A stretch of 63,996 bases of DNA, counting the filler, from Lenisia limosa (taxonomy: Eukaryota; Protista; Breviatea), in the NCBI GenBank assembly GCA_001655205.1. It is 9 parts of 9 records of this genome, joined end to end, with 100 filler letters (N's around TTAATTAATTAA, not from the genome) between each part and the next. Parts side by side here need not be neighbours in the genome. Positions count along the whole stretch, not along the records: positions 23,537 to 29,816 come from LPNZ01010170.1; 8 more parts are not named here. One strand, 5' to 3'. The number at the start of each line of letters is the position of its first letter. Positions within the stretch are counted from its first letter, which is position 1. The translations under genes were made by a program, and so were the position numbers. The notes under the pieces were generated by a model. It was not told the DNA's origin and made no database searches. It saw only the letters and a program-made list of their open reading frames with translations. Below are positions 1 through 63,996 of this stretch, piece after piece.

Positions 1-101
1 TTTGTTGGCCCCAAGCCCCGTGCCGACCCTTGTTCAGGTCCTTCCGTTACGATTTGGATAAGATACAGATTATTGATGTCACACAATTGGAGTTTCACTA
101 A

Positions 102-182
102 TAGAGCTTCACTTTCGGCTTCCGGTTTTTATGAGACTGAAATAACAGTATTTCACAGTGGTCTTTTTGAAGCGAAACTGAA
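102..182. mobile_element. MITE family 1, degenerate
   Basis: tagagcttcactttcgg...ggtctttttgaagcgaaactgaa. Confidence 0.4.
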
Positions 183-424
183 TAATATGACATCTTGTCA
201 CTCTGAACAAACTCCTCGGCTTCGCTGGGTCCGAGTGCATCTTGTATGCTCAAACAACAAATGTCTGGAAGAGTGTGTCACCGGACCCCCAGATTAAAAT
301 AATATAAATACACATCATTCTCAACCAACTGAATAAAGACAACTAGAAACTGCTACTGTCCTGTAACAATATACATATCCGTATGATCTATAGATAGGTA
401 CACGTTTCTGCTGCTTTCCCCTTT

Positions 425-750
425 ATGGGTTGCGGGTCTTCAAAATCAGGCACTCCTGAGGAGACTAGCCCGGTCAATCCGCCTGGAAACGCTTCATCTG
501 TAGAGAATGTAAGCTTTTAGTTGAGAATATTCCCTTGTATCTAATTTTTTCTCATCCTTTTTAGCCGCCCCCTCCATCAAAGCTTCCAACAACCCCTCCT
601 CCCCGAATAACAGGCACAAAACCTCCTAGAACTCCTACTCCGAATGCCAGCTCGCCTATTTCCCCACCTCCTTCCGCTCTTCCCAAGCCAAGTCGAACAT
701 CCCAACCGAAGCCGAAGCTTAAGCCGAAGTCCTCAGGTTTGTGTGGAAGA
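425..750 (+). CDS. Pro-rich protein with N-terminal MGCGSSK myristoylation/palmitoylation motif (5' exons; 3' end uncertain)
   Basis: ATG 425; exon 425-508 MGCGSSKSGTPEETSPVNPPGNASSVEN; GT-AG intron 509-564; in-frame Pro-rich exon from 565 (PPPPSKLPTTPPPR...). Confidence 0.5.
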
Positions 751-1297
751 TAGGGACATGAAGATGTCCGTGTTCGTCTTTGAGGATTTCTACCGTTGCT
801 GTACAAGGAAATACCTTTGGATGATCGATGCAAGCGTGATTCAGCCATATGCCTTCTTTCCATCATTTGTTGATTCATACCCCGATTATCCTCTTGGAGG
901 TGCATTTATAGCTTTCCCCTTGGGGCTCAAGACTATATTTAATTATGCTGCAACACTGTAAACAACTGTATCTTGGTGGTGGTGTCAATTTCTCTGAACT
1001 GTATTGACTGTTTAGAATCTGAAGATGAAGCTGAGGTAGACGATGGTCTGTGGGGCATGGAGGTAAAATATCATAAAGTGGATATTTGGTACCATGAAGA
1101 TGTTTTAGAATCAGTTAAAGCCCCCTTCTCCTCTCACTGCTTGTTGGATCAGTTCAAACCATACCCACAATACTCAATGAACCAACTCACCACACTCCCC
1201 CCGCATGTTTTTTGCTGCAGAACTGATTCTGGCTTGCTACCCAACAACAGAGTTGATTCTGGCTTTTTTTTGTTTCATGAAGTTTCTTTGTTTTACT

Positions 1298-1397
1298 NNN
1301 NNNNNNNNNNNNNNNNNNNNNNNNNNNNNNNNNNNNNNNNNTTAATTAATTAANNNNNNNNNNNNNNNNNNNNNNNNNNNNNNNNNNNNNNNNNNNN
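1298..1397. other. Artificial contig-joining spacer
   Basis: 44 N + ttaattaattaa (1342-1353; stops in all six frames) + 44 N; the same layout recurs 8 times. Confidence 0.97.
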
Positions 1398-1853
1398 AAT
1401 TGAAAAAAAAAAAAAAAATAAAAAAAAAATAAAAAAAAAAGAAATTAAAGAGTCTGAAATGGAGTCCCAATTACGACATGTCTCACTTTAAAATTCAAAA
1501 TTCAAATCTTAAATAACTGCAGCTCTAGGTTATACTGTGTGCGTGAATAAACACTTAGGAAGTTAGCCAATTACAAGACAATAACAATGTAAGCTTGAAC
1601 ATAGCAGCACTATAAAAAAAAGTTAGCCTGAAAACGTAAGTGGATAACAACCTAGAATAGAAAAAATATTGAAAACAGTACATATACATTTATAAAATGT
1701 TTAAAAGGTCCAAAATCCGATTTCCCAACAGGAATGACATTTCGGTCACTATTTAACACGATCACTGTGTATCATATGATATAGTATGGGTATAAATAAA
1801 AGTATGACTGGAAGTAATAAGTCTCGAAACAGTACAAATACCAAAAACCGCAC

Positions 1854-3340
1854 CTTCCAATAGAGTACATTAAACAGCCCATTTCATGGTGAGCTTGTGG
1901 AAGGTCAGGGCTGGTTTCTATAGCAACGCCTAGGCAAAGTAAAAACGGTTGGTGCAAAGTGATCACTGTTGCAAAAACCAGCGTTGTTTTCACCTATACT
2001 GACCGCTATAGGTCCTGACACGAATATTGAGTTTTATCTCAAGTCAATCTTGTCAGGACATAATGGGTCAAGATAATATATGGGTGAAATATGGGTACAG
2101 TATGGGTCAAGATATTCATTTAAGTCAGTGTATGTTTACACCTCTAATACTCACCAAAATGACACTCTGCCCCCAACATCCCCCCCCCTCTCCTCTTACA
2201 TTGTTGTTAATAAACTCCTATGTTTACACCAACACTCACCGCGATAAGTCCTATCTGACACATATTTAGCACACTTGTTTATACACCTTTGTTTACACCT
2301 ATGCCTACCGAAATGACGCTCCGCTTCTGAATATTGGGCTGCCTGTGCACATGCCTGTCCAAGCATTACCAGCGGCCTGCCATCACTAGGGAGTAAGACC
2401 TTCTGATTCTCTCAAGCACATGATTCACATTTTCGCCAAAAAGGGACTGTTCCACAATTTGGATTTGAAATTCAAGGATTTGGCCTTTATATATAGCAAT
2501 GAAAACAATAAATAAATAAAAAAAAAATAAAAAAAAAAATAAAAAAATTATAAGGATGTATTATCTTTTTCATCACAAAAACAAACAATTAACCATTTAG
2601 ACATACCCTCGCATTCTTGCTGTGGCTCTCCTCAAGGCGATGATGGCCTCTTCCACGTTTGACTCAAGTAAGAATGCTAAGGAATTATTCAAAAGAACAC
2701 TTAGGGATTATTCAGTAAGAAAGCTGAGGAAAATAAGTATGGTAATTTGTTTTTATGATATCCCAATTCCAAGACTTTTTATGTATAAACTTCTTCTTCT
2801 TCAAAATAAAAGAACTAATACCCCAGAACGCATGGAAAAAGATTTTATACCCCCAATTCCTCTTCCCATCAAATTTTCTTGCTTCAGCAATCCAATTACC
2901 TTGTCCAAACACTGCCCATGCCTGGCCGCACGACGGGTCCAGTTTGGTTGCCTTAGCCAGGACGTTCCTTGCCTCCACCGCGTTGCCGACTAGAATGTAG
3001 TAGTTGCCCATAGCTAGCCAAGATAGCGCCTGGGTGGGGGGGGGGGGTAAAATAGGAAAATTTATGAAACAAAAAGCCCAAAATCAAGGNNNNNNNNNNN
3101 NNNNNNNNNNNNNNNNNNNNNNNNNNNNNNNNNNNNNNNNNNNNNNNNNNNNNNNNNNAAAATAATCTTTTTGAATGAGGAAGCAAAAGCTAGAAACAAA
3201 ACCATGAGTTAGATAGAGATGGGGAGTGAAGGGAACGATCTAAAAAGTGGTATGAGGATCAACCCCTATTAACCAAAAAGTAATGTACTCCTCACCATTG
3301 TCGGTGCTGATGAGACCAGTTGTCTCCCAAGTCTGAAGAG
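1854..3340 (-). CDS. CDC16: Anaphase-promoting complex subunit 6 (CDC16), TPR region, partial, multi-exon
   Basis: GT-AG exons join to LFRLGRQLVSSAPTM / ALSWLAMGNYYILVGNAVEARNVLAKATKLDPSCGQAWAVFG / AFLLESNVEEAIIALRRATARMRG / GRPLVMLGQACAQAAQYSEAERHF / VAIETSPDLPQAHHEMGCLMYSIG, collinear with the CDC16 TPR series as I recall it. Confidence 0.8.
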
Positions 3341-3503
3341 CTATATTGTAAAATTAACAGGAATATTGTATGGCATCTACACCAGCACTTATACAGATAT
3401 CATAAAGAAATAATGTTGATAATAAAAGACCTAATACTCATGCACATATCCCACCGGTCATAAATCAGGTGGAAATCAGAAATCAGGTGGAAATCAGAAA
3501 AAT

Positions 3504-3603
3504 NNNNNNNNNNNNNNNNNNNNNNNNNNNNNNNNNNNNNNNNNNNNTTAATTAATTAANNNNNNNNNNNNNNNNNNNNNNNNNNNNNNNNNNNNNNNNN
3601 NNN
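3504..3603. other. Artificial contig-joining spacer
   Basis: N-flanked ttaattaattaa at 3548-3559. Confidence 0.97.
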
Positions 3604-5251
3604 GAAGGTCTGTGAACTTCTGTGGTTTGTACTTCTCCACCCACAAGCCGTCCTTAACTGAAAAAATTACACATAGTCTGTTGTGAAAGGTCCCAGATAC
3701 GATGAAACAAAATCCTGAAAGAGTATGATCCTCGTTTCTAGGGCTTTACTTCGGTTCGGAAAAGACCAGTCTTTTTCCAAACTGAAGTGAAGCCCTTCTC
3801 GTTTCCCATCCACACTGACTGCAAAACCACCAACCACTAACCATCATCACCAAACACCGCCAACCACCCCAGCACTTGCACGCCAACCACCCCAGCACTT
3901 GCACGCATACCTGGGAAAAGGCTGTCTTGGATCGCACTAAACCGGATCAGTAAAAGAAATTTCGGATATAAAAAGAAACAAAGCACGTAACATTGATTAA
4001 CAAGAATGGTTGGGGCTTCCCTACGGTCGAAAAAGACCGATCAAATATCGATATTTATCGAGGATTTATCGAGAAATTCACTCTTTTTTGGGACCGTAGG
4101 GAATCATTAAATATCTTATGATAGTGTAACAAAAGCAGAAAAAGTAATGAGTATCTTGCCTGTGTTTATTCCACCCCCCCCACCCCCGCGTCCTTTACAC
4201 TATACAGTGACCGGGATAAGTCTTGTCCGATTTGTTATGATTTAAAAAGGAAAGTCATCAAAACTTATTTAGGTCATATAGAGATGAGAAATAAAATAAA
4301 GATGTATCTGGCCGAAGCTGTCCACACCATTACGCTCATAAGGGATTGGATTATTGTATAATACTAATAAGCTCTCCCACATTCGTTCGAGATAGTCGCA
4401 ACGAGATTGGCGCTAAAGTCAATAAAAAAGTGAAGGCAAGGGGGAGGGATAAAACGTAAAATGGGAATGAAACAAAAAAAAAACGTAAAATAAACACTGT
4501 GAAGAGAAAACCAAAGGAAATCTCGATGAAGGGTCCCAAACAATCCAATTTCAATGAAAGCGTTTTCAAGGAAGAAACCGACTCTTGACACCAACCAGTT
4601 TCTCCGCCTTCTCCATGATATCGTCAACGTTTGTTGCTGTCAGGGGGTCTGAAGAAATAGGGACATCTTTAACCTGAGGGACTTCATCCGACAGGTAGAG
4701 CCTCAACCCTGTCATGTTAGTGGTGTTTTAAATTCCATGTCTGCCCGCTGTACCCCTAGAAAGATGAATGAGAATATATTGCTTCTCTTTTGCTAATTAT
4801 AAAATTGAAGGGAGCGACAGCGCAGTCCAGACAATTCCGACATCCAATCCGGACTTTTTTTTTCAACCTGACTTGAGTGCTTCATGTTCGGAGCCTAATT
4901 GATACTCCAGTTCGAAAAAGCCCGATAAAATATCGAAATGAATCAAGGATTTATCGTGAAATTCAGACTTTTTAAGAACCGAAGTGAAGCAATACACACC
5001 AGTAGCACCAACCATTTCCGGTCGTGATTTGAAGGAAGGACTTGACTTTTGGCCGGATATTGGCAACGCCCCTAGTCTGAGGGGTTAGCTCTGATTCACT
5101 ACCTATCGCCAAACACCACCACTGTTCTTACTCAACGTCAATAACACATTGGGACCATTCCTACCTTCGTGGAGTATTTGAACCTTCTGTCATCCTGCTT
5201 TTCCGGTGTGTCTTCATCTTCCACAACCCCGAAACCGGTTTTCGCAGCAGG
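3604..5251 (-). CDS. CTF18: CTF18 (RFC-like clamp loader large subunit), N-terminal part, truncated by fragment end
   Basis: Exons give SFLQITTG..GLRLYL..DPLTATNVDDIMEKAEKL then KDGLWVEKYKPQKFTDL (RFC-family LWVEKYxP box); the long N-terminal segment with a GxRxYL motif fits CTF18 better than the small RFC subunits. Confidence 0.7.
3739..3797. mobile_element. hAT-type MITE, family 1 (59 bp) with perfect 8-bp TSD
   Basis: tagggctttacttcggttcggaaaagac...gtctttttccaaactgaagtgaagccctt flanked by ctcgtttc at 3731-3738 and 3798-3805. Confidence 0.85.
4011..4109. mobile_element. MITE family 1, variant subfamily
   Basis: tggggcttccctacggtcgaaaaagac...gggaccgtagggaatc; internal sequence matches 18481-18580. 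Confidence 0.7.
4278..4350 (-). repeat. Dispersed repeat, family 2
   Basis: Reverse complement tccaatcccttatgagcgtaatggtgtggacagcttcggccagatacatctttattttatttctcatctctat in a CTF18 intron. Confidence 0.8.
4874..4994. mobile_element. MITE family 1, degenerate
   Basis: Internal gaaaaag...atatcg...ggatttatcg and right TIR aaccgaagtgaagc. Confidence 0.55.
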
Positions 5252-5394
5252 CTAAAAAGGGTAAACAAAACAAATTTAGGCTACAATAAGAAATAAAACA
5301 GGGTAGCTTCAGAACGAAGCCTCGAAACCCCAAAATAATGTTGTTTGGACTATCGCTGCAAAAAGGTAGGATGCAACATATATACGATATATAT

Positions 5395-5434
5395 ATAGCA
5401 ACGGGAAATAAAAAACAAGGTTTTATCTGGCCGA
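5395..5434 (-). repeat. Dispersed repeat, family 2 (3' half, cut by spacer)
   Basis: Reverse complement tcggccagataaaaccttgttttttatttcccgttgctat. Confidence 0.6.
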
Positions 5435-5534
5435 NNNNNNNNNNNNNNNNNNNNNNNNNNNNNNNNNNNNNNNNNNNNTTAATTAATTAANNNNNNNNNN
5501 NNNNNNNNNNNNNNNNNNNNNNNNNNNNNNNNNN
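5435..5534. other. Artificial contig-joining spacer
   Basis: N-flanked ttaattaattaa at 5479-5490. Confidence 0.97.
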
Positions 5535-6265
5535 GTGTTAGAGATTACAGGAATCTTTGTTTGAAACACCTGAATAGTAAGATGCTTTTAAAATGCCACT
5601 AATGTGAGAGGACAAAGCCAATCCCTTCACCTGATCTGATCTACGTCGTTTAGTACTTCGCTTTCCAGATGACGGAGTGCCTGATCGTGAACAAAATCTT
5701 AAACTATTGATAGTAATTGCTATAACACTATCTCATAGACCAACATACACGAACATACCAAAGGAATTACTGAGCACCATGACGACAGGAGACGAAGTAC
5801 CAGCCGGAGGGAGGTGGGACTGTTGTTTGATTTTCTCATGGGAAGGGAAGATGGATGGGGATGCCGGATGACAAATGCCCGCATTTGCACATTCACCAAA
5901 TCAGATAATCCGCCATGAGATCTACGATCGCTTAACCTCGGTTGATCCACCCCACTTTTACTTGTACCCGTGCCGGCCTTTTCATTTCAATTTTCTCCTT
6001 TTCATTTTCATCCCTTTTCCCTTTTCCCTCTAATCGTATCTCACACAGAGGAGAAGCTGCGGAGAAGAATAAAGCCCTCTGAGATGGTCATCAAGTAACT
6101 TGGCATCACTCCTTCTTGGATCACGTTTTATTCGTGATCAAAAGGTGGGTTCTTGCTCTTAGGCTTAATTGAGGTTTATTATATATTTTTTATGTTATTA
6201 TTATGTGCAAAGCAAAAGACTTTTGAAGTGATAGAATAGCTTTTCCTTACCTTCTTACATACCAG

Positions 6266-7978
6266 ATGAAGCAATCCGAGATGAAAATGAAGCTCAACGC
6301 TTCACTTTCTTCGCTGATGGGAGCACCGATTGCCCCATCACCCTACTTTGTCTATGGAATGCTGGCCATCATTAATATGTTTTATGGTAAAAGGGAAATT
6401 AATAATTTTCCTTCATTTCATTCAATTCATAAAAGCTGGAATATTTACAGTAGTATTGCTTTATTTAACCTTTCTACTCAGGATTTACGCAAGTTGTTGG
6501 TGCAATTGCTGTCAAAACCATCAACCCATTCTTTTTGGTCACCTTCAGAGTCCTCCTGGCTGCCCCATTAATGGCAATCCTTGTTTGGTTAGCTGCCACT
6601 GATTTTTATACAATTAGTCCTTCAGATTTGGTAATTGTTTTAGGATATTCGTTAAAACTCCGATCAAAATGTCATCGAAAGATACACTGTATGCGGGAGG
6701 GTTTAGGAGTTGTGATGTAGTTTCATTCTTTTGTTGCCAGAGCTGATTGTGTAGGATGTGCGCGTTATTGGGTTTCCTGGGTACATCTTTCAATGATGTA
6801 CTTGTCTTTTGGGGTCTAATGGTAGGGTGGTATACAATGTTCAGCAAAAAACGTCTTCCAAATAGTTTTATTGCACCTGTGACCATTATAGACCGCTACT
6901 CCCACAGAGGCGACTGTGATAATGTGTGTCTGCCCCATACTAACTGCACTTATTGAAGCGGTTGGTGATTGTTTGCAATAAGAATGAAGATTCTTGGATT
7001 GAATTATTGAGTTCTAATTTTATAGTCAATTGGCAGAGACAGTTTCACATGTACAAAGGTCCTAGGTTTCATTCTGGCCGTTATGGGAATGGTGAGCATT
7101 GTCTTTGACAGTCAGTATGACGCTAACATCGCAGTTCTCCATTGTGACAAAGTTTGACCTTGACTTCAAAATGCATACTGGTTCTGTTCTTATTTTTTCT
7201 GCCCAGGTTGGTTTGCAAGACATTGAAAAGTCGTTCTAACATCCCAGGTTCTTTTTAGCCTCTTTCTTGTTCTTCAATTACCAATTGTGGAAAGAAATCA
7301 TCATGGTGTGGCTGAGGCTCTGTTTACTTTTTCTCGAGAGTATCCGTTGTCATACCTACCTTTTTAGGCGTTGTCAACATGTGGGTACATATTTTCGGCG
7401 CTATGTGGCTTGTTGTCTTCTCACCCTTCTTCTTGCAATACTGGAAGCCCGAAGACTGGGGTTTTGAGGCGTATGGGTCTGTGGTCTTCCTCACTATTTT
7501 TGTCTCGATCGGCTGCTTTTGGTAAGCAAACGTTTGCCGTTCCTTCATTCTTATCTCTTATTATTCATCACATCTCAGGTCACAAGCATGGATTTTGAAA
7601 TTCACATCATCATCACATGCCGCCATTTGGCTTGCTAGTTCACCCCTAGCATCGGCGGGTGCCGAATGGGTGTTGTACTCAGCNNNNNNNNNNNNNNNNN
7701 NNNNNNNNNNNNNNNNNNNNNNNNNNNNNNNNNNNNNNNNNNNNNNNNNNNNNNNNNNNNNNNNNNNNNNNNNNTTTTTTTTCTTATTTTGCTTCTGAAG
7801 ATGGATTAACAATTTTACAGGCTTTGTGTTTGTCGCCCTTGGCTTGTATCTTGTGGTGACGCAGCAAGGCAAGGTCGACGCCACTCGCGCCATTTCATAC
7901 GTCAGTTTACCGCCGCCAGATGACTTTTTTGACGGTGGCTGGGCTTTTGCTGGGCTTTTGGTTTTCCTTTCCCGTTAG
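6266..7978 (+). CDS. EamA/DMT-family multi-pass membrane transporter (WAT1-like), multi-exon
   Basis: Hydrophobic exons: GFTQVVGAIAVKTINPFFLVTFRVLLAAPLMAILVWLA / MCALLGFLGTSFNDVLVFWGLM / TATPTEATVIMCVCPILTALIEA / GRDSFTCTKVLGFILAVMG / VVNMWVHIFGAMWLVVFSPFF / AWILKFTSSSHAAIWLASSPL / GFVFVALGLYLV, i.e. a two-repeat EamA pattern. Confidence 0.75.
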
Positions 7979-8229
7979 TCTAATTCAGCAGAAGACAATT
8001 TAGAAACTACCCCGATCATCCCCCATGTACCATTATGATTTTGATACCAGCTGTTACCTATTTAAGTGTATCGTAGAACCATGCATTTATTCCATTTGTA
8101 ATTAATTCCGATCCCTCATTCGTAAACAAATAAATAGAGTAGAGTCCAAGGAAAGATGTGAACTGATGCAGTATTATGATATTTTAGATGTTTCGTTCAC
8201 ATGAGGTTGGTGACAAGCATTATACATTA

Positions 8230-10425
8230 TTCAAACATCACATAATTGAACAGCCAGACATCTTTTCTTTGGCAGCTTTAACCCAGCTTTCTTGAGGACC
8301 TTGTTGACTTCTTTGGACGCAACTAAGTGGTGAAAAAGGGTGCTAGTAAAGGTGCTGGTCCGTCCACACCATCACGATTATAAGAAATTGAAATATAACA
8401 TGTCACCCAATCATTTGTCTTAACTCTGTATACACAGCTTTCTACGTCGTAGCGTAAGGCGCTTGATACTGTTGAAAGTCCCCCCCCCCNNNNNNNNNNN
8501 NNNNNNNNNNNNNNNNNNNNNNNNNNNNNNNNNNNNNNNNNNNNNNNNNNNNNNNNNNNNNNNNNNNNNNNNNNNNNNNNNNNNNNNNNNNNNNNNNNNN
8601 NNNNNNNNNNNNNNNNNNNNNNNNNNNNNNNNNNNNNNNNNNNNNNNNNNNNNNNNNNNNNNNNNNNNNNNNNNNNNNNNNNNNNNNNNNNNNNNNNNNN
8701 NNNNNNNNNNNNNNNNNNNNNNTTTCCAATTCGGCTTTTCAACTTCCTGTTTTCTGGGAAGAGAATCTTCTGCCAATGGTTCCCCAAAGACAGAGTGGGA
8801 AGGGTTCATATGTGGTGGCGTGAACGGAAGCCATGCTTTTTTCTGTTCATCAACTAACCACTTGTGGTACTTCTCTCCTTCAGCGCCCGTGAGGACCTAA
8901 AAGTCAGACAATTTGGACAATAACCCGCGAAACGTATCCTGATGATTTACCAACCACTCACTTCTCTCTCTAAAAAGATGTGGTGTACTTTACCACAAGG
9001 TTGCCGTCCTAAATTTCATGTAAGAGGCAAAATTTGTGGTCATGAGCGTACCATAGTTCAGACAGTCGCATGACCACATTGAGAGAATTGTTCGAAGAGC
9101 CATATCCATTTCATCTGAAATCCAGTCCGCGTAGCTGACGTGTCAAAAAATCAAACGAATTGTATTTATTTAGTTGGAGCAAAAAAGCCCCCGCCCTCCA
9201 ACTCTTCAAGTGTTTGTTGATAAATGTTTGCGACTTCTTTTACATTACCTACTGTTTGCGCAAGTTCCAGCATCAGATCAACCTAATGTGTGAATTTTAA
9301 AGGGGAATGGTAATATAGTATAATCATATGATAATGAAATTCTTCCCTATTACAGTATTTCCTCACCTGCTTGATTTCAGCTTTAGATTCGCTGTCAGTC
9401 TTCTTCCATGTTCGTTTATAAGGCACCCTGCAAGTTTAAGAATGTCTTTTTACATGAAAGATAAGATATTTTCAGTTATGGAGCTCTGAATTGGAGACGA
9501 ACTTACTGGGTATTAAGACCGTCAAAAAGTTGTGACCCGCTCTTTTTGTGTACTCCTTTTGACACTCCACGTTTGACTTCTCTTCCAAGATACTCCTCAT
9601 ACAGCGCAAAGTCATACGTTTGTTTTGTGCACCCCTCAATAGGCAACACGGAAGAAATTGTTCCCGAAGAGTTACACAGCTCTTTTTGGCGTTGATCTGC
9701 AACTTTCTTGGACTCCTCAAAACTGACATTTCCTTCACCAGTATAAATGGTGACAGTCTTCCACGGACCCATCATAGCCGAGTACGTGGCGGCATTTCCT
9801 TCCTCCTGAACTGTCAATGGTATGATAAACTACCTGAATTCTGCGACTTTCTTGAAAGAGTAGTTTGACTACATCTCCGACAGTCTGGGGTTCTTCCTGA
9901 AGTTTTAAAACTTGAATGAAACTTGCCTTTGCAACAACACAATTCAAAATTCACCAACTTTTATACTTGTTCTTCTGAGAGTATTTTTATGAACAATTGG
10001 CCGAAGCTGTCTGACTAATAATGTTATCACGATGTAAAAGACATTATTTTGAATGTAATCTTCCCACCATTTGCGGGTACGTCACCAACGATTAGTGATG
10101 CTGGTGGGGGTTTCTTATCCCTCCACTAAAATAGTAAGAACATAAGAAGAGCATTTCTATCAATTTCTTCCCATACATCATATCTCACCAGAATACAATC
10201 TTCACAACACCAAGTTCCAAGGAGTGCAACAAGAATATTAATCTTTGTTGTCAAACTGGCGCACTAGAATCATGAGTTAAGTATCTGCTTTGGCTTGAGT
10301 GAGGAGGCCTGAGCCTAAAGGCAAAACTGTCATACACCTTACTCGAGGGTGAAAGAATCGGTGGCATATACAGCATGGAATAACATCTTCTCTTGAAAGC
10401 CCGTGTTCTTGAGGGGTAGCAGACT
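8230..10425 (-). CDS. PHD-finger-containing protein, multi-exon; may extend upstream to ~13300
   Basis: Exons 10343-10425 and 10189-10263 splice in phase 0 to EDVIPCCICHRFFHPR|CASLTTKINILVALLGTWCCEDCIL (CxxC-x4-HxxC...WxCxxC); further open GT-AG exons at ~9510-9810, 9070-9130, 8722-8896, 8230-8320. Confidence 0.55.
8360..8392 (-). repeat. Dispersed repeat, family 2 (5' half)
   Basis: Reverse complement ttcaatttcttataatcgtgatggtgtggacgg. Confidence 0.6.
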
Positions 10426-10999
10426 CTGGAAGAGTGCAGAGGCAACAGATTGACATAACTTGTTTAAAATGAATTGCTTATATGAACTATCATCCTTGTT
10501 TATTTATTTCTTCCCTCTCTCACAGATTGTTTTTTGCGTGATATTCGCTATTATCCAGAATTTGAGAAAAGTATAGCCTCCGAGACAACTTTTATGAAGG
10601 AAGGTTAAATTTTTAGACAGTTTTGTGATAATCTTCACTTTTTATTTTTTTGTGTTATAAACAAATGTTAGAATGTAAACAGTTATAGTTTTAGGAAGAG
10701 TTCTCTGAGCTTGTTCTGTTTGAGAACGTGTATAATGCAACCAAATATATATTCAAGCATTCGATGGCGAGAATATGGCGCTAGATCGAAATTGCAACTG
10801 GTATGGTTTACAAATTTGGTGATCTGTTTACAAATTTGGTGATCTGCTTCAAAAGCCCTCTCATCATTTTTAGGGAGAATATCTTGAAAATAGGGTGCTC
10901 TCTCGCGGAAGGTGGGTTCTGGGCTTATGTTCCTTTTTCTCACGTTACTTTAGACACGTTACTATTGATCCCCCTCGTGTTGAGGCTTGCAGCATATGC

Positions 11000-13300
11000 A
11001 CAGAATACTCACCAGACGGGTAAGACGAGGTTTCAGCAGTTTCTTTTTGTTCTTTTATATTGGAACTCCAGACATGATGGTGCTGACAGATTCATTTGTG
11101 CTGGATAGGGGTGAAGGATACGATTATGGTTCTGAATTGTGCTGACTAAGCTTTTTGATTATTGCTCCTCACCACCCAGACGGATGATTGCAGTTTCACA
11201 TGGTGGAATCCATTCGATTTTGGTCCATCCCCTCGATAGGCCGCCAAAAGTCGCTAAGTACGGTATGCCCTGGGCATGAAGCTGTCTATGTGGCAAGCTA
11301 TACTGTTGATGAAAAGTTACCTGGAATGGTCACATAACCATAGTCATTGACCTTCTCAGACGTTGAGAACGACATCACGACAATCCAGCCGAAGTCCATT
11401 CTTCTGGAGGGGCATTTTCGCACTCCATGGGTGATTGCTGTGGGCTGATGTTTTGTGGATATATGCTGCACGAATTTTTCGTGAAATCACAATGTGATAT
11501 GCAATAGTAGTATGCAAAATTTAGAATTCTTCGTTGTTTGTAATTTTGTGATGCTGAGCTTTTCAAACCCCAGCCTTTTCTCAAATAGTTATGCGATAGA
11601 GTTGATATTTTTGGAGCGGCCGTAGCTCTAACCTTGATCCTGTAGTTTCACCCGTCAAAGCCGATGTTAGTCTCAGGCTGTCTTGACGGCGAACTCAGAT
11701 TCTGGTCACTCAAGGTGGGTTCTGTGAAGATTCTGCATATTAAATACAAATGAAAAATTAAGAGCAGGTAATATTTGCCGTCAACGCCATCAAGTTCAGC
11801 TCACAACATAGGCACACACTGAGGACGCGCACCGCTGCATGTTTGTCCTGAAGATGGACGAGAGTATCCGATCACTCAGCTTCATGGGCGAGTCTCGACT
11901 CATGGTCCAAACTAACTGTTGGCCTATGTCTTAAATCTATCAACTGAAGAACTTCTTATTGATTTTGTGTAGTTGCTGTCAGCGTTGTTGATCTGCCTTT
12001 TAAAGACTCTCAAGGCACGTAGGCAGGTTTAAACAATTCAACAAGGACTCTGTTTTTGTTGGATAACTTTTTCGGTTCTCCAATACTGTTCTTAATCCGA
12101 CCCCAGGCCAGATACCCTTCTGAAGACCCTTGTACTTGATAGGTGGGAGCTTGGGAGGTAAATCGATATGGGCTTGAATGGGTGCGCGTAAACTGGGGGG
12201 AGGTGTTTGTACGAAGATTTGGTGACTATTTTCATCATAGTTGTTCTTTGTAAGCGTGATAATGGGGAAGACTCGTCCATACACATTCTTTCTCATAACT
12301 CCTCAAAAAACGGAATATCAGAGTTGGGTATTTCTCTGCACCTCTGGTCACCAAACAGGAATGAAGTCATCTCTGCTGCCAAGCCGCACCCGTCATATCC
12401 CTTATTGGCAGTAATCGAGTCAAAGTCCTTTGAGGCTCTCCCACCTTCGCCAGCGCCAAGACCAAAGAGCAGATCGGCTGTGGGTTTTCATACCATTTTA
12501 TCAGTTTCACCATTAAGGCACCATCACCTCTTCGACTTGATAGGGAGTTTTCCCCACGCATGCTGACGTCCCCTCTCACTTTGTATGCAAATCTTTCAAG
12601 GATAGTTGCATTGGTCTTTCTGACGTTAACTGATGCATTAGATCATCAACACCAGTGCCACAGTCGTTCTACAGGCCGCTATCACAACCTGTAGGTCATA
12701 ATGGTGTTTCTTGAATACCTTCCTTTTTGATTTGACTGCTCCTTTGAACTACCAGGATGGAACACCTTGATATGAGTTTACTTTTCAGGAAACCCCTTTA
12801 GCCCCTTTAGCTCGAAGTAGATCAGCTCTAATGGTGGGCGGGATTCTAGACATTTCCCTGACATAAGTCTTGACCGTAAGTAGACATGTGTTAACCAGTT
12901 CAGACCCCCGTGCCGTCCTCGAACAACACTACCGAACCGCCACAAGCTCCGAACCACTACAAACCCCATGCTGATGACGTCACCACTGAGGCCAGCCAAC
13001 AACCGACTTTCACGTCCCAGTGGTTGGCTTTTGCGAGTTAACAATACTTCGTAGGTTTGACTTAGGGTTTAGGAGTGAAGACAGCTGGGTGTACATCCAA
13101 AGACCGTACCCATCACCAGCAACTCTGCAAGAGGGTTTTGGTGGGGACAGTTTCTACCAACTGGTTATTTCTATATAGTAGTATATCATATATCATATAT
13201 ATATCATATTGATATTTTGAACACTTGTAATGCGTATGACACTTTTTTTGATTCCAATGACAATTTAGTCTCTTCCCCTGGTCGAAGCCGCCCAATTTCT
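11000..13300 (-). CDS. Unassigned minus-strand exons (same gene as the PHD protein, or a separate one)
   Basis: Several AG/GT-bounded open segments (e.g. QLHAQGIPYLATFGGLSRGWTKIEWIPP; DLLFGLGAGEGGRASKDFDS); no family recognised. Confidence 0.25.
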
Positions 13301-13529
13301 AGGATCGGAGATCCAAGTGTTTGTTGTATGTTTGGATACTTCATGAAATTGTGTTCTTGAGTCTTGGACTTTAGACTACGTTAATTTATGTTGACATAAC
13401 TCAGCAGACGATAATCGTAAGAGTTTCCTTCACATCTACCCTTTGAGTAACTGCAGTGTTGGCGGTTAGTGGGAAAGTACTTTTTGAAAAATGGTCAAAC
13501 AAAGCTCTCACAGGGGTCTTATTTCTTCA

Positions 13530-15970
13530 GATCCCCTAATCACTATCCCAAACGTTGTCGCATTCAGCCCAGCCAGTCTAGACTTTTCCCCATGCGGCCG
13601 TTTCATGGCCTTTGTTCTTGAAGACCGCTGTGTAGGTGGCGTGTCGGGTTAGGAATGACGGACTTTGCTCACAAAACAGAAATCGTATGCCTCTTCACGA
13701 CTTCTCACAAGGATTGTTGTCATGGCTGTTACCCCAGGAAATTGGGGGAAGATTGTCTACTCCTTCAAGATCAGAGGTTTGACTTGTAGTGTTCTTTAAG
13801 CGTCTATTTTGGAGAGTACTTTTTACGATTCAGCGGGGCCTGGAATGCGATCCAGTTCAGGACATGCCGCATCTGTGACTGCAGTAAAGTTCCTTCCGGC
13901 TATGACCTCGCTGGCTGTTACGTATGGGGGTAGTTCATTTTTTGAGCTACTTTTAATTCACTTTGTTGTTCTCATTTTCAGGTTCTCTCACACTGCCACT
14001 GTTTTCGGGTTAAACACTGGAGTTTCCACTCAGGTTTGTCATTTCAAGGGTAGCGCATAGAGTCAAAAATGGCACTGAGTGTTCCCTCTTACATGACCAG
14101 GTTTATCCCCTGCCGGTTTCACTGTTTCATGGCCGACTTCCATCACACCGTTTCCCTTGTAAAAGTGAGCAACAAACCACTTTCTCCGCACCCACCCAGA
14201 ATGTTATTATTTAGACACAACGCACATAGTCCGGCCGCAGCCAAAACGCATACTCAGTCCTCTGACCAATAAAATGTGAGACTATCATGGGTGAGCCGGC
14301 CTGACCTTGTAGACCCGCGCGGCTGACCCCCCTCTCCAAACGGCCGCAGAAGCCGTTAGAGTTCCGAGCGCCGTCTCCCAAAATCAGGAAGTCCACTTCG
14401 GCCCTGGTCGCTCCGTCCCCCTCATTATTCCAGGTATTTTGTTGTCAGAAGCAAGATACAGTTTGCGTGCAGCAGTAGTACATAGGGAGATGGATGTTGA
14501 TTTTACCTTCTAGGCATGGCCAGCGAATATGGCCAGCCACTCAAGTCAGACTGGGACCTCGCCACTGAGTGAGTCGTCAACCCCAGCCGACCCCACCGGG
14601 CCTGTTTCAGACGGAGCTATACCCGTGGGNNNNNNNNNNNNNNNNNNNNNNNNNNNNNNNNNNNNNNNNNNNNNNNNNNNNNNNNNNNNNNNNNNNNNNN
14701 NNNAACTCGTACCCGTCCCCTGCCGCCTCGCCACTACCAGTTTGGGTAACATTTTTTAATCCACTCACAACCAAACAGTCAGCAAAGGCGTACCGGCCGA
14801 TAGCCAAGATCCCGCCACCGCCTCTTCTTGATACCTCCCGACCAAGGCCAAACAGCACGCCAATCTTGCGCAACCCTGCGCCACCTATTCGCGACAATTA
14901 CCAAATAGGGAAGGACGTCGAAGTTGCTCACGTGATAGAGAAGGCAATTGACGTTGTGGATACTTCGATAAAAAGATCTGAACCCTCAACGCACTCCCGG
15001 CCGCACAGCTCAAACTCAAACTACATCGCGAGTGGACAAGCCACGCCACCGCCAGCGTCACTTTTCCGTACTCCCTCAATATCACCTTCTCGTCTAAGGC
15101 CGATCGAAGATATTGGATTCGAAACCCCTCAAGTAAGCTGAACATGATATGCTTATATGCAGCTTTCAAACAATAATTACCCTAATTCACTCAGGGCTCC
15201 AGCATGCCAGCCTCCTCACTTTCCGCATCTATGCGGTCCATACCCCTTGAGTCAAGTTCAACTGCCTGGCGCGAGCAGCAGGTGGGGGTAGTTCTATTAG
15301 TAAGTATTTCCCCACTCAATCACATCACTTCGCAGTCCGACATGGCAGAGTTCTTCAGGGACCCTTCACCCGACTTTTCTGCGGTCAGCCCGGCGATGCG
15401 TGTTGACACTTTCGCTCTACCTGACACATGGGACGCTGTCACGGTTTGTCGCTAGGAGTCAGTTTAGTTTATGATGCAATTCCAATTCTGGTACTCTCTT
15501 TCACAAATTCAGTCGCCAATCAGATGGATCATGATCAACAAACCCACGGTCAATTGGCTGGCTATCAGCCCTGTGGTGGGTACCACTCCAATGTTGTATG
15601 ATATATTTTGAGATGAGAACTGATAATAATAGATCAGGATAAGCAAGGATTTCTCCACTTATTGTGTCCATTTCGTATTCTCTTCCTCGGATATTGACAT
15701 CATTAGATTGGAGGAGGCCTGGCCTACACTACACAATCTGGTACCCTTCACATCATAGACTCCAAGTTAATGTGGGAAGGGGGGGGGGGGGTTCNNNNNN
15801 NNNNNNNNNNNNNNNNNNNNNNNNNNNNNNNNNNNNNNNNNNNNNNNNNNNNNNNNNNNNNNNNNNNNNNNNNNNNNNNNNGGATTACCTTCCAGGCCAG
15901 AAGCCCCTTCAGCACCTGCAATATCCCTCCAAGAGGACTTATCTGGCTCCCAGGCTCCTCTAGACTTCTA
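13530..15970 (+). CDS. WD40-like repeat protein with long Pro/Ser-rich C-terminal region (possibly two genes)
   Basis: Exons PASLDFSPCGRFMAFV and SGHAASVTAVKFLP (WD40-like); long Pro/Ser-rich exon 14704-15133; final exon ending SQAPLDF* at ~15970. Confidence 0.45.
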
Positions 15971-16289
15971 ATGGTTCTGTATTGTTCTTTTTGTATAGTA
16001 TTGTCTTTATGGTTGTTGGAATACGTGTATTTTTTAGCCCTTCGCTTTCCTACAACCCTCTTTTGTCTTGGAAAACTATAGGTTTTGAACAGAATGGTAT
16101 TATAGTACATAGAACAATGTAAAAACAATCAAAAGGACAGCATAAAACTAATACACAAACTCCGACAAAAAGTACATCCTGATCACTGCGAAGAAGGAAT
16201 CATATCACCCTCCTAAACAATTAAATATTTGCGTTTAAACCAACCATCCAGTCGCAATTATTTATCTTCCTCTTACAATAGAATTTAGC

Positions 16290-18053
16290 CAGTCTTCAAA
16301 CAAATCGTGAAGGTCAGTGTGAACTTCAATATGTGATTTGATCTGATTGGTTATGAGATGAAACCACATATCACGCAATTTGTTGTGTGTAAAGGGCGAA
16401 CCCTCCCCCTTACCTTCTCAATTTCTGAGCACTTGACTTTGATTTGCCCATTTTGATTCTTTGGGTGTTTGGCCATCTAAAAATGTCAAATTCTCAAACT
16501 TCGCATTGTGCAGAGATTGTTAATGCGATTTCGTATCGTGTGGTAATGTTCAATTTTGATATCATTATTACGACCTAGGAGGCATCGAAGCATTTCACCC
16601 TCCCAACAGCGTCAAAGTACTTCAGTCTCAAAGAGCTGTCCGACTGTCGGACTAAATAGTCGAAGACATGGAAGTCATAAACCTCAGTAAGCTAAAGGGA
16701 TAAATCAAAACTGCACACTATAATTATAGAGCAATGAGAGATAAAAAACAAGGTAGTATCTGCCGAACTGTCAACGCCATCACGCTTCTAAGAGAACTTG
16801 GATTTTAACATCATATTTATTCACCCAATAATTTGCCTTACAACTTTGAGCACACAGCTTTCTGTGTGCCTCCCCAGTACATTACCAAAACACCCTCATA
16901 CACCCACGAATGGTCCATCAACTTTACACCATCATACACGTGCCACACGTTCCACGAATGGTCCGTCAACTTTACCGTCAATTAGGGTCCTCGCTAAGAA
17001 TTTCTATGGGGTGTGAATGGAACACTGGAGGAGGGTTTCAGTTCAGAATACAATTGATCCGCAAACGCTTTCCAAATTAAGTCCATCAACATCCAAAATG
17101 CGCTTCATCACCACCAGGTCCTCCCATGACTTGGTCCTAAGGGTTATTAGAGCGATGGTGCACAAAACACTCCATACATGAGAATCTCGTTGATGGCTTT
17201 TTTGTAGTTCTGAAGGAACTTGTGATACTGTCGCACAAGCTGGAAGGTCAAATCAACAAAAGCTGCAAGACCATCAGAAAATCGTCAAACAGCATCATGA
17301 TTCCTACTTTGGCGTTTTGGCAGATTTCACTAACAAGCTGAAATGTTAAATAAACGAAGAGAGAAAAGTCCACAGGATTCTCAAAGAAGAATAAGAAGCA
17401 GGTAGACTTCATGTATTTTGTGCTCCGAAAAAGAAACACTAAGTTAAATACCCCCCCCCCCACCAGCTTGATTGAGTGGTTGTTACTACATTCGTAACTG
17501 TTGACAAGTTCAAACTTCCACTTCAAGTCACTAGGGATATCAGTTTTAGTGATAACATCATATGATATGTAGATTTCAAAGCGATGAGTGCCCCCATACT
17601 CCGTTACCGCTCCAAGTTTTGAAATGATATCAAAGTTTCGTCCACTGTGGTAGCCGGCCCAAGTCAGAAACTCAATGATGGGCATGTACTTCTCCTCCAA
17701 AAACATGTTTTCCTCAACTGAAGACAATTAAAAACCATTAATCCCCACCTTTCCCAGCAATAATATCGAACCCCTCCTTTGGGAGCTCTCTCCAATCCTT
17801 CTTTGTGCAGACAGGCAGTACTTTCGCGTTATAGAGACCCATTGCTTGGTCCCACTCCTCATTTTCTATCAAATCTAAAAGAATAACGGGGATAGCGTCC
17901 AACACATTTAGATACCTTTGAAACCCTTTTTGATTTCTCCTGGAGTTGATAGATTGCCAGTATACTAAAAGGTCACATATGATATCATATACAGTCAAAT
18001 GGTTATATTTTGGGAGAAAGTTTGTTTTTGGTTTAAGAGTGTGGTACAACCAT
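16290..18053 (-). CDS. Multi-exon protein of uncertain function; weak resemblance to a RhoGEF DH domain
   Basis: Open exons DLIENEEWDQAMGLYNAKVLP..., LVRQYHKFLQNYKKAINEI, RILDVDGLNLES joined by short GT-AG introns; DH call rests only on the Y..F..NY..A and GLxLES patterns. Confidence 0.35.
16727..16800 (-). repeat. Dispersed repeat, family 2
   Basis: Reverse complement ctcttagaagcgtgatggcgttgacagttcggcagatactaccttgttttttatctctcattgc. Confidence 0.7.
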
Positions 18054-18273
18054 TTTAAATATTAAAAGCAGCATCATTGAGCTTATATTCCTCGTTTTAT
18101 GATTTTCAACTTTAGAATTATTTTTTTCATCAATTCACGGTTTAATTTATGAATTTTCTGAAAAGGCACGAAAAAAACCCTTTTTTGGTCACAAATTCTA
18201 ATGCACTTTTGAAATTATTGTAAAAATGAGAAATGAACACATTTTTAAAAGACTTAAGACTGTATTTCCACTT

Positions 18274-18373
18274 NNNNNNNNNNNNNNNNNNNNNNNNNNN
18301 NNNNNNNNNNNNNNNNNTTAATTAATTAANNNNNNNNNNNNNNNNNNNNNNNNNNNNNNNNNNNNNNNNNNNN
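18274..18373. other. Artificial contig-joining spacer
   Basis: N-flanked ttaattaattaa at 18318-18329. Confidence 0.97.
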
Positions 18374-18480
18374 CTGGGGATATTGACTGGGGGCTGCTAC
18401 TAATTTTGGGGGCATACTGATCTTCATATGATCATATGTATGGATAATGAGCAAAAGATAAGTTGAACATTGACCATTAC

Positions 18481-18580
18481 TAGGGCTTCCCAACGGTCCG
18501 AAAAAGACTGGGAAAATATCGATGTTTATTGAGGAGTTATCGAGATAATCAGTCCGTTTTGGGACCGTAGGGAAGCCCTA
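18481..18580. mobile_element. hAT-type MITE, family 1, variant subfamily (100 bp)
   Basis: tagggcttcccaacggtcc...gggaccgtagggaagcccta; flanks accattac / agtattac (6/8). Confidence 0.8.
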
Positions 18581-18613
18581 AGTATTACCGTTATTTCACA
18601 AATAACCCTCCAG

Positions 18614-21600
18614 GCTCGAGTGAATGTGTTGAAGAAATTCTCAATCATGGTGCCAATCCGAACAGTGTGGATGACAAGGGTGGGGAGGAGGGGTCATTAT
18701 CCTAGTATTCTAGTACTATGTGAAACAGTTTGAGATGATATGTAGATTTACAACGGTTTGACATTAATAATAATGCGGACAGATTCTGCTAGATATGATA
18801 TTCAGTTTTGTTATTCCTCTTTGCAGATGCACACGTTGACATAAATCTTATAACCTCCTGATCTTTATGATCCCAGTTTCAATAGAGACTTTTCTATCAA
18901 AAAAATCTTGCCAAGTTCGCTAGTGACCACACAGGTACAACAGCACTGCATTTGGCAGTAATTGGGCAGAACGTTTCAATTGTTCAGAGCCTCATACAGG
19001 AAGGTGCTAGTGTGAACATTATTGTGAGGGGATGAGGGAGCCTTTTTTTTTAATTCAATATCTCTGATAAGCGTGATGGTGTGGACGNNNNNNNNNNNNN
19101 NNNNNNNNNNNNNNNNNNNNNNNNNNNNNNNNNNNNNNNNNNNNNNNNNNNAGATACAACAAAAGATGAACATGAACAGCATTATTTGTTCGGCCAGACA
19201 ACCTTATTTGTTTATTTCTCATTGCTGTATCTTGTTGTAGCCTGGTTTCCCAGCCCATCTTATTCCCTCAGACCAGTCAGGAGAAAATGACTCCCCTCCA
19301 CATGGCATGCGGCTTGCATGATTTCAGTATAATCGCCAGCCTTTTGAGGGGCAACAACGCTGAGGAGGCCGTCCATGCTAAGGACAGCAGTAGGGGGGGG
19401 AGTTGTTGATGTTAGTTATTGGAGGGGGACTCTGTGTGTAGGGCTTCACTTCGGTTTGAAAAGACCAGTAAAATATCGATAGTTTTCGAGGATTTTTCGA
19501 GAGATTCTGTCTTTTTTTGAACAAGCCCTACTTGTATGGTATGGTGTGTTGACTCCGTACTTAATTATTCTACAATAGTGACGGTTTTTGCCAGATACAA
19601 CCTTATTTTTTATTTCTCATTGCAACAACGACAATAGTGTGAAATAAGATAATATCTTACGCAGTAATAACATTTGTTCTCCTGAATGCTATCGCTAACC
19701 CAGCAGACGGCTTCACCCCCCTGTTCCACGCCTGTGAATCCGGTGAAATTGAGGCCGTCAAAGCCCTTCTAGCCCTTGGCAGTGACATGAATGCTGTTGC
19801 TTGTGAGGTGAGCCTGGTCTCCTTTTTTTTATATTGCAAGCATGAAAGTACGTACAAATCCGTGAAAACAAATTATATCTGGCCTTGATGAGCACGCATA
19901 TAGTTAGTTTTGAAGTCACAAAAAAGTCGGATTCCAACCATTGAGAAAATAATTTCAAAATTGAAATGGGGCATTTTGATATGAGCTCTATTTCAGACAC
20001 TTTCATTTCACATTTTGTCAAAGGATTTCCCCAAAAACAATAATTGTACATAATCAAAGAGAGCGTCCCTCTCACTATTGTAGGATAAAAACGGCGTTCA
20101 AATGACCCCGCTACTCTCAGCAATTGCAAGTGTAGGCTGGCATTTCTGTTATTAGCGCACATTATCTCCACTTAACATTCTTCATCCACGTACCTACAGG
20201 CTTTCTCGCTTTCTTAAGTTCTTCTCATGTATAGTTTTCTGTTTCAACTTTCCCACATCGACTGTTGTAGAAGCGACTTGCCTGGGGTTTTTTTTTTATT
20301 TCACCCTCGTGTGTTTCTAAATATTTAGCCAACAAAAACTTTCCTTTGATTTGTTTCATTATTATTTATTGCTTCCCCACAGGGTCAAAAAGCCATAGTC
20401 AAGCTCCTGATATCTCATGGCGCTGATGTCAACATCCAATCAGGCACTGTAGGCTGCTGAGGCCCATTACGATTTTGCGGTTTTTTACTGGGAGGATCTC
20501 AGAAATTGTACAATTTTTTTTATCATACTATAATCCTTGCATTTATCCATCTCTAGTTTGGTTTGACCCCTCTGCTTGCGGCGGCAATGAACAACCACCC
20601 AAAAGTCACCAAAATCCTTATTAAAAATGTGGGTGGCTTGATACGTTCCCCCCGTACATTGGCGTTAATACCATACAAAATTACGTCGTTCATATAGTTT
20701 TGGACCTTGAGCATCTGCGATTCCCATCACCTCCCTCACTACTCCAATGATGACTCTTTTAGGGCGCGAACCCGAACATCAGCTCTGCAGACGGCAGGTC
20801 GCCACTGCATATCAGTGCGGCTCAGGGCCATATCCAATGCGCAAGGCTGCTCATCGAAGGAGTTGGTGGAAGAGAGGATATATTGGGGGGACATGGGGAG
20901 GGGGGCTTTTTGGGCATTACGGTTTGTCAGAATGCCCCTATCGCTCACCCTGAATTTTGTGGCCCTGGAGTGTAGCCCTATGCTAGATTTTCTCTCCGGT
21001 CCGACAAAGACTGATAAATCTCGATATAATCGAGATTTTATTGTCTTTTTTCGGACCCATAAATGTCTTTTAGAAATTCCTGTTAATAGGTCTTTTCATT
21101 TATGTGTCATAGTTTGGGCTTCAATTCGGTTCGAAAAAGACTCTTTTTGGAACCGAAGTGAAGCCCCATTCATAGTGAACTATTATTTGATATGATGCAT
21201 ATGTTCTACACAAAAGCCCTGAGAATAGGTGGAGCATCTCCCAGCTTACTATCCAGGGTGCCAATGGCAAGATTCCCCTGACACAACAACGCAAAATATA
21301 TGACAGAAAAGCCCAAGATGCTGTGGAGCGATATGCTCTCAGGAAAATGTAGGTGGTAACCCCTTTCTTGTATCAGCACAAATAATCTTTTCGATTTTCC
21401 ATAATGATATTGATGGAATACTTCACTGTTTTGATATATTCATGTAGCTATATATGACATTATAAAGTGAATATGAGACCATCATTCTATCTAATATCGC
21501 AGTATGGGTGTGGCGTGTACGCGATGCGGCATGCCTGCTCACCGGACAGTCATTTGCGACGAGTGTCATATTGCGCCGTACTGCAGCTATTCATGTCGCA

Positions 21601-22350
21601 AGCACGATTTTGACAAGCACAAGGCTGAATGCTCGACTTTACGGGATAAAATGGCAAGTAAGTGGATAAAAGGGCAAGTGTCATTGGAGGGTATTTTTGG
21701 GACCAAGAAATGTAGATTAAATAAATCCAGGGAAACATAAGAATACATAGGGATACCAAAAACAAGTTACCAGGTTATTCCTAACCATCTTATGGATATA
21801 CCACGCCTTTATTTCAAATCTTATGTGGTGACATCAATTTTATTCTCCTTTAGGCTTCCACGCTGAACAAGCCTTTGAAATCCTCCAGAACGAACTACCC
21901 ATCGGTTTGTGGCTGGGAAAACATGGTTGTCGTCTTCTGTGGGTGTTTTCTTGTTGTACCAGTCAACCTGCGGATCTCTATGATCCTAGGTTTCAATAGA
22001 GACTTTACTGCAACAAAATTATACTACGATATGTTACGGGAACCTAATAACTAGGAGTATCTACAATTATTTACTGTAACTTGTCCGTACCCCCTTTTCT
22101 TACACACCGTCATTAAGTTCGTATGGCATCTTTGTAGTATTGAATTCAAGAATCACTGCCAAGGTCCCACTTCACCGACTGAACCTCTAATCTTCAGGAC
22201 TCCTGGAAGATGTTGGTAAAGACAGGCGGTCTGAAGGACCTGAACACCCGGTGTCGGACAGACAAAAACGAAGTACGGCCACTTTGAAGCTTGCAATGAG
22301 CTCCAAGCTGGAGTCACCCCGAATGATTCAATCTGCGAGCTCGGACCAGT
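18614..22350 (+). CDS. Ankyrin-repeat + MYND zinc-finger protein, 5'-truncated
   Basis: About 7 ankyrin repeats over GT-AG exons (GTTALHLAV, MTPLHMAC, GFTPLFHAC, GLTPLLAAA, GRSPLHISA) then CTRC...CDECHIAPYCSYSCRKHDFDKHKAEC (MYND) at 21504-21650. Confidence 0.85.
19054..19230 (+). repeat. Dispersed repeat, family 2 (spans gap)
   Basis: tcaatatctctgataagcgtgatggtgtggacg ... ggccagacaaccttatttgtttatttctcattgc. Confidence 0.75.
19439..19530. mobile_element. MITE family 1
   Basis: tagggcttcacttcggtttgaaaagac...aagcccta. Confidence 0.75.
19578..19623 (+). repeat. Dispersed repeat, family 2 (3' half)
   Basis: gacggtttttgccagatacaaccttattttttatttctcattgc. Confidence 0.7.
21114..21168. mobile_element. 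hAT-type MITE, family 1 (55 bp)
   Basis: Near-perfect palindrome; flanks gtcatagt / ttcatagt (7/8 TSD). Confidence 0.8.
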
Positions 22351-22804
22351 GTGTGGTTTTGGTGGGGATGGGGCCTCCACAAGCGCGCGTGGGCGTGGCG
22401 GGNNNNNNNNNNNNNNNNNNNNNNNNNNNNNNNNNNNNNNNNNNNNNNNNNNNNACCTGTTTTATTGTACTGTTTTTGTTCTATGTTTTTTTTGCATTTT
22501 CTATGTTGTTCAATTTTATACTCGTTGTATATTGTTTCATGCGTTTGTTCTGTTTTTTTGCTCAATGTATTTCTATTTTAAACATCTCAGTTTTTTGTCG
22601 GAGTGGTTTTTATTTAAAATTTGAAATTTCGCTTGGTATTGTCGCCAGCTTTCAATTTTAGAATATTGTCCACCGTCTCAAAGAGTTAAAATAACACTTA
22701 GCGAGGACTATTATTTTAAAATTCACACCCCTCCCACGCACTCACCATGGCCCTAATACCCCATTAAAACAAGTATCAAAATTCATTTCAATTGCAGTTT
22801 ACAT

Positions 22805-23390
22805 CTAAGCCTGGGGGTACAGTCCTCCACCCTGGCCCTGGCCGCGCTCGCCACTCACGCCGCCGTTATTATACTGGTTGCCGTTGGCATAGGGGTTACC
22901 CGAGGGAGGCGCGTCAGCGGCTGGAGCTGAGGTCGCTGGGTGGTGAGTAGGGCTTCACTTCGGTTCAAACAAACACTGAATTTCTCGATAAATCCTCGTT
23001 GAATATAATTCAGTGTGAGACGTGGGGGGGTAGGAGAATGGAGCTATGATATGAAACAAAAAAAAAACAGCCCAAAATCAACTCCNNNNNNNNNNNNNNN
23101 NNNNNNNNNNNNNNNNNNNNNNNNNNNNNNNNNNNNNNNNNNNNNNNNNNNNNNNNNNNNNNNNNNNNNNNNNNNNACCGATATAGTTTGTTATAACTGT
23201 GAATTAAAAGATGTGGAAAAATCGAGTTGGCTAAAAACTCAGGAGGCTTGAAAACAACAAAAACAAAGCAAATTTCAAATATCCCCCTTTTAGGCCCAGC
23301 AAAACCTCTGCAAACCTCTGTCATCCGGGGTCGTGACTCCCATTTCAGCGCTCTCGTTGGCTCCGGCTACCGCGGTCTCACGGGGGGGAA
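22805..23390 (-). CDS. 3' end of an unidentified gene (Gly/Asn/Pro-rich tail)
   Basis: Last exon ...SAPAADAPPSGNPYANGNQYNNGGVSGERGQGQGGGLYPQA* with a CAG acceptor; upstream exon ~23325-23390. Confidence 0.35.
22948..23012. mobile_element. MITE family 1, truncated
   Basis: Left TIR tagggcttcacttcggttc plus internal sequence. Confidence 0.6.
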
Positions 23391-23436
23391 TGGCTGAATG
23401 GGGTAAGGATGGCGGAGTAAATTTCGATGAAGAATA

Positions 23437-23536
23437 NNNNNNNNNNNNNNNNNNNNNNNNNNNNNNNNNNNNNNNNNNNNTTAATTAATTAANNNNNNNN
23501 NNNNNNNNNNNNNNNNNNNNNNNNNNNNNNNNNNNN
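23437..23536. other. Artificial contig-joining spacer
   Basis: N-flanked ttaattaattaa at 23481-23492. Confidence 0.97.
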
Positions 23537-25370
23537 ACTTCTGGCAAGGGCCCTAACCGATGAATACTTCAATGTAGTGGAGGATGCAATCAAGCAGCTG
23601 GGCGAGGTAGATGCTAAAGGCCTTTTTGTCATTAGAGACCCCAACTCAACAAAAGAATTGGAAAATACTCTCTTGAATATCTCAACTTAGATACGAATAC
23701 CGGTTAGTAGAGCTGGCCTTTGTTATGTCTTTGATAATTACTTCTGATAAGTTAGAGGATCAAAAGTTTCGTGAGCAGATGCTACCAACCTCTGAAGGTA
23801 TATAGAGATGTGTAACTTTTCTCTTTTTTGTCTGATGCAGTGGTGGTTTATCACATTTGGAGTAATACACTTCATTTGAATTCATTCCACTCTTTTGTAC
23901 CAATATTCAAATAACTACGATGCAACAATCAGAATGAAGCTCTAAGTCGAAGGACAGGAGGTAGAGCTGATAAATGAAATGCCCCTTTTCTTCCCAAAGA
24001 CATGGCGACTGGCAACGCTCTGTGTCCGATCGGATGACGGAGCTTTGAGAGGGCAGCAGTCAGTCCTCAATGACCTACAGTTATTTCAATTGTTACTGTT
24101 GCGATGCAGGCGATCTGTCTTGGATCTCCATCCAAAGAATGCATGTTGAAAGATGTCTCATTTATCTTTTGGTTTTCACCATTCAAGATTATATTCACGT
24201 TTTCAAACGGTGCAGATTCCTCGTGATGCGCAAGGAGGTAGCTCTTCTCTGCGATGAATGTGGGTAAGTCCAAAAAACCAAATGACCGTTTCTAATAGGG
24301 GTTCTGATCCTCAATTCGTCCCTAAAGCGCGCGAGTTCTTCTCTCCAGAGGTGATATCTAAGTTAGAACTTAGTGGTGAACATGAAGCTGCCAATTTTGC
24401 AAAGGCGGTTTCCAAACTCCATCAGTCTCACGACAAAAGAGGATTATCTCTGGCTCAAAGAATTTTCAAAGGAAGCAAATACATTATTTTCCCGCTATGT
24501 TAATGTTGGAGGGGATTTCATGAATTTCAATTTCATAATAGCGTCAAGAGTTGAACAATGTAACTAGTACTATTTAAAAGCACTAACCTTAGTTAGCATG
24601 AAGACGCCAACGTCTGCAATTTGATGTTTGACTTAATTGCATCGAGGTGATACCACTCCTCAAGTACAGAGTACCACCTGTGAGTTTACTATGGTGTACA
24701 CTTTCTCATGTCTAACATATTAGAGAGCACAATCAATTAGGAAGTTCCAACTCATGATTTTAGTGCCCACCTCCGGTACAGCTCCAACCACATCCAAAGC
24801 TCGACGACGATCAGGTAAGTATTGGTTTACTCGCTTGTTCATAAAGAAATAATACTCATACTTTTCTCATTTTCCAACTCTCAGAGTACAAAAGTAGACA
24901 GCCAAAAATAACTCATGACTTTAGCGCCCACCTGAGCCTGAGCATACTGACTTGACAACCTTGGTATGCGTTTGAATTGGTTTTTTTGTTTTTGAATCCA
25001 TAAATTGCCAGATGCATGTGTTTTCATTATCTGAAACAATGATGACTGGGTCACCACTCTTTGAAACTTCTTAATGGTTAGGCTAAAGCAGTTGTTTTTT
25101 GCGTGCTGACAAATGTGAACGACTCTTCTCGCACATCCACAGCGGAGCATCATGATGAAGGTGCTCAGGGTGCACTTCTTTCGAATCAGCCCGAGTGCCG
25201 ACTGGTATTTCATCACGTCACAACGTAAGACCTACATGCACCTCCCCCTAGACGCCAGAGTGGTCACGTAAACAAAGAACACTGCACTAAAGATCAAGCC
25301 GTCACGGGAGCAGAAGCAGGTCTCCACCTCAAGTCTTACGCCCAGAGACAACAAATGCAAAAAGGTGACA
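23537..25370 (+). mobile_element. Degenerate P-element/THAP9-like DDE transposase
   Basis: In order: LATLCVRSDDGALR (~24030), DYIHVFKRCR (D-x2-H motif, 24187), DPQFVPKAREFFSPEVISKL (insertion-domain motif, after the 35-nt intron 24264-24298), DKCERLFSHI (final Glu motif, 25108); frameshifts and stops are needed to join them. Confidence 0.6.
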
Positions 25371-26267
25371 TCTGCTTAATGTATGTATTGTTATGATTTG
25401 TTTTGTTTTGTATCTGTTACTGATGTAATAATTGTTTCTGTGTGAAAGTAGTCATATGATATATTGTTCAATGGGGTTTTCAGTGAGGTAATATGCCACT
25501 TTTGAGTTTAGGTCACGCAAATACTCTCCCCATAATATTCTTATCCTACTGGTGCTGTTTCACTGATTTGTTTGGCACAATACAGTTCAAACCAACATTG
25601 GTACAATTGCTATGCAAGAATTACAAAATATGGATAACTGTATGAAGTAGTGCCTAAAATTCAATATCAAACTCTATAATTACAGAGCCCTAGTTATTAA
25701 TTATCTAAAAAATAAAGCGAGGCAAGATAAAATGGGACTGATTCAGCATTTGTGGAAAATATACAACCTAAGAACTCCTTGATGGTACTGATGATCCCTT
25801 TCCTGGCATTGAAGCGGTGAATACTAAGTCTTAAATATGGAAAATTATGAGTGTAAGTCTTTATTGAAGTAAATATGGGTCTATAAAGAGTAGAGAAGGC
25901 ACATAAACACCGTTAACAGAGCATCAAGGAAACACTGTTCGACCTCTTTCCCCACCTTCTCCATTGATTTACAATGACTATGACTTATAACCTAACAGCG
26001 AATAATTGAAGTATTTTAGCGTCTACCCCCTTTCAATGTCAGAGATCTCGCCGAAAAACAATTTAACAAAGATACGTTACATTATTTTAAAGTTGCCGGA
26101 CAGTTGGAGTATAGTTTTAACATGATAAGTTGAGAAAAAGTGACCCCATGCCATTTACAGTCGTCGAACATTGAAAAACACAAATATAAAGCTGGAAAAG
26201 CAGAAGAGGGACAAAAACACCGCAGGATGTCAAGAAACTTCCAAAAAGAAATGCATTAAGGACAAAA

Positions 26268-27255
26268 CTAAAGATCCTGAGAAACGGACCACACCCTAAT
26301 AATGCCATCAGAGAAGCCAGCAAACAAACTGCCACCATCGGCAGACCAAACAACAGAGGTGCAAACTGGCAGTTTACCGTCAACAACCGGACGTAAAACT
26401 GTTAAAGGAGCCTTCTTTTCGAGGTCAAAAATGACAACACTATGATCAGTAGCTGCACAAAGCCAGTAACAAAAGGGAGAGAAAGCCAAATCATTAATAG
26501 GTGCTTTCGCGGACATAGAATATAAATGAGACATTGACTCAGAGTTATCCCATAAATGAGTAACACCGTCCTTGTCCCCTGAAGCTGTAATGGAACCATC
26601 TGGAGAAACAGCAACAACATTTACTTGATTAGAAGGAGCAACCAAAGTTTGCTTTAACGAAAAAGTTTTTAAATCCCAAACCTTGACCTTTTTGTCCCAG
26701 CCACCCGAAATAATTTGAGGCGAAACGGTGGAACCAGGGGTAAAACATAAGCTACTAATCCAATCACTGTGACCATTTTCTTTCAAAGTCGCTTTGCATT
26801 GTCCTAATGTGTTCCCAATTAGTATAAATAATAATACCAGAGTTTAATCGTTTTATCTCTTGAAGAAGAGACAATTTGCCTATTATCTGAAGAGAAGGCT
26901 ACACTCAAAACATCTTTTTCGTGCCCAACGAAAGTAACAGTAGATTTTCCAGAATTAAGGTCCCAGAGTCTAAGAGTCTTATCCCATGAGCCAGTTAACG
27001 CAAACAAAATTAAACAAAGAAAAAAAATACCTGACCATCCGAGGAAACAACAACACTTTCCACGAAATGTGAGTGTCCAACAAGAGATTTATGCGCGTAA
27101 CCAGCTTCATTGTTTTCTTGAGGTTGAAGGTGCCAGACTACCACTGTTTTATCTCTTGAACCACTCAGCAACACCTGAGGGTTATTAGGTGCTACAGCTA
27201 AAGAGGTGATTCGGCCGTTGTGACCGGTCAAAGTTCCAGAAAGACGAAAAGACAT
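26268..27255 (-). CDS. RACK1: RACK1 / Asc1 (7-bladed WD40 ribosomal protein), 312 aa, 3 exons: 27255-27031, 27004-26838, 26814-26268
   Basis: [20 protein letters not shown]...LLSGSRDKT...[16 protein letters not shown]|[16 protein letters not shown]...SRDKTIKLW|[17 protein letters not shown]...YWLCAAT...[10 protein letters not shown]; 939 nt once two tiny non-AG introns are removed; TAG stop. Confidence 0.93.
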
Positions 27256-29816
27256 TTTGAAAAAGGCAAAATCCTAATTTCAGAAAATATTAAAAATACA
27301 ATTATAATCGGTATTTTCAAGAAAACCCGTGATTTATTTTTGACATTTAGTTTAACTATGAGCATTTATGAGTCAAAGTAGGAATTCACAAGACCATCAA
27401 ACGCCACTTTTGAAAATTGCTTTGATTGAACTCTGCTATGGCAAATAAATTTTGATTGGACTCTTAATTCTAAGAACAAGCTTGCGTAAGAGGGAGTTTC
27501 CTGGTGTGGTTGGCTGCTTTTCTTAACGAACTGCGTCCCTTCTTTAGCTCTTCTAAATCACCTTAGGTGAACCTGGTAAACAAACTTGTTCCCACTGCTG
27601 TCAAAAAAGATTCATTTGAGTAGAACCAATAGGGCGGATTGTTTGAAGAGCGCTGATTATTTTTGTAAGAAGTGTGTATTTGTTAACCTATTTTTTAACT
27701 GGCGTGTATTTTACTTTGGCTTATAATAGATCGTAACTGAGCCCCCCCCCCCCTNNNNNNNNNNNNNNNNNNNNNNNNNNNNNNNNNNNNNNNNNNNNNN
27801 NNNNNNNNNNNNNNNNNNNNNNNNNNNNNNNNNTGTAATGTTGTTCTAATATTTATAGATGGAAGGAGAGGCTGATTTTATCAGTACTGACGCTTAGTTT
27901 GAGAAATGCGCAAACGTGGTTTTGTGCAGGTAATTAGATAACCTTCAGGCCATTTCCAGTACTGGCAACAAAGCAGGGATTGACAGGGCTATCAAGAAAG
28001 TGGGATGCCGCAGTTTAGAAGAGATTTGATTCCCTGAAATCTTCATACTACACCCTGCCTGTTCGATTCTCCTTTTCACTGGCCAGTGGTCTTTATCAAA
28101 GATCTTTGTCCCTTGTGCATTTTGCCACTCTGAAGTGCTGGGAGGCGGCCCCCAGGTCACCTTGCCCTGTCCCGCGACTCCCCGACGAATCCTTACACTA
28201 ATATTTTGCTCACATCTAGTGTGAGGGCTATGTGACTTTCGTCTGATACAAGATGTACATGCATGTATCATAAGTATTCACATAATATCACTCGTACTAC
28301 TGAATGTACTGATGCATCCTTATTGTTTATTTCTCATTGTTATATATTATTATGAATGTACTATGTATTATGTATATTTTTATGATATATGTTTCTTTTT
28401 CTTATTTTTTTCGACTAATCTTTAACAATATCTCTTTTGTTAAAACTGCGAACATGATGATATATTTAAAACCGCGAACATGATTAAAGCCGCGAACAAA
28501 AAGGAGGCTTTTCTTTCAATTTTTGAGTCATTACGCTCCTTATTTACGCCTATTTCGCATTTTTTGCAAATTATCGCCCGAAACACTCCTTTATACAGGG
28601 TTTTATTCATAAGAATAGGCAGGGGTATCAACATCCATGCAAAATACCACCTTCATGGTACTTCAATTTTTCATGCGAAATACATTAAAAACACTGATTA
28701 TGGGCCTAGAATGCCCCTGCGATAAAGTGAAGACATTCTTTCACCCACTCTTGAGTAACCTAGAGGCATTTAAGTAGAGAATACGAGACAAATTGGGCAA
28801 AAAATGAGCGTAAATTACCGATAAATGGGCGAAAATATGATAGAAGATGTTAATAAATCAAGCGAATTTGACTCTTACCTTGTGTGCCGTTCCAAACGGT
28901 AAATGGGTTATTGACGCAGCATATACTTTAATCAGACGTCTATTTCGTCCATTGGCTCCATTATAGAGACTGAACAAAGAAAATTCTTGACAAAACCGTG
29001 ACAAAAGTTGACTTAAATACCTCAAAATCACTACATTTTCTCCAAAAATAAACTTCAGATTCGAATTCTCCTTAAAAATCTGTGTTTCTATAGTGGGGCA
29101 CTTTAATAGGCTCAAAATGCTATTATTCTGAAAGAGGGGGGTTTCAAAAAATAGTTTCGCGTAAAGGAAACTGGGTGACCCCGGCCGGATTCGATTCTGA
29201 TCAAAAGATATTTTTTTTTCAATTTTTGTATCTCACTTTTTTTCTTCTTTTTGCTCCTTTGTTTTGATGTTGTTGATAGTCTAGTACTCAAAACTGCCGA
29301 ATTTCCCACTAAAATGGGTGTTATTGAAATTGCACGACAAGACAGTTGGTATCATCACATATTCTTCACTGTTTAGATTTGAAAAGGGCAAAAAAAAGCA
29401 TTGGAAAAGCGTGAAGCTCGTAATCAAATGATAAAACATATGGTGATTTCTAAGTTTTGTTGACTGTATTTAGAGAAGCATCGCAAAAAACCAAGGCAAA
29501 CGGTCTAAAATCTTCTAATACCTTTCATTACCTCAATTAATTATGTCTAATGCATTTTATGAAAGCGTATAATTGTTATCTGAAAACATTGTGGTTTTCC
29601 TTGTTGACTTTCTTTAAAAAATTGACCTTTTTATGAAGTGGGTACGGTTATGTGGGGTCACTATGATATAGCTATAGACATGTATGTTTATGTGTGAAGG
29701 GTATATAGGTGTGTGGTGTGCGTGTTTGTTTGTATGTTTGCCCAACCATCTGAGTTGATGTGTTTATCACCCCCACCCCCAAGTATGCGCAGGTGAAAGG
29801 GTGTGCCCCCCCCAGT

Positions 29817-29916
29817 NNNNNNNNNNNNNNNNNNNNNNNNNNNNNNNNNNNNNNNNNNNNTTAATTAATTAANNNNNNNNNNNNNNNNNNNNNNNNNNNN
29901 NNNNNNNNNNNNNNNN
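29817..29916. other. Artificial contig-joining spacer
   Basis: N-flanked ttaattaattaa at 29861-29872. Confidence 0.97.
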
Positions 29917-30071
29917 CAAGACCTCGTTTATTACCACGGATACGTGTGTGTTGTTTTTGTTTCGTAACCTCTGCACCCAAAAAGCTAAACAGTGGTACCC
30001 CTATGTTTTTTATTTATTTCCTGAGATTTCTATTGTTATTATTTCTCTTGTTTCAAGATTCTTACTCTCAG

Positions 30072-30535
30072 GATCGAACCCAAAGCTTCGCGTTGCAAAC
30101 GGACGAAAATGCACCATGTGCAGAGAGTGCATCAGACTGGACGAGTACGAGAAGAGCATCACATTGCTGAGGAAGAAGGACCATTTCATTTGTGGGGGGG
30201 GGGGGNNNNNNNNNNNNNNNNNNNNNNNNNNNNNNNNNNNNNNNNNNNNNNNNNNNNNNNNNNNNNNNNNNNNNNNNNNNNNNNNNNNNNNNNNNNNNNN
30301 NNNNNNNNNNNNNNNNNNNNNNNNNGGAAATATTACTCCTTTGATATAAATTGTTGAGTTGACCTTTCTTTATCATAATTGAAGCCTGTTTGAAACCATT
30401 GCGTAACATGTCTCACCCACTTTAGTCTCAATAGAGAGCACTGGTGTGTACCACCCCAAGGAGATCTTCCGACTTGCCGTCGAAATTATGAAGGAGAAGG
30501 CTGAGAAGGTTCTTAGCCTTGTTGAAGGTCAATAA
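30072..30535 (+). CDS. POLR1C: RNA polymerase I/III subunit AC40 (RPAC1), last two exons (30072-30191, 30426-30535)
   Basis: PKLRVANGRKCTMCRECIRLDEYEKSITLLRKKDHFI|FSIESTGVYHPKEIFRLAVEIMKEKAEKVL*; the CTMCRECIR and DHFIFSIESTG motifs are AC40-type. Confidence 0.85.
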
Positions 30536-30717
30536 ACGCCCATCATTTATTAATTGTGTTGAATTATTGAACAATACGCGTGGGATTGTGATTATTAGCA
30601 GAGACCCTGGTAACTCTTTCATGCCCAAATGAATTATATATGTATATACATGTAATATATGTTGTCAAATGTAACAGATGGTTTACATCTATCAGTGACA
30701 GTACCACAGTTTCCACC

Positions 30718-30797
30718 TAGGGCTTCACTTCGATTCAAAAAATAGTTTTCGAGGATTTTTAGAGAATTTCATTTTTTCGAACTGAAGTGAAGCGCTA
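30718..30797. mobile_element. MITE family 1
   Basis: tagggcttcacttcgattc...gaactgaagtgaagcgcta. Confidence 0.75.
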
Positions 30798-31536
30798 TTT
30801 ACCTCCACATTTCTTGTGGAAACCCCGTTTTTTCAGCCCGGCATCGATGAGATTCCAATATAGTTTAGTTCAGGTACTTTTGTTCAGATTTCCAAATAAA
30901 CATGGATATTACAGGGTGTTGAAGTTTCAATAGCCCCCTGGATATTAAGATGATATTATATCATCACGCTTTGAGAAAGATTATGGTATATACTACTTAG
31001 CTTTCTGCTATTTTAGTTATACGAGCATCTTATTACTGAAATTCTTTCATTCATAAGTATAATGTTGCCAATAGTGAGCGAAACTCAGAGATTTGTGGGA
31101 CTGGCGTCAGCCCCAGACCACCTGGCCATAGTCCATGTGGACTTGATTCCCTTCTGCGGTCACCCTTTACCCCTCCTTGGGAGAGAAGAGTGGGGAAGTG
31201 GAGGATAGGTGGGGTCGAGAGAGGCAAAGGGTAGGAATTTGGGAATTTCACGACACAGATTCCCTGACGGATGTATATAGTTCAATCCCCTGAGCGAAGA
31301 AGCGTTGAAGCGTTAAAATAAATAAGCAAAAAACAATAACTACAACCATATAAATACTCCAACTACTGTACAAAAGTAACCTCTGCATCACTTGAAGACG
31401 TTCAGGCGAAGATTAGGAGTTGTTCAGAGATAGCAAAATTAGTTACGGCCGATCGGGTCGACTCCTCGCGACAGCTGGTACAGAACGTCCTCGTCAAGGT
31501 AGGTCAGGGACCGAAGCTGCTCCTAAAGGAATGACA

Positions 31537-31637
31537 CTTATAAGCGTGATGGTGTGGATGGCTTTGGCCGGATACAATAATTCAATATGTGTGGACAGTT
31601 TCGGCCAGATTCAACCGTGTTTTATTTCTCATCTCTA
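31537..31637 (+). repeat. Dispersed repeat, family 2 with internal duplication
   Basis: cttataagcgtgatggtgtggatggctttggccggatacaa...gtggacagtttcggccagattcaacc...tttatttctcatctctat. Confidence 0.75.
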
Positions 31638-31751
31638 TCTATGCCAAACCTGGAGGCTGCCCTGTGATCGGAAGTTGAACTTGGACCGGCGGAACTTCGA
31701 CATCGTCCGCACCGGTTCTGAGGGGAGACAATTAATGATAAATAGTTCTGG

Positions 31752-31851
31752 NNNNNNNNNNNNNNNNNNNNNNNNNNNNNNNNNNNNNNNNNNNNTTAAT
31801 TAATTAANNNNNNNNNNNNNNNNNNNNNNNNNNNNNNNNNNNNNNNNNNNN
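31752..31851. other. Artificial contig-joining spacer
   Basis: N-flanked ttaattaattaa at 31796-31807. Confidence 0.97.
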
Positions 31852-33980
31852 CCCCGCACCTGTGGAGTTGTCTCGAAATCACTTTCATCATCCTCAGGAA
31901 GGGCCCTCTTCAGAGTGGTGTCGACCGTCTCCTTCACTACTGCCTTCTTCTTCATAAGCTTCTTCTTTTTCACAACCTTCTTTCCTTCCTTCTTCTCTGA
32001 CGATTCTGTTGTCTTTTTGGCCCTCTTTTTTGTTGAACTGTATGGAGCTTCCTCTGAGGAACGCCTCTTCAGCGATTCCTTCTTCTTTTCCTTCTTTTGC
32101 TTCTTCTGCTTCTTCTCTTCCTTCTTCTCTTCCTTTTCAACCTTTTTCTCTTCCTTTTCCTCCTTTTTCTCTTCCTTCTTCTTCCTAAACTCTAGCACCT
32201 TGCTTTTCCTTTCCTTCTTCTTATCATCCTCTTCCTTCAGTTCGAATAGCTTCACCTCTTCTTGGAACTTCTCCTTTTCCTCTTGGAATAACGCCTTTTC
32301 CTTCATGAAGTTGAGTCTGTCGTTGACAAGTGTTTTCATCATTTCATCCAGAACCTTCTTCTTCTCCTCCACAGCAATTTGGTTTCGAAGCACGGGTGAA
32401 ATCATTGTCGGCTTTTCTTTGCGAACCAGTTTCTTTTTTGGGGTGACAGGAAGTGCCTCTTTTTTGCTGATTACCTTTTCTTCTTTTTTTTTCTTCTCTT
32501 CTTTCTTTGGTTCTTCCTTCTTTGGCTCCTGTAGTCTCTTTTTCTCTTCTTCTTTCTTCATTTCTTGTGACTTCTTTTTTTCTTCTTCCTTTTTCTTATC
32601 TTCTTGTAACTTCTTATTTTCTATTTCCATCTTCTTCTCTTCCTCATTTTTCTTCTTCTTTTCCTTCTTCTCTGCTTCCTTCTTCTTCTCCTCCTCCTCC
32701 TTCTTCTCTGCTTCTTTCATCTTCTTTTCATCTTCCTTTTTCTTTTTATCTTCTAATCTCTTCTTTTCCTCTTCCTTCTTCTTCTCTTCTTGTAATTTCT
32801 TCTTTTCCTCATTCTTCTTCTCTTCTTGTAATTTCTTCTTTTCCTCTTCCTTCTTCTTCTCTTCTTGTAATNNNNNNNNNNNNNNNNNNNNNNNNNNNNN
32901 NNNNNNNNNNNNNNNNNNNNNNNNNNNNNNNNNNNNNNNNNNNNNNNNNNNNNNNNNNCTTCTTTTCCTCTTCCTTCTTTTTCTCTTCTTGTTATTTCTT
33001 CTTTTCTTCTTCTGATTTCTTCTTCTCTTGCTCCTTCTTCTTCTCTTCCTGTAATTTCTTCTTTTCTTCTTCTGATGTCTTCTTCTCTTGCTCCTTCTTC
33101 TTTTCTTCCACATCCTTCTTTTCCTTCTCCCCTTCTTCATCAACATTTTTTTTGTTCTTTTCTTCCTGTATCGTTTTCTTCTTCATCGCATAAGCGTTGC
33201 GCCTCTTCTCCAACGATTCAAGTCTCTTTTGAACCAATTCCTCGTCAGATTTGTTTTGTTGTCTTGACTCCTTCATCATCTTGGTGATCTGTGCTCTATC
33301 AGTCTGCTTCACAATTTTCTTGGGGGCAGTCTTATGTTCGTCTGTCTGAGGCTTAGCCGTCTTCTTTAGTTTTATTTCTTCCTTCTTCTTTTCTTCTTTT
33401 TTCTTTTTCTCTTCTTGTAATTTCTTATTTTCAACTTCCTTTTTCTTATTTTCTTCCATTTTCTTCTTCTCTGCTTCCTTCTTCTTATTCTCTGCTTCCT
33501 TCCTTTTCTTCTCTGCTTCTTTCTTCTTCTTCTCTTCTTCCTTCTTCTTCTCCCCCGCCTCCTTCACAGCCTTAACACTCGGCTGTGTATCCTTTTTGAT
33601 GAGCTTAACTTCCTCGTCATCCTTGGCCGCGACCGGAGACGGCACCTTTTTGGCCTCATCGAACCTGGCTGAAGCCTCACTGCTACCCTCTTTCCTCTTC
33701 TGTGCACTAAGGCGGCGACGCTCCAGCTTGGCCTCCTTCCTCTCGAAATCGGCCTTCTGCTCGGCCGACAGCGCCTTGCCACCATTGGCTTGGATCAGCT
33801 TCTCCTCACGCTGCTTGCGATTGCGCATCAGTCTGTCATTAGTTGCTGCGAGTACGGTGGCGGCGGCAGGCGGCAAATCCTCGGTAGTTGCTGTGGGCAC
33901 GGCAGCTGCGGCAGGCGGCAAGACGATGGTGGCGGCAGGCGGCAGGTCCTCTGCTTCAACCGGCGCTTTGTCGACCATTT
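31852..33980 (-). CDS. Lys/Glu-rich low-complexity coiled-coil protein with LQEEKKKEEEKKK repeats (partial; one in-frame TAA)
   Basis: ~2.1 kb purine-rich open frame after a C-tract acceptor at 33981; internal gap 32872-32958; TAA at 32992-32994 where sister repeats have TTA. Confidence 0.7.
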
Positions 33981-34468
33981 CTGGGGGGGGGGGGNNNNNN
34001 NNNNNNNNNNNNNNNNNNNNNNNNNNNNNNNNNNNNNNNNNNNNNNNNNNNNNNNNNNNNNNNNNNNNNNNNNNTCCAAAAAATTGTCACGAATATCCGA
34101 ACAATAAGTTTTGGTAACATTAAATTTAAAGAAGATTATGGTCAATATGATAATCACATCATTTGCTCTCTTGCTTCCAAAACAACTGCTTTTATTACAG
34201 TAAATAAAAACCATGCAGGTTACGCTCGGTTTTGGCTCTATTTGTGGTTAATCCGAGCCTTCTGGGTTGGCACCCTGCTTTAACCAAATACAAAGAGGAA
34301 GAGAAATGTTGGAAATAGTTCCAGATAGTAAATTCACAACCCCCAAGTACTTCATTTTGTGTCCGTGTAATAGAAATATCATAATATCTAGTATGCTGGG
34401 GAAGCAAGCAGAAAGCTGTGTACACAGAGTTGTTACAAATGATTGAGCGAATTAAAAATATTCTATCA

Positions 34469-34512
34469 TCCAGTATCTCTGATAAGCGTGATGCTCGGTC
34501 AGATAATACCTT
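34469..34512 (+). repeat. Dispersed repeat, family 2 (internally deleted)
   Basis: tccagtatctctgataagcgtgatgctcggtcagataatacctt. Confidence 0.55.
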
Positions 34513-35231
34513 ACTATATCAGCGGAAAATATCTAATATCAAATCTCAAATCTCTTCACTATGGGTCTGAATGGCTGAATTTCTAATGAATCATGTCCAA
34601 TATATTACACATCCTTCGGATATAATGCAGGTCCACACGAATACCGTATCTTCATAGGCCTTTCCACGTGCCCAAATCCAGGCATTTATGCAAAAAAAAA
34701 AAACAAGGAATTATAATGCCAAATTGCTTCCATGAACTTAATCCCCCTTATTATGTTAATTTATATACACTCTTACTTTCTATGTTGGTGTTGACGAAAG
34801 AAAAGATTCTAAAAAACAGTGAGGAAAATGCGATTGAAACGCGGAACAAGGTATCCTTGATGTGGATCTTTTATTAAAAATATTAATTAGCTTAAATTTG
34901 AGACGAAGGTACAAGAAGAGCCACAAGAAGAGAGAGGCAGCGCATACCTGGAATTGAGGTGCCGCCTTTTTATGTTATAGTTGAACCAACAGGGTCAGAT
35001 TGATGGTAATTTGTATGACCAACCAGCACTGGTCTTCAATTCAAGGTTAGATTTACGAGGAAAAAGCTACTTTCCCTGCCTCAATTTATATGCTGTATAT
35101 ACACAGCCAAAAGCAAGATAGCTTGTGTAAGGGTAGTAAAAAGAAGTTTGAAGGGATTTTTTTTGGTATTAAGAGATTGAGATCGAAAAGATCACCAGAC
35201 CGATTTGTTTTCGGTGTATATAAAACAGACA

Positions 35232-35357
35232 CCCCATTTCCGTAACACCAGATTAAATAAGTACATAAGTGTTGTTTCCTGTTAATTAATGTGTTTGTTG
35301 TAACATAAAACAGATATCCCATTTCCGTAACACCAGATTAAATAAGTACATAAGTGT
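35232..35357. repeat. ~40-bp direct repeat downstream of beta-tubulin
   Basis: cccatttccgtaacaccagattaaataagtacataagtgt occurs twice, ~85 bp apart. Confidence 0.85.
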
Positions 35358-35443
35358 ATTCAACTGAATAAAAGCACAAGGCAGGCATCAAGCTAAAACA
35401 CCATCCGCACTGTCAAGAGAAACCTAACACACAAACAGAAGAC

Positions 35444-37237
<1,794 letters not shown>

Positions 37238-37519
37238 TTTGAATAACTTTCAAAGTATGAATTTTCCTCAAAAAAACGAAAACAAAAGGGCGTCAGTTCA
37301 GTTCAGTTCAGTTCATTTGATATTCTGAGTTGAGTTTTTCGCTAATGTAATAATCCAATCCCTGATTTTCTAGTGAAATAAAAACTACAATATACTTAAT
37401 ATATAAATAACACAAGTGGAATGGAATGTTATTGCTACAGTGGGTTGTTTAATAATTCCTAATTTCGTAATATCAAAAATCAAACATTTTTTGAACATTT
37501 CTCAACATTGACAGAAGTA

Positions 37520-38460
37520 ATGAAAAGCCTTACCCCTATATTTGTACTATGGGTAGTATTAGTCTGTATAAACGGCGGCAACTCAACTTCTTTGGATTGT
37601 TATGGAGAGGTTGAGTCTTCCTGTGTTGATCCAGGGTTTGTGTATCTTCTATTTTGTAGTAATAACTCTTTATTAGAAACTCTGACACCTGCGATAATTG
37701 CCAATACGTTAAGTGCTTCGATTCCAGCGGCTTACTCCTCGATGAATCCTGCCTTGACAAGTCTGAAAGTGCCTCTGCGGTTGGTTGATGTTGTTTGACT
37801 CTGCTATGTGAATTGTAGTCAAGATATTTCTTTCGCTTTCCTATTTCAGCGTTGGTCCTCTTATTTATATTTCCTGTTGTGAATGGCAATTGTCATCTTC
37901 TATTTTCTTCACCTTTCTTAACAGCAACTAGTATTGTGACACATACGCTGCACAAACCTCGTCATTCGACACTTCTTCATCAGGTTGCCATTCGAGTGTT
38001 AGAGGGATGCTCTTTTGTTGTGCTTTCTCCCAACGGACCTGGCGGGTTTTCACCATTATTCTTTCACCTAATTTCAATGAGTGACGGGTTTTCTTTGCAA
38101 GCATGCAAGCATCAGTCTGCTGAAATTTGAAATACTTTTCACTATAATGTATGTCACTTTTTTTTCTTCGTGTGACGCTTTTTTTTTTTTTTTTTTTTTT
38201 NNNNNNNNNNNNNNNNNNNNNNNNNNNNNNNNNNNNNNNNNNNNNNNNNNNNNNNNNNNNNNNNNNNNCAGAATCAATTGAGATTGACAGTGAGAGGCGC
38301 TAATATCCCAGGCTGAAGATACATTCTTCGGGCTTATCTTCCTCTGCGCCATAATTGCAGGTATCGCATTCCTCTGCTACTGCTGTAATAGAGATCAGAC
38401 GGTTGTTATTACAGTGGGTATGGTTTGTGTTAAGGAAAATAATATCAACCGCATTCAGAG
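37520..38460 (+). CDS. Putative type I membrane protein (signal peptide, Cys-rich ectodomain, one TM helix)
   Basis: MKSLTPIFVLWVVLVCING...; Cys-rich exon NSDTCDNCQYVKCFDS; TM exon AEDTFFGLIFLCAIIAGIAFLCYCC at ~38311-38390. Confidence 0.5.
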
Positions 38461-38617
38461 GCTAAGTAAGAATTATGTGCCTTGTTATTTTGAGGGAAAT
38501 ACTTTCGCAATTTGAGTTTAAAAAACTGACAAGTTATGGAAAAGATGTAGTTTTGGAAATGGGGTTCTCTGAATGATAAATGATTCGAATGAATTGTGGA
38601 GAATAAATAATGATATT

Positions 38618-38804
38618 TTCATGCTTCTTCATTGCCCGTTCTTTATTCTTTATCATGCTTTATTGTCTGTTCTTCATCATGTTTCATTGTCCATTCCTTA
38701 TCATGCTTCATTGTCGGTTCCTTATCCTGCTTCATTGGCCGTTCCTTTTCATGCTTCATTGTCCTTATCATGCTTCATTGGCCGTTTCTTACCATGCTTC
38801 ATTG
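38618..38804. repeat. Degenerate minisatellite, ~20-24 bp unit, core tcatgcttcattg, ~8 copies
   Basis: Direct inspection. Confidence 0.85.
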
Positions 38805-40168
38805 AGTTGCATTGATGATATACCCGGATATTATTATTATGTGCGCTCTTATTTTCCCGTGTAACTTTCGCTTTAGCAACAGCCGGTGTTGATACCCCAG
38901 CATGTTTACGTACAACCTGCCCCCGCACACTACGCCCCACAGTCATACTATCAAAATGTGAGCTTTTTTGACATTCCCTTTGGGCTTTACCACTGATAAA
39001 ACAATTGAGGCTACTATCCACAGAAAGGGCTCACGTTGTTCTCAAGTTTTCAATGTTTTTTCTGGGGGTTTTTTTTGCTTTGGGGTTTTAGATTATTCGG
39101 TTTCCAGCAGTCTTCAATTTTCCTTCGTTTACCCCCCTAGACATACTGAGAGTCCTCGGAGAGTCAACTTCAACAGCCAATCGCAAGCAATAAGATGGCC
39201 TGCTTGGCCGATTTGCCATTCTATCCTGTTTCTGCTACCTTTCTTATTTGTTTCCCCGTTTATTTATCATGTCATGTATATTATGCATGGCTTTTCCGTG
39301 AACAACAAATGCGTCTTGAAAATGCTTCAGGACAGAATAAAAAGGAAAGAGCAAGCATGTCAATAATATAGACTAACATATGTTAGCAAGTTAGGTATCA
39401 AGACACCCAGAAGACAACTCAGAAGGAGGGCTCTCAATGGGCAAAACTCTTGCAAAACAAATAAACCTGACATGAGACACAATGTGACCATGTGACGCCT
39501 CAGCGCTGTTTAGCGGATTATTTTATATTTTTACGCCTTTTGTACCCCCCCNNNNNNNNNNNNNNNNNNNNNNNNNNNNNNNNNNNNNNNNNNNNNNNNN
39601 NNNNNNNNNNNNNNNNNNNNNNNNNNNNTAAATTAAAATGAGGAGGGAGAAGCGCTAATAATCTTCTGTTCAATTATCAAAACGCTTTTATTTATCTCAT
39701 ATCTCTGATAATCAAGCCTGACTGTAGGGTGAAGGTGCCTTATCTTCCTTTGGTAACTTCTCGCCAAGCTTGTCCCTGCGCTCTTCTCCAAGCTTGATCA
39801 ACAGCGTAGGTTGATTTTTGGCTGTTGGTCTCTTAGTTTACGCCATTTTCATAATGAACCCCTCTCCCCCCCTATATTGCCTGAATTTTGAAACAATTTT
39901 CGTTTATGAGTTTATGGGTATTAGGATCTCTATCTCTTCTCAACACCCCATGGATTTACGTAATGGTAATTGAAGAGCTGACTTGAAAAATTACCGATCT
40001 GAGCTAAAAGATTCATATATTTAAACCAAACATCATGAATTGAACCTATTCTACTCGTAAGTAATATTTATGATATGTAATATCTTTGATGAAATTCGTC
40101 TGTCTGTGCAAGGAAATATGTTTACCTCTGATTTAGTGTTGCAAACAAATGCACACCTTAGCATCTAG

Positions 40169-43053
40169 ATGAGTCTGGTGCTCCCAGCTACACACTACAC
40201 CTTCGGAGCCCTCCAAGCGGTGGTTCTGGGCTCCTCCGCCACACGTCCCACTCATGACAGATCTCTTCCCGCCACAGTACTTCGCCTTGGTGGGGGGGCA
40301 TAATGCGATTAGTGGCCTGACAGGATTGTGTGACAGGTGCTAATCAAATATATATTGTAAAGCAAAGTTTAAACCAAAGAGCGTCATCTGTTTTCACCAG
40401 TTAATTGATTCTATGTACTAGTATATGTCATATGAATTAATATTATACTATCATCCAATACCTCTTATACGCATGGGTGTGGACGGCTTTGGCCAGATAC
40501 AACTTTATTTTTATTTTTTTTCTCTCATTGCTATATAATATCAAATATGTACGTAGGCTTGATTTCACGGCTTTAGGCAAGTGTCTATGGCTCTTTGATG
40601 CTGGCGAGGTGGGTGGATTCTTATTTAGTGCAAGGATATCTTAGGTTCCAGTTTCTGGATCTGCAGCATGTTTTGTTTAGATAGTACTATAATTACATAG
40701 TATAATATATATGATATGTATACTATATGATATTCATTATCTGTGATATGGTATGATATGAAAGACATATTATACTTGTCTGTGTTATTATTGATTTGTA
40801 CCAGGGTGTAAGACGACAGTTTCTAAAATACCGTCAGATGGACCCCTGTACCCGGGGCTGTGACCACGGCTTTGGCCTTCAATCACTGGACCGGATCTTC
40901 CTCACCCACCTGCATGCTGACCATGTATGCGGCCTGTTGTCAAAGGATCATTGAGCTTCTCTCACACTTTAGATATCTGGGCTTATGCGTGAGTGGAGGA
41001 GTTTTATTCCATGGACTTGAAACAGCCTACTAAATAGTCCTTTGATTAGTAGTGCTGACATTCATGTCTTAATTCTTTTTAAAGGCCTTGTAACCACCCA
41101 TATGTAGCCCTCTTACAGGATCGACTCTCGTCTCCTGTTCCTTTGACTGTTTATGGACCTCCAAAACTCAGTGGGATGAGGTGCACTATCGTGAAATGAT
41201 ATCATAATTGTGTGAATGACGTTCAGAAAAGACAGTTAACGCACTTCTTCGAGTGTTTTCCCCAGGCCTTTTGAAGGTATGATCAAACCCAAATTGACTG
41301 GCTCGCCCAAAACTATTTGATTGTGCTTCTAAACAACCAACATTTTTAAGGCTGCAATTATTTTCTGCAGAAAAAGAGCACGAATTTGAGGCTTGTGGAG
41401 CTGTCGTCACCCTTGGAAATTCAACCGCCTCCCAAGCCCGTACAGTCCCTTGGCTCTTTGGGGTGGGTACAATCCCTCCTACCCATTGAAAGAGGCACAC
41501 CTTTTCTAGTGTATTACATAGTTGCTACCTCCTGAACTAGGACCAATAACTCTATATTATGGTTACAAGATAAGTACGGATCCTTCAACTCATTACACAG
41601 GAACATCGATGTGCTTCATTGCAATGCATACGCAACATCTATTGAAAATTTAAGGTGGGAACCATCTTTAAACTTGTACTCAGTAAAGACCCAAAAACCT
41701 CTTTCTAAATACTAATACAGTCTGGGATTTCAAACCCTATCATGTCTTGATGTTGAGCTTATGATGTTTTTTTGTAGTCCCACAATTCCTTTGTTTACCC
41801 CTAGACAAACCGGTGTGCGGCATTTGAAACCCGAGGCGTGCCGGGATTGGCCTTCACCGGTTCGGGATTCTCCTCTGGTCATGTGGGGGGAATAGTGTTT
41901 TTTGGTACAAATAGTGATCATGGGGTGTGATGCATCTTACTCTCTACCAGACTAGACACCCCTCAGGTCAAAGTCAGTGCCGCATTTGTTGACCACACTG
42001 TGCCATCCGTGGCCTATGTCGTGGAGGAGGGCGATGTGTTCCCCAGGTATGAATATATTAAATCCCATAAAGATGGTTCTCATTCCCTTTTATTTTGGAC
42101 CAGTGTTCCGAAATGGCGGAGGGAGCAGTTGGGCATAGGCCATCGACACTTACATCAGTTACACATGCAACCTGCTGTTGTAGGCAAATATGGCTTGGTT
42201 GGGGGGGGGGGTCGGTTTAGATTGATATCCTATATCATATCCTTGTACTATAAGTCATAATAATACATAGGAATATCATATTATACTACTGCTACTATTA
42301 TACATATTATATCATATGCAGTATAGTAGTATCTACTATGTTACATATATATATACATAGCTATATGATATGTACATATGATATGGTGTAAACATAGTAC
42401 AGGTACATGGAAGTCACATCACCCCCCAAAGGTAAGGCGCACCGATCTGCCGCCTTCGGCACCTGGACGGAAAGTTGTCATCATCGGCGGTAAGGGGNNN
42501 NNNNNNNNNNNNNNNNNNNNNNNNNNNNNNNNNNNNNNNNNNNNNNNNNNNNNNNNNNNNNNNNNNNNNNNNNNNNNNNNNNNNNNNNNNGGGAAGCAAC
42601 TCCCTTGTTGATCTGGCGCAAGATGCTGATCTTTTGATCCACGAGGCCACAACGTTCAAAGAAACAGTAGCAAGGAGAAGGAAACATTCAACTCCACGTA
42701 TGATGGGGCTTGTTGACACCCATGCAGTTCGTTTTTTTTTCAGCTGGCCTTTTCCCCTTATTATCCCAGAAATGGTGGGACAATTTGCTGCTCAAACCCA
42801 TGCTAAGCGTTTGGTATTAAACCATCTCGGACCCCTGGTAGCAAAGGGTATGGGGTTGTCAAGCGCGGAATTTCGTGGAACTCCTTTTAACCTTCAGATC
42901 CTGAAATGGCTGTTGAAATGGCCTCGTCTGAAGCCCCCAACACCGCTGTGTTCGCTGCACATGTGGGTACTTTGGTGCTCTCTCCTCATTAAACCCCCTT
43001 AGGATTTTATGACAATAAATGTCCCGCCAATAACCGACCTTTGGTCCCAGTGA
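40169..43053 (+). CDS. Short-form RNase Z / RNase BN-like metallo-beta-lactamase-fold ribonuclease, highly fragmented exons
   Basis: VVLGSSATRPTHDR, WLFDAGEG, RIFLTHLHADH (HxHxDH), LTVYGPP, VSAAFVDHTVPSVAYVVEE, GRKVVIIG, ADLLIHEAT, KHST, KRLVLNH, AAHDF in the expected order. Confidence 0.9.
40454..40534 (+). repeat. Dispersed intronic repeat, family 2 (full length)
   Basis: tccaata-cctcttatacgcatgggtgtggacggctttggccagatacaactttatttt...ctcattgctat inside an RNase Z intron. Confidence 0.8.
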
Positions 43054-43183
43054 AGCAGTTTCCTGAAATGGTAAGTGTTCAATGTCATCTTAATAATAGT
43101 GTACTATTCGCTGAGTATGCCCATTGTTGGATGCCTGTCTTGTGTATGCTGGGGAACCACGCAGAAGTAAGGCAAATGATTGG

Positions 43184-43251
43184 TCCAATATCTTTTATAA
43201 GCCTGATGGTGTGGACGTCTTCCGCCAACCTTTTTTATTTCTCATCTCTAT
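43184..43251 (+). repeat. Dispersed repeat, family 2
   Basis: tccaatatcttttataagcctgatggtgtggacg...ttatttctcatctctat; ends 5 nt before a CAG acceptor. Confidence 0.7.
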
Positions 43252-43482
43252 TACAGACTATGCTTACTTTCTAAGACCACACATGGTCGGAGGCGAACTT
43301 GCCGATAGTCAAGAGCACTGTCAGATCCTTTCCATCAAGGGACATGGTGTCTGAATGTGGCGACCAACTTCTTACGTAAATTGTTTGTTTGGATGCAGAT
43401 TACACTACAATATGATTACAAAGGTGAGCTACACTAAGTACTAAACACCTTTCCTTTTGATACAGAGAATGCGAATAAAACA

Positions 43483-46400
43483 TTATCTCCGAAGCAATCG
43501 TGCTCCTCCCCAGTATAGCTTTGCTCTGACCCCCGCGGTTAAATCCGTATTGGTACATAAATAATTCCTAGGAGACAGAAAACAAAAAAAAAGCTCACAC
43601 CAAAATATACAACTAAAATCACATTCTCGTTTTACTGCATTACTGCATCTACAAACATGAGCGAAAATCAATGAAACCCGAGCATTTCAACAAAAAAAAA
43701 ACCCTGTGATCTGAAGAAAGACAGTCCTACCCGAAGGATCAGCATTATTCCGCTCTTCCGATGCCCTATCCGTAACATGGTCCTCTTTAGGGGCCTCTTG
43801 AGCTGGCTGTACATCCGAGTTGTCGGGAGCTAGAGATGGTGAGAGAAAAGCGACAGAAGTTTGGCGAATAATAGAAGATAGAAGACAAGCGAAATATCTA
43901 TTTCGCTTTAGATCCCCTGCCACCATCTGCATCTTGAGGCTCAGATCCCCTGCCACCATCTGCATCTCGAGGCTCAGAACCCTGCTCGTCTTCTTCTCTT
44001 TCATCTTTTACCTCCTCTTCTTTACTCTCTTCCTTTCCTCCATCCTCATGTCTGCTGCCATCTTGGGCTGAGAAAGGCTCTTGGACGTCATTGCCAGGCT
44101 CAATAATACCTCCTTCAGAGTCAGGCTGGCTTGAACTGGTCGACTCCATTTGTTCAGTGGTCGGTTCCGCTTCCGCTTCCGCTGAAGGAGGGTCGTCTTG
44201 GACNNNNNNNNNNNNNNNNNNNNNNNNNNNNNNTATACCACATAAAATCCAGCCTTATTGAATAGAGAAATGAAGAAAGGCAGCTGACAAGGGTTTGTTA
44301 CAAATTGCTTTTGGCATCAGTATTAGAATGGTGGAAACTTTATGCTCTAATAGCCCCCCCCCCCCANNNNNNNNNNNNNNNNNNNNNNTCTTCTAGGACC
44401 GGTGAATTATCCGGGTTTTCGGGGGGAGCAGGTGAATTATCCGGGTTTTCGGGGGGAGCAGGTGAAGTAGAATTATCCCTTTCAGGATTTGGAGCGGCGA
44501 CGTCTTCAGCTTCATCCAGATCTTCATGATCACCTTCAGGACAGCTCTCATTTGGAACAGTGCCGGGCCCGGACTCGGAGGCCTCAATCTGATCAGCGAT
44601 CGCTTCACTGTCCACTCCGTCCTCCTCACCCACAACCACGGATTGGTTCGGATCTTCAGCCGACGGAAGGCCCATTTCGATCCGTCGGATCATGTGACGC
44701 AATCCCGATGTCTCATCCGTTCGTTGCGACGCTTCCAACGCCATAGACGCTGATACTGCGGGGGGGGGGGGGGNNNNNNNNNNNNNNNNNNNNNNNNNNN
44801 NNNNNNNNNNNNNNNNNNNNNNNNNNNNNNNNNNNNNNNNNNNNNNNNNNNNNNNNNNNNNNNNNNNGTTGGCTGACAACACACTAGGGTGATAACAACA
44901 AAGCAAACAAATCCCAGGTCAGTCGCTTCTGCAGCACACCGCATCCCATCACCCAACAGGGGAAAACAGCGAAATAGAGGAAAATAATAATTTAAGACAA
45001 TGAGAATAACACTATTACCGCTCCCCACGTTCACTGCGAGCTTCATCCAATTCAGCGGATAGGCGCTGGGAGAGGGCATTTGACTCGCGTGCCTGTTGCT
45101 CAACTTCCTAATATGGTAAGCACGACAATATGGAGAAAAAAAAACAAAAAAAAAGAGTTAATCTTTGACCAAATAAGGCAACCCCCACTTGGATGCTTGA
45201 AGCGAGAGAAGACTGGGCGGATTGCAGGCTTTCAGTCAGCGCCCGCCGCGCCACATCCCTGCGCAACGATGCCTCATTTGTGACCCTAGAGATGTCAGGT
45301 CATCGAATTGTTATCCCATTACAAAGACATATCCCTCCTCCCCACCTAGTAGAAGTCTCATTGTCGATCTTTGTGATAGCTTCAGTGATCTGTGATCGTT
45401 GCCGCTTCTCCGCTTCCGTAATGCTCTTCTGAAGGTCGCGGCCGGACTTGGCCTTGGGGGGTGAGGGCGGGGATTGCAAAAATGGAGCTGTGCTCAAGAA
45501 AACAAAAAAAAAGCGTGTTGTATACAACTCTCTCTAGTGATATCTTTTCCACTCGTGTGATCGGAAACACTCCCCCCACAGCAGCCGATTGTTGTGCGGC
45601 AAGGGAGCTCTTAACATCCGACAGTTCGCGCTCGAAGTTGGTTTTGAGTGACGCAACGTCAGTTGTGAGTTGTGTCGTTGTTGACTTATGTGCCACCTGT
45701 GGGGGNNNNNNNNNNNNNNNNNNNNNNNNNNNNNNNNNNNNNNNNNNNNNNNNNNNNNNNNNNNNNNNNNNNNNNNNNNNNNNNNNNNNNNNNNNNNNNN
45801 NNNNNNNNNNNNNNNNNNNNNNNNNNNNNNNNNNGGAGGGGAGGATAACTGACGCTCATATACACACACCCAAATATCCAATATAAAGGAAGAGGATTTA
45901 GTCCACAACAGATCCCCCCCCTACCTCAAGTTGCAACATTCGTTCTCGCATCTGGGCCAGTTGGAGCATGGCGTCCGCGTGCGCGCTAATTATCGGTAAT
46001 TCAAGCTTCGAGACCCAACCTCCCTTGACAGCCCCCCCCCCNNNNNNNNNNNNNNNNNNNNNNNNNNNNNNNNNNNNNNNNNNNNNNNNNNNNNNNNNNN
46101 NNNNNNNNNNNNNNNNNNNNNNNNNNNNNNNNNNNNNNNNNNNNNNNNNNNNNNNNNNNNNNNNNNNNNNNNNNNNNNNNCGCACGTGACTCTGCGGCTC
46201 GGATTTGCGTCTGTCGGGTTAATTCACCAGAAAAGGATGTCATAATTCTATGAACAACCTTAATCCCCCCCCACCTCCACCAAAGAAGCTTGCAAGGTGA
46301 TGTCGTCCTTAAGGATTTGCATGGTATTTGTGAGGCCGCTGACACTGTCTTCTCTTGCCTGGTGCAGTAAGCAACAAGAACGCTATAATAGTCCGTGCCG

Positions 46401-49400
46401 GCCCCACAACGCTATAATAGCCCGTGCCGACCTTTTTATCAGTCTCCAAGCTGCTTTGGATTCTCTCTTCAAGGTCCTGGGTCTCCTTTCGCGCCATTGC
46501 TGCAAGATCGCCAGATCGGATCATTAGATCGTCGACTTCGGCTCGAAGGAGGCTCAACTGGTCCTCATGAGCGGTCCGGACCTGAGGGGTGAAGGGTGGA
46601 GGTGATGTATGATAATCTGCAGTAGCCCCTAAACCTGATCGGATGTGAGGTGGAAGGCAGAAATTTGAGACTCGAAACCGGTTTTCATGTCTGTCACTCG
46701 TCGGTCAATATCCTGGATGGATAATTAGAAGTTTAGTTCCATATCATGCACAACACAAGGGCAGTCATGAGGCCAACCGAGGAAGTGGACTCGAGACCCG
46801 CCTCCAGCCGACTGGTTCGGTCGAAAAGAACCTGCATGCACCGTTAGTTCAAACTCTGAGTTGTCCTCACAGTCACTTGTAGTACCCTCAATGCCCCCCG
46901 TACTTGGGTCTCAGCACTCAGCTTCTGCTCCACAACTTGACGGTGAACCTCCGCTGATGTCTGAAGTAAGGTTAAACGGATACACATCTTCATCCTTTGG
47001 TTACATTTTACACACGATTACAGGGGAATAGTTTCCCATGATTTTATAGCCTACCCTGATATCTTCAGCTTGTTTGTTCCAATGATCAATTTCTTCTTCA
47101 AGTCGAAGAGAGACCTGGCAGGGTGATGTTTAAATTGGAATAACTGAAATTGACCACTTTAATTGAACACTCTATTGGCAGAATACTAGGGCCTCCCCAC
47201 CTTGCAGACACTAAGGGCCTCCCCACCTTGCAGACACTAAGGGCCTCCCCACCTTAGCCGTAGTGGCTTGGCTTCGGTCGAGGATTGCCGACAATTTGCG
47301 TTCGAGAGCAGCAGAACTGGCCTCAACTTTCGCGTCAAGCGTGGCTAATTCCTCCTGAAGAGGGGTAAAAGGGAGTTTCAAAGAGAAAAACACCCACCAA
47401 AGCAAGGGACACTTTAGCCCCACTACCCACCAAAGCAAGGGACACTTTAGCCCCACTACCCCCCCGCCCCNNNNNNNNNNNNNNNNNNNNNNNNNNNNNN
47501 NNNNNNNNNNNNNNNNNNNNNNNNNNNNNNNNNNNNNNNNNNNNNNNNNNNNNNNNNNNNNNNNNNNNNNNNNNNNNNNNTCCATTTGTCGCACAATCTC
47601 TGTGGGGTAAAGACTATAGAAGATGATTAAGGTGGTGAAGATAATATCAGAAAGCCATAACAAACAGCCCAACACTTAAGAGAACCACACTTCAGCGTAC
47701 CCTCCTGCTTGATGGACAGTGCCGCAAGGTCCCGACGGTAGTTGTCGGCTCCAGACCTCTCACGCGCATCCACTCTTTGCAGATGGTCTGTGGTGGACAG
47801 GCTGCCGGCTTCAATCTGGGGGGGGGGGGNNNNNNNNNNNNNNNNNNNNNNNNNNNNNNNNNNNNNNNNNNNNNNNNNNNNNNNNNNNNNNNNNNNNNNN
47901 NNNNNNNTAGCAAAACAAAACCCAGTCCAGTCACTTCTGCAGCACCCAAGAGACTTTTGAGACTATTCTTCAGGGTACCAACCTCTCTGATTTTTCTTGC
48001 CTTCTCCGCACCCTCGTGTCGAGAGCTGTTCTCAAGCTCATGCATTGAGTCTCGCAAACTTTGGATCTGAACCGAATAAGTGCAATAATGGATAGTGCTG
48101 GGCATTGTGAAGAAAGTTGTGAGAAATTGGGAAAGGGGAAATGCTTGTACTCCTTCATCCCTAACCTCTTTGACCATGGCCGTGAAACTTCTGTTGCTTT
48201 CTTCGAGTCTCACTGCCTCTCGTTCTTCGGATAACTGCCAGCGAATAAGAAGCAAATACGGTATCGGAAGTGATGTGAACTGAATTCCGCTACCAGAAGT
48301 GAATAGCAACAGATCTGACCCCCCACGCGCATATCAGCAGACACGCGTGCAAGTGCAGCCTCAGATCGTTGGAGTTGACGTTGCAGACTTTCCTTCGCCT
48401 CAATCGTCTCACCTTCTGCGCTCTAACGGGTGAGTTTATGCACAACATGGGGGTATTGTCGCGAACCTTCAGCTGGGCCACAACCTCCTCCACAAGATGG
48501 TCCTCCCTCCTGGCACCGTCGTCCTTCTCAGCCAGGCGTCGGCTCAATTCGCCATACTCCTTATGCGTCTTGACCAGGTCGACCTCAAGACGTTGCTTTG
48601 ACTGCACGGTCAGTACGCCCAGAAATTGTGTGGGTGCTATACTGAGCACAAAGGTTCATTTCATTGGCAAGTAGCCCTGAAAGAAGATCTGACACGATTT
48701 TGATCCCTATATGCTGTGTATGCTTGTACTGGAATAGTGTATTAGATCAACACCAAGTGAAGATAAGGTGAGTCAGAACCCCGCCCACCTTTTCCACACG
48801 CTCTACTCTGGTTTCGTTGTTACGGAACCGAATGAACATGTCGTCTTGAATGCGGGCGTTTTCGCCAATAAGATGCCTATACGGGTTTGTGAGTTTCAGA
48901 GTAGGCTGACTGTAATATTGAACCAACACCCACATTGCCGCGTTTTCAGCCACCCTCTGTCTCTTCTCTAGTTGGACAATTCTTTCCATCAGCGACTGGT
49001 CACGTGTAGGTGAAGCTAGGGGGTATCAACTCATTGCGATAACATTGTGGCACAGTAGGGTTTTAAATAAGTGGACTCAAAATACGAAATACGAAAGACC
49101 TCCAATACACTAGTCCAAAAACAGGCATGCCAACCTGGCCGTTCTAGCATGGACAGCAGCTGGGCATGGCGGCCCGGGCTACTCGGCTCAGTTCTGAGGG
49201 GGGGAGCGTCGAGGGTGGTCTTGTGCCGACTCGGCTCTGGGGGGTCAAAGCAGGGCAGAAATACCTAAATACCAGAATACAGTACAATTGAGAAATAATA
49301 TATGTTGAATGGGAGCAGAGGGATACTACATATCATATGTCCAGAAAACTAATTATATACACCAAAGACTGGAAGAACGAACCAAACAAGCGAAAAGTCC

Positions 49401-52201
49401 CTGATCCACTTGATCCCTTCAATTCATTTCAAATAACCCCATTCCCTTATGATACACTCTGTATCGAGAGTATAATAGGATATGGTCTAATCTAAAGTAA
49501 GACAGCCCCCTCACCCTTGTCGCCTTTGAGCCAGTCGGGCAGGTCCTTACGGCCAAATGACGTGTTTAGCGAGGTATTGAGCGCCACCGCCGCCGGAGGG
49601 GACGTTTCTGTCACAATAAAAACACCTCAATGTGCAAATGATAAAGTCAAAAAGAATAATGTAACAGAATTAGCTCAGATCATGGTTTTATCTTGAGCAA
49701 CACTTGCGGAAGATTCTAGCATGTCAGGCGTGATCTCACCTGAAGTGTCCACAGGCGGTTCCTGTAAAGTTAGTCGGGTATTCATGGACCATAGTATGAT
49801 AGTAACATTATACAACAACCAAGGAGGATACAAACCCCCACCACGACTTCCGGCCGCCTCCTTCCCGCGGTCCGGACCCGTGTGGATGGGGGGCGGAAGA
49901 TGCCAGCCACGCCATCACCACCGCCACCGGCATGTTTGAAGTTGCCGTGTGAGAGGTCAAGATCGGTCTGGTCACGAGCGCGCTGGTCACGCTCTGCCTC
50001 AACCTGGGGGAGGGTGAAAATACCGACAGGATGTGAGTAAAACAAGACATTCAGTAACATTCTACCCTCAGTAACATAACACCAGTCACAGGATTGAACA
50101 CCAAGCAAACTTTGTATTTGATAGAAGAACTGCTCTCAGTGTTGTTCGTACTTCTGTGCATCCGACGCCCGCCACCGCGTGTAGTGGGTCTAATGGCGTG
50201 ATGGGTGAGGGAGTATGAGGGAGTAAAGTTTAATAAAAACAAAAACAACATATATAATGAATATAACAAAGTCAGACCTATAAGGAGTGGTGTCGACAGC
50301 CCGGGCAGGAGGGGGTTGAAACTAGGGAGTGAAGAGGAAACTTTGGCGGTCACGTGAAGGTTTGGTATAAGATGGATATTTGCAATAAAGACCCCCATTT
50401 TTGTACTCTGACATAAGGTCCATCCAGAGTGTAGCTGGCATGGCAATCATAATTGACTAATTATTTAATATTTACCTGGGGAGGTGCACCAGAGGCGCCT
50501 TTTCCAACATCGTGTGGATGTGACAGCTCAACAGTTTCCTGAGGCAGAATCAAAACAGGAATATGTATTTGACAAATAAGTTACTATTGTTACACTGAGG
50601 TCCCAAAATACTGAATTTCTTGATAAATCCTTGATATCATATCAATATTTCAGACCTTTATTGGAAGGGTGTTAAGCTTTACCTTGTATTAAATACCCTC
50701 AATAAGTAAATTAAAAAAGAAGATATTAAAAGTCAACGAAACCACAATGTGCAGAACAGACCTCCTTAAGCCTCCGCCGGCCGAAATAGCCCTCTTCTTT
50801 TGGCTCATGCTGGGAGGTCACAGCAGGCTTGAGATGGAATAGAATAATATATGTATGATACATGATAAAGTATATCATAATGTAAAAACAAATAAGGTAT
50901 CCCTATTTTGGATCAAAAAGCCAAAACCCCAGGATCAACACTCTAATGATCTGGACAACCCCCCACCACTGGAGTGGGGTCCTTGGCATCTTTTGCGCGT
51001 TGAGCGACCAAAGTAGCGCCACGAGGCAGTCGGTCCAACGCCTGCGCCTCTGCTTCCAACTACATGGTAAGGCGGGNNNNNNNNNNNNNNNNNNNNNNNN
51101 NNNNNNNNNNNNNNNNNNNNNNNNNNNNNNNNNNNNNNNNNGTACCAACGTGCCATCTCAATATCCAAAAATAACAGAAGGGATTTTCGACCTGACCCCT
51201 TTCCCAATCCAAATAACAATTCTCCTAAAACACCATGGGATCAATATCAATCCCCTCACCTTTGCCTCATAAGCGTCGTTCTCCTTTCGCCTGTCCAATT
51301 TGTGCTGGCGGGCCTCTTCGGCTTGGCGAATCAGCTCTGAACGAATCAGTTACTGCGGCTTCCGTCATACCACCGTTGTAGAGACATTACTCATGACATG
51401 GTGGAATGATAACGATCAAAAGGTTTAAAGGATTTTACATTTCTCTGCTTTGATCACTGCATAATTAGATGAAACTCCTCTCATGAAAAAAGTCCCCCCA
51501 TTCAGCCCTTATCAAAACCACCTTCAGCATATTCGCGCTGCTTCTGCCTTCTGTCGCGGTTCAGCTTCTCGCTATCCTGGCCCCATAGGGGGGTCTTAAG
51601 AGTAAATGGTATTGAGGCGGGCTGGAAGCACAAGATAAAAACAGGTTTCTGCGTGATATCAAGGTGCCACTTTTTTATCCCAACATACAGGAGAGGCGGG
51701 TCTATTTACGGCATTTTGAGTTGGCTGTGTACTTTGGAGGCCAAAGGGAGACGTGTTCTAAGCGATGTGAAAGACGAGGAAATATTCTAAGCGATGTGAA
51801 ACAAGAGAGACGAGGAAATATTCTAGTACATTCAACTCACTTTTCTCAGCCACGCATTATGTCTGCAAGGCTGCATAAAGTTTAATAATCCATATTGTGT
51901 TAGCATAATGGTGCCTGATTAATTGCTACCGTTGATAAACAATATTTTTCCTTTTTATTTCAGAAAAACAATAAAAACAAAAAAGAAGGATAGAAATATG
52001 AACAGCTTAAATAGGAAAGGGAAGAAGCAAAACCAAAAAGCAACTGCTGAGAGCAGTTATCGAGAGACACCACATACTATGGGGCTATGGTGCTGGTTAT
52101 TTTGGTTCTGTAAATCCTGCTCTTGTCGGAGCTAAGAGGGTGAGAAAGGCCGTCTAAGGAGGGCGAACCTCTTTCCTTCGCTGTTCGCGGTTCCAACTCA
52201 T
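43483..52201 (-). CDS. Large multi-exon coiled-coil protein with acidic/Pro-rich C-terminus
   Basis: More than 20 GT-AG exons of heptad-like sequence (MERIVQLEKRQRVAE..., RLEVDLVKTHKEYGELSRRL..., VASLKTNFERELSDVK...); candidate ATG exon MSWNREQRRKE at 52201; no family recognised. Confidence 0.6.
47186..47256. repeat. ~26-bp tandem repeat, ~2.7 copies
   Basis: actaagggcctccccaccttgcagac units. Confidence 0.85.
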
Positions 52202-52384
52202 CTTTTCGTTCGTTACTTCATGCCAATGTCTATAAATATAATATATATTATATTTTAATTACTAATCTTATCTGAATCTTATCAATCTTTATCTTGAAAT
52301 TGGCTGTCACGGATTGGATTTGTTTGGTAATATTTCCCATCCTGTTGACATTCTTGTTGTCTCCTTCACACTGATCACTTTGAT

Positions 52385-54170
52385 TTTGGTACTAATTGGC
52401 ATTGGCCTGGTTCACCCATTCACTCGCAGCGCCAATGGTAATTGTATCCCAATGATGAGCAGATCCATTCAACAACAAACAATGTACACCTACTAAATAT
52501 GACTAAACTAATTGTTTAGATCCCCATCTTCTTCTTCATGCCCTTGAAGGCTCCAGTCACGGCATTCTATACGGTCAAGAAATCAGACAATAGAAACCTA
52601 GAATCAAACAGAAAAATTCTCAGATATACAGAATATGTAACTGGTGTATTAATGCACTATTATATCATATTAGCTAAGCAAAAGGAATTGCGTGGAGGGG
52701 GGGGGGGTCATGTTAGNNNNNNNNNNNNNNNNNNNNNNNNNNNNNNNNNNNNNNNNNNNNNNNNNNNNNNNNNNNNNNNNNNNNNNNNNNNNNNNNNNNN
52801 NNNNNNNNNNNNNNNNNNNNNNNNNNNNNNNCAGACTTCTTTCCTTCTTCATCATCGTCATCATCACCACCACAACAGCAGAGGTAGATAGACACAACTG
52901 CGGGGTTACGGTGGACAACATGTAATAATTCCCATTTGTCAACCCCATTAAGTCTATGGTGTATCATATCATTAAGTCTATGGTGTATCATATCAGGGGT
53001 AGTAAGATATCAAGCAGCAACCCACTGAGGATGACGACGAAGACCAGGACAACAACAAAGAAACCAGTGCTGGGGCCCCAGGTGTACTTGATCACGCCCT
53101 CAGTCTTGGAACCCATGAGGGTTTCGTAATAGTTCACCTCTATAGTGGGAGGTTAGGAAGGGTCCAAAACAATAGAAGAGTATAGAATAAATAATTACCT
53201 TTTTACTATTTGCATTTGGTCAAAACTTAACAAAAAAAAAGGGGGGGGGGGNNNNNNNNNNNNNNNNNNNNNNNNNNNNNNNNNNNNNNNNNNNNNNNNN
53301 NNNNNNNNNNNNNNNNNNNNNNNNNNNNNNNNNNNNNNNNNNNNNNNNNNNNNNNNNNNNNNNNNNNNNNNNNNNNNNNNNNNNNNNNNNCTAAGGGATC
53401 AAGCAAAACCAGCTAACTGGCTGACTCCTCGGGAACAGGCTTTCCATCATTCTGAGCCTTGACTACGGCATGATCCCACAGGGCAGCAGGATGCTGAGTG
53501 GCAAAATATCCGATAGCGCAGAGAAGAGCAATCATGTAGAAGCAGGTAAGGCATCCAGCGGCCTTCTGTGAGGTGTAAGGGCGGATTCTGGAGATGAAGA
53601 AGTGCCTACTCTGGGCTCGGGAATCCAGGGGAGGGCTTCAGCGATGTAGTTGGTAACAGGATGATCGAGAACAGCCATAAGCGATCCAAGACAGGCACAA
53701 ATAGCAACTAACATACAAACAATCACCTAAGCAGTCACGAAAAATTATCCAAGAAAAGAAGGAAAGAGAATAAAGGAAACCAAAACATACAACAGCAATC
53801 ATGGCGAGATAAAGAGTCTTCAATTTTCCTTCCATTCCAATATCAGTGTCATCGGTGCCTCCCTTGGTGTTGATGTTTCCGCGAAGGGTGAAAGTGGTCT
53901 CAAGCTTGGCAGTACCAACCTCAGTGGTGATAAGATACCAGTTAACTAAAGAACAGTGAGAAAAAAAAATTCGGGGAAATAATTCTCTTACGGAAAATCG
54001 AAGCGAGAAGAATGAAGAATGACAAACACACGCAGCAAGCAGGAATGAGCTTGCAAGGGCCACCAGGAACTGCAAAAGGTCAATACCGAACTCAAAAAAA
54101 CAAAAAATATCTTACCTACATCCTTGTTGAAAGGGTTGAAGAAAATCATATTTAACAACAAACTAAAGGA
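52385..54170 (-). CDS. Claudin/PMP22-like tetraspan membrane protein
   Basis: Exons NWYLITTEV...LYLAMIAVIVCMLVAICACLGSLMAVL / AGCLTCFYMIALLCAIGYF / KYTWGPSTGFFVVVLVFVVILSGLLL; helix spacing and the WGPxxGF before the last helix fit a claudin-like fold; first helix not resolved. Confidence 0.5.
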
Positions 54171-55494
54171 TTTTGAAGCTAAAAAGGAGGAAACTCCTTT
54201 TTTTCCTTTTTTTATCCGACCCCCGCCCCCGGTCCGGACGGACAAATAATCTGGCCGAGCACCGTAACATAGCCGTCACATGTATCATATAAACACCTTA
54301 TTAATTAACTCCCAGACACCAAAGACACATCTGAGACACCTTTCCCAATCAATACCAGATCAACAGCTTCCTCTTCCTGCACTTCAAGAGCTTTGATACC
54401 ACCTACTGACGCACATTGACTCGTCCGGCTTTTCCCCCGCTTATTATGACTCTTTGATATTCATGTTGTATTGATAGCAAGCAGATTGATAGTGTACTGA
54501 TAATTAAAATAACCAATAACCTGCAATCATGGGAGAAAGTAGTAATACATAACAACGTTTCAAAAATTAAATAGGAAGAAAAGTCAGGCAATCATTGCTG
54601 TTATTACAGCTCTTCGTCTTGGTTCAGTTCAGTGGTGTATTCCTGCAATATCAGCAATAGGACTACAAACAGGAGGGTTAGAAAAATACCGACCAGAATC
54701 ACTCAATGATAAAGAACAGGTCAGAAGACCTCCCAGCTTACAGCAAACCCAGACGGGGTGGGGGCTTCAAATCCAACTAAGAGGGTAATCAATTTACGAA
54801 AAAAGAAGGGCAAATGGCAACTGTTGATATTGATTCTGAGGATTATCCATGACGTAGTGACAATCAATGCACTTTATGAAAGAAGGCGAATTGGACAAAA
54901 AGAAGAAGCAAAAGAGAATATTGGCCCAACGAACACGAAGCAGTGGGAGAGGGCATCGCCGGCATGGAGTCAATGGAGCTGTTGTGGGACGACATTTCTG
55001 ACTTCTAAAACTGGTGAAAGTAGTTCTATGTTTAATAATTAGAGAGAATTGAAGCGAATTTTGACCCAGTGTAATAAAAAGAGTAGCGAAAGGAACAAAT
55101 ATCGAGAATATCAGAGCTATTTGGTTTTTAATATTTATTTTGTTCATCATTAATATTAATACTGTATTAATATGTATTAATATTCATATTAATATAATAT
55201 ACTAGTTTGTTTTTAATATAATAGTTTTTTGTTCGTTGATTATATTGTTCTTCCGTTTTCTTTTTTTTTCTGTTTGTACTGTATCTTCAGTTTTTTTTTA
55301 ATATTACTCCTTTTATTACGTATTAATATGTATCAATATTTTAATTAATTTTAACTAATATTATATTAATATGCTTTTGTTGCTTTAAGAAATATTATAT
55401 TAATATTTTGATATTAATATGCATATGATATGTATTAATAATATTAATTTCCCGGAGCTCTAGTTTTTAACCTTGGAATTATAGTTAATATCAT

Positions 55495-58400
55495 CTGAAA
55501 TCTTCAACCTTGCCAACCATTTCGGATACTGAAGGCTGTCCGGCCGCGGCATCAACATCTTCTATCATCATCTCGTCAGCCTACAGGGAGTGATGGCGGA
55601 ACGTTTACCTCCCATGATAACAGCAAGTATAGTTTTAGGCACAGCCAGCAAACCTTATTATCAGAAGGCTCGAAAGCTGGGTCGGAAGCCAGGTCGGAAG
55701 GAGCGTCAGGGTCCGGTAGTAATGGCATGGATGACGTGGCAACTGGTACGGGGGGTTCGATACTTTCAACCTGCGAGGTGAATATATTGTGGTGTTACTA
55801 TGGAGGAAAACTATTTCAATTATTAGCCTTGATTTGAAGGTATGAAAATAAGAAAGAGGCAAATCAATCTGTGAGAGAGTTCATTGGGGGGGGGGGGGNN
55901 NNNNNNNNNNNNNNNNNNNNNNNNNNNNNNNNNNNNNNNNNNNNNNNNNNNNNNNNNNNNNNNNNNNNNNNNNNNNNNNNNNNNNNNNNNNNNNNNNNNN
56001 NNNTATACCGGACGCACATTATCAGATTGCGGCGCCGGCATAGGGAGGTCCGGGACCGAGGGAGCTGCCATCATGGGGGGCTCATCATCACTCTCAGCCA
56101 TGCCCTGGAGGATGAAAAGTCAAAAGGCAATATAAAATATATAATATAACTGTATTACATCTTACGACAAAATATTACATATTACATCTTACGATACGAA
56201 GTAGCATACAACATACATGCTTATGTATCTGGTTGAACAAATAATGCATTGTATTTGTTTCTTTCAATAACTCCTCAATCAATTGATGATAGTATAAACC
56301 ACCTTCACCATATGCTCATTCTCAGCCTCCTCCTCATCCTGAACTGCCTGGAGAACTTCAGGGTCGGCCTCATACGCCGGCGGCAGATCGGAAGCCTCAT
56401 CGGAAGCCTTGTCGGAATCTTTGCTAGGGATGACGCTAGCAACTTCAATGGGCTCCTTTGACACGTCATCGGAACTTGCGGCAGCCTCGGGTTGGCTGTC
56501 AAATTCAACAGGAGTATCTTCCTTCTCTTCTTCAACCTTTTCCTCTTCCATCTCTTCTTCAACCTTCTCTTCTTCCTCCTCTTCCTTTTCTTCTTCAACC
56601 TTCTCTTCTTCCTCCTCTTCCTTTTCTTCTTCAATCTTCTCTTCTTCCTCCTCTTCCTTTTCTTCTTCAATCTTCTCTTCTTCCTCTTCCTCTTCTTTTT
56701 CTTCTTCCTTTTCTTCAACCTTTTCCTCTTCTTTCTCTTCTTCCTTCTCTTCTTCAACCTTCTCTTCTTCAACCTTCTCTTCAACCTTCTCTTCTTCAAT
56801 CTTCTCCTCAATCTTCTCTTCATTTTCCTCGTCAACTACAACTTCTTCCTCCTTCTCTTCTTCTTGTTCCTCTTCCTCCTTTTGCTCTTCCTCTTCCTCT
56901 TCCTTCTTGTCCTCTTCCTTCTCACCCTGTGCCATCACAACCGGGGTAACAATAGCCACGTCAGCAGCATCGGAAGCCAGGTCATCGTTGTCGGAAGCGG
57001 ATAACTCGCCCTCAATATCGGACTTGATCTCCTCCTGATCTTGATCTGCAGCCTCGGCCAAGGGTTGACTAGGGGACGCGGGTCGAGGGCGTACCTGCGT
57101 GGGGGGTGGGTGGGTGACTGGGATTTCGAAAATAACACAATTATGTGATGTATGATATATTCAACAGAAGGGATTGCAGATTGGCAGTAGCGTACTGGGG
57201 GTGCGAATTTGTGAGAGCCGGTACGGGATCGGCTCTCCTAAAATCGTAAACATGGAAACACTAGGATAAAACAGAAAATCCAACAAAAATAACCTGGTAC
57301 AAGCGAAAATCAAGCAAAAATCACCTTGGTCTAATCATGAGCATTATGTTATAATTATTATGTCCAAACCTGTGTGGGGCTAGAGGATGATTGGGCAGTT
57401 GAGTCCGCGGAGGCAACTGGGGAAGCCTAATGTGTTGGTAATGTAAGTAATGTGAGTGAACCAAAAAGACCCCAACAGCCACCGCCACAGCCTGAGGAAC
57501 CAAAAAGACCCCCCAACAGCTACGGCCACAGCCTGAGGAGGCGGTGATGCAGATGGGCTCGGGATGCCCATCATTTGTGCCATCAGGTCGTCGTCATTGT
57601 CACCGGCTTCGTTGATGTCAGCGTCACTCAAGGAATCCCCCTCGATAAGACCCTTAATTGGTAAGTGGGAGGTGCAACTTGTCTAATAAGGAAGGCTATG
57701 AAATACCCCCCCAACAGTCATCCATTGCGGAGTACTGTTCATTCTGCTGAGTCTGGGGGGTGCACCACCAGTGGAGGGTCGTCTCCGTGGAGCCACCGGG
57801 GTATCCCCAACCATACAGGCCTCGGCCACTGGCTGCGGCTGCGGAGTGAGCATGAGGCAGTTCAATTCAGTTCAGTTCAGCAAAAAAGATAATGTGTAAG
57901 GAAAAAAAAAACACTAAAAAAAAAGTAGCTGTCTCAGCCCTCATATGCATGGTTCACACCTGGTGATGCTCCGCTGGCTTTGGAGGGGTGGTGGGAGCAG
58001 CGGGGCTGTCAATGAGGTTGTTCATCCAAGTCGGAGTGCTCTCGAACGGTGCAGCCACAATGCCGCCCTGACCGGGTTATTTAATGCTAATGTTGAGCTT
58101 TGAATTTTGGTTGCTAGCTAAGGACTAGAGCTCTTTCCAATTTATTAATAACAATTTTAATTGGTCCTCAATGAATATTTACAAGATTAATTGGAAAAAG
58201 CTCCGTCTGGACTATTATAACGGACAGTGTGGTAGTTGCGGATAAGATGACCCCCCTACGGTGTTACCATCACTGGCCACAGGCAGGTCCATGAAGTCAT
58301 TCATCCAGGCGTCCGACTCTCCCTCCTGTGCGCTACTGACCTAAAATCGTGAACATCTCCTCAATAGCAAAAATATATGAACTATATTACCTACCTCCCA

Positions 58401-61400
58401 CCATGTTATTGCTGTTACCTCCCACCATGTTATTGCTGTTACCTCCCACAATGTTATTGATATCCAGGTTGTTGACGTCGAGGTTATTGATGTCCAAAGA
58501 GGGCTGAGGCTGCTGCATTGCACTGAGCTGCGGGGGATTGAATTCGGAAATATTGCCGCATCAAAAAACAAACACAGATGCATACCGTCAACCTCAACAA
58601 ACATCATATGCATACCGTCAACCTCAACAAACATCATATACATACCGTCAACGTCAACAAACATCATATGCATACCGTCAACCTCAACAAACATCATATG
58701 CATATCGTCAACCTAAACAAACATCATATGCATACCGTCAACCTCAACAAACATCATATGCATAACGTCAACCTCAACAAACATCATATGCATAACGTCA
58801 ACAAATGACAAACCCAAAGCCTGAATGGGAATGACGAAGAACATACCTGCAAGCTGAGGGTTTGGAAAGTGTTGGCAAGGTGGGGATTGGTGGCAACAAG
58901 AGGCTGCATCATTTGGAGCATTGTTTGAAGCTGGGAGGCGAGTGAAAAATGACAATATCAAACACACCCATATCATATTGGGAGCTAGATATCTATTCAC
59001 AAATAAGGCATTTGGTTCATACCTGCACAACATTTTGGTTCTGCTGCGGCGCTGCAGTTTGAGTCGTCATTGAAGCCAATGCCGCCATCATGGACTGTGA
59101 GGTAAGAGGCACGTAAACAAACGCTCTTTTGACAACTAACGAAAACTCAGATAACACCCCTACCTGCATCACAACCTGCGGATTCTCCTCAGCAGGTGCA
59201 GGGTTAGCAACAAGCTCGTCAAATGACATACCTAATATGGTAAGTCATGTGACCATGAACAATGATTATACAATATTAAATAATCAGTATTGACAGACAC
59301 CCTATATATCTTGCAGAAAATAAAAATTTCCCCTTCTCCTAATTTAAGTGGACAATAACCTTCCAAAGGCACATAGACTTTCTTTAAGGCAAGTGGCCTA
59401 CCTTGGAGCCCGGGATCATCAATGTCAAAGTCCATTCCCATTTCCATATCCACAATCGGAAGTGCCTACAAAGTCAAATGCACCAAAAGCAAAAAAGAAG
59501 CCCCCCTGTTGTATCCCTCCCACCACGGGGTCAAGGGGCACTGTAGCCGGCTGGGGCTCCCCTTCTTCCCAGGGTGCTGAAGTGTCAGGAATAAAGCGTT
59601 GTTTTGAACCATTATCACCGTTTTAGTCATTGACAATTATCTTTCATTTATCACCCTCCCCCCACCGAGCGGGAGGGCAGGCTCCTTGCCTGGCACAATT
59701 GGCTCGAATGCTTCTGATCCGGCGGCAGCATGGGGGTTGGTGGAGGGCTAGAGGTAAGGAGAGGATTGTTCGGTTAAAAACCCAGCCTGAAGCAGAACAA
59801 AGTTGTCCCTCACCTGTACATCCTCAGTTGGAGAAGAGCGCTCGGAAGGCGGCCGTTCTTCAGTTTCAATCGGACGTCCGTGTAGGTCAAGGTTACGCTT
59901 GCCTCCCTTGGCTGGGCGGTGAGTATCCAAAGAGCGATTTAGATTCATGCTCAAACTAAAGCCATCTCCGGCCCACATTTGATGAAGTCTTTCAAGACAT
60001 TGCCGCGGGCCAGGTCCAGGGCCAAAGCGCCGTTCTTGTCGTGCGCTGACAAAGAGGCCCCATTGTTGATCAAGATCTTCGCAGCTGCGAGGGTCATTAG
60101 ATGGCGGTTTACGGAACACAAGAAATCATATTTGCTGTTATGACTGGGAGATTTACAACCGAAAATGAGACTACCCAGGCACCTTGGGTGGCACCCATGG
60201 CACACGCGCGATGAAGAGGGGTCGATCCAAGGACGTCCTTCACATCCACATTACGCTTCTTCCTGAAGGGTTGGAGGGAGGCCCAAGAAAGAGAAGATGA
60301 CAAACGCAAGAGATACCTTAGATATTTGTCGATCGAACGGAGGTCATTACGCAGCACGTAGAAATGCAGTTCCTAAGGAGTGAGCAAGTGCAACAGTGAC
60401 TCGTCATTTATGTGTGTCATAGTAAGGAAATGATGATAAGGCTCAGGGCTTACGGGAGGTCTTTCAGTGTTCTTGGCCGGGTCGCCCTTAGGTGCCTGCA
60501 CGGGTGCAAGGTTCGAAGGTGCCTTAGTGGTGAGGAAGGTGATCACGAGATCGGTTATTTCATAAATAAAGGAAACTCAGCCACCTTGACATGACTTGCT
60601 TTGGTCTCTTCATGCTCCTCCTCCTCCTCATCATCATCGGAGGGCGGCGGCAAGGGCTTCACGGGATGATCACGGAGATCCCTCAGAGCGATCTGCGAAA
60701 TGTTAAAAGACAATCCACCCGACTTTAGTGCCATCCCCCCCCCCCCNNNNNNNNNNNNNNNNNNNNNNNNNNNNNNNNNNNNNNNNNNNNNNNNNNNNNN
60801 NNNNNNNNNNNNNNNNNNNNCCCCATGACTCAGCCTCGCCGTTGGTGGCAAACTGCACGGTTACAATGCATGAAACTTCGTACCAAAAGAGAACAGAAAG
60901 AGAGAAAACTGCGATGAGAAGTTCAGGAATAATGCGAAGTATTGAAGCAAACCTTGATATGCGTGGTGGCTACTCCCGTGCAGATGGCTAGTGAGAATGC
61001 TCCCTGATGGTGAGGCCAGAAACAGAACAGGAGAGGGAATATGAACCCGACAACCACCCACCTTGATGTCGACGAAGCTGTGGGTCATGCCGTCAACAAA
61101 CGCAAGGTGCTCCAGGATTTCATCCGAGGACTGAAACGTAAACGATGTGCTGTGGGCAAAGACCCAAGAGAGAAATGAAATGTCCTCAATAAAAGCCCCA
61201 TCCGCCACCTTATCTCTGAAGGTAATGATACCGTCACTGTTCATTACTGCAAACTGAGGGGTGAGAGAAGTAACAAAAAAGAGCCCTTCATTTGCATTCA
61301 GCTTACTCGAGGCTTAAACTTCTTCTTCTTAAACTCGTATTCAACCTCAGCTCTCTTGACAACTGGAAAGTTAGTATCTACTACGAGAGGTTCAAAAACG

Positions 61401-62700
61401 GTCTCCTCTGTCACAATCATAACCCACCCATTCCCTTCCTCATGGAGAGCATTGTGGCCGCGTCACCAGCAGGGACAAGGTTGAGTGCAGGCTGCGGGGG
61501 GGGGGGNNNNNNNNNNNNNNNNNNNNNNNNNNNNNNNNNNNNNNNNNNNNNNNNNNNNNTGAACAAAGCTTGCCGCCAACCTGTCTGTCGGAATTAGGCA
61601 TACTGCTGTCAGCGCCACTTTGAACCAGAAGGCGAACAGCCTGAGACATAAGGGCGTGGAGAGATGAAACAACGGAGCCCCCCCCCCCCAATATCAACAA
61701 AATAGCTTCATGAACTTATGAACCCCGCAAACCGCACTTTGGCCCCAGAACGCGGCACTGTGAAGAGCGGAATTGCCGATTTTCTGATTAGAGTCGTCGA
61801 CATCGCTTCCGTAGTAGATAAGCCGGGTACAAACCTCCTAATATGGTAAGTTCCCTCATAATTATTATTGAGGTAACCGAAAGTCGGGAAACCTATGGCT
61901 ATAGGAATTCCAATATGAAAACTCATTCAACAATCCTTCTAAAATGTCCCCAAATCCTCACGGTGTGGCCCTCGGCGGCGGCATTCATTAAGGCGCTGCG
62001 GTCGTCGAAGTCATGCGCGTTGACGTCGCACGCCTCGCGCTCGAGCAGCCAGTCCACACCCTCGTCATAGCCTCGGGTGACCTCGTCAAACATCCGGCGG
62101 CGCATGCGGCTGCGTGTAAGTAATGCTACAATGTGGTGGTGCAAACAAGAGCCACATCAACATGCTTAAGCCTACCTTGGGGGAATTTTGAATTTCGGCG
62201 ACTTCTTCCTGTCAATGATTTCTTCGAAGATAGTTTTCATGCTAGTGGGTCAATAACATCAAAGTGTCAAAGGAATGCAGAGCTAACATCAGACCCCCCC
62301 ACTCATCCGAGCTAACATCAGACCCCCCCACTCATCCGAGGCAATGTCAATAACCCTGGAGTTCTTTGTCTTGGGTCCGGCTCGTTTATCGGCTCCGTAG
62401 CTCAGCAGGCAGCGGATACTCTGAGTGTCCTCCATTCTGATTGTTAACTTCCGCCAATACTAACAACAGAAACAACTGGCAAAAGTAGCTTTACATTCAC
62501 CCCACCTGGTGGCATGATGCAGTGCGGTCTGTCCCATAAAGTTGGCCTGGTTCGGCTTGGACTTGAGCATGCACAGATACTCTACGGTCGCAGGGTGGCC
62601 CCAAATGACGGCTCTCATGAGGGGGGTGTCGCCAAGGGGGTCAGTGAAGGAAGCCTCAGCTCCAGCATCCCGCACCAACCGTCGGAACTGCGAAGTCAAA
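55495..62700 (-). CDS. Large ankyrin-PH-ankyrin protein with long acidic disordered tail, 5'-truncated
   Basis: Ankyrin exons (GDTPLMRAV, GQTALHHAT, RSALMNAA, GNSALHSAA), PH domain (VVKRAEVEYEFKKKKFKPRFAVM...IKFATNGEAESW, ~60820-61350), second ankyrin block (GSTPLHRAC, NGASLSAHDKNG), Glu-rich exon ~56310-57093, last exon ending VEDFR*. Confidence 0.75.
58578..58803. repeat. 30-bp minisatellite (catatgcataccgtcaacctcaacaaacat), ~7.5 copies
   Basis: Near-identical head-to-tail units; adjacent 24-bp x3 repeat at ~58390-58455. Confidence 0.92.
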
Positions 62701-62778
62701 TCGTGACAGTGTGCATATTATGTATGACAATGAAAAACCCATTCTAGCGAAGGGAAAGAGCAGAAAAGCCTAGGCGGA

Positions 62779-62878
62779 NNNNNNNNNNNNNNNNNNNNNN
62801 NNNNNNNNNNNNNNNNNNNNNNTTAATTAATTAANNNNNNNNNNNNNNNNNNNNNNNNNNNNNNNNNNNNNNNNNNNN
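62779..62878. other. Artificial contig-joining spacer
   Basis: N-flanked ttaattaattaa at 62823-62834. Confidence 0.97.
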
Positions 62879-63088
62879 CTTGCCAAATCCGGTCTGGTGG
62901 AGTAAGATATAAATTTGGAATGATCCTAATTCAACTGCTATATTTCCAGTGTATAATATACATATATATACATACATGTATATATATCATATATAATATA
63001 TACTGTACATACGATATATATACTATATACATGTATTATATATAATATATGTATTTGTCATAACTTGTTTTGAAACTAACATTTTCAG

Positions 63089-63850
63089 GTATTAAGAAGT
63101 CGCATTTTGACGTGATTATCGTTGATGAGGCAGCTCAGTGCTTAGAAACAGACGTTCATCAGGCCCTACAGTGGGAGTGTATAATATAGCTTTTCTTAAC
63201 AATGACTTAATCCAGATTTGTCGGCCCTGTCACCAGAGTCATGATCTTGGGAGACCATCTGCAAACAGTTCCGACCCTCATGTCAGGTACGTGCTGACTA
63301 ATTTTGACATCTACTTGTGTTCTCTAATATGTCTGCTCTGAAGCTTTCATACTTCTTCTGATTAAAAATATTGTGACTGAATGCAATACTTAATTAAGTC
63401 TGTGATTTCTGTCTTCTATAAAGCTGCTAATATCTATTATACTATATGACATGCATATTCATGTTTCTAGTTAACTTGGTTTTGTTTTACGTTTGACAAT
63501 TTGGATTAATTTTGCCAGAGCATGCTACCAAGCTTGGATTGGGACAATCAATCATTTCACGAATGGTGGAGTTAGACTTCTACAAGCAACCTACAACGAA
63601 ACATTATTTCGTTCCTCTGGTATGGAACTATTTTGTATAACTAGTGCTCTCCAATTAAAACTCACAAAACAATTCATATTGTATATTCCTCTGTTTCAAG
63701 AAATGTTGAATAAACCATACTTACCCCATATATCTGATTTCCACAGGTTCAGAACTACCGATCAGTCCCCCCAATTGTATCCCTACTCTCGCAGCTGGTT
63801 TATGAAAACAAACTTGTCCCTGTTGTCGAACCGATGTTCGTTGCAACGGT
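63089..63850 (+). CDS. Superfamily-1B (UPF1/IGHMBP2/senataxin-type) helicase, internal fragment
   Basis: FDVIIVDEAAQ (motif II), VMILGDHLQTVP (motif III), LGQSIISRM, VQNYRSVPPIVSLLSQLVYENKL. Confidence 0.88.
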
Positions 63851-63996
63851 AATTTGCTTTAGTTCTTGTTGATTATACATATTACACAAATACCACCAAA
63901 CGATGCTAAACAATTTCGAATAGTATCGTTTCTTCATTTTAGGCCATTTTACATCAAATTTACATATTAATCTCAATGAGTGCTTTTTGTGTTGTA

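Follow-up and report, generated by a model that had tools for sequence, protein, structure and literature searches.

In this DNA, the highly expressed, ribosome-associated gene RACK1 is interrupted by two inserts of 26 and 23 nt that are present in genomic DNA and are precisely missing from mature poly(A) RNA, and a 3' AG is absent from both in every alignment register. Given the RNA evidence, which is at the level of assembled contigs, we consider it fairly probable that the spliceosome accurately and efficiently excises both inserts although they end in TG and GG, which would make them mini-introns that form a size class of their own (23 and 26 nt). The window is the whole stretch of DNA that was analysed (63,996 nt), and the piece examined within it spans positions 23537-29816.

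The RACK1 gene and its two inserts

The gene lies on the minus strand and is made up of the following parts, in window coordinates.

27031-27255, minus strand: RACK1 exon 1, with the ATG at 27255-27253 and 75 codons, the last residues being ...DGQ; covered by the RNA contig from 27188 downward
27005-27030, minus strand: mini-intron 1, 26 nt, GT..TG (other register GG..TT); left out of RNA, kept in DNA
26838-27004, minus strand: RACK1 exon 2, FALTGSWDK...IKLW, ending in phase 2 within a Trp codon; covered entirely by the RNA contig
26815-26837, minus strand: mini-intron 2, 23 nt, GT..GG (other registers GG..TG and TA..GG); left out of RNA, kept in DNA
26268-26814, minus strand: RACK1 exon 3, stop codon 26270-26268 included; reached by the RNA contig down to 26388

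When 27255-27031, 27004-26838 and 26814-26268 are joined, they form 939 nt that encode an intact RACK1 of 312 aa, and it is the removal of both inserts that restores the frame of this conserved protein. The initial annotation had read the gene in this way and had claimed in-frame stops and lengths that are not multiples of 3 for the inserts; the sequence agrees, given that both inserts carry an in-frame TAA and are 2 mod 3 in length. The protein aligned end to end with the RACK1 of a coral, a mucoromycete and a chytrid and was gapless at both junctions. Pfam WD40 matches were found in all three exons (3/3), and the top database and PDB matches of the gene were RACK1/Asc1/Cpc2. The host gene thus has the seven-bladed WD40 architecture and the approximate size (~315 aa) of RACK1, and it is collinear with the RACK1 of other eukaryotes.

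The protein is nevertheless strongly diverged. A search of 5.8 billion proteins returned closest RACK1 relatives at no more than about 54-58% identity, and in a 25-taxon tree the terminal branch measured 1.64 substitutions per site versus a median of 0.17. This branch fell outside all of the sampled groups (fungi, plants, green algae, an apusomonad, a nucleariid and a coral). Fungi led the PDB ranking slightly, a profile-free search of 1.8 billion representatives was crowded by giant WD40 proteins and yielded nothing useful for RACK1, and a protein atlas contributed no further information. The divergence points to a very fast-evolving and probably parasitic lineage that is without a close relative in the protein collections searched. 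Among candidate lineages compared with the literature, Amphiamblys was rejected because it has no introns and a GC content of 50%, mikrocytids because their introns are of 16-17 nt only, and other Ascetosporea because of their GC content of 24-33%.

Read on the minus strand, mini-intron 1 and its context (27030-27005) are ...GGTCAG, GTATTTTTTTTCTTTGTTTAATTTTG and TTTGCG..., and mini-intron 2 and its context (26837-26815) are ...CTCTG, GTATTATTATTTATACTAATTGG and GAACAC.... Mini-intron 1 follows codon 75 in phase 0, and mini-intron 2 lies inside codon 131 in phase 2. Both begin with GTATT in the preferred register, a GT start of the GTRNGT-like U2 type, and both end in G. The junction of mini-intron 1 can be shifted by 1 (giving GG..TT) and that of mini-intron 2 by -1 or +1 (giving GG..TG or TA..GG). 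No AG occurs inside mini-intron 1 or mini-intron 2. With the junctions fixed by RNA, the ends are TG and GG and not the AG of U2-type introns. Mini-intron 1 is T-rich, with A residues only at positions 3, 20 and 21, and its only candidate branch A is A20/A21, 5-6 nt from the end in the motif TTTAAT; mini-intron 2 contains TACTAAT, the last A of which is 4 nt from the end. These branch-like motifs, TTTAAT and TACTAAT, were recognized by sequence alone, and the putative branch A at -6/-5 is where the initial annotation had described it. Neither insert position is shared with the RACK1 genes of a coral, Phycomyces (a mucoromycete) or Rhizophlyctis (a chytrid), and because the positions are unshared with these three genes, the mini-introns may be lineage-specific gains.

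Evidence for removal from the RNA

Two public runs of one study contain the locus, a DNA-like run (X1) and a poly(A) RNA-seq run (X2); the DNA (S1) and the RNA (S2) are different samples of that study and are labelled metagenome/metatranscriptome. The depth of X1 was even, at 39.8, across genes and spacers, and an X1 contig of 3548 nt crossed RACK1 unbroken at the same depth as its flanks. The number of X1 contigs with either deletion was zero. An independent metaSPAdes assembly (ERZ3820729 NODE_3050) was identical over 23537-27754, both inserts included. The bases at both insert ends, for which a base-call error had been considered, are therefore correct, given that the 40x DNA and the two assemblies agree.

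The X2 RNA contig is 778 nt long with a word depth of 6629, and it spans 26388-27188 with 0 mismatches (752 nt of exon at 100% identity). It differs from the DNA only in two gaps, one of 23 letters at 26814 and one of 26 letters at 27005. X2 had zero depth in the flanks of the RACK1 gene, and the contig is therefore a transcript and not contaminating DNA. The RNA support for both removals consists of this one assembled contig, which shows the dominant form. The two RACK1 introns without a 3' AG that had been proposed from the DNA were thus confirmed as exact gaps of 26 and 23 nt; in the X2 contig the transcripts are not unspliced, and both junctions are joined as predicted. The initial annotation had also pointed to two downstream AGs, and these are located where it placed them. 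Use of the AG at 26805-26804 would produce a 34-nt intron and a frameshift, and use of the AG at 26979-26978 would cost 27 more bases (FALTGSWDK) in frame. Neither of them is used in the dominant RACK1 transcript.

We considered that the gaps could be an artefact of mis-assembly, of template switching by reverse transcriptase or of assembler collapse. Many of the non-canonical "introns" of <65 nt recorded in databases arise as artefacts of alignment or of reverse transcriptase (PMC4463651), and the insert junctions do show microhomology of 1-2 nt. However, template switching would need microhomology longer than these 1-2 nt, the two deletions are exactly those that restore the conserved frame, they represent the dominant form at a depth of ~6600, and the DNA is identical in two assemblies, all of which makes an artefact extremely improbable.

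A difference at the DNA level is also very improbable in our judgement. Here, RACK1 would be insert-free in the cells from which the RNA came, whether because S1 and S2 are polymorphic, because the inserts are precisely excised in somatic cells or because a second, intronless copy exists, and expression would not come from the copy with the inserts. The DNA and the RNA do come from different samples, the DNA and a neighbouring transcript disagree at 24146-24148, and contigs drop rare variants. Even so, the exons of the RNA contig are 100% identical to the DNA over 752 nt, and the DNA contig runs unbroken through RACK1 at flank depth with no insert-free path. An unexpressed insert-bearing copy would amount to a dead single-copy version of a near-essential gene, and the loss of both inserts together by polymorphism is unlikely. 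In addition, the insert ends are not TA..TA in any register, unlike in Paramecium-type excision. Internal eliminated sequences of the ciliate type were rejected as candidates, given that the inserts are not TA-bounded and are present at full depth in the DNA with no insert-free contig.

Ordinary introns and other features of the piece

Five further introns in the same piece are supported by RNA.

24505-24596, plus strand: ordinary intron, 92 nt, GTTGGA..AG; RNA joint 24504>24597
24680-24763, plus strand: ordinary intron, 84 nt, GTGAGT..TTAG; RNA-supported
24815-24924, plus strand: ordinary intron, 110 nt, GTAAGT..TTAG; register +2; RNA-supported
24964-25081, plus strand: ordinary intron, 118 nt, GTATGC..TTAG; register +1; RNA-supported
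27672-27858, plus strand: ordinary intron, 187 nt in the scaffold but 152 nt once the gap is given its true 44 nt, GTGTGT..ATAG; joint 27671>27859, depth 4

These neighbours are 84-187 nt long, and all are GT..AG with 3' ends of TTAG or ATAG and a branch-like CTAAC, CTCAT, TTAAT or CTAAT located 7-11 nt before the AG. The expectation that the other introns would be GT-AG therefore held for 5/5 of the RNA-supported ones in the piece. A 3' AG is present in 5/5 of the longer RNA-supported introns versus 0/2 of the tiny ones (Fisher exact 1/21 = 0.048, from a small sample). These five GT..AG introns show that normal introns, and a normal spliceosome to remove them, exist in this organism. The genome is not uniformly one of tiny introns, given the size and the normal signals of these neighbours, and the RACK1 pair (n=2, in one gene) is a distinct class in size and signal and not the norm of this genome.

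The first four of these introns belong to a spliced poly(A) transcript at 23620-25476 on the plus strand, together with 5098-5511 on the minus strand of the metaSPAdes contig (L001); its contig is 1454 nt at a depth of 20, with four GT-AG introns. A 137-aa ORF that weakly resembles HEAT repeats begins outside the piece and terminates at about 23690, and downstream of it the transcript contains no long ORF. The transcript either has an exceptionally long 3' UTR that holds four introns or includes an independent non-coding RNA that the contig has fused to it. At window positions 24146-24148, the RNA contig reads CCA and the DNA TTG, and these three adjacent differences suggest either that RNA and DNA were taken from different clones or that there is a local assembly error.

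The low-depth plus-strand transcript that contains the intron at 27672-27858 lies just upstream of the RACK1 start and points away from it; no ORF was recognized in it, and it is probably a divergently transcribed neighbour of RACK1. The 79-N gap at 27755-27833 is really 44 nt, given that an X1 contig and L001 both cross it with an identical stretch of that length. Positions 28217-29620 are a dispersed high-copy repeat with a DNA word depth of ~10,000 versus ~40 in the single-copy flanks. The repeat is not tandem and matched no Pfam family. A further contig of the metaSPAdes assembly, in which no recognizable gene was found, carries one copy of the repeat's ORF that is 79% identical (L005:7264-7506). 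No further conserved coding gene was found in the rest of the piece (23537-29816), nor were any tRNA genes or tandem repeats found in the piece, and the sole Rfam match there was to a snoRNA model at 23778-23850, with 24 bits, far below the gathering score.

Mode of removal and comparison with known systems

We favour removal by the spliceosome because both inserts have a GTA start, a branch-like motif and a terminal G and because a spliceosome is evident in the same genome. In the mechanism that we propose, U1 and U6 would recognize the GTA 5' end, and U2 would pair with the branch motif. Since the 3' end lies only ~5 nt beyond the branch A, the nearest G within reach of the active site would then be ligated in the second step. 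A contact between G(+1) and G(-1) is seen in post-catalytic spliceosome structures. The terminal G of the inserts would preserve this contact, and the contact between A(-2) and the branch A would be given up. The ordinary introns of the same genome keep their AG, 7-11 nt past the branch-like motif. Against this reading stand the number of cases, two introns in one gene, and insert positions that are unshared with the three other RACK1 genes. The distance from the branch to the 3' end, 4-5 nt, is at or below the values described for other tiny introns.

A U12-type-like intron, or another distinct spliceosome-dependent class with a variable 3' dinucleotide and a 3' site set by distance from the branch, could explain several of the same features. 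Non-canonical U12-type introns of human and mouse include 8 cases of GT-GG and 1 of GT-TG (PMC1557818). Both inserts start with GTAT, as in the U12 5' consensus RTATCCTT, the motifs TTTAAT and ACTAAT are similar to the U12 branch site TCCTTAAC, and a short distance from branch to 3' end is found in both inserts. However, the 5' ends, GTATTTTT and GTATTATT, depart from the consensus, with TT and TA at +5/+6 and not the near-invariant CC, and the inserts are far shorter than any described U12-type intron. U12 introns typically have a branch-to-3' distance of about 10-15 nt, and the branch-like A of the inserts is only 4-5 nt from the end. We therefore regard this class as very unlikely.

Removal outside the spliceosome, by an endonuclease and an RNA ligase (as by IRE1/RtcB on XBP1/HAC1 or by TSEN on bulge-helix-bulge introns), would fit ends that do not resemble GT-AG on the 3' side and insert positions that are not conserved. 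All four cuts come after a G, and the insert lengths coincide with those of the XBP1 intron, which measures 26 nt in mammals and 23 nt in flies or worms. We still judge this explanation very improbable. The folding energies of the junction regions and of the inserts equalled those of shuffles (z-scores of 0.28 and -0.25), and no paired stem-loops, bulge-helix-bulge or end-pairing hairpin was found. Each of the four junctions departs from the IRE1 loop consensus CNG|NNGN at 1-2 invariant positions, and RACK1 is not a stress-switch mRNA. Moreover, endonuclease/ligase systems have no need of the GTA start and branch-like motifs that are present in both inserts. Euglenid nonconventional introns, like IRE1 and tRNA-type introns, resemble the inserts in that their borders are not GT-AG and they can be short. 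However, these introns need end-pairing, a stem-loop or a bulge-helix-bulge, none of which is predicted in the RACK1 inserts, and the 5' GTA and branch motif of the inserts are spliceosome-like.

Returning to spliceosomal removal, a broader form of the reading is that the lineage has a regular class of ~20-30-nt mini-introns in which the 3' boundary is the first suitable G at a fixed 4-6 nt past the branch A (GT-NG), and that AG-independent ligation is normal and efficient in it beside GT-AG splicing. We hold this generalization only tentatively and as rather doubtful, since it extends to a whole lineage from two introns of one gene.

Few signals in eukaryotic gene expression are as invariant as the 3' AG, which is read twice, early by U2AF and at exon ligation by the catalytic core. 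On our best reading, the inserts belong to a known type of spliceosomal mini-intron, but what would be new is the productive use of non-AG 3' ends in a highly expressed gene. If this is true, productive splicing at TG and GG in an essential and very highly expressed gene would offer a handle on how the substrate of the second step is chosen. This would apply above all to the weight of branch-to-3' distance relative to base identity, and the case would also reveal the extent to which the spliceosome can relax during intron miniaturization. A blind spot of gene predictors that accept GT-AG and GC-AG only would also be exposed, as such introns would be invisible to them and the genes would be split or called pseudogenes. 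Predictors limited to canonical sites would miss such introns, and RACK1 is itself an example, given that the gene caller of the public assembly split it into separate ORFs of 81 aa and 172 aa. BRAKER3 is likewise assumed to model canonical splice sites only.

Tiny introns have been described at 25-30 nt in Porospora gigantea, about 20 nt in Babesia microti, 22-27 nt in myxobolid myxozoans and dicyemids and 16-17 nt in mikrocytids (PMC9250747, PMC13644364, PMC6543705, PMC10245619), and microsporidia, Paramecium, Stentor and the nucleomorphs of chlorarachniophytes hold them as well. In the gregarine Porospora, they form a class that has a consensus to itself, with an A ~6 nt upstream of the acceptor, and that occurs beside longer introns (PMC9250747), and the geometry is similar in myxobolids and Dicyema (PMC13644364). 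The RACK1 inserts match these classes in their range of length, in a 5' signal cut to GTA and in a likely branch A ~5-6 nt from the 3' end, and in Porospora, myxobolids and dicyemids, as here, tiny introns coexist with longer ordinary ones. The difference lies at the 3' end, which is TG or GG in the RACK1 inserts, whereas the ends in myxozoans and Dicyema are stated to be AG, in the myxozoans from an annotation made with BRAKER3, an automatic gene predictor (PMC13644364). No non-AG end is mentioned for the tiny introns in the other three reports (PMC9250747, PMC10245619, PMC6543705), and the literature searched contained no account of tiny introns in which the AG is regularly missing.

The GT-TG and GT-GG introns of mammals are rare conserved exceptions, mostly of the U12 type (PMC1557818). 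These functional exceptions, which include the U2-type GT-TG intron of ARS2 and U12-type GT-GG and GT-TG introns, share the terminal dinucleotides of the RACK1 inserts and likewise keep the terminal G. However, they occur singly among long introns that number in the hundreds of thousands and whose other signals are strong, whereas in RACK1 both introns of the gene deviate and measure only 23-26 nt.

In yeast that lacks Prp18 or Fyv6, 3' sites close to the branch come into use that bear little resemblance to YAG (PMC11651659). As with the RACK1 inserts, ligation there takes place at non-YAG sites near the branch, which shows that the catalytic core is capable of it once second-step factors or proofreading are relaxed. 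In yeast, this is a mutant phenotype that yields minor aberrant isoforms, whereas in the RACK1 gene described here it would be the normal, productive route of a highly expressed gene. Because of this likeness to yeast without Prp18 or Fyv6, our analysis suggests a lineage in which the proofreading of the second step may be relaxed at very short distances between the branch and the 3' end.
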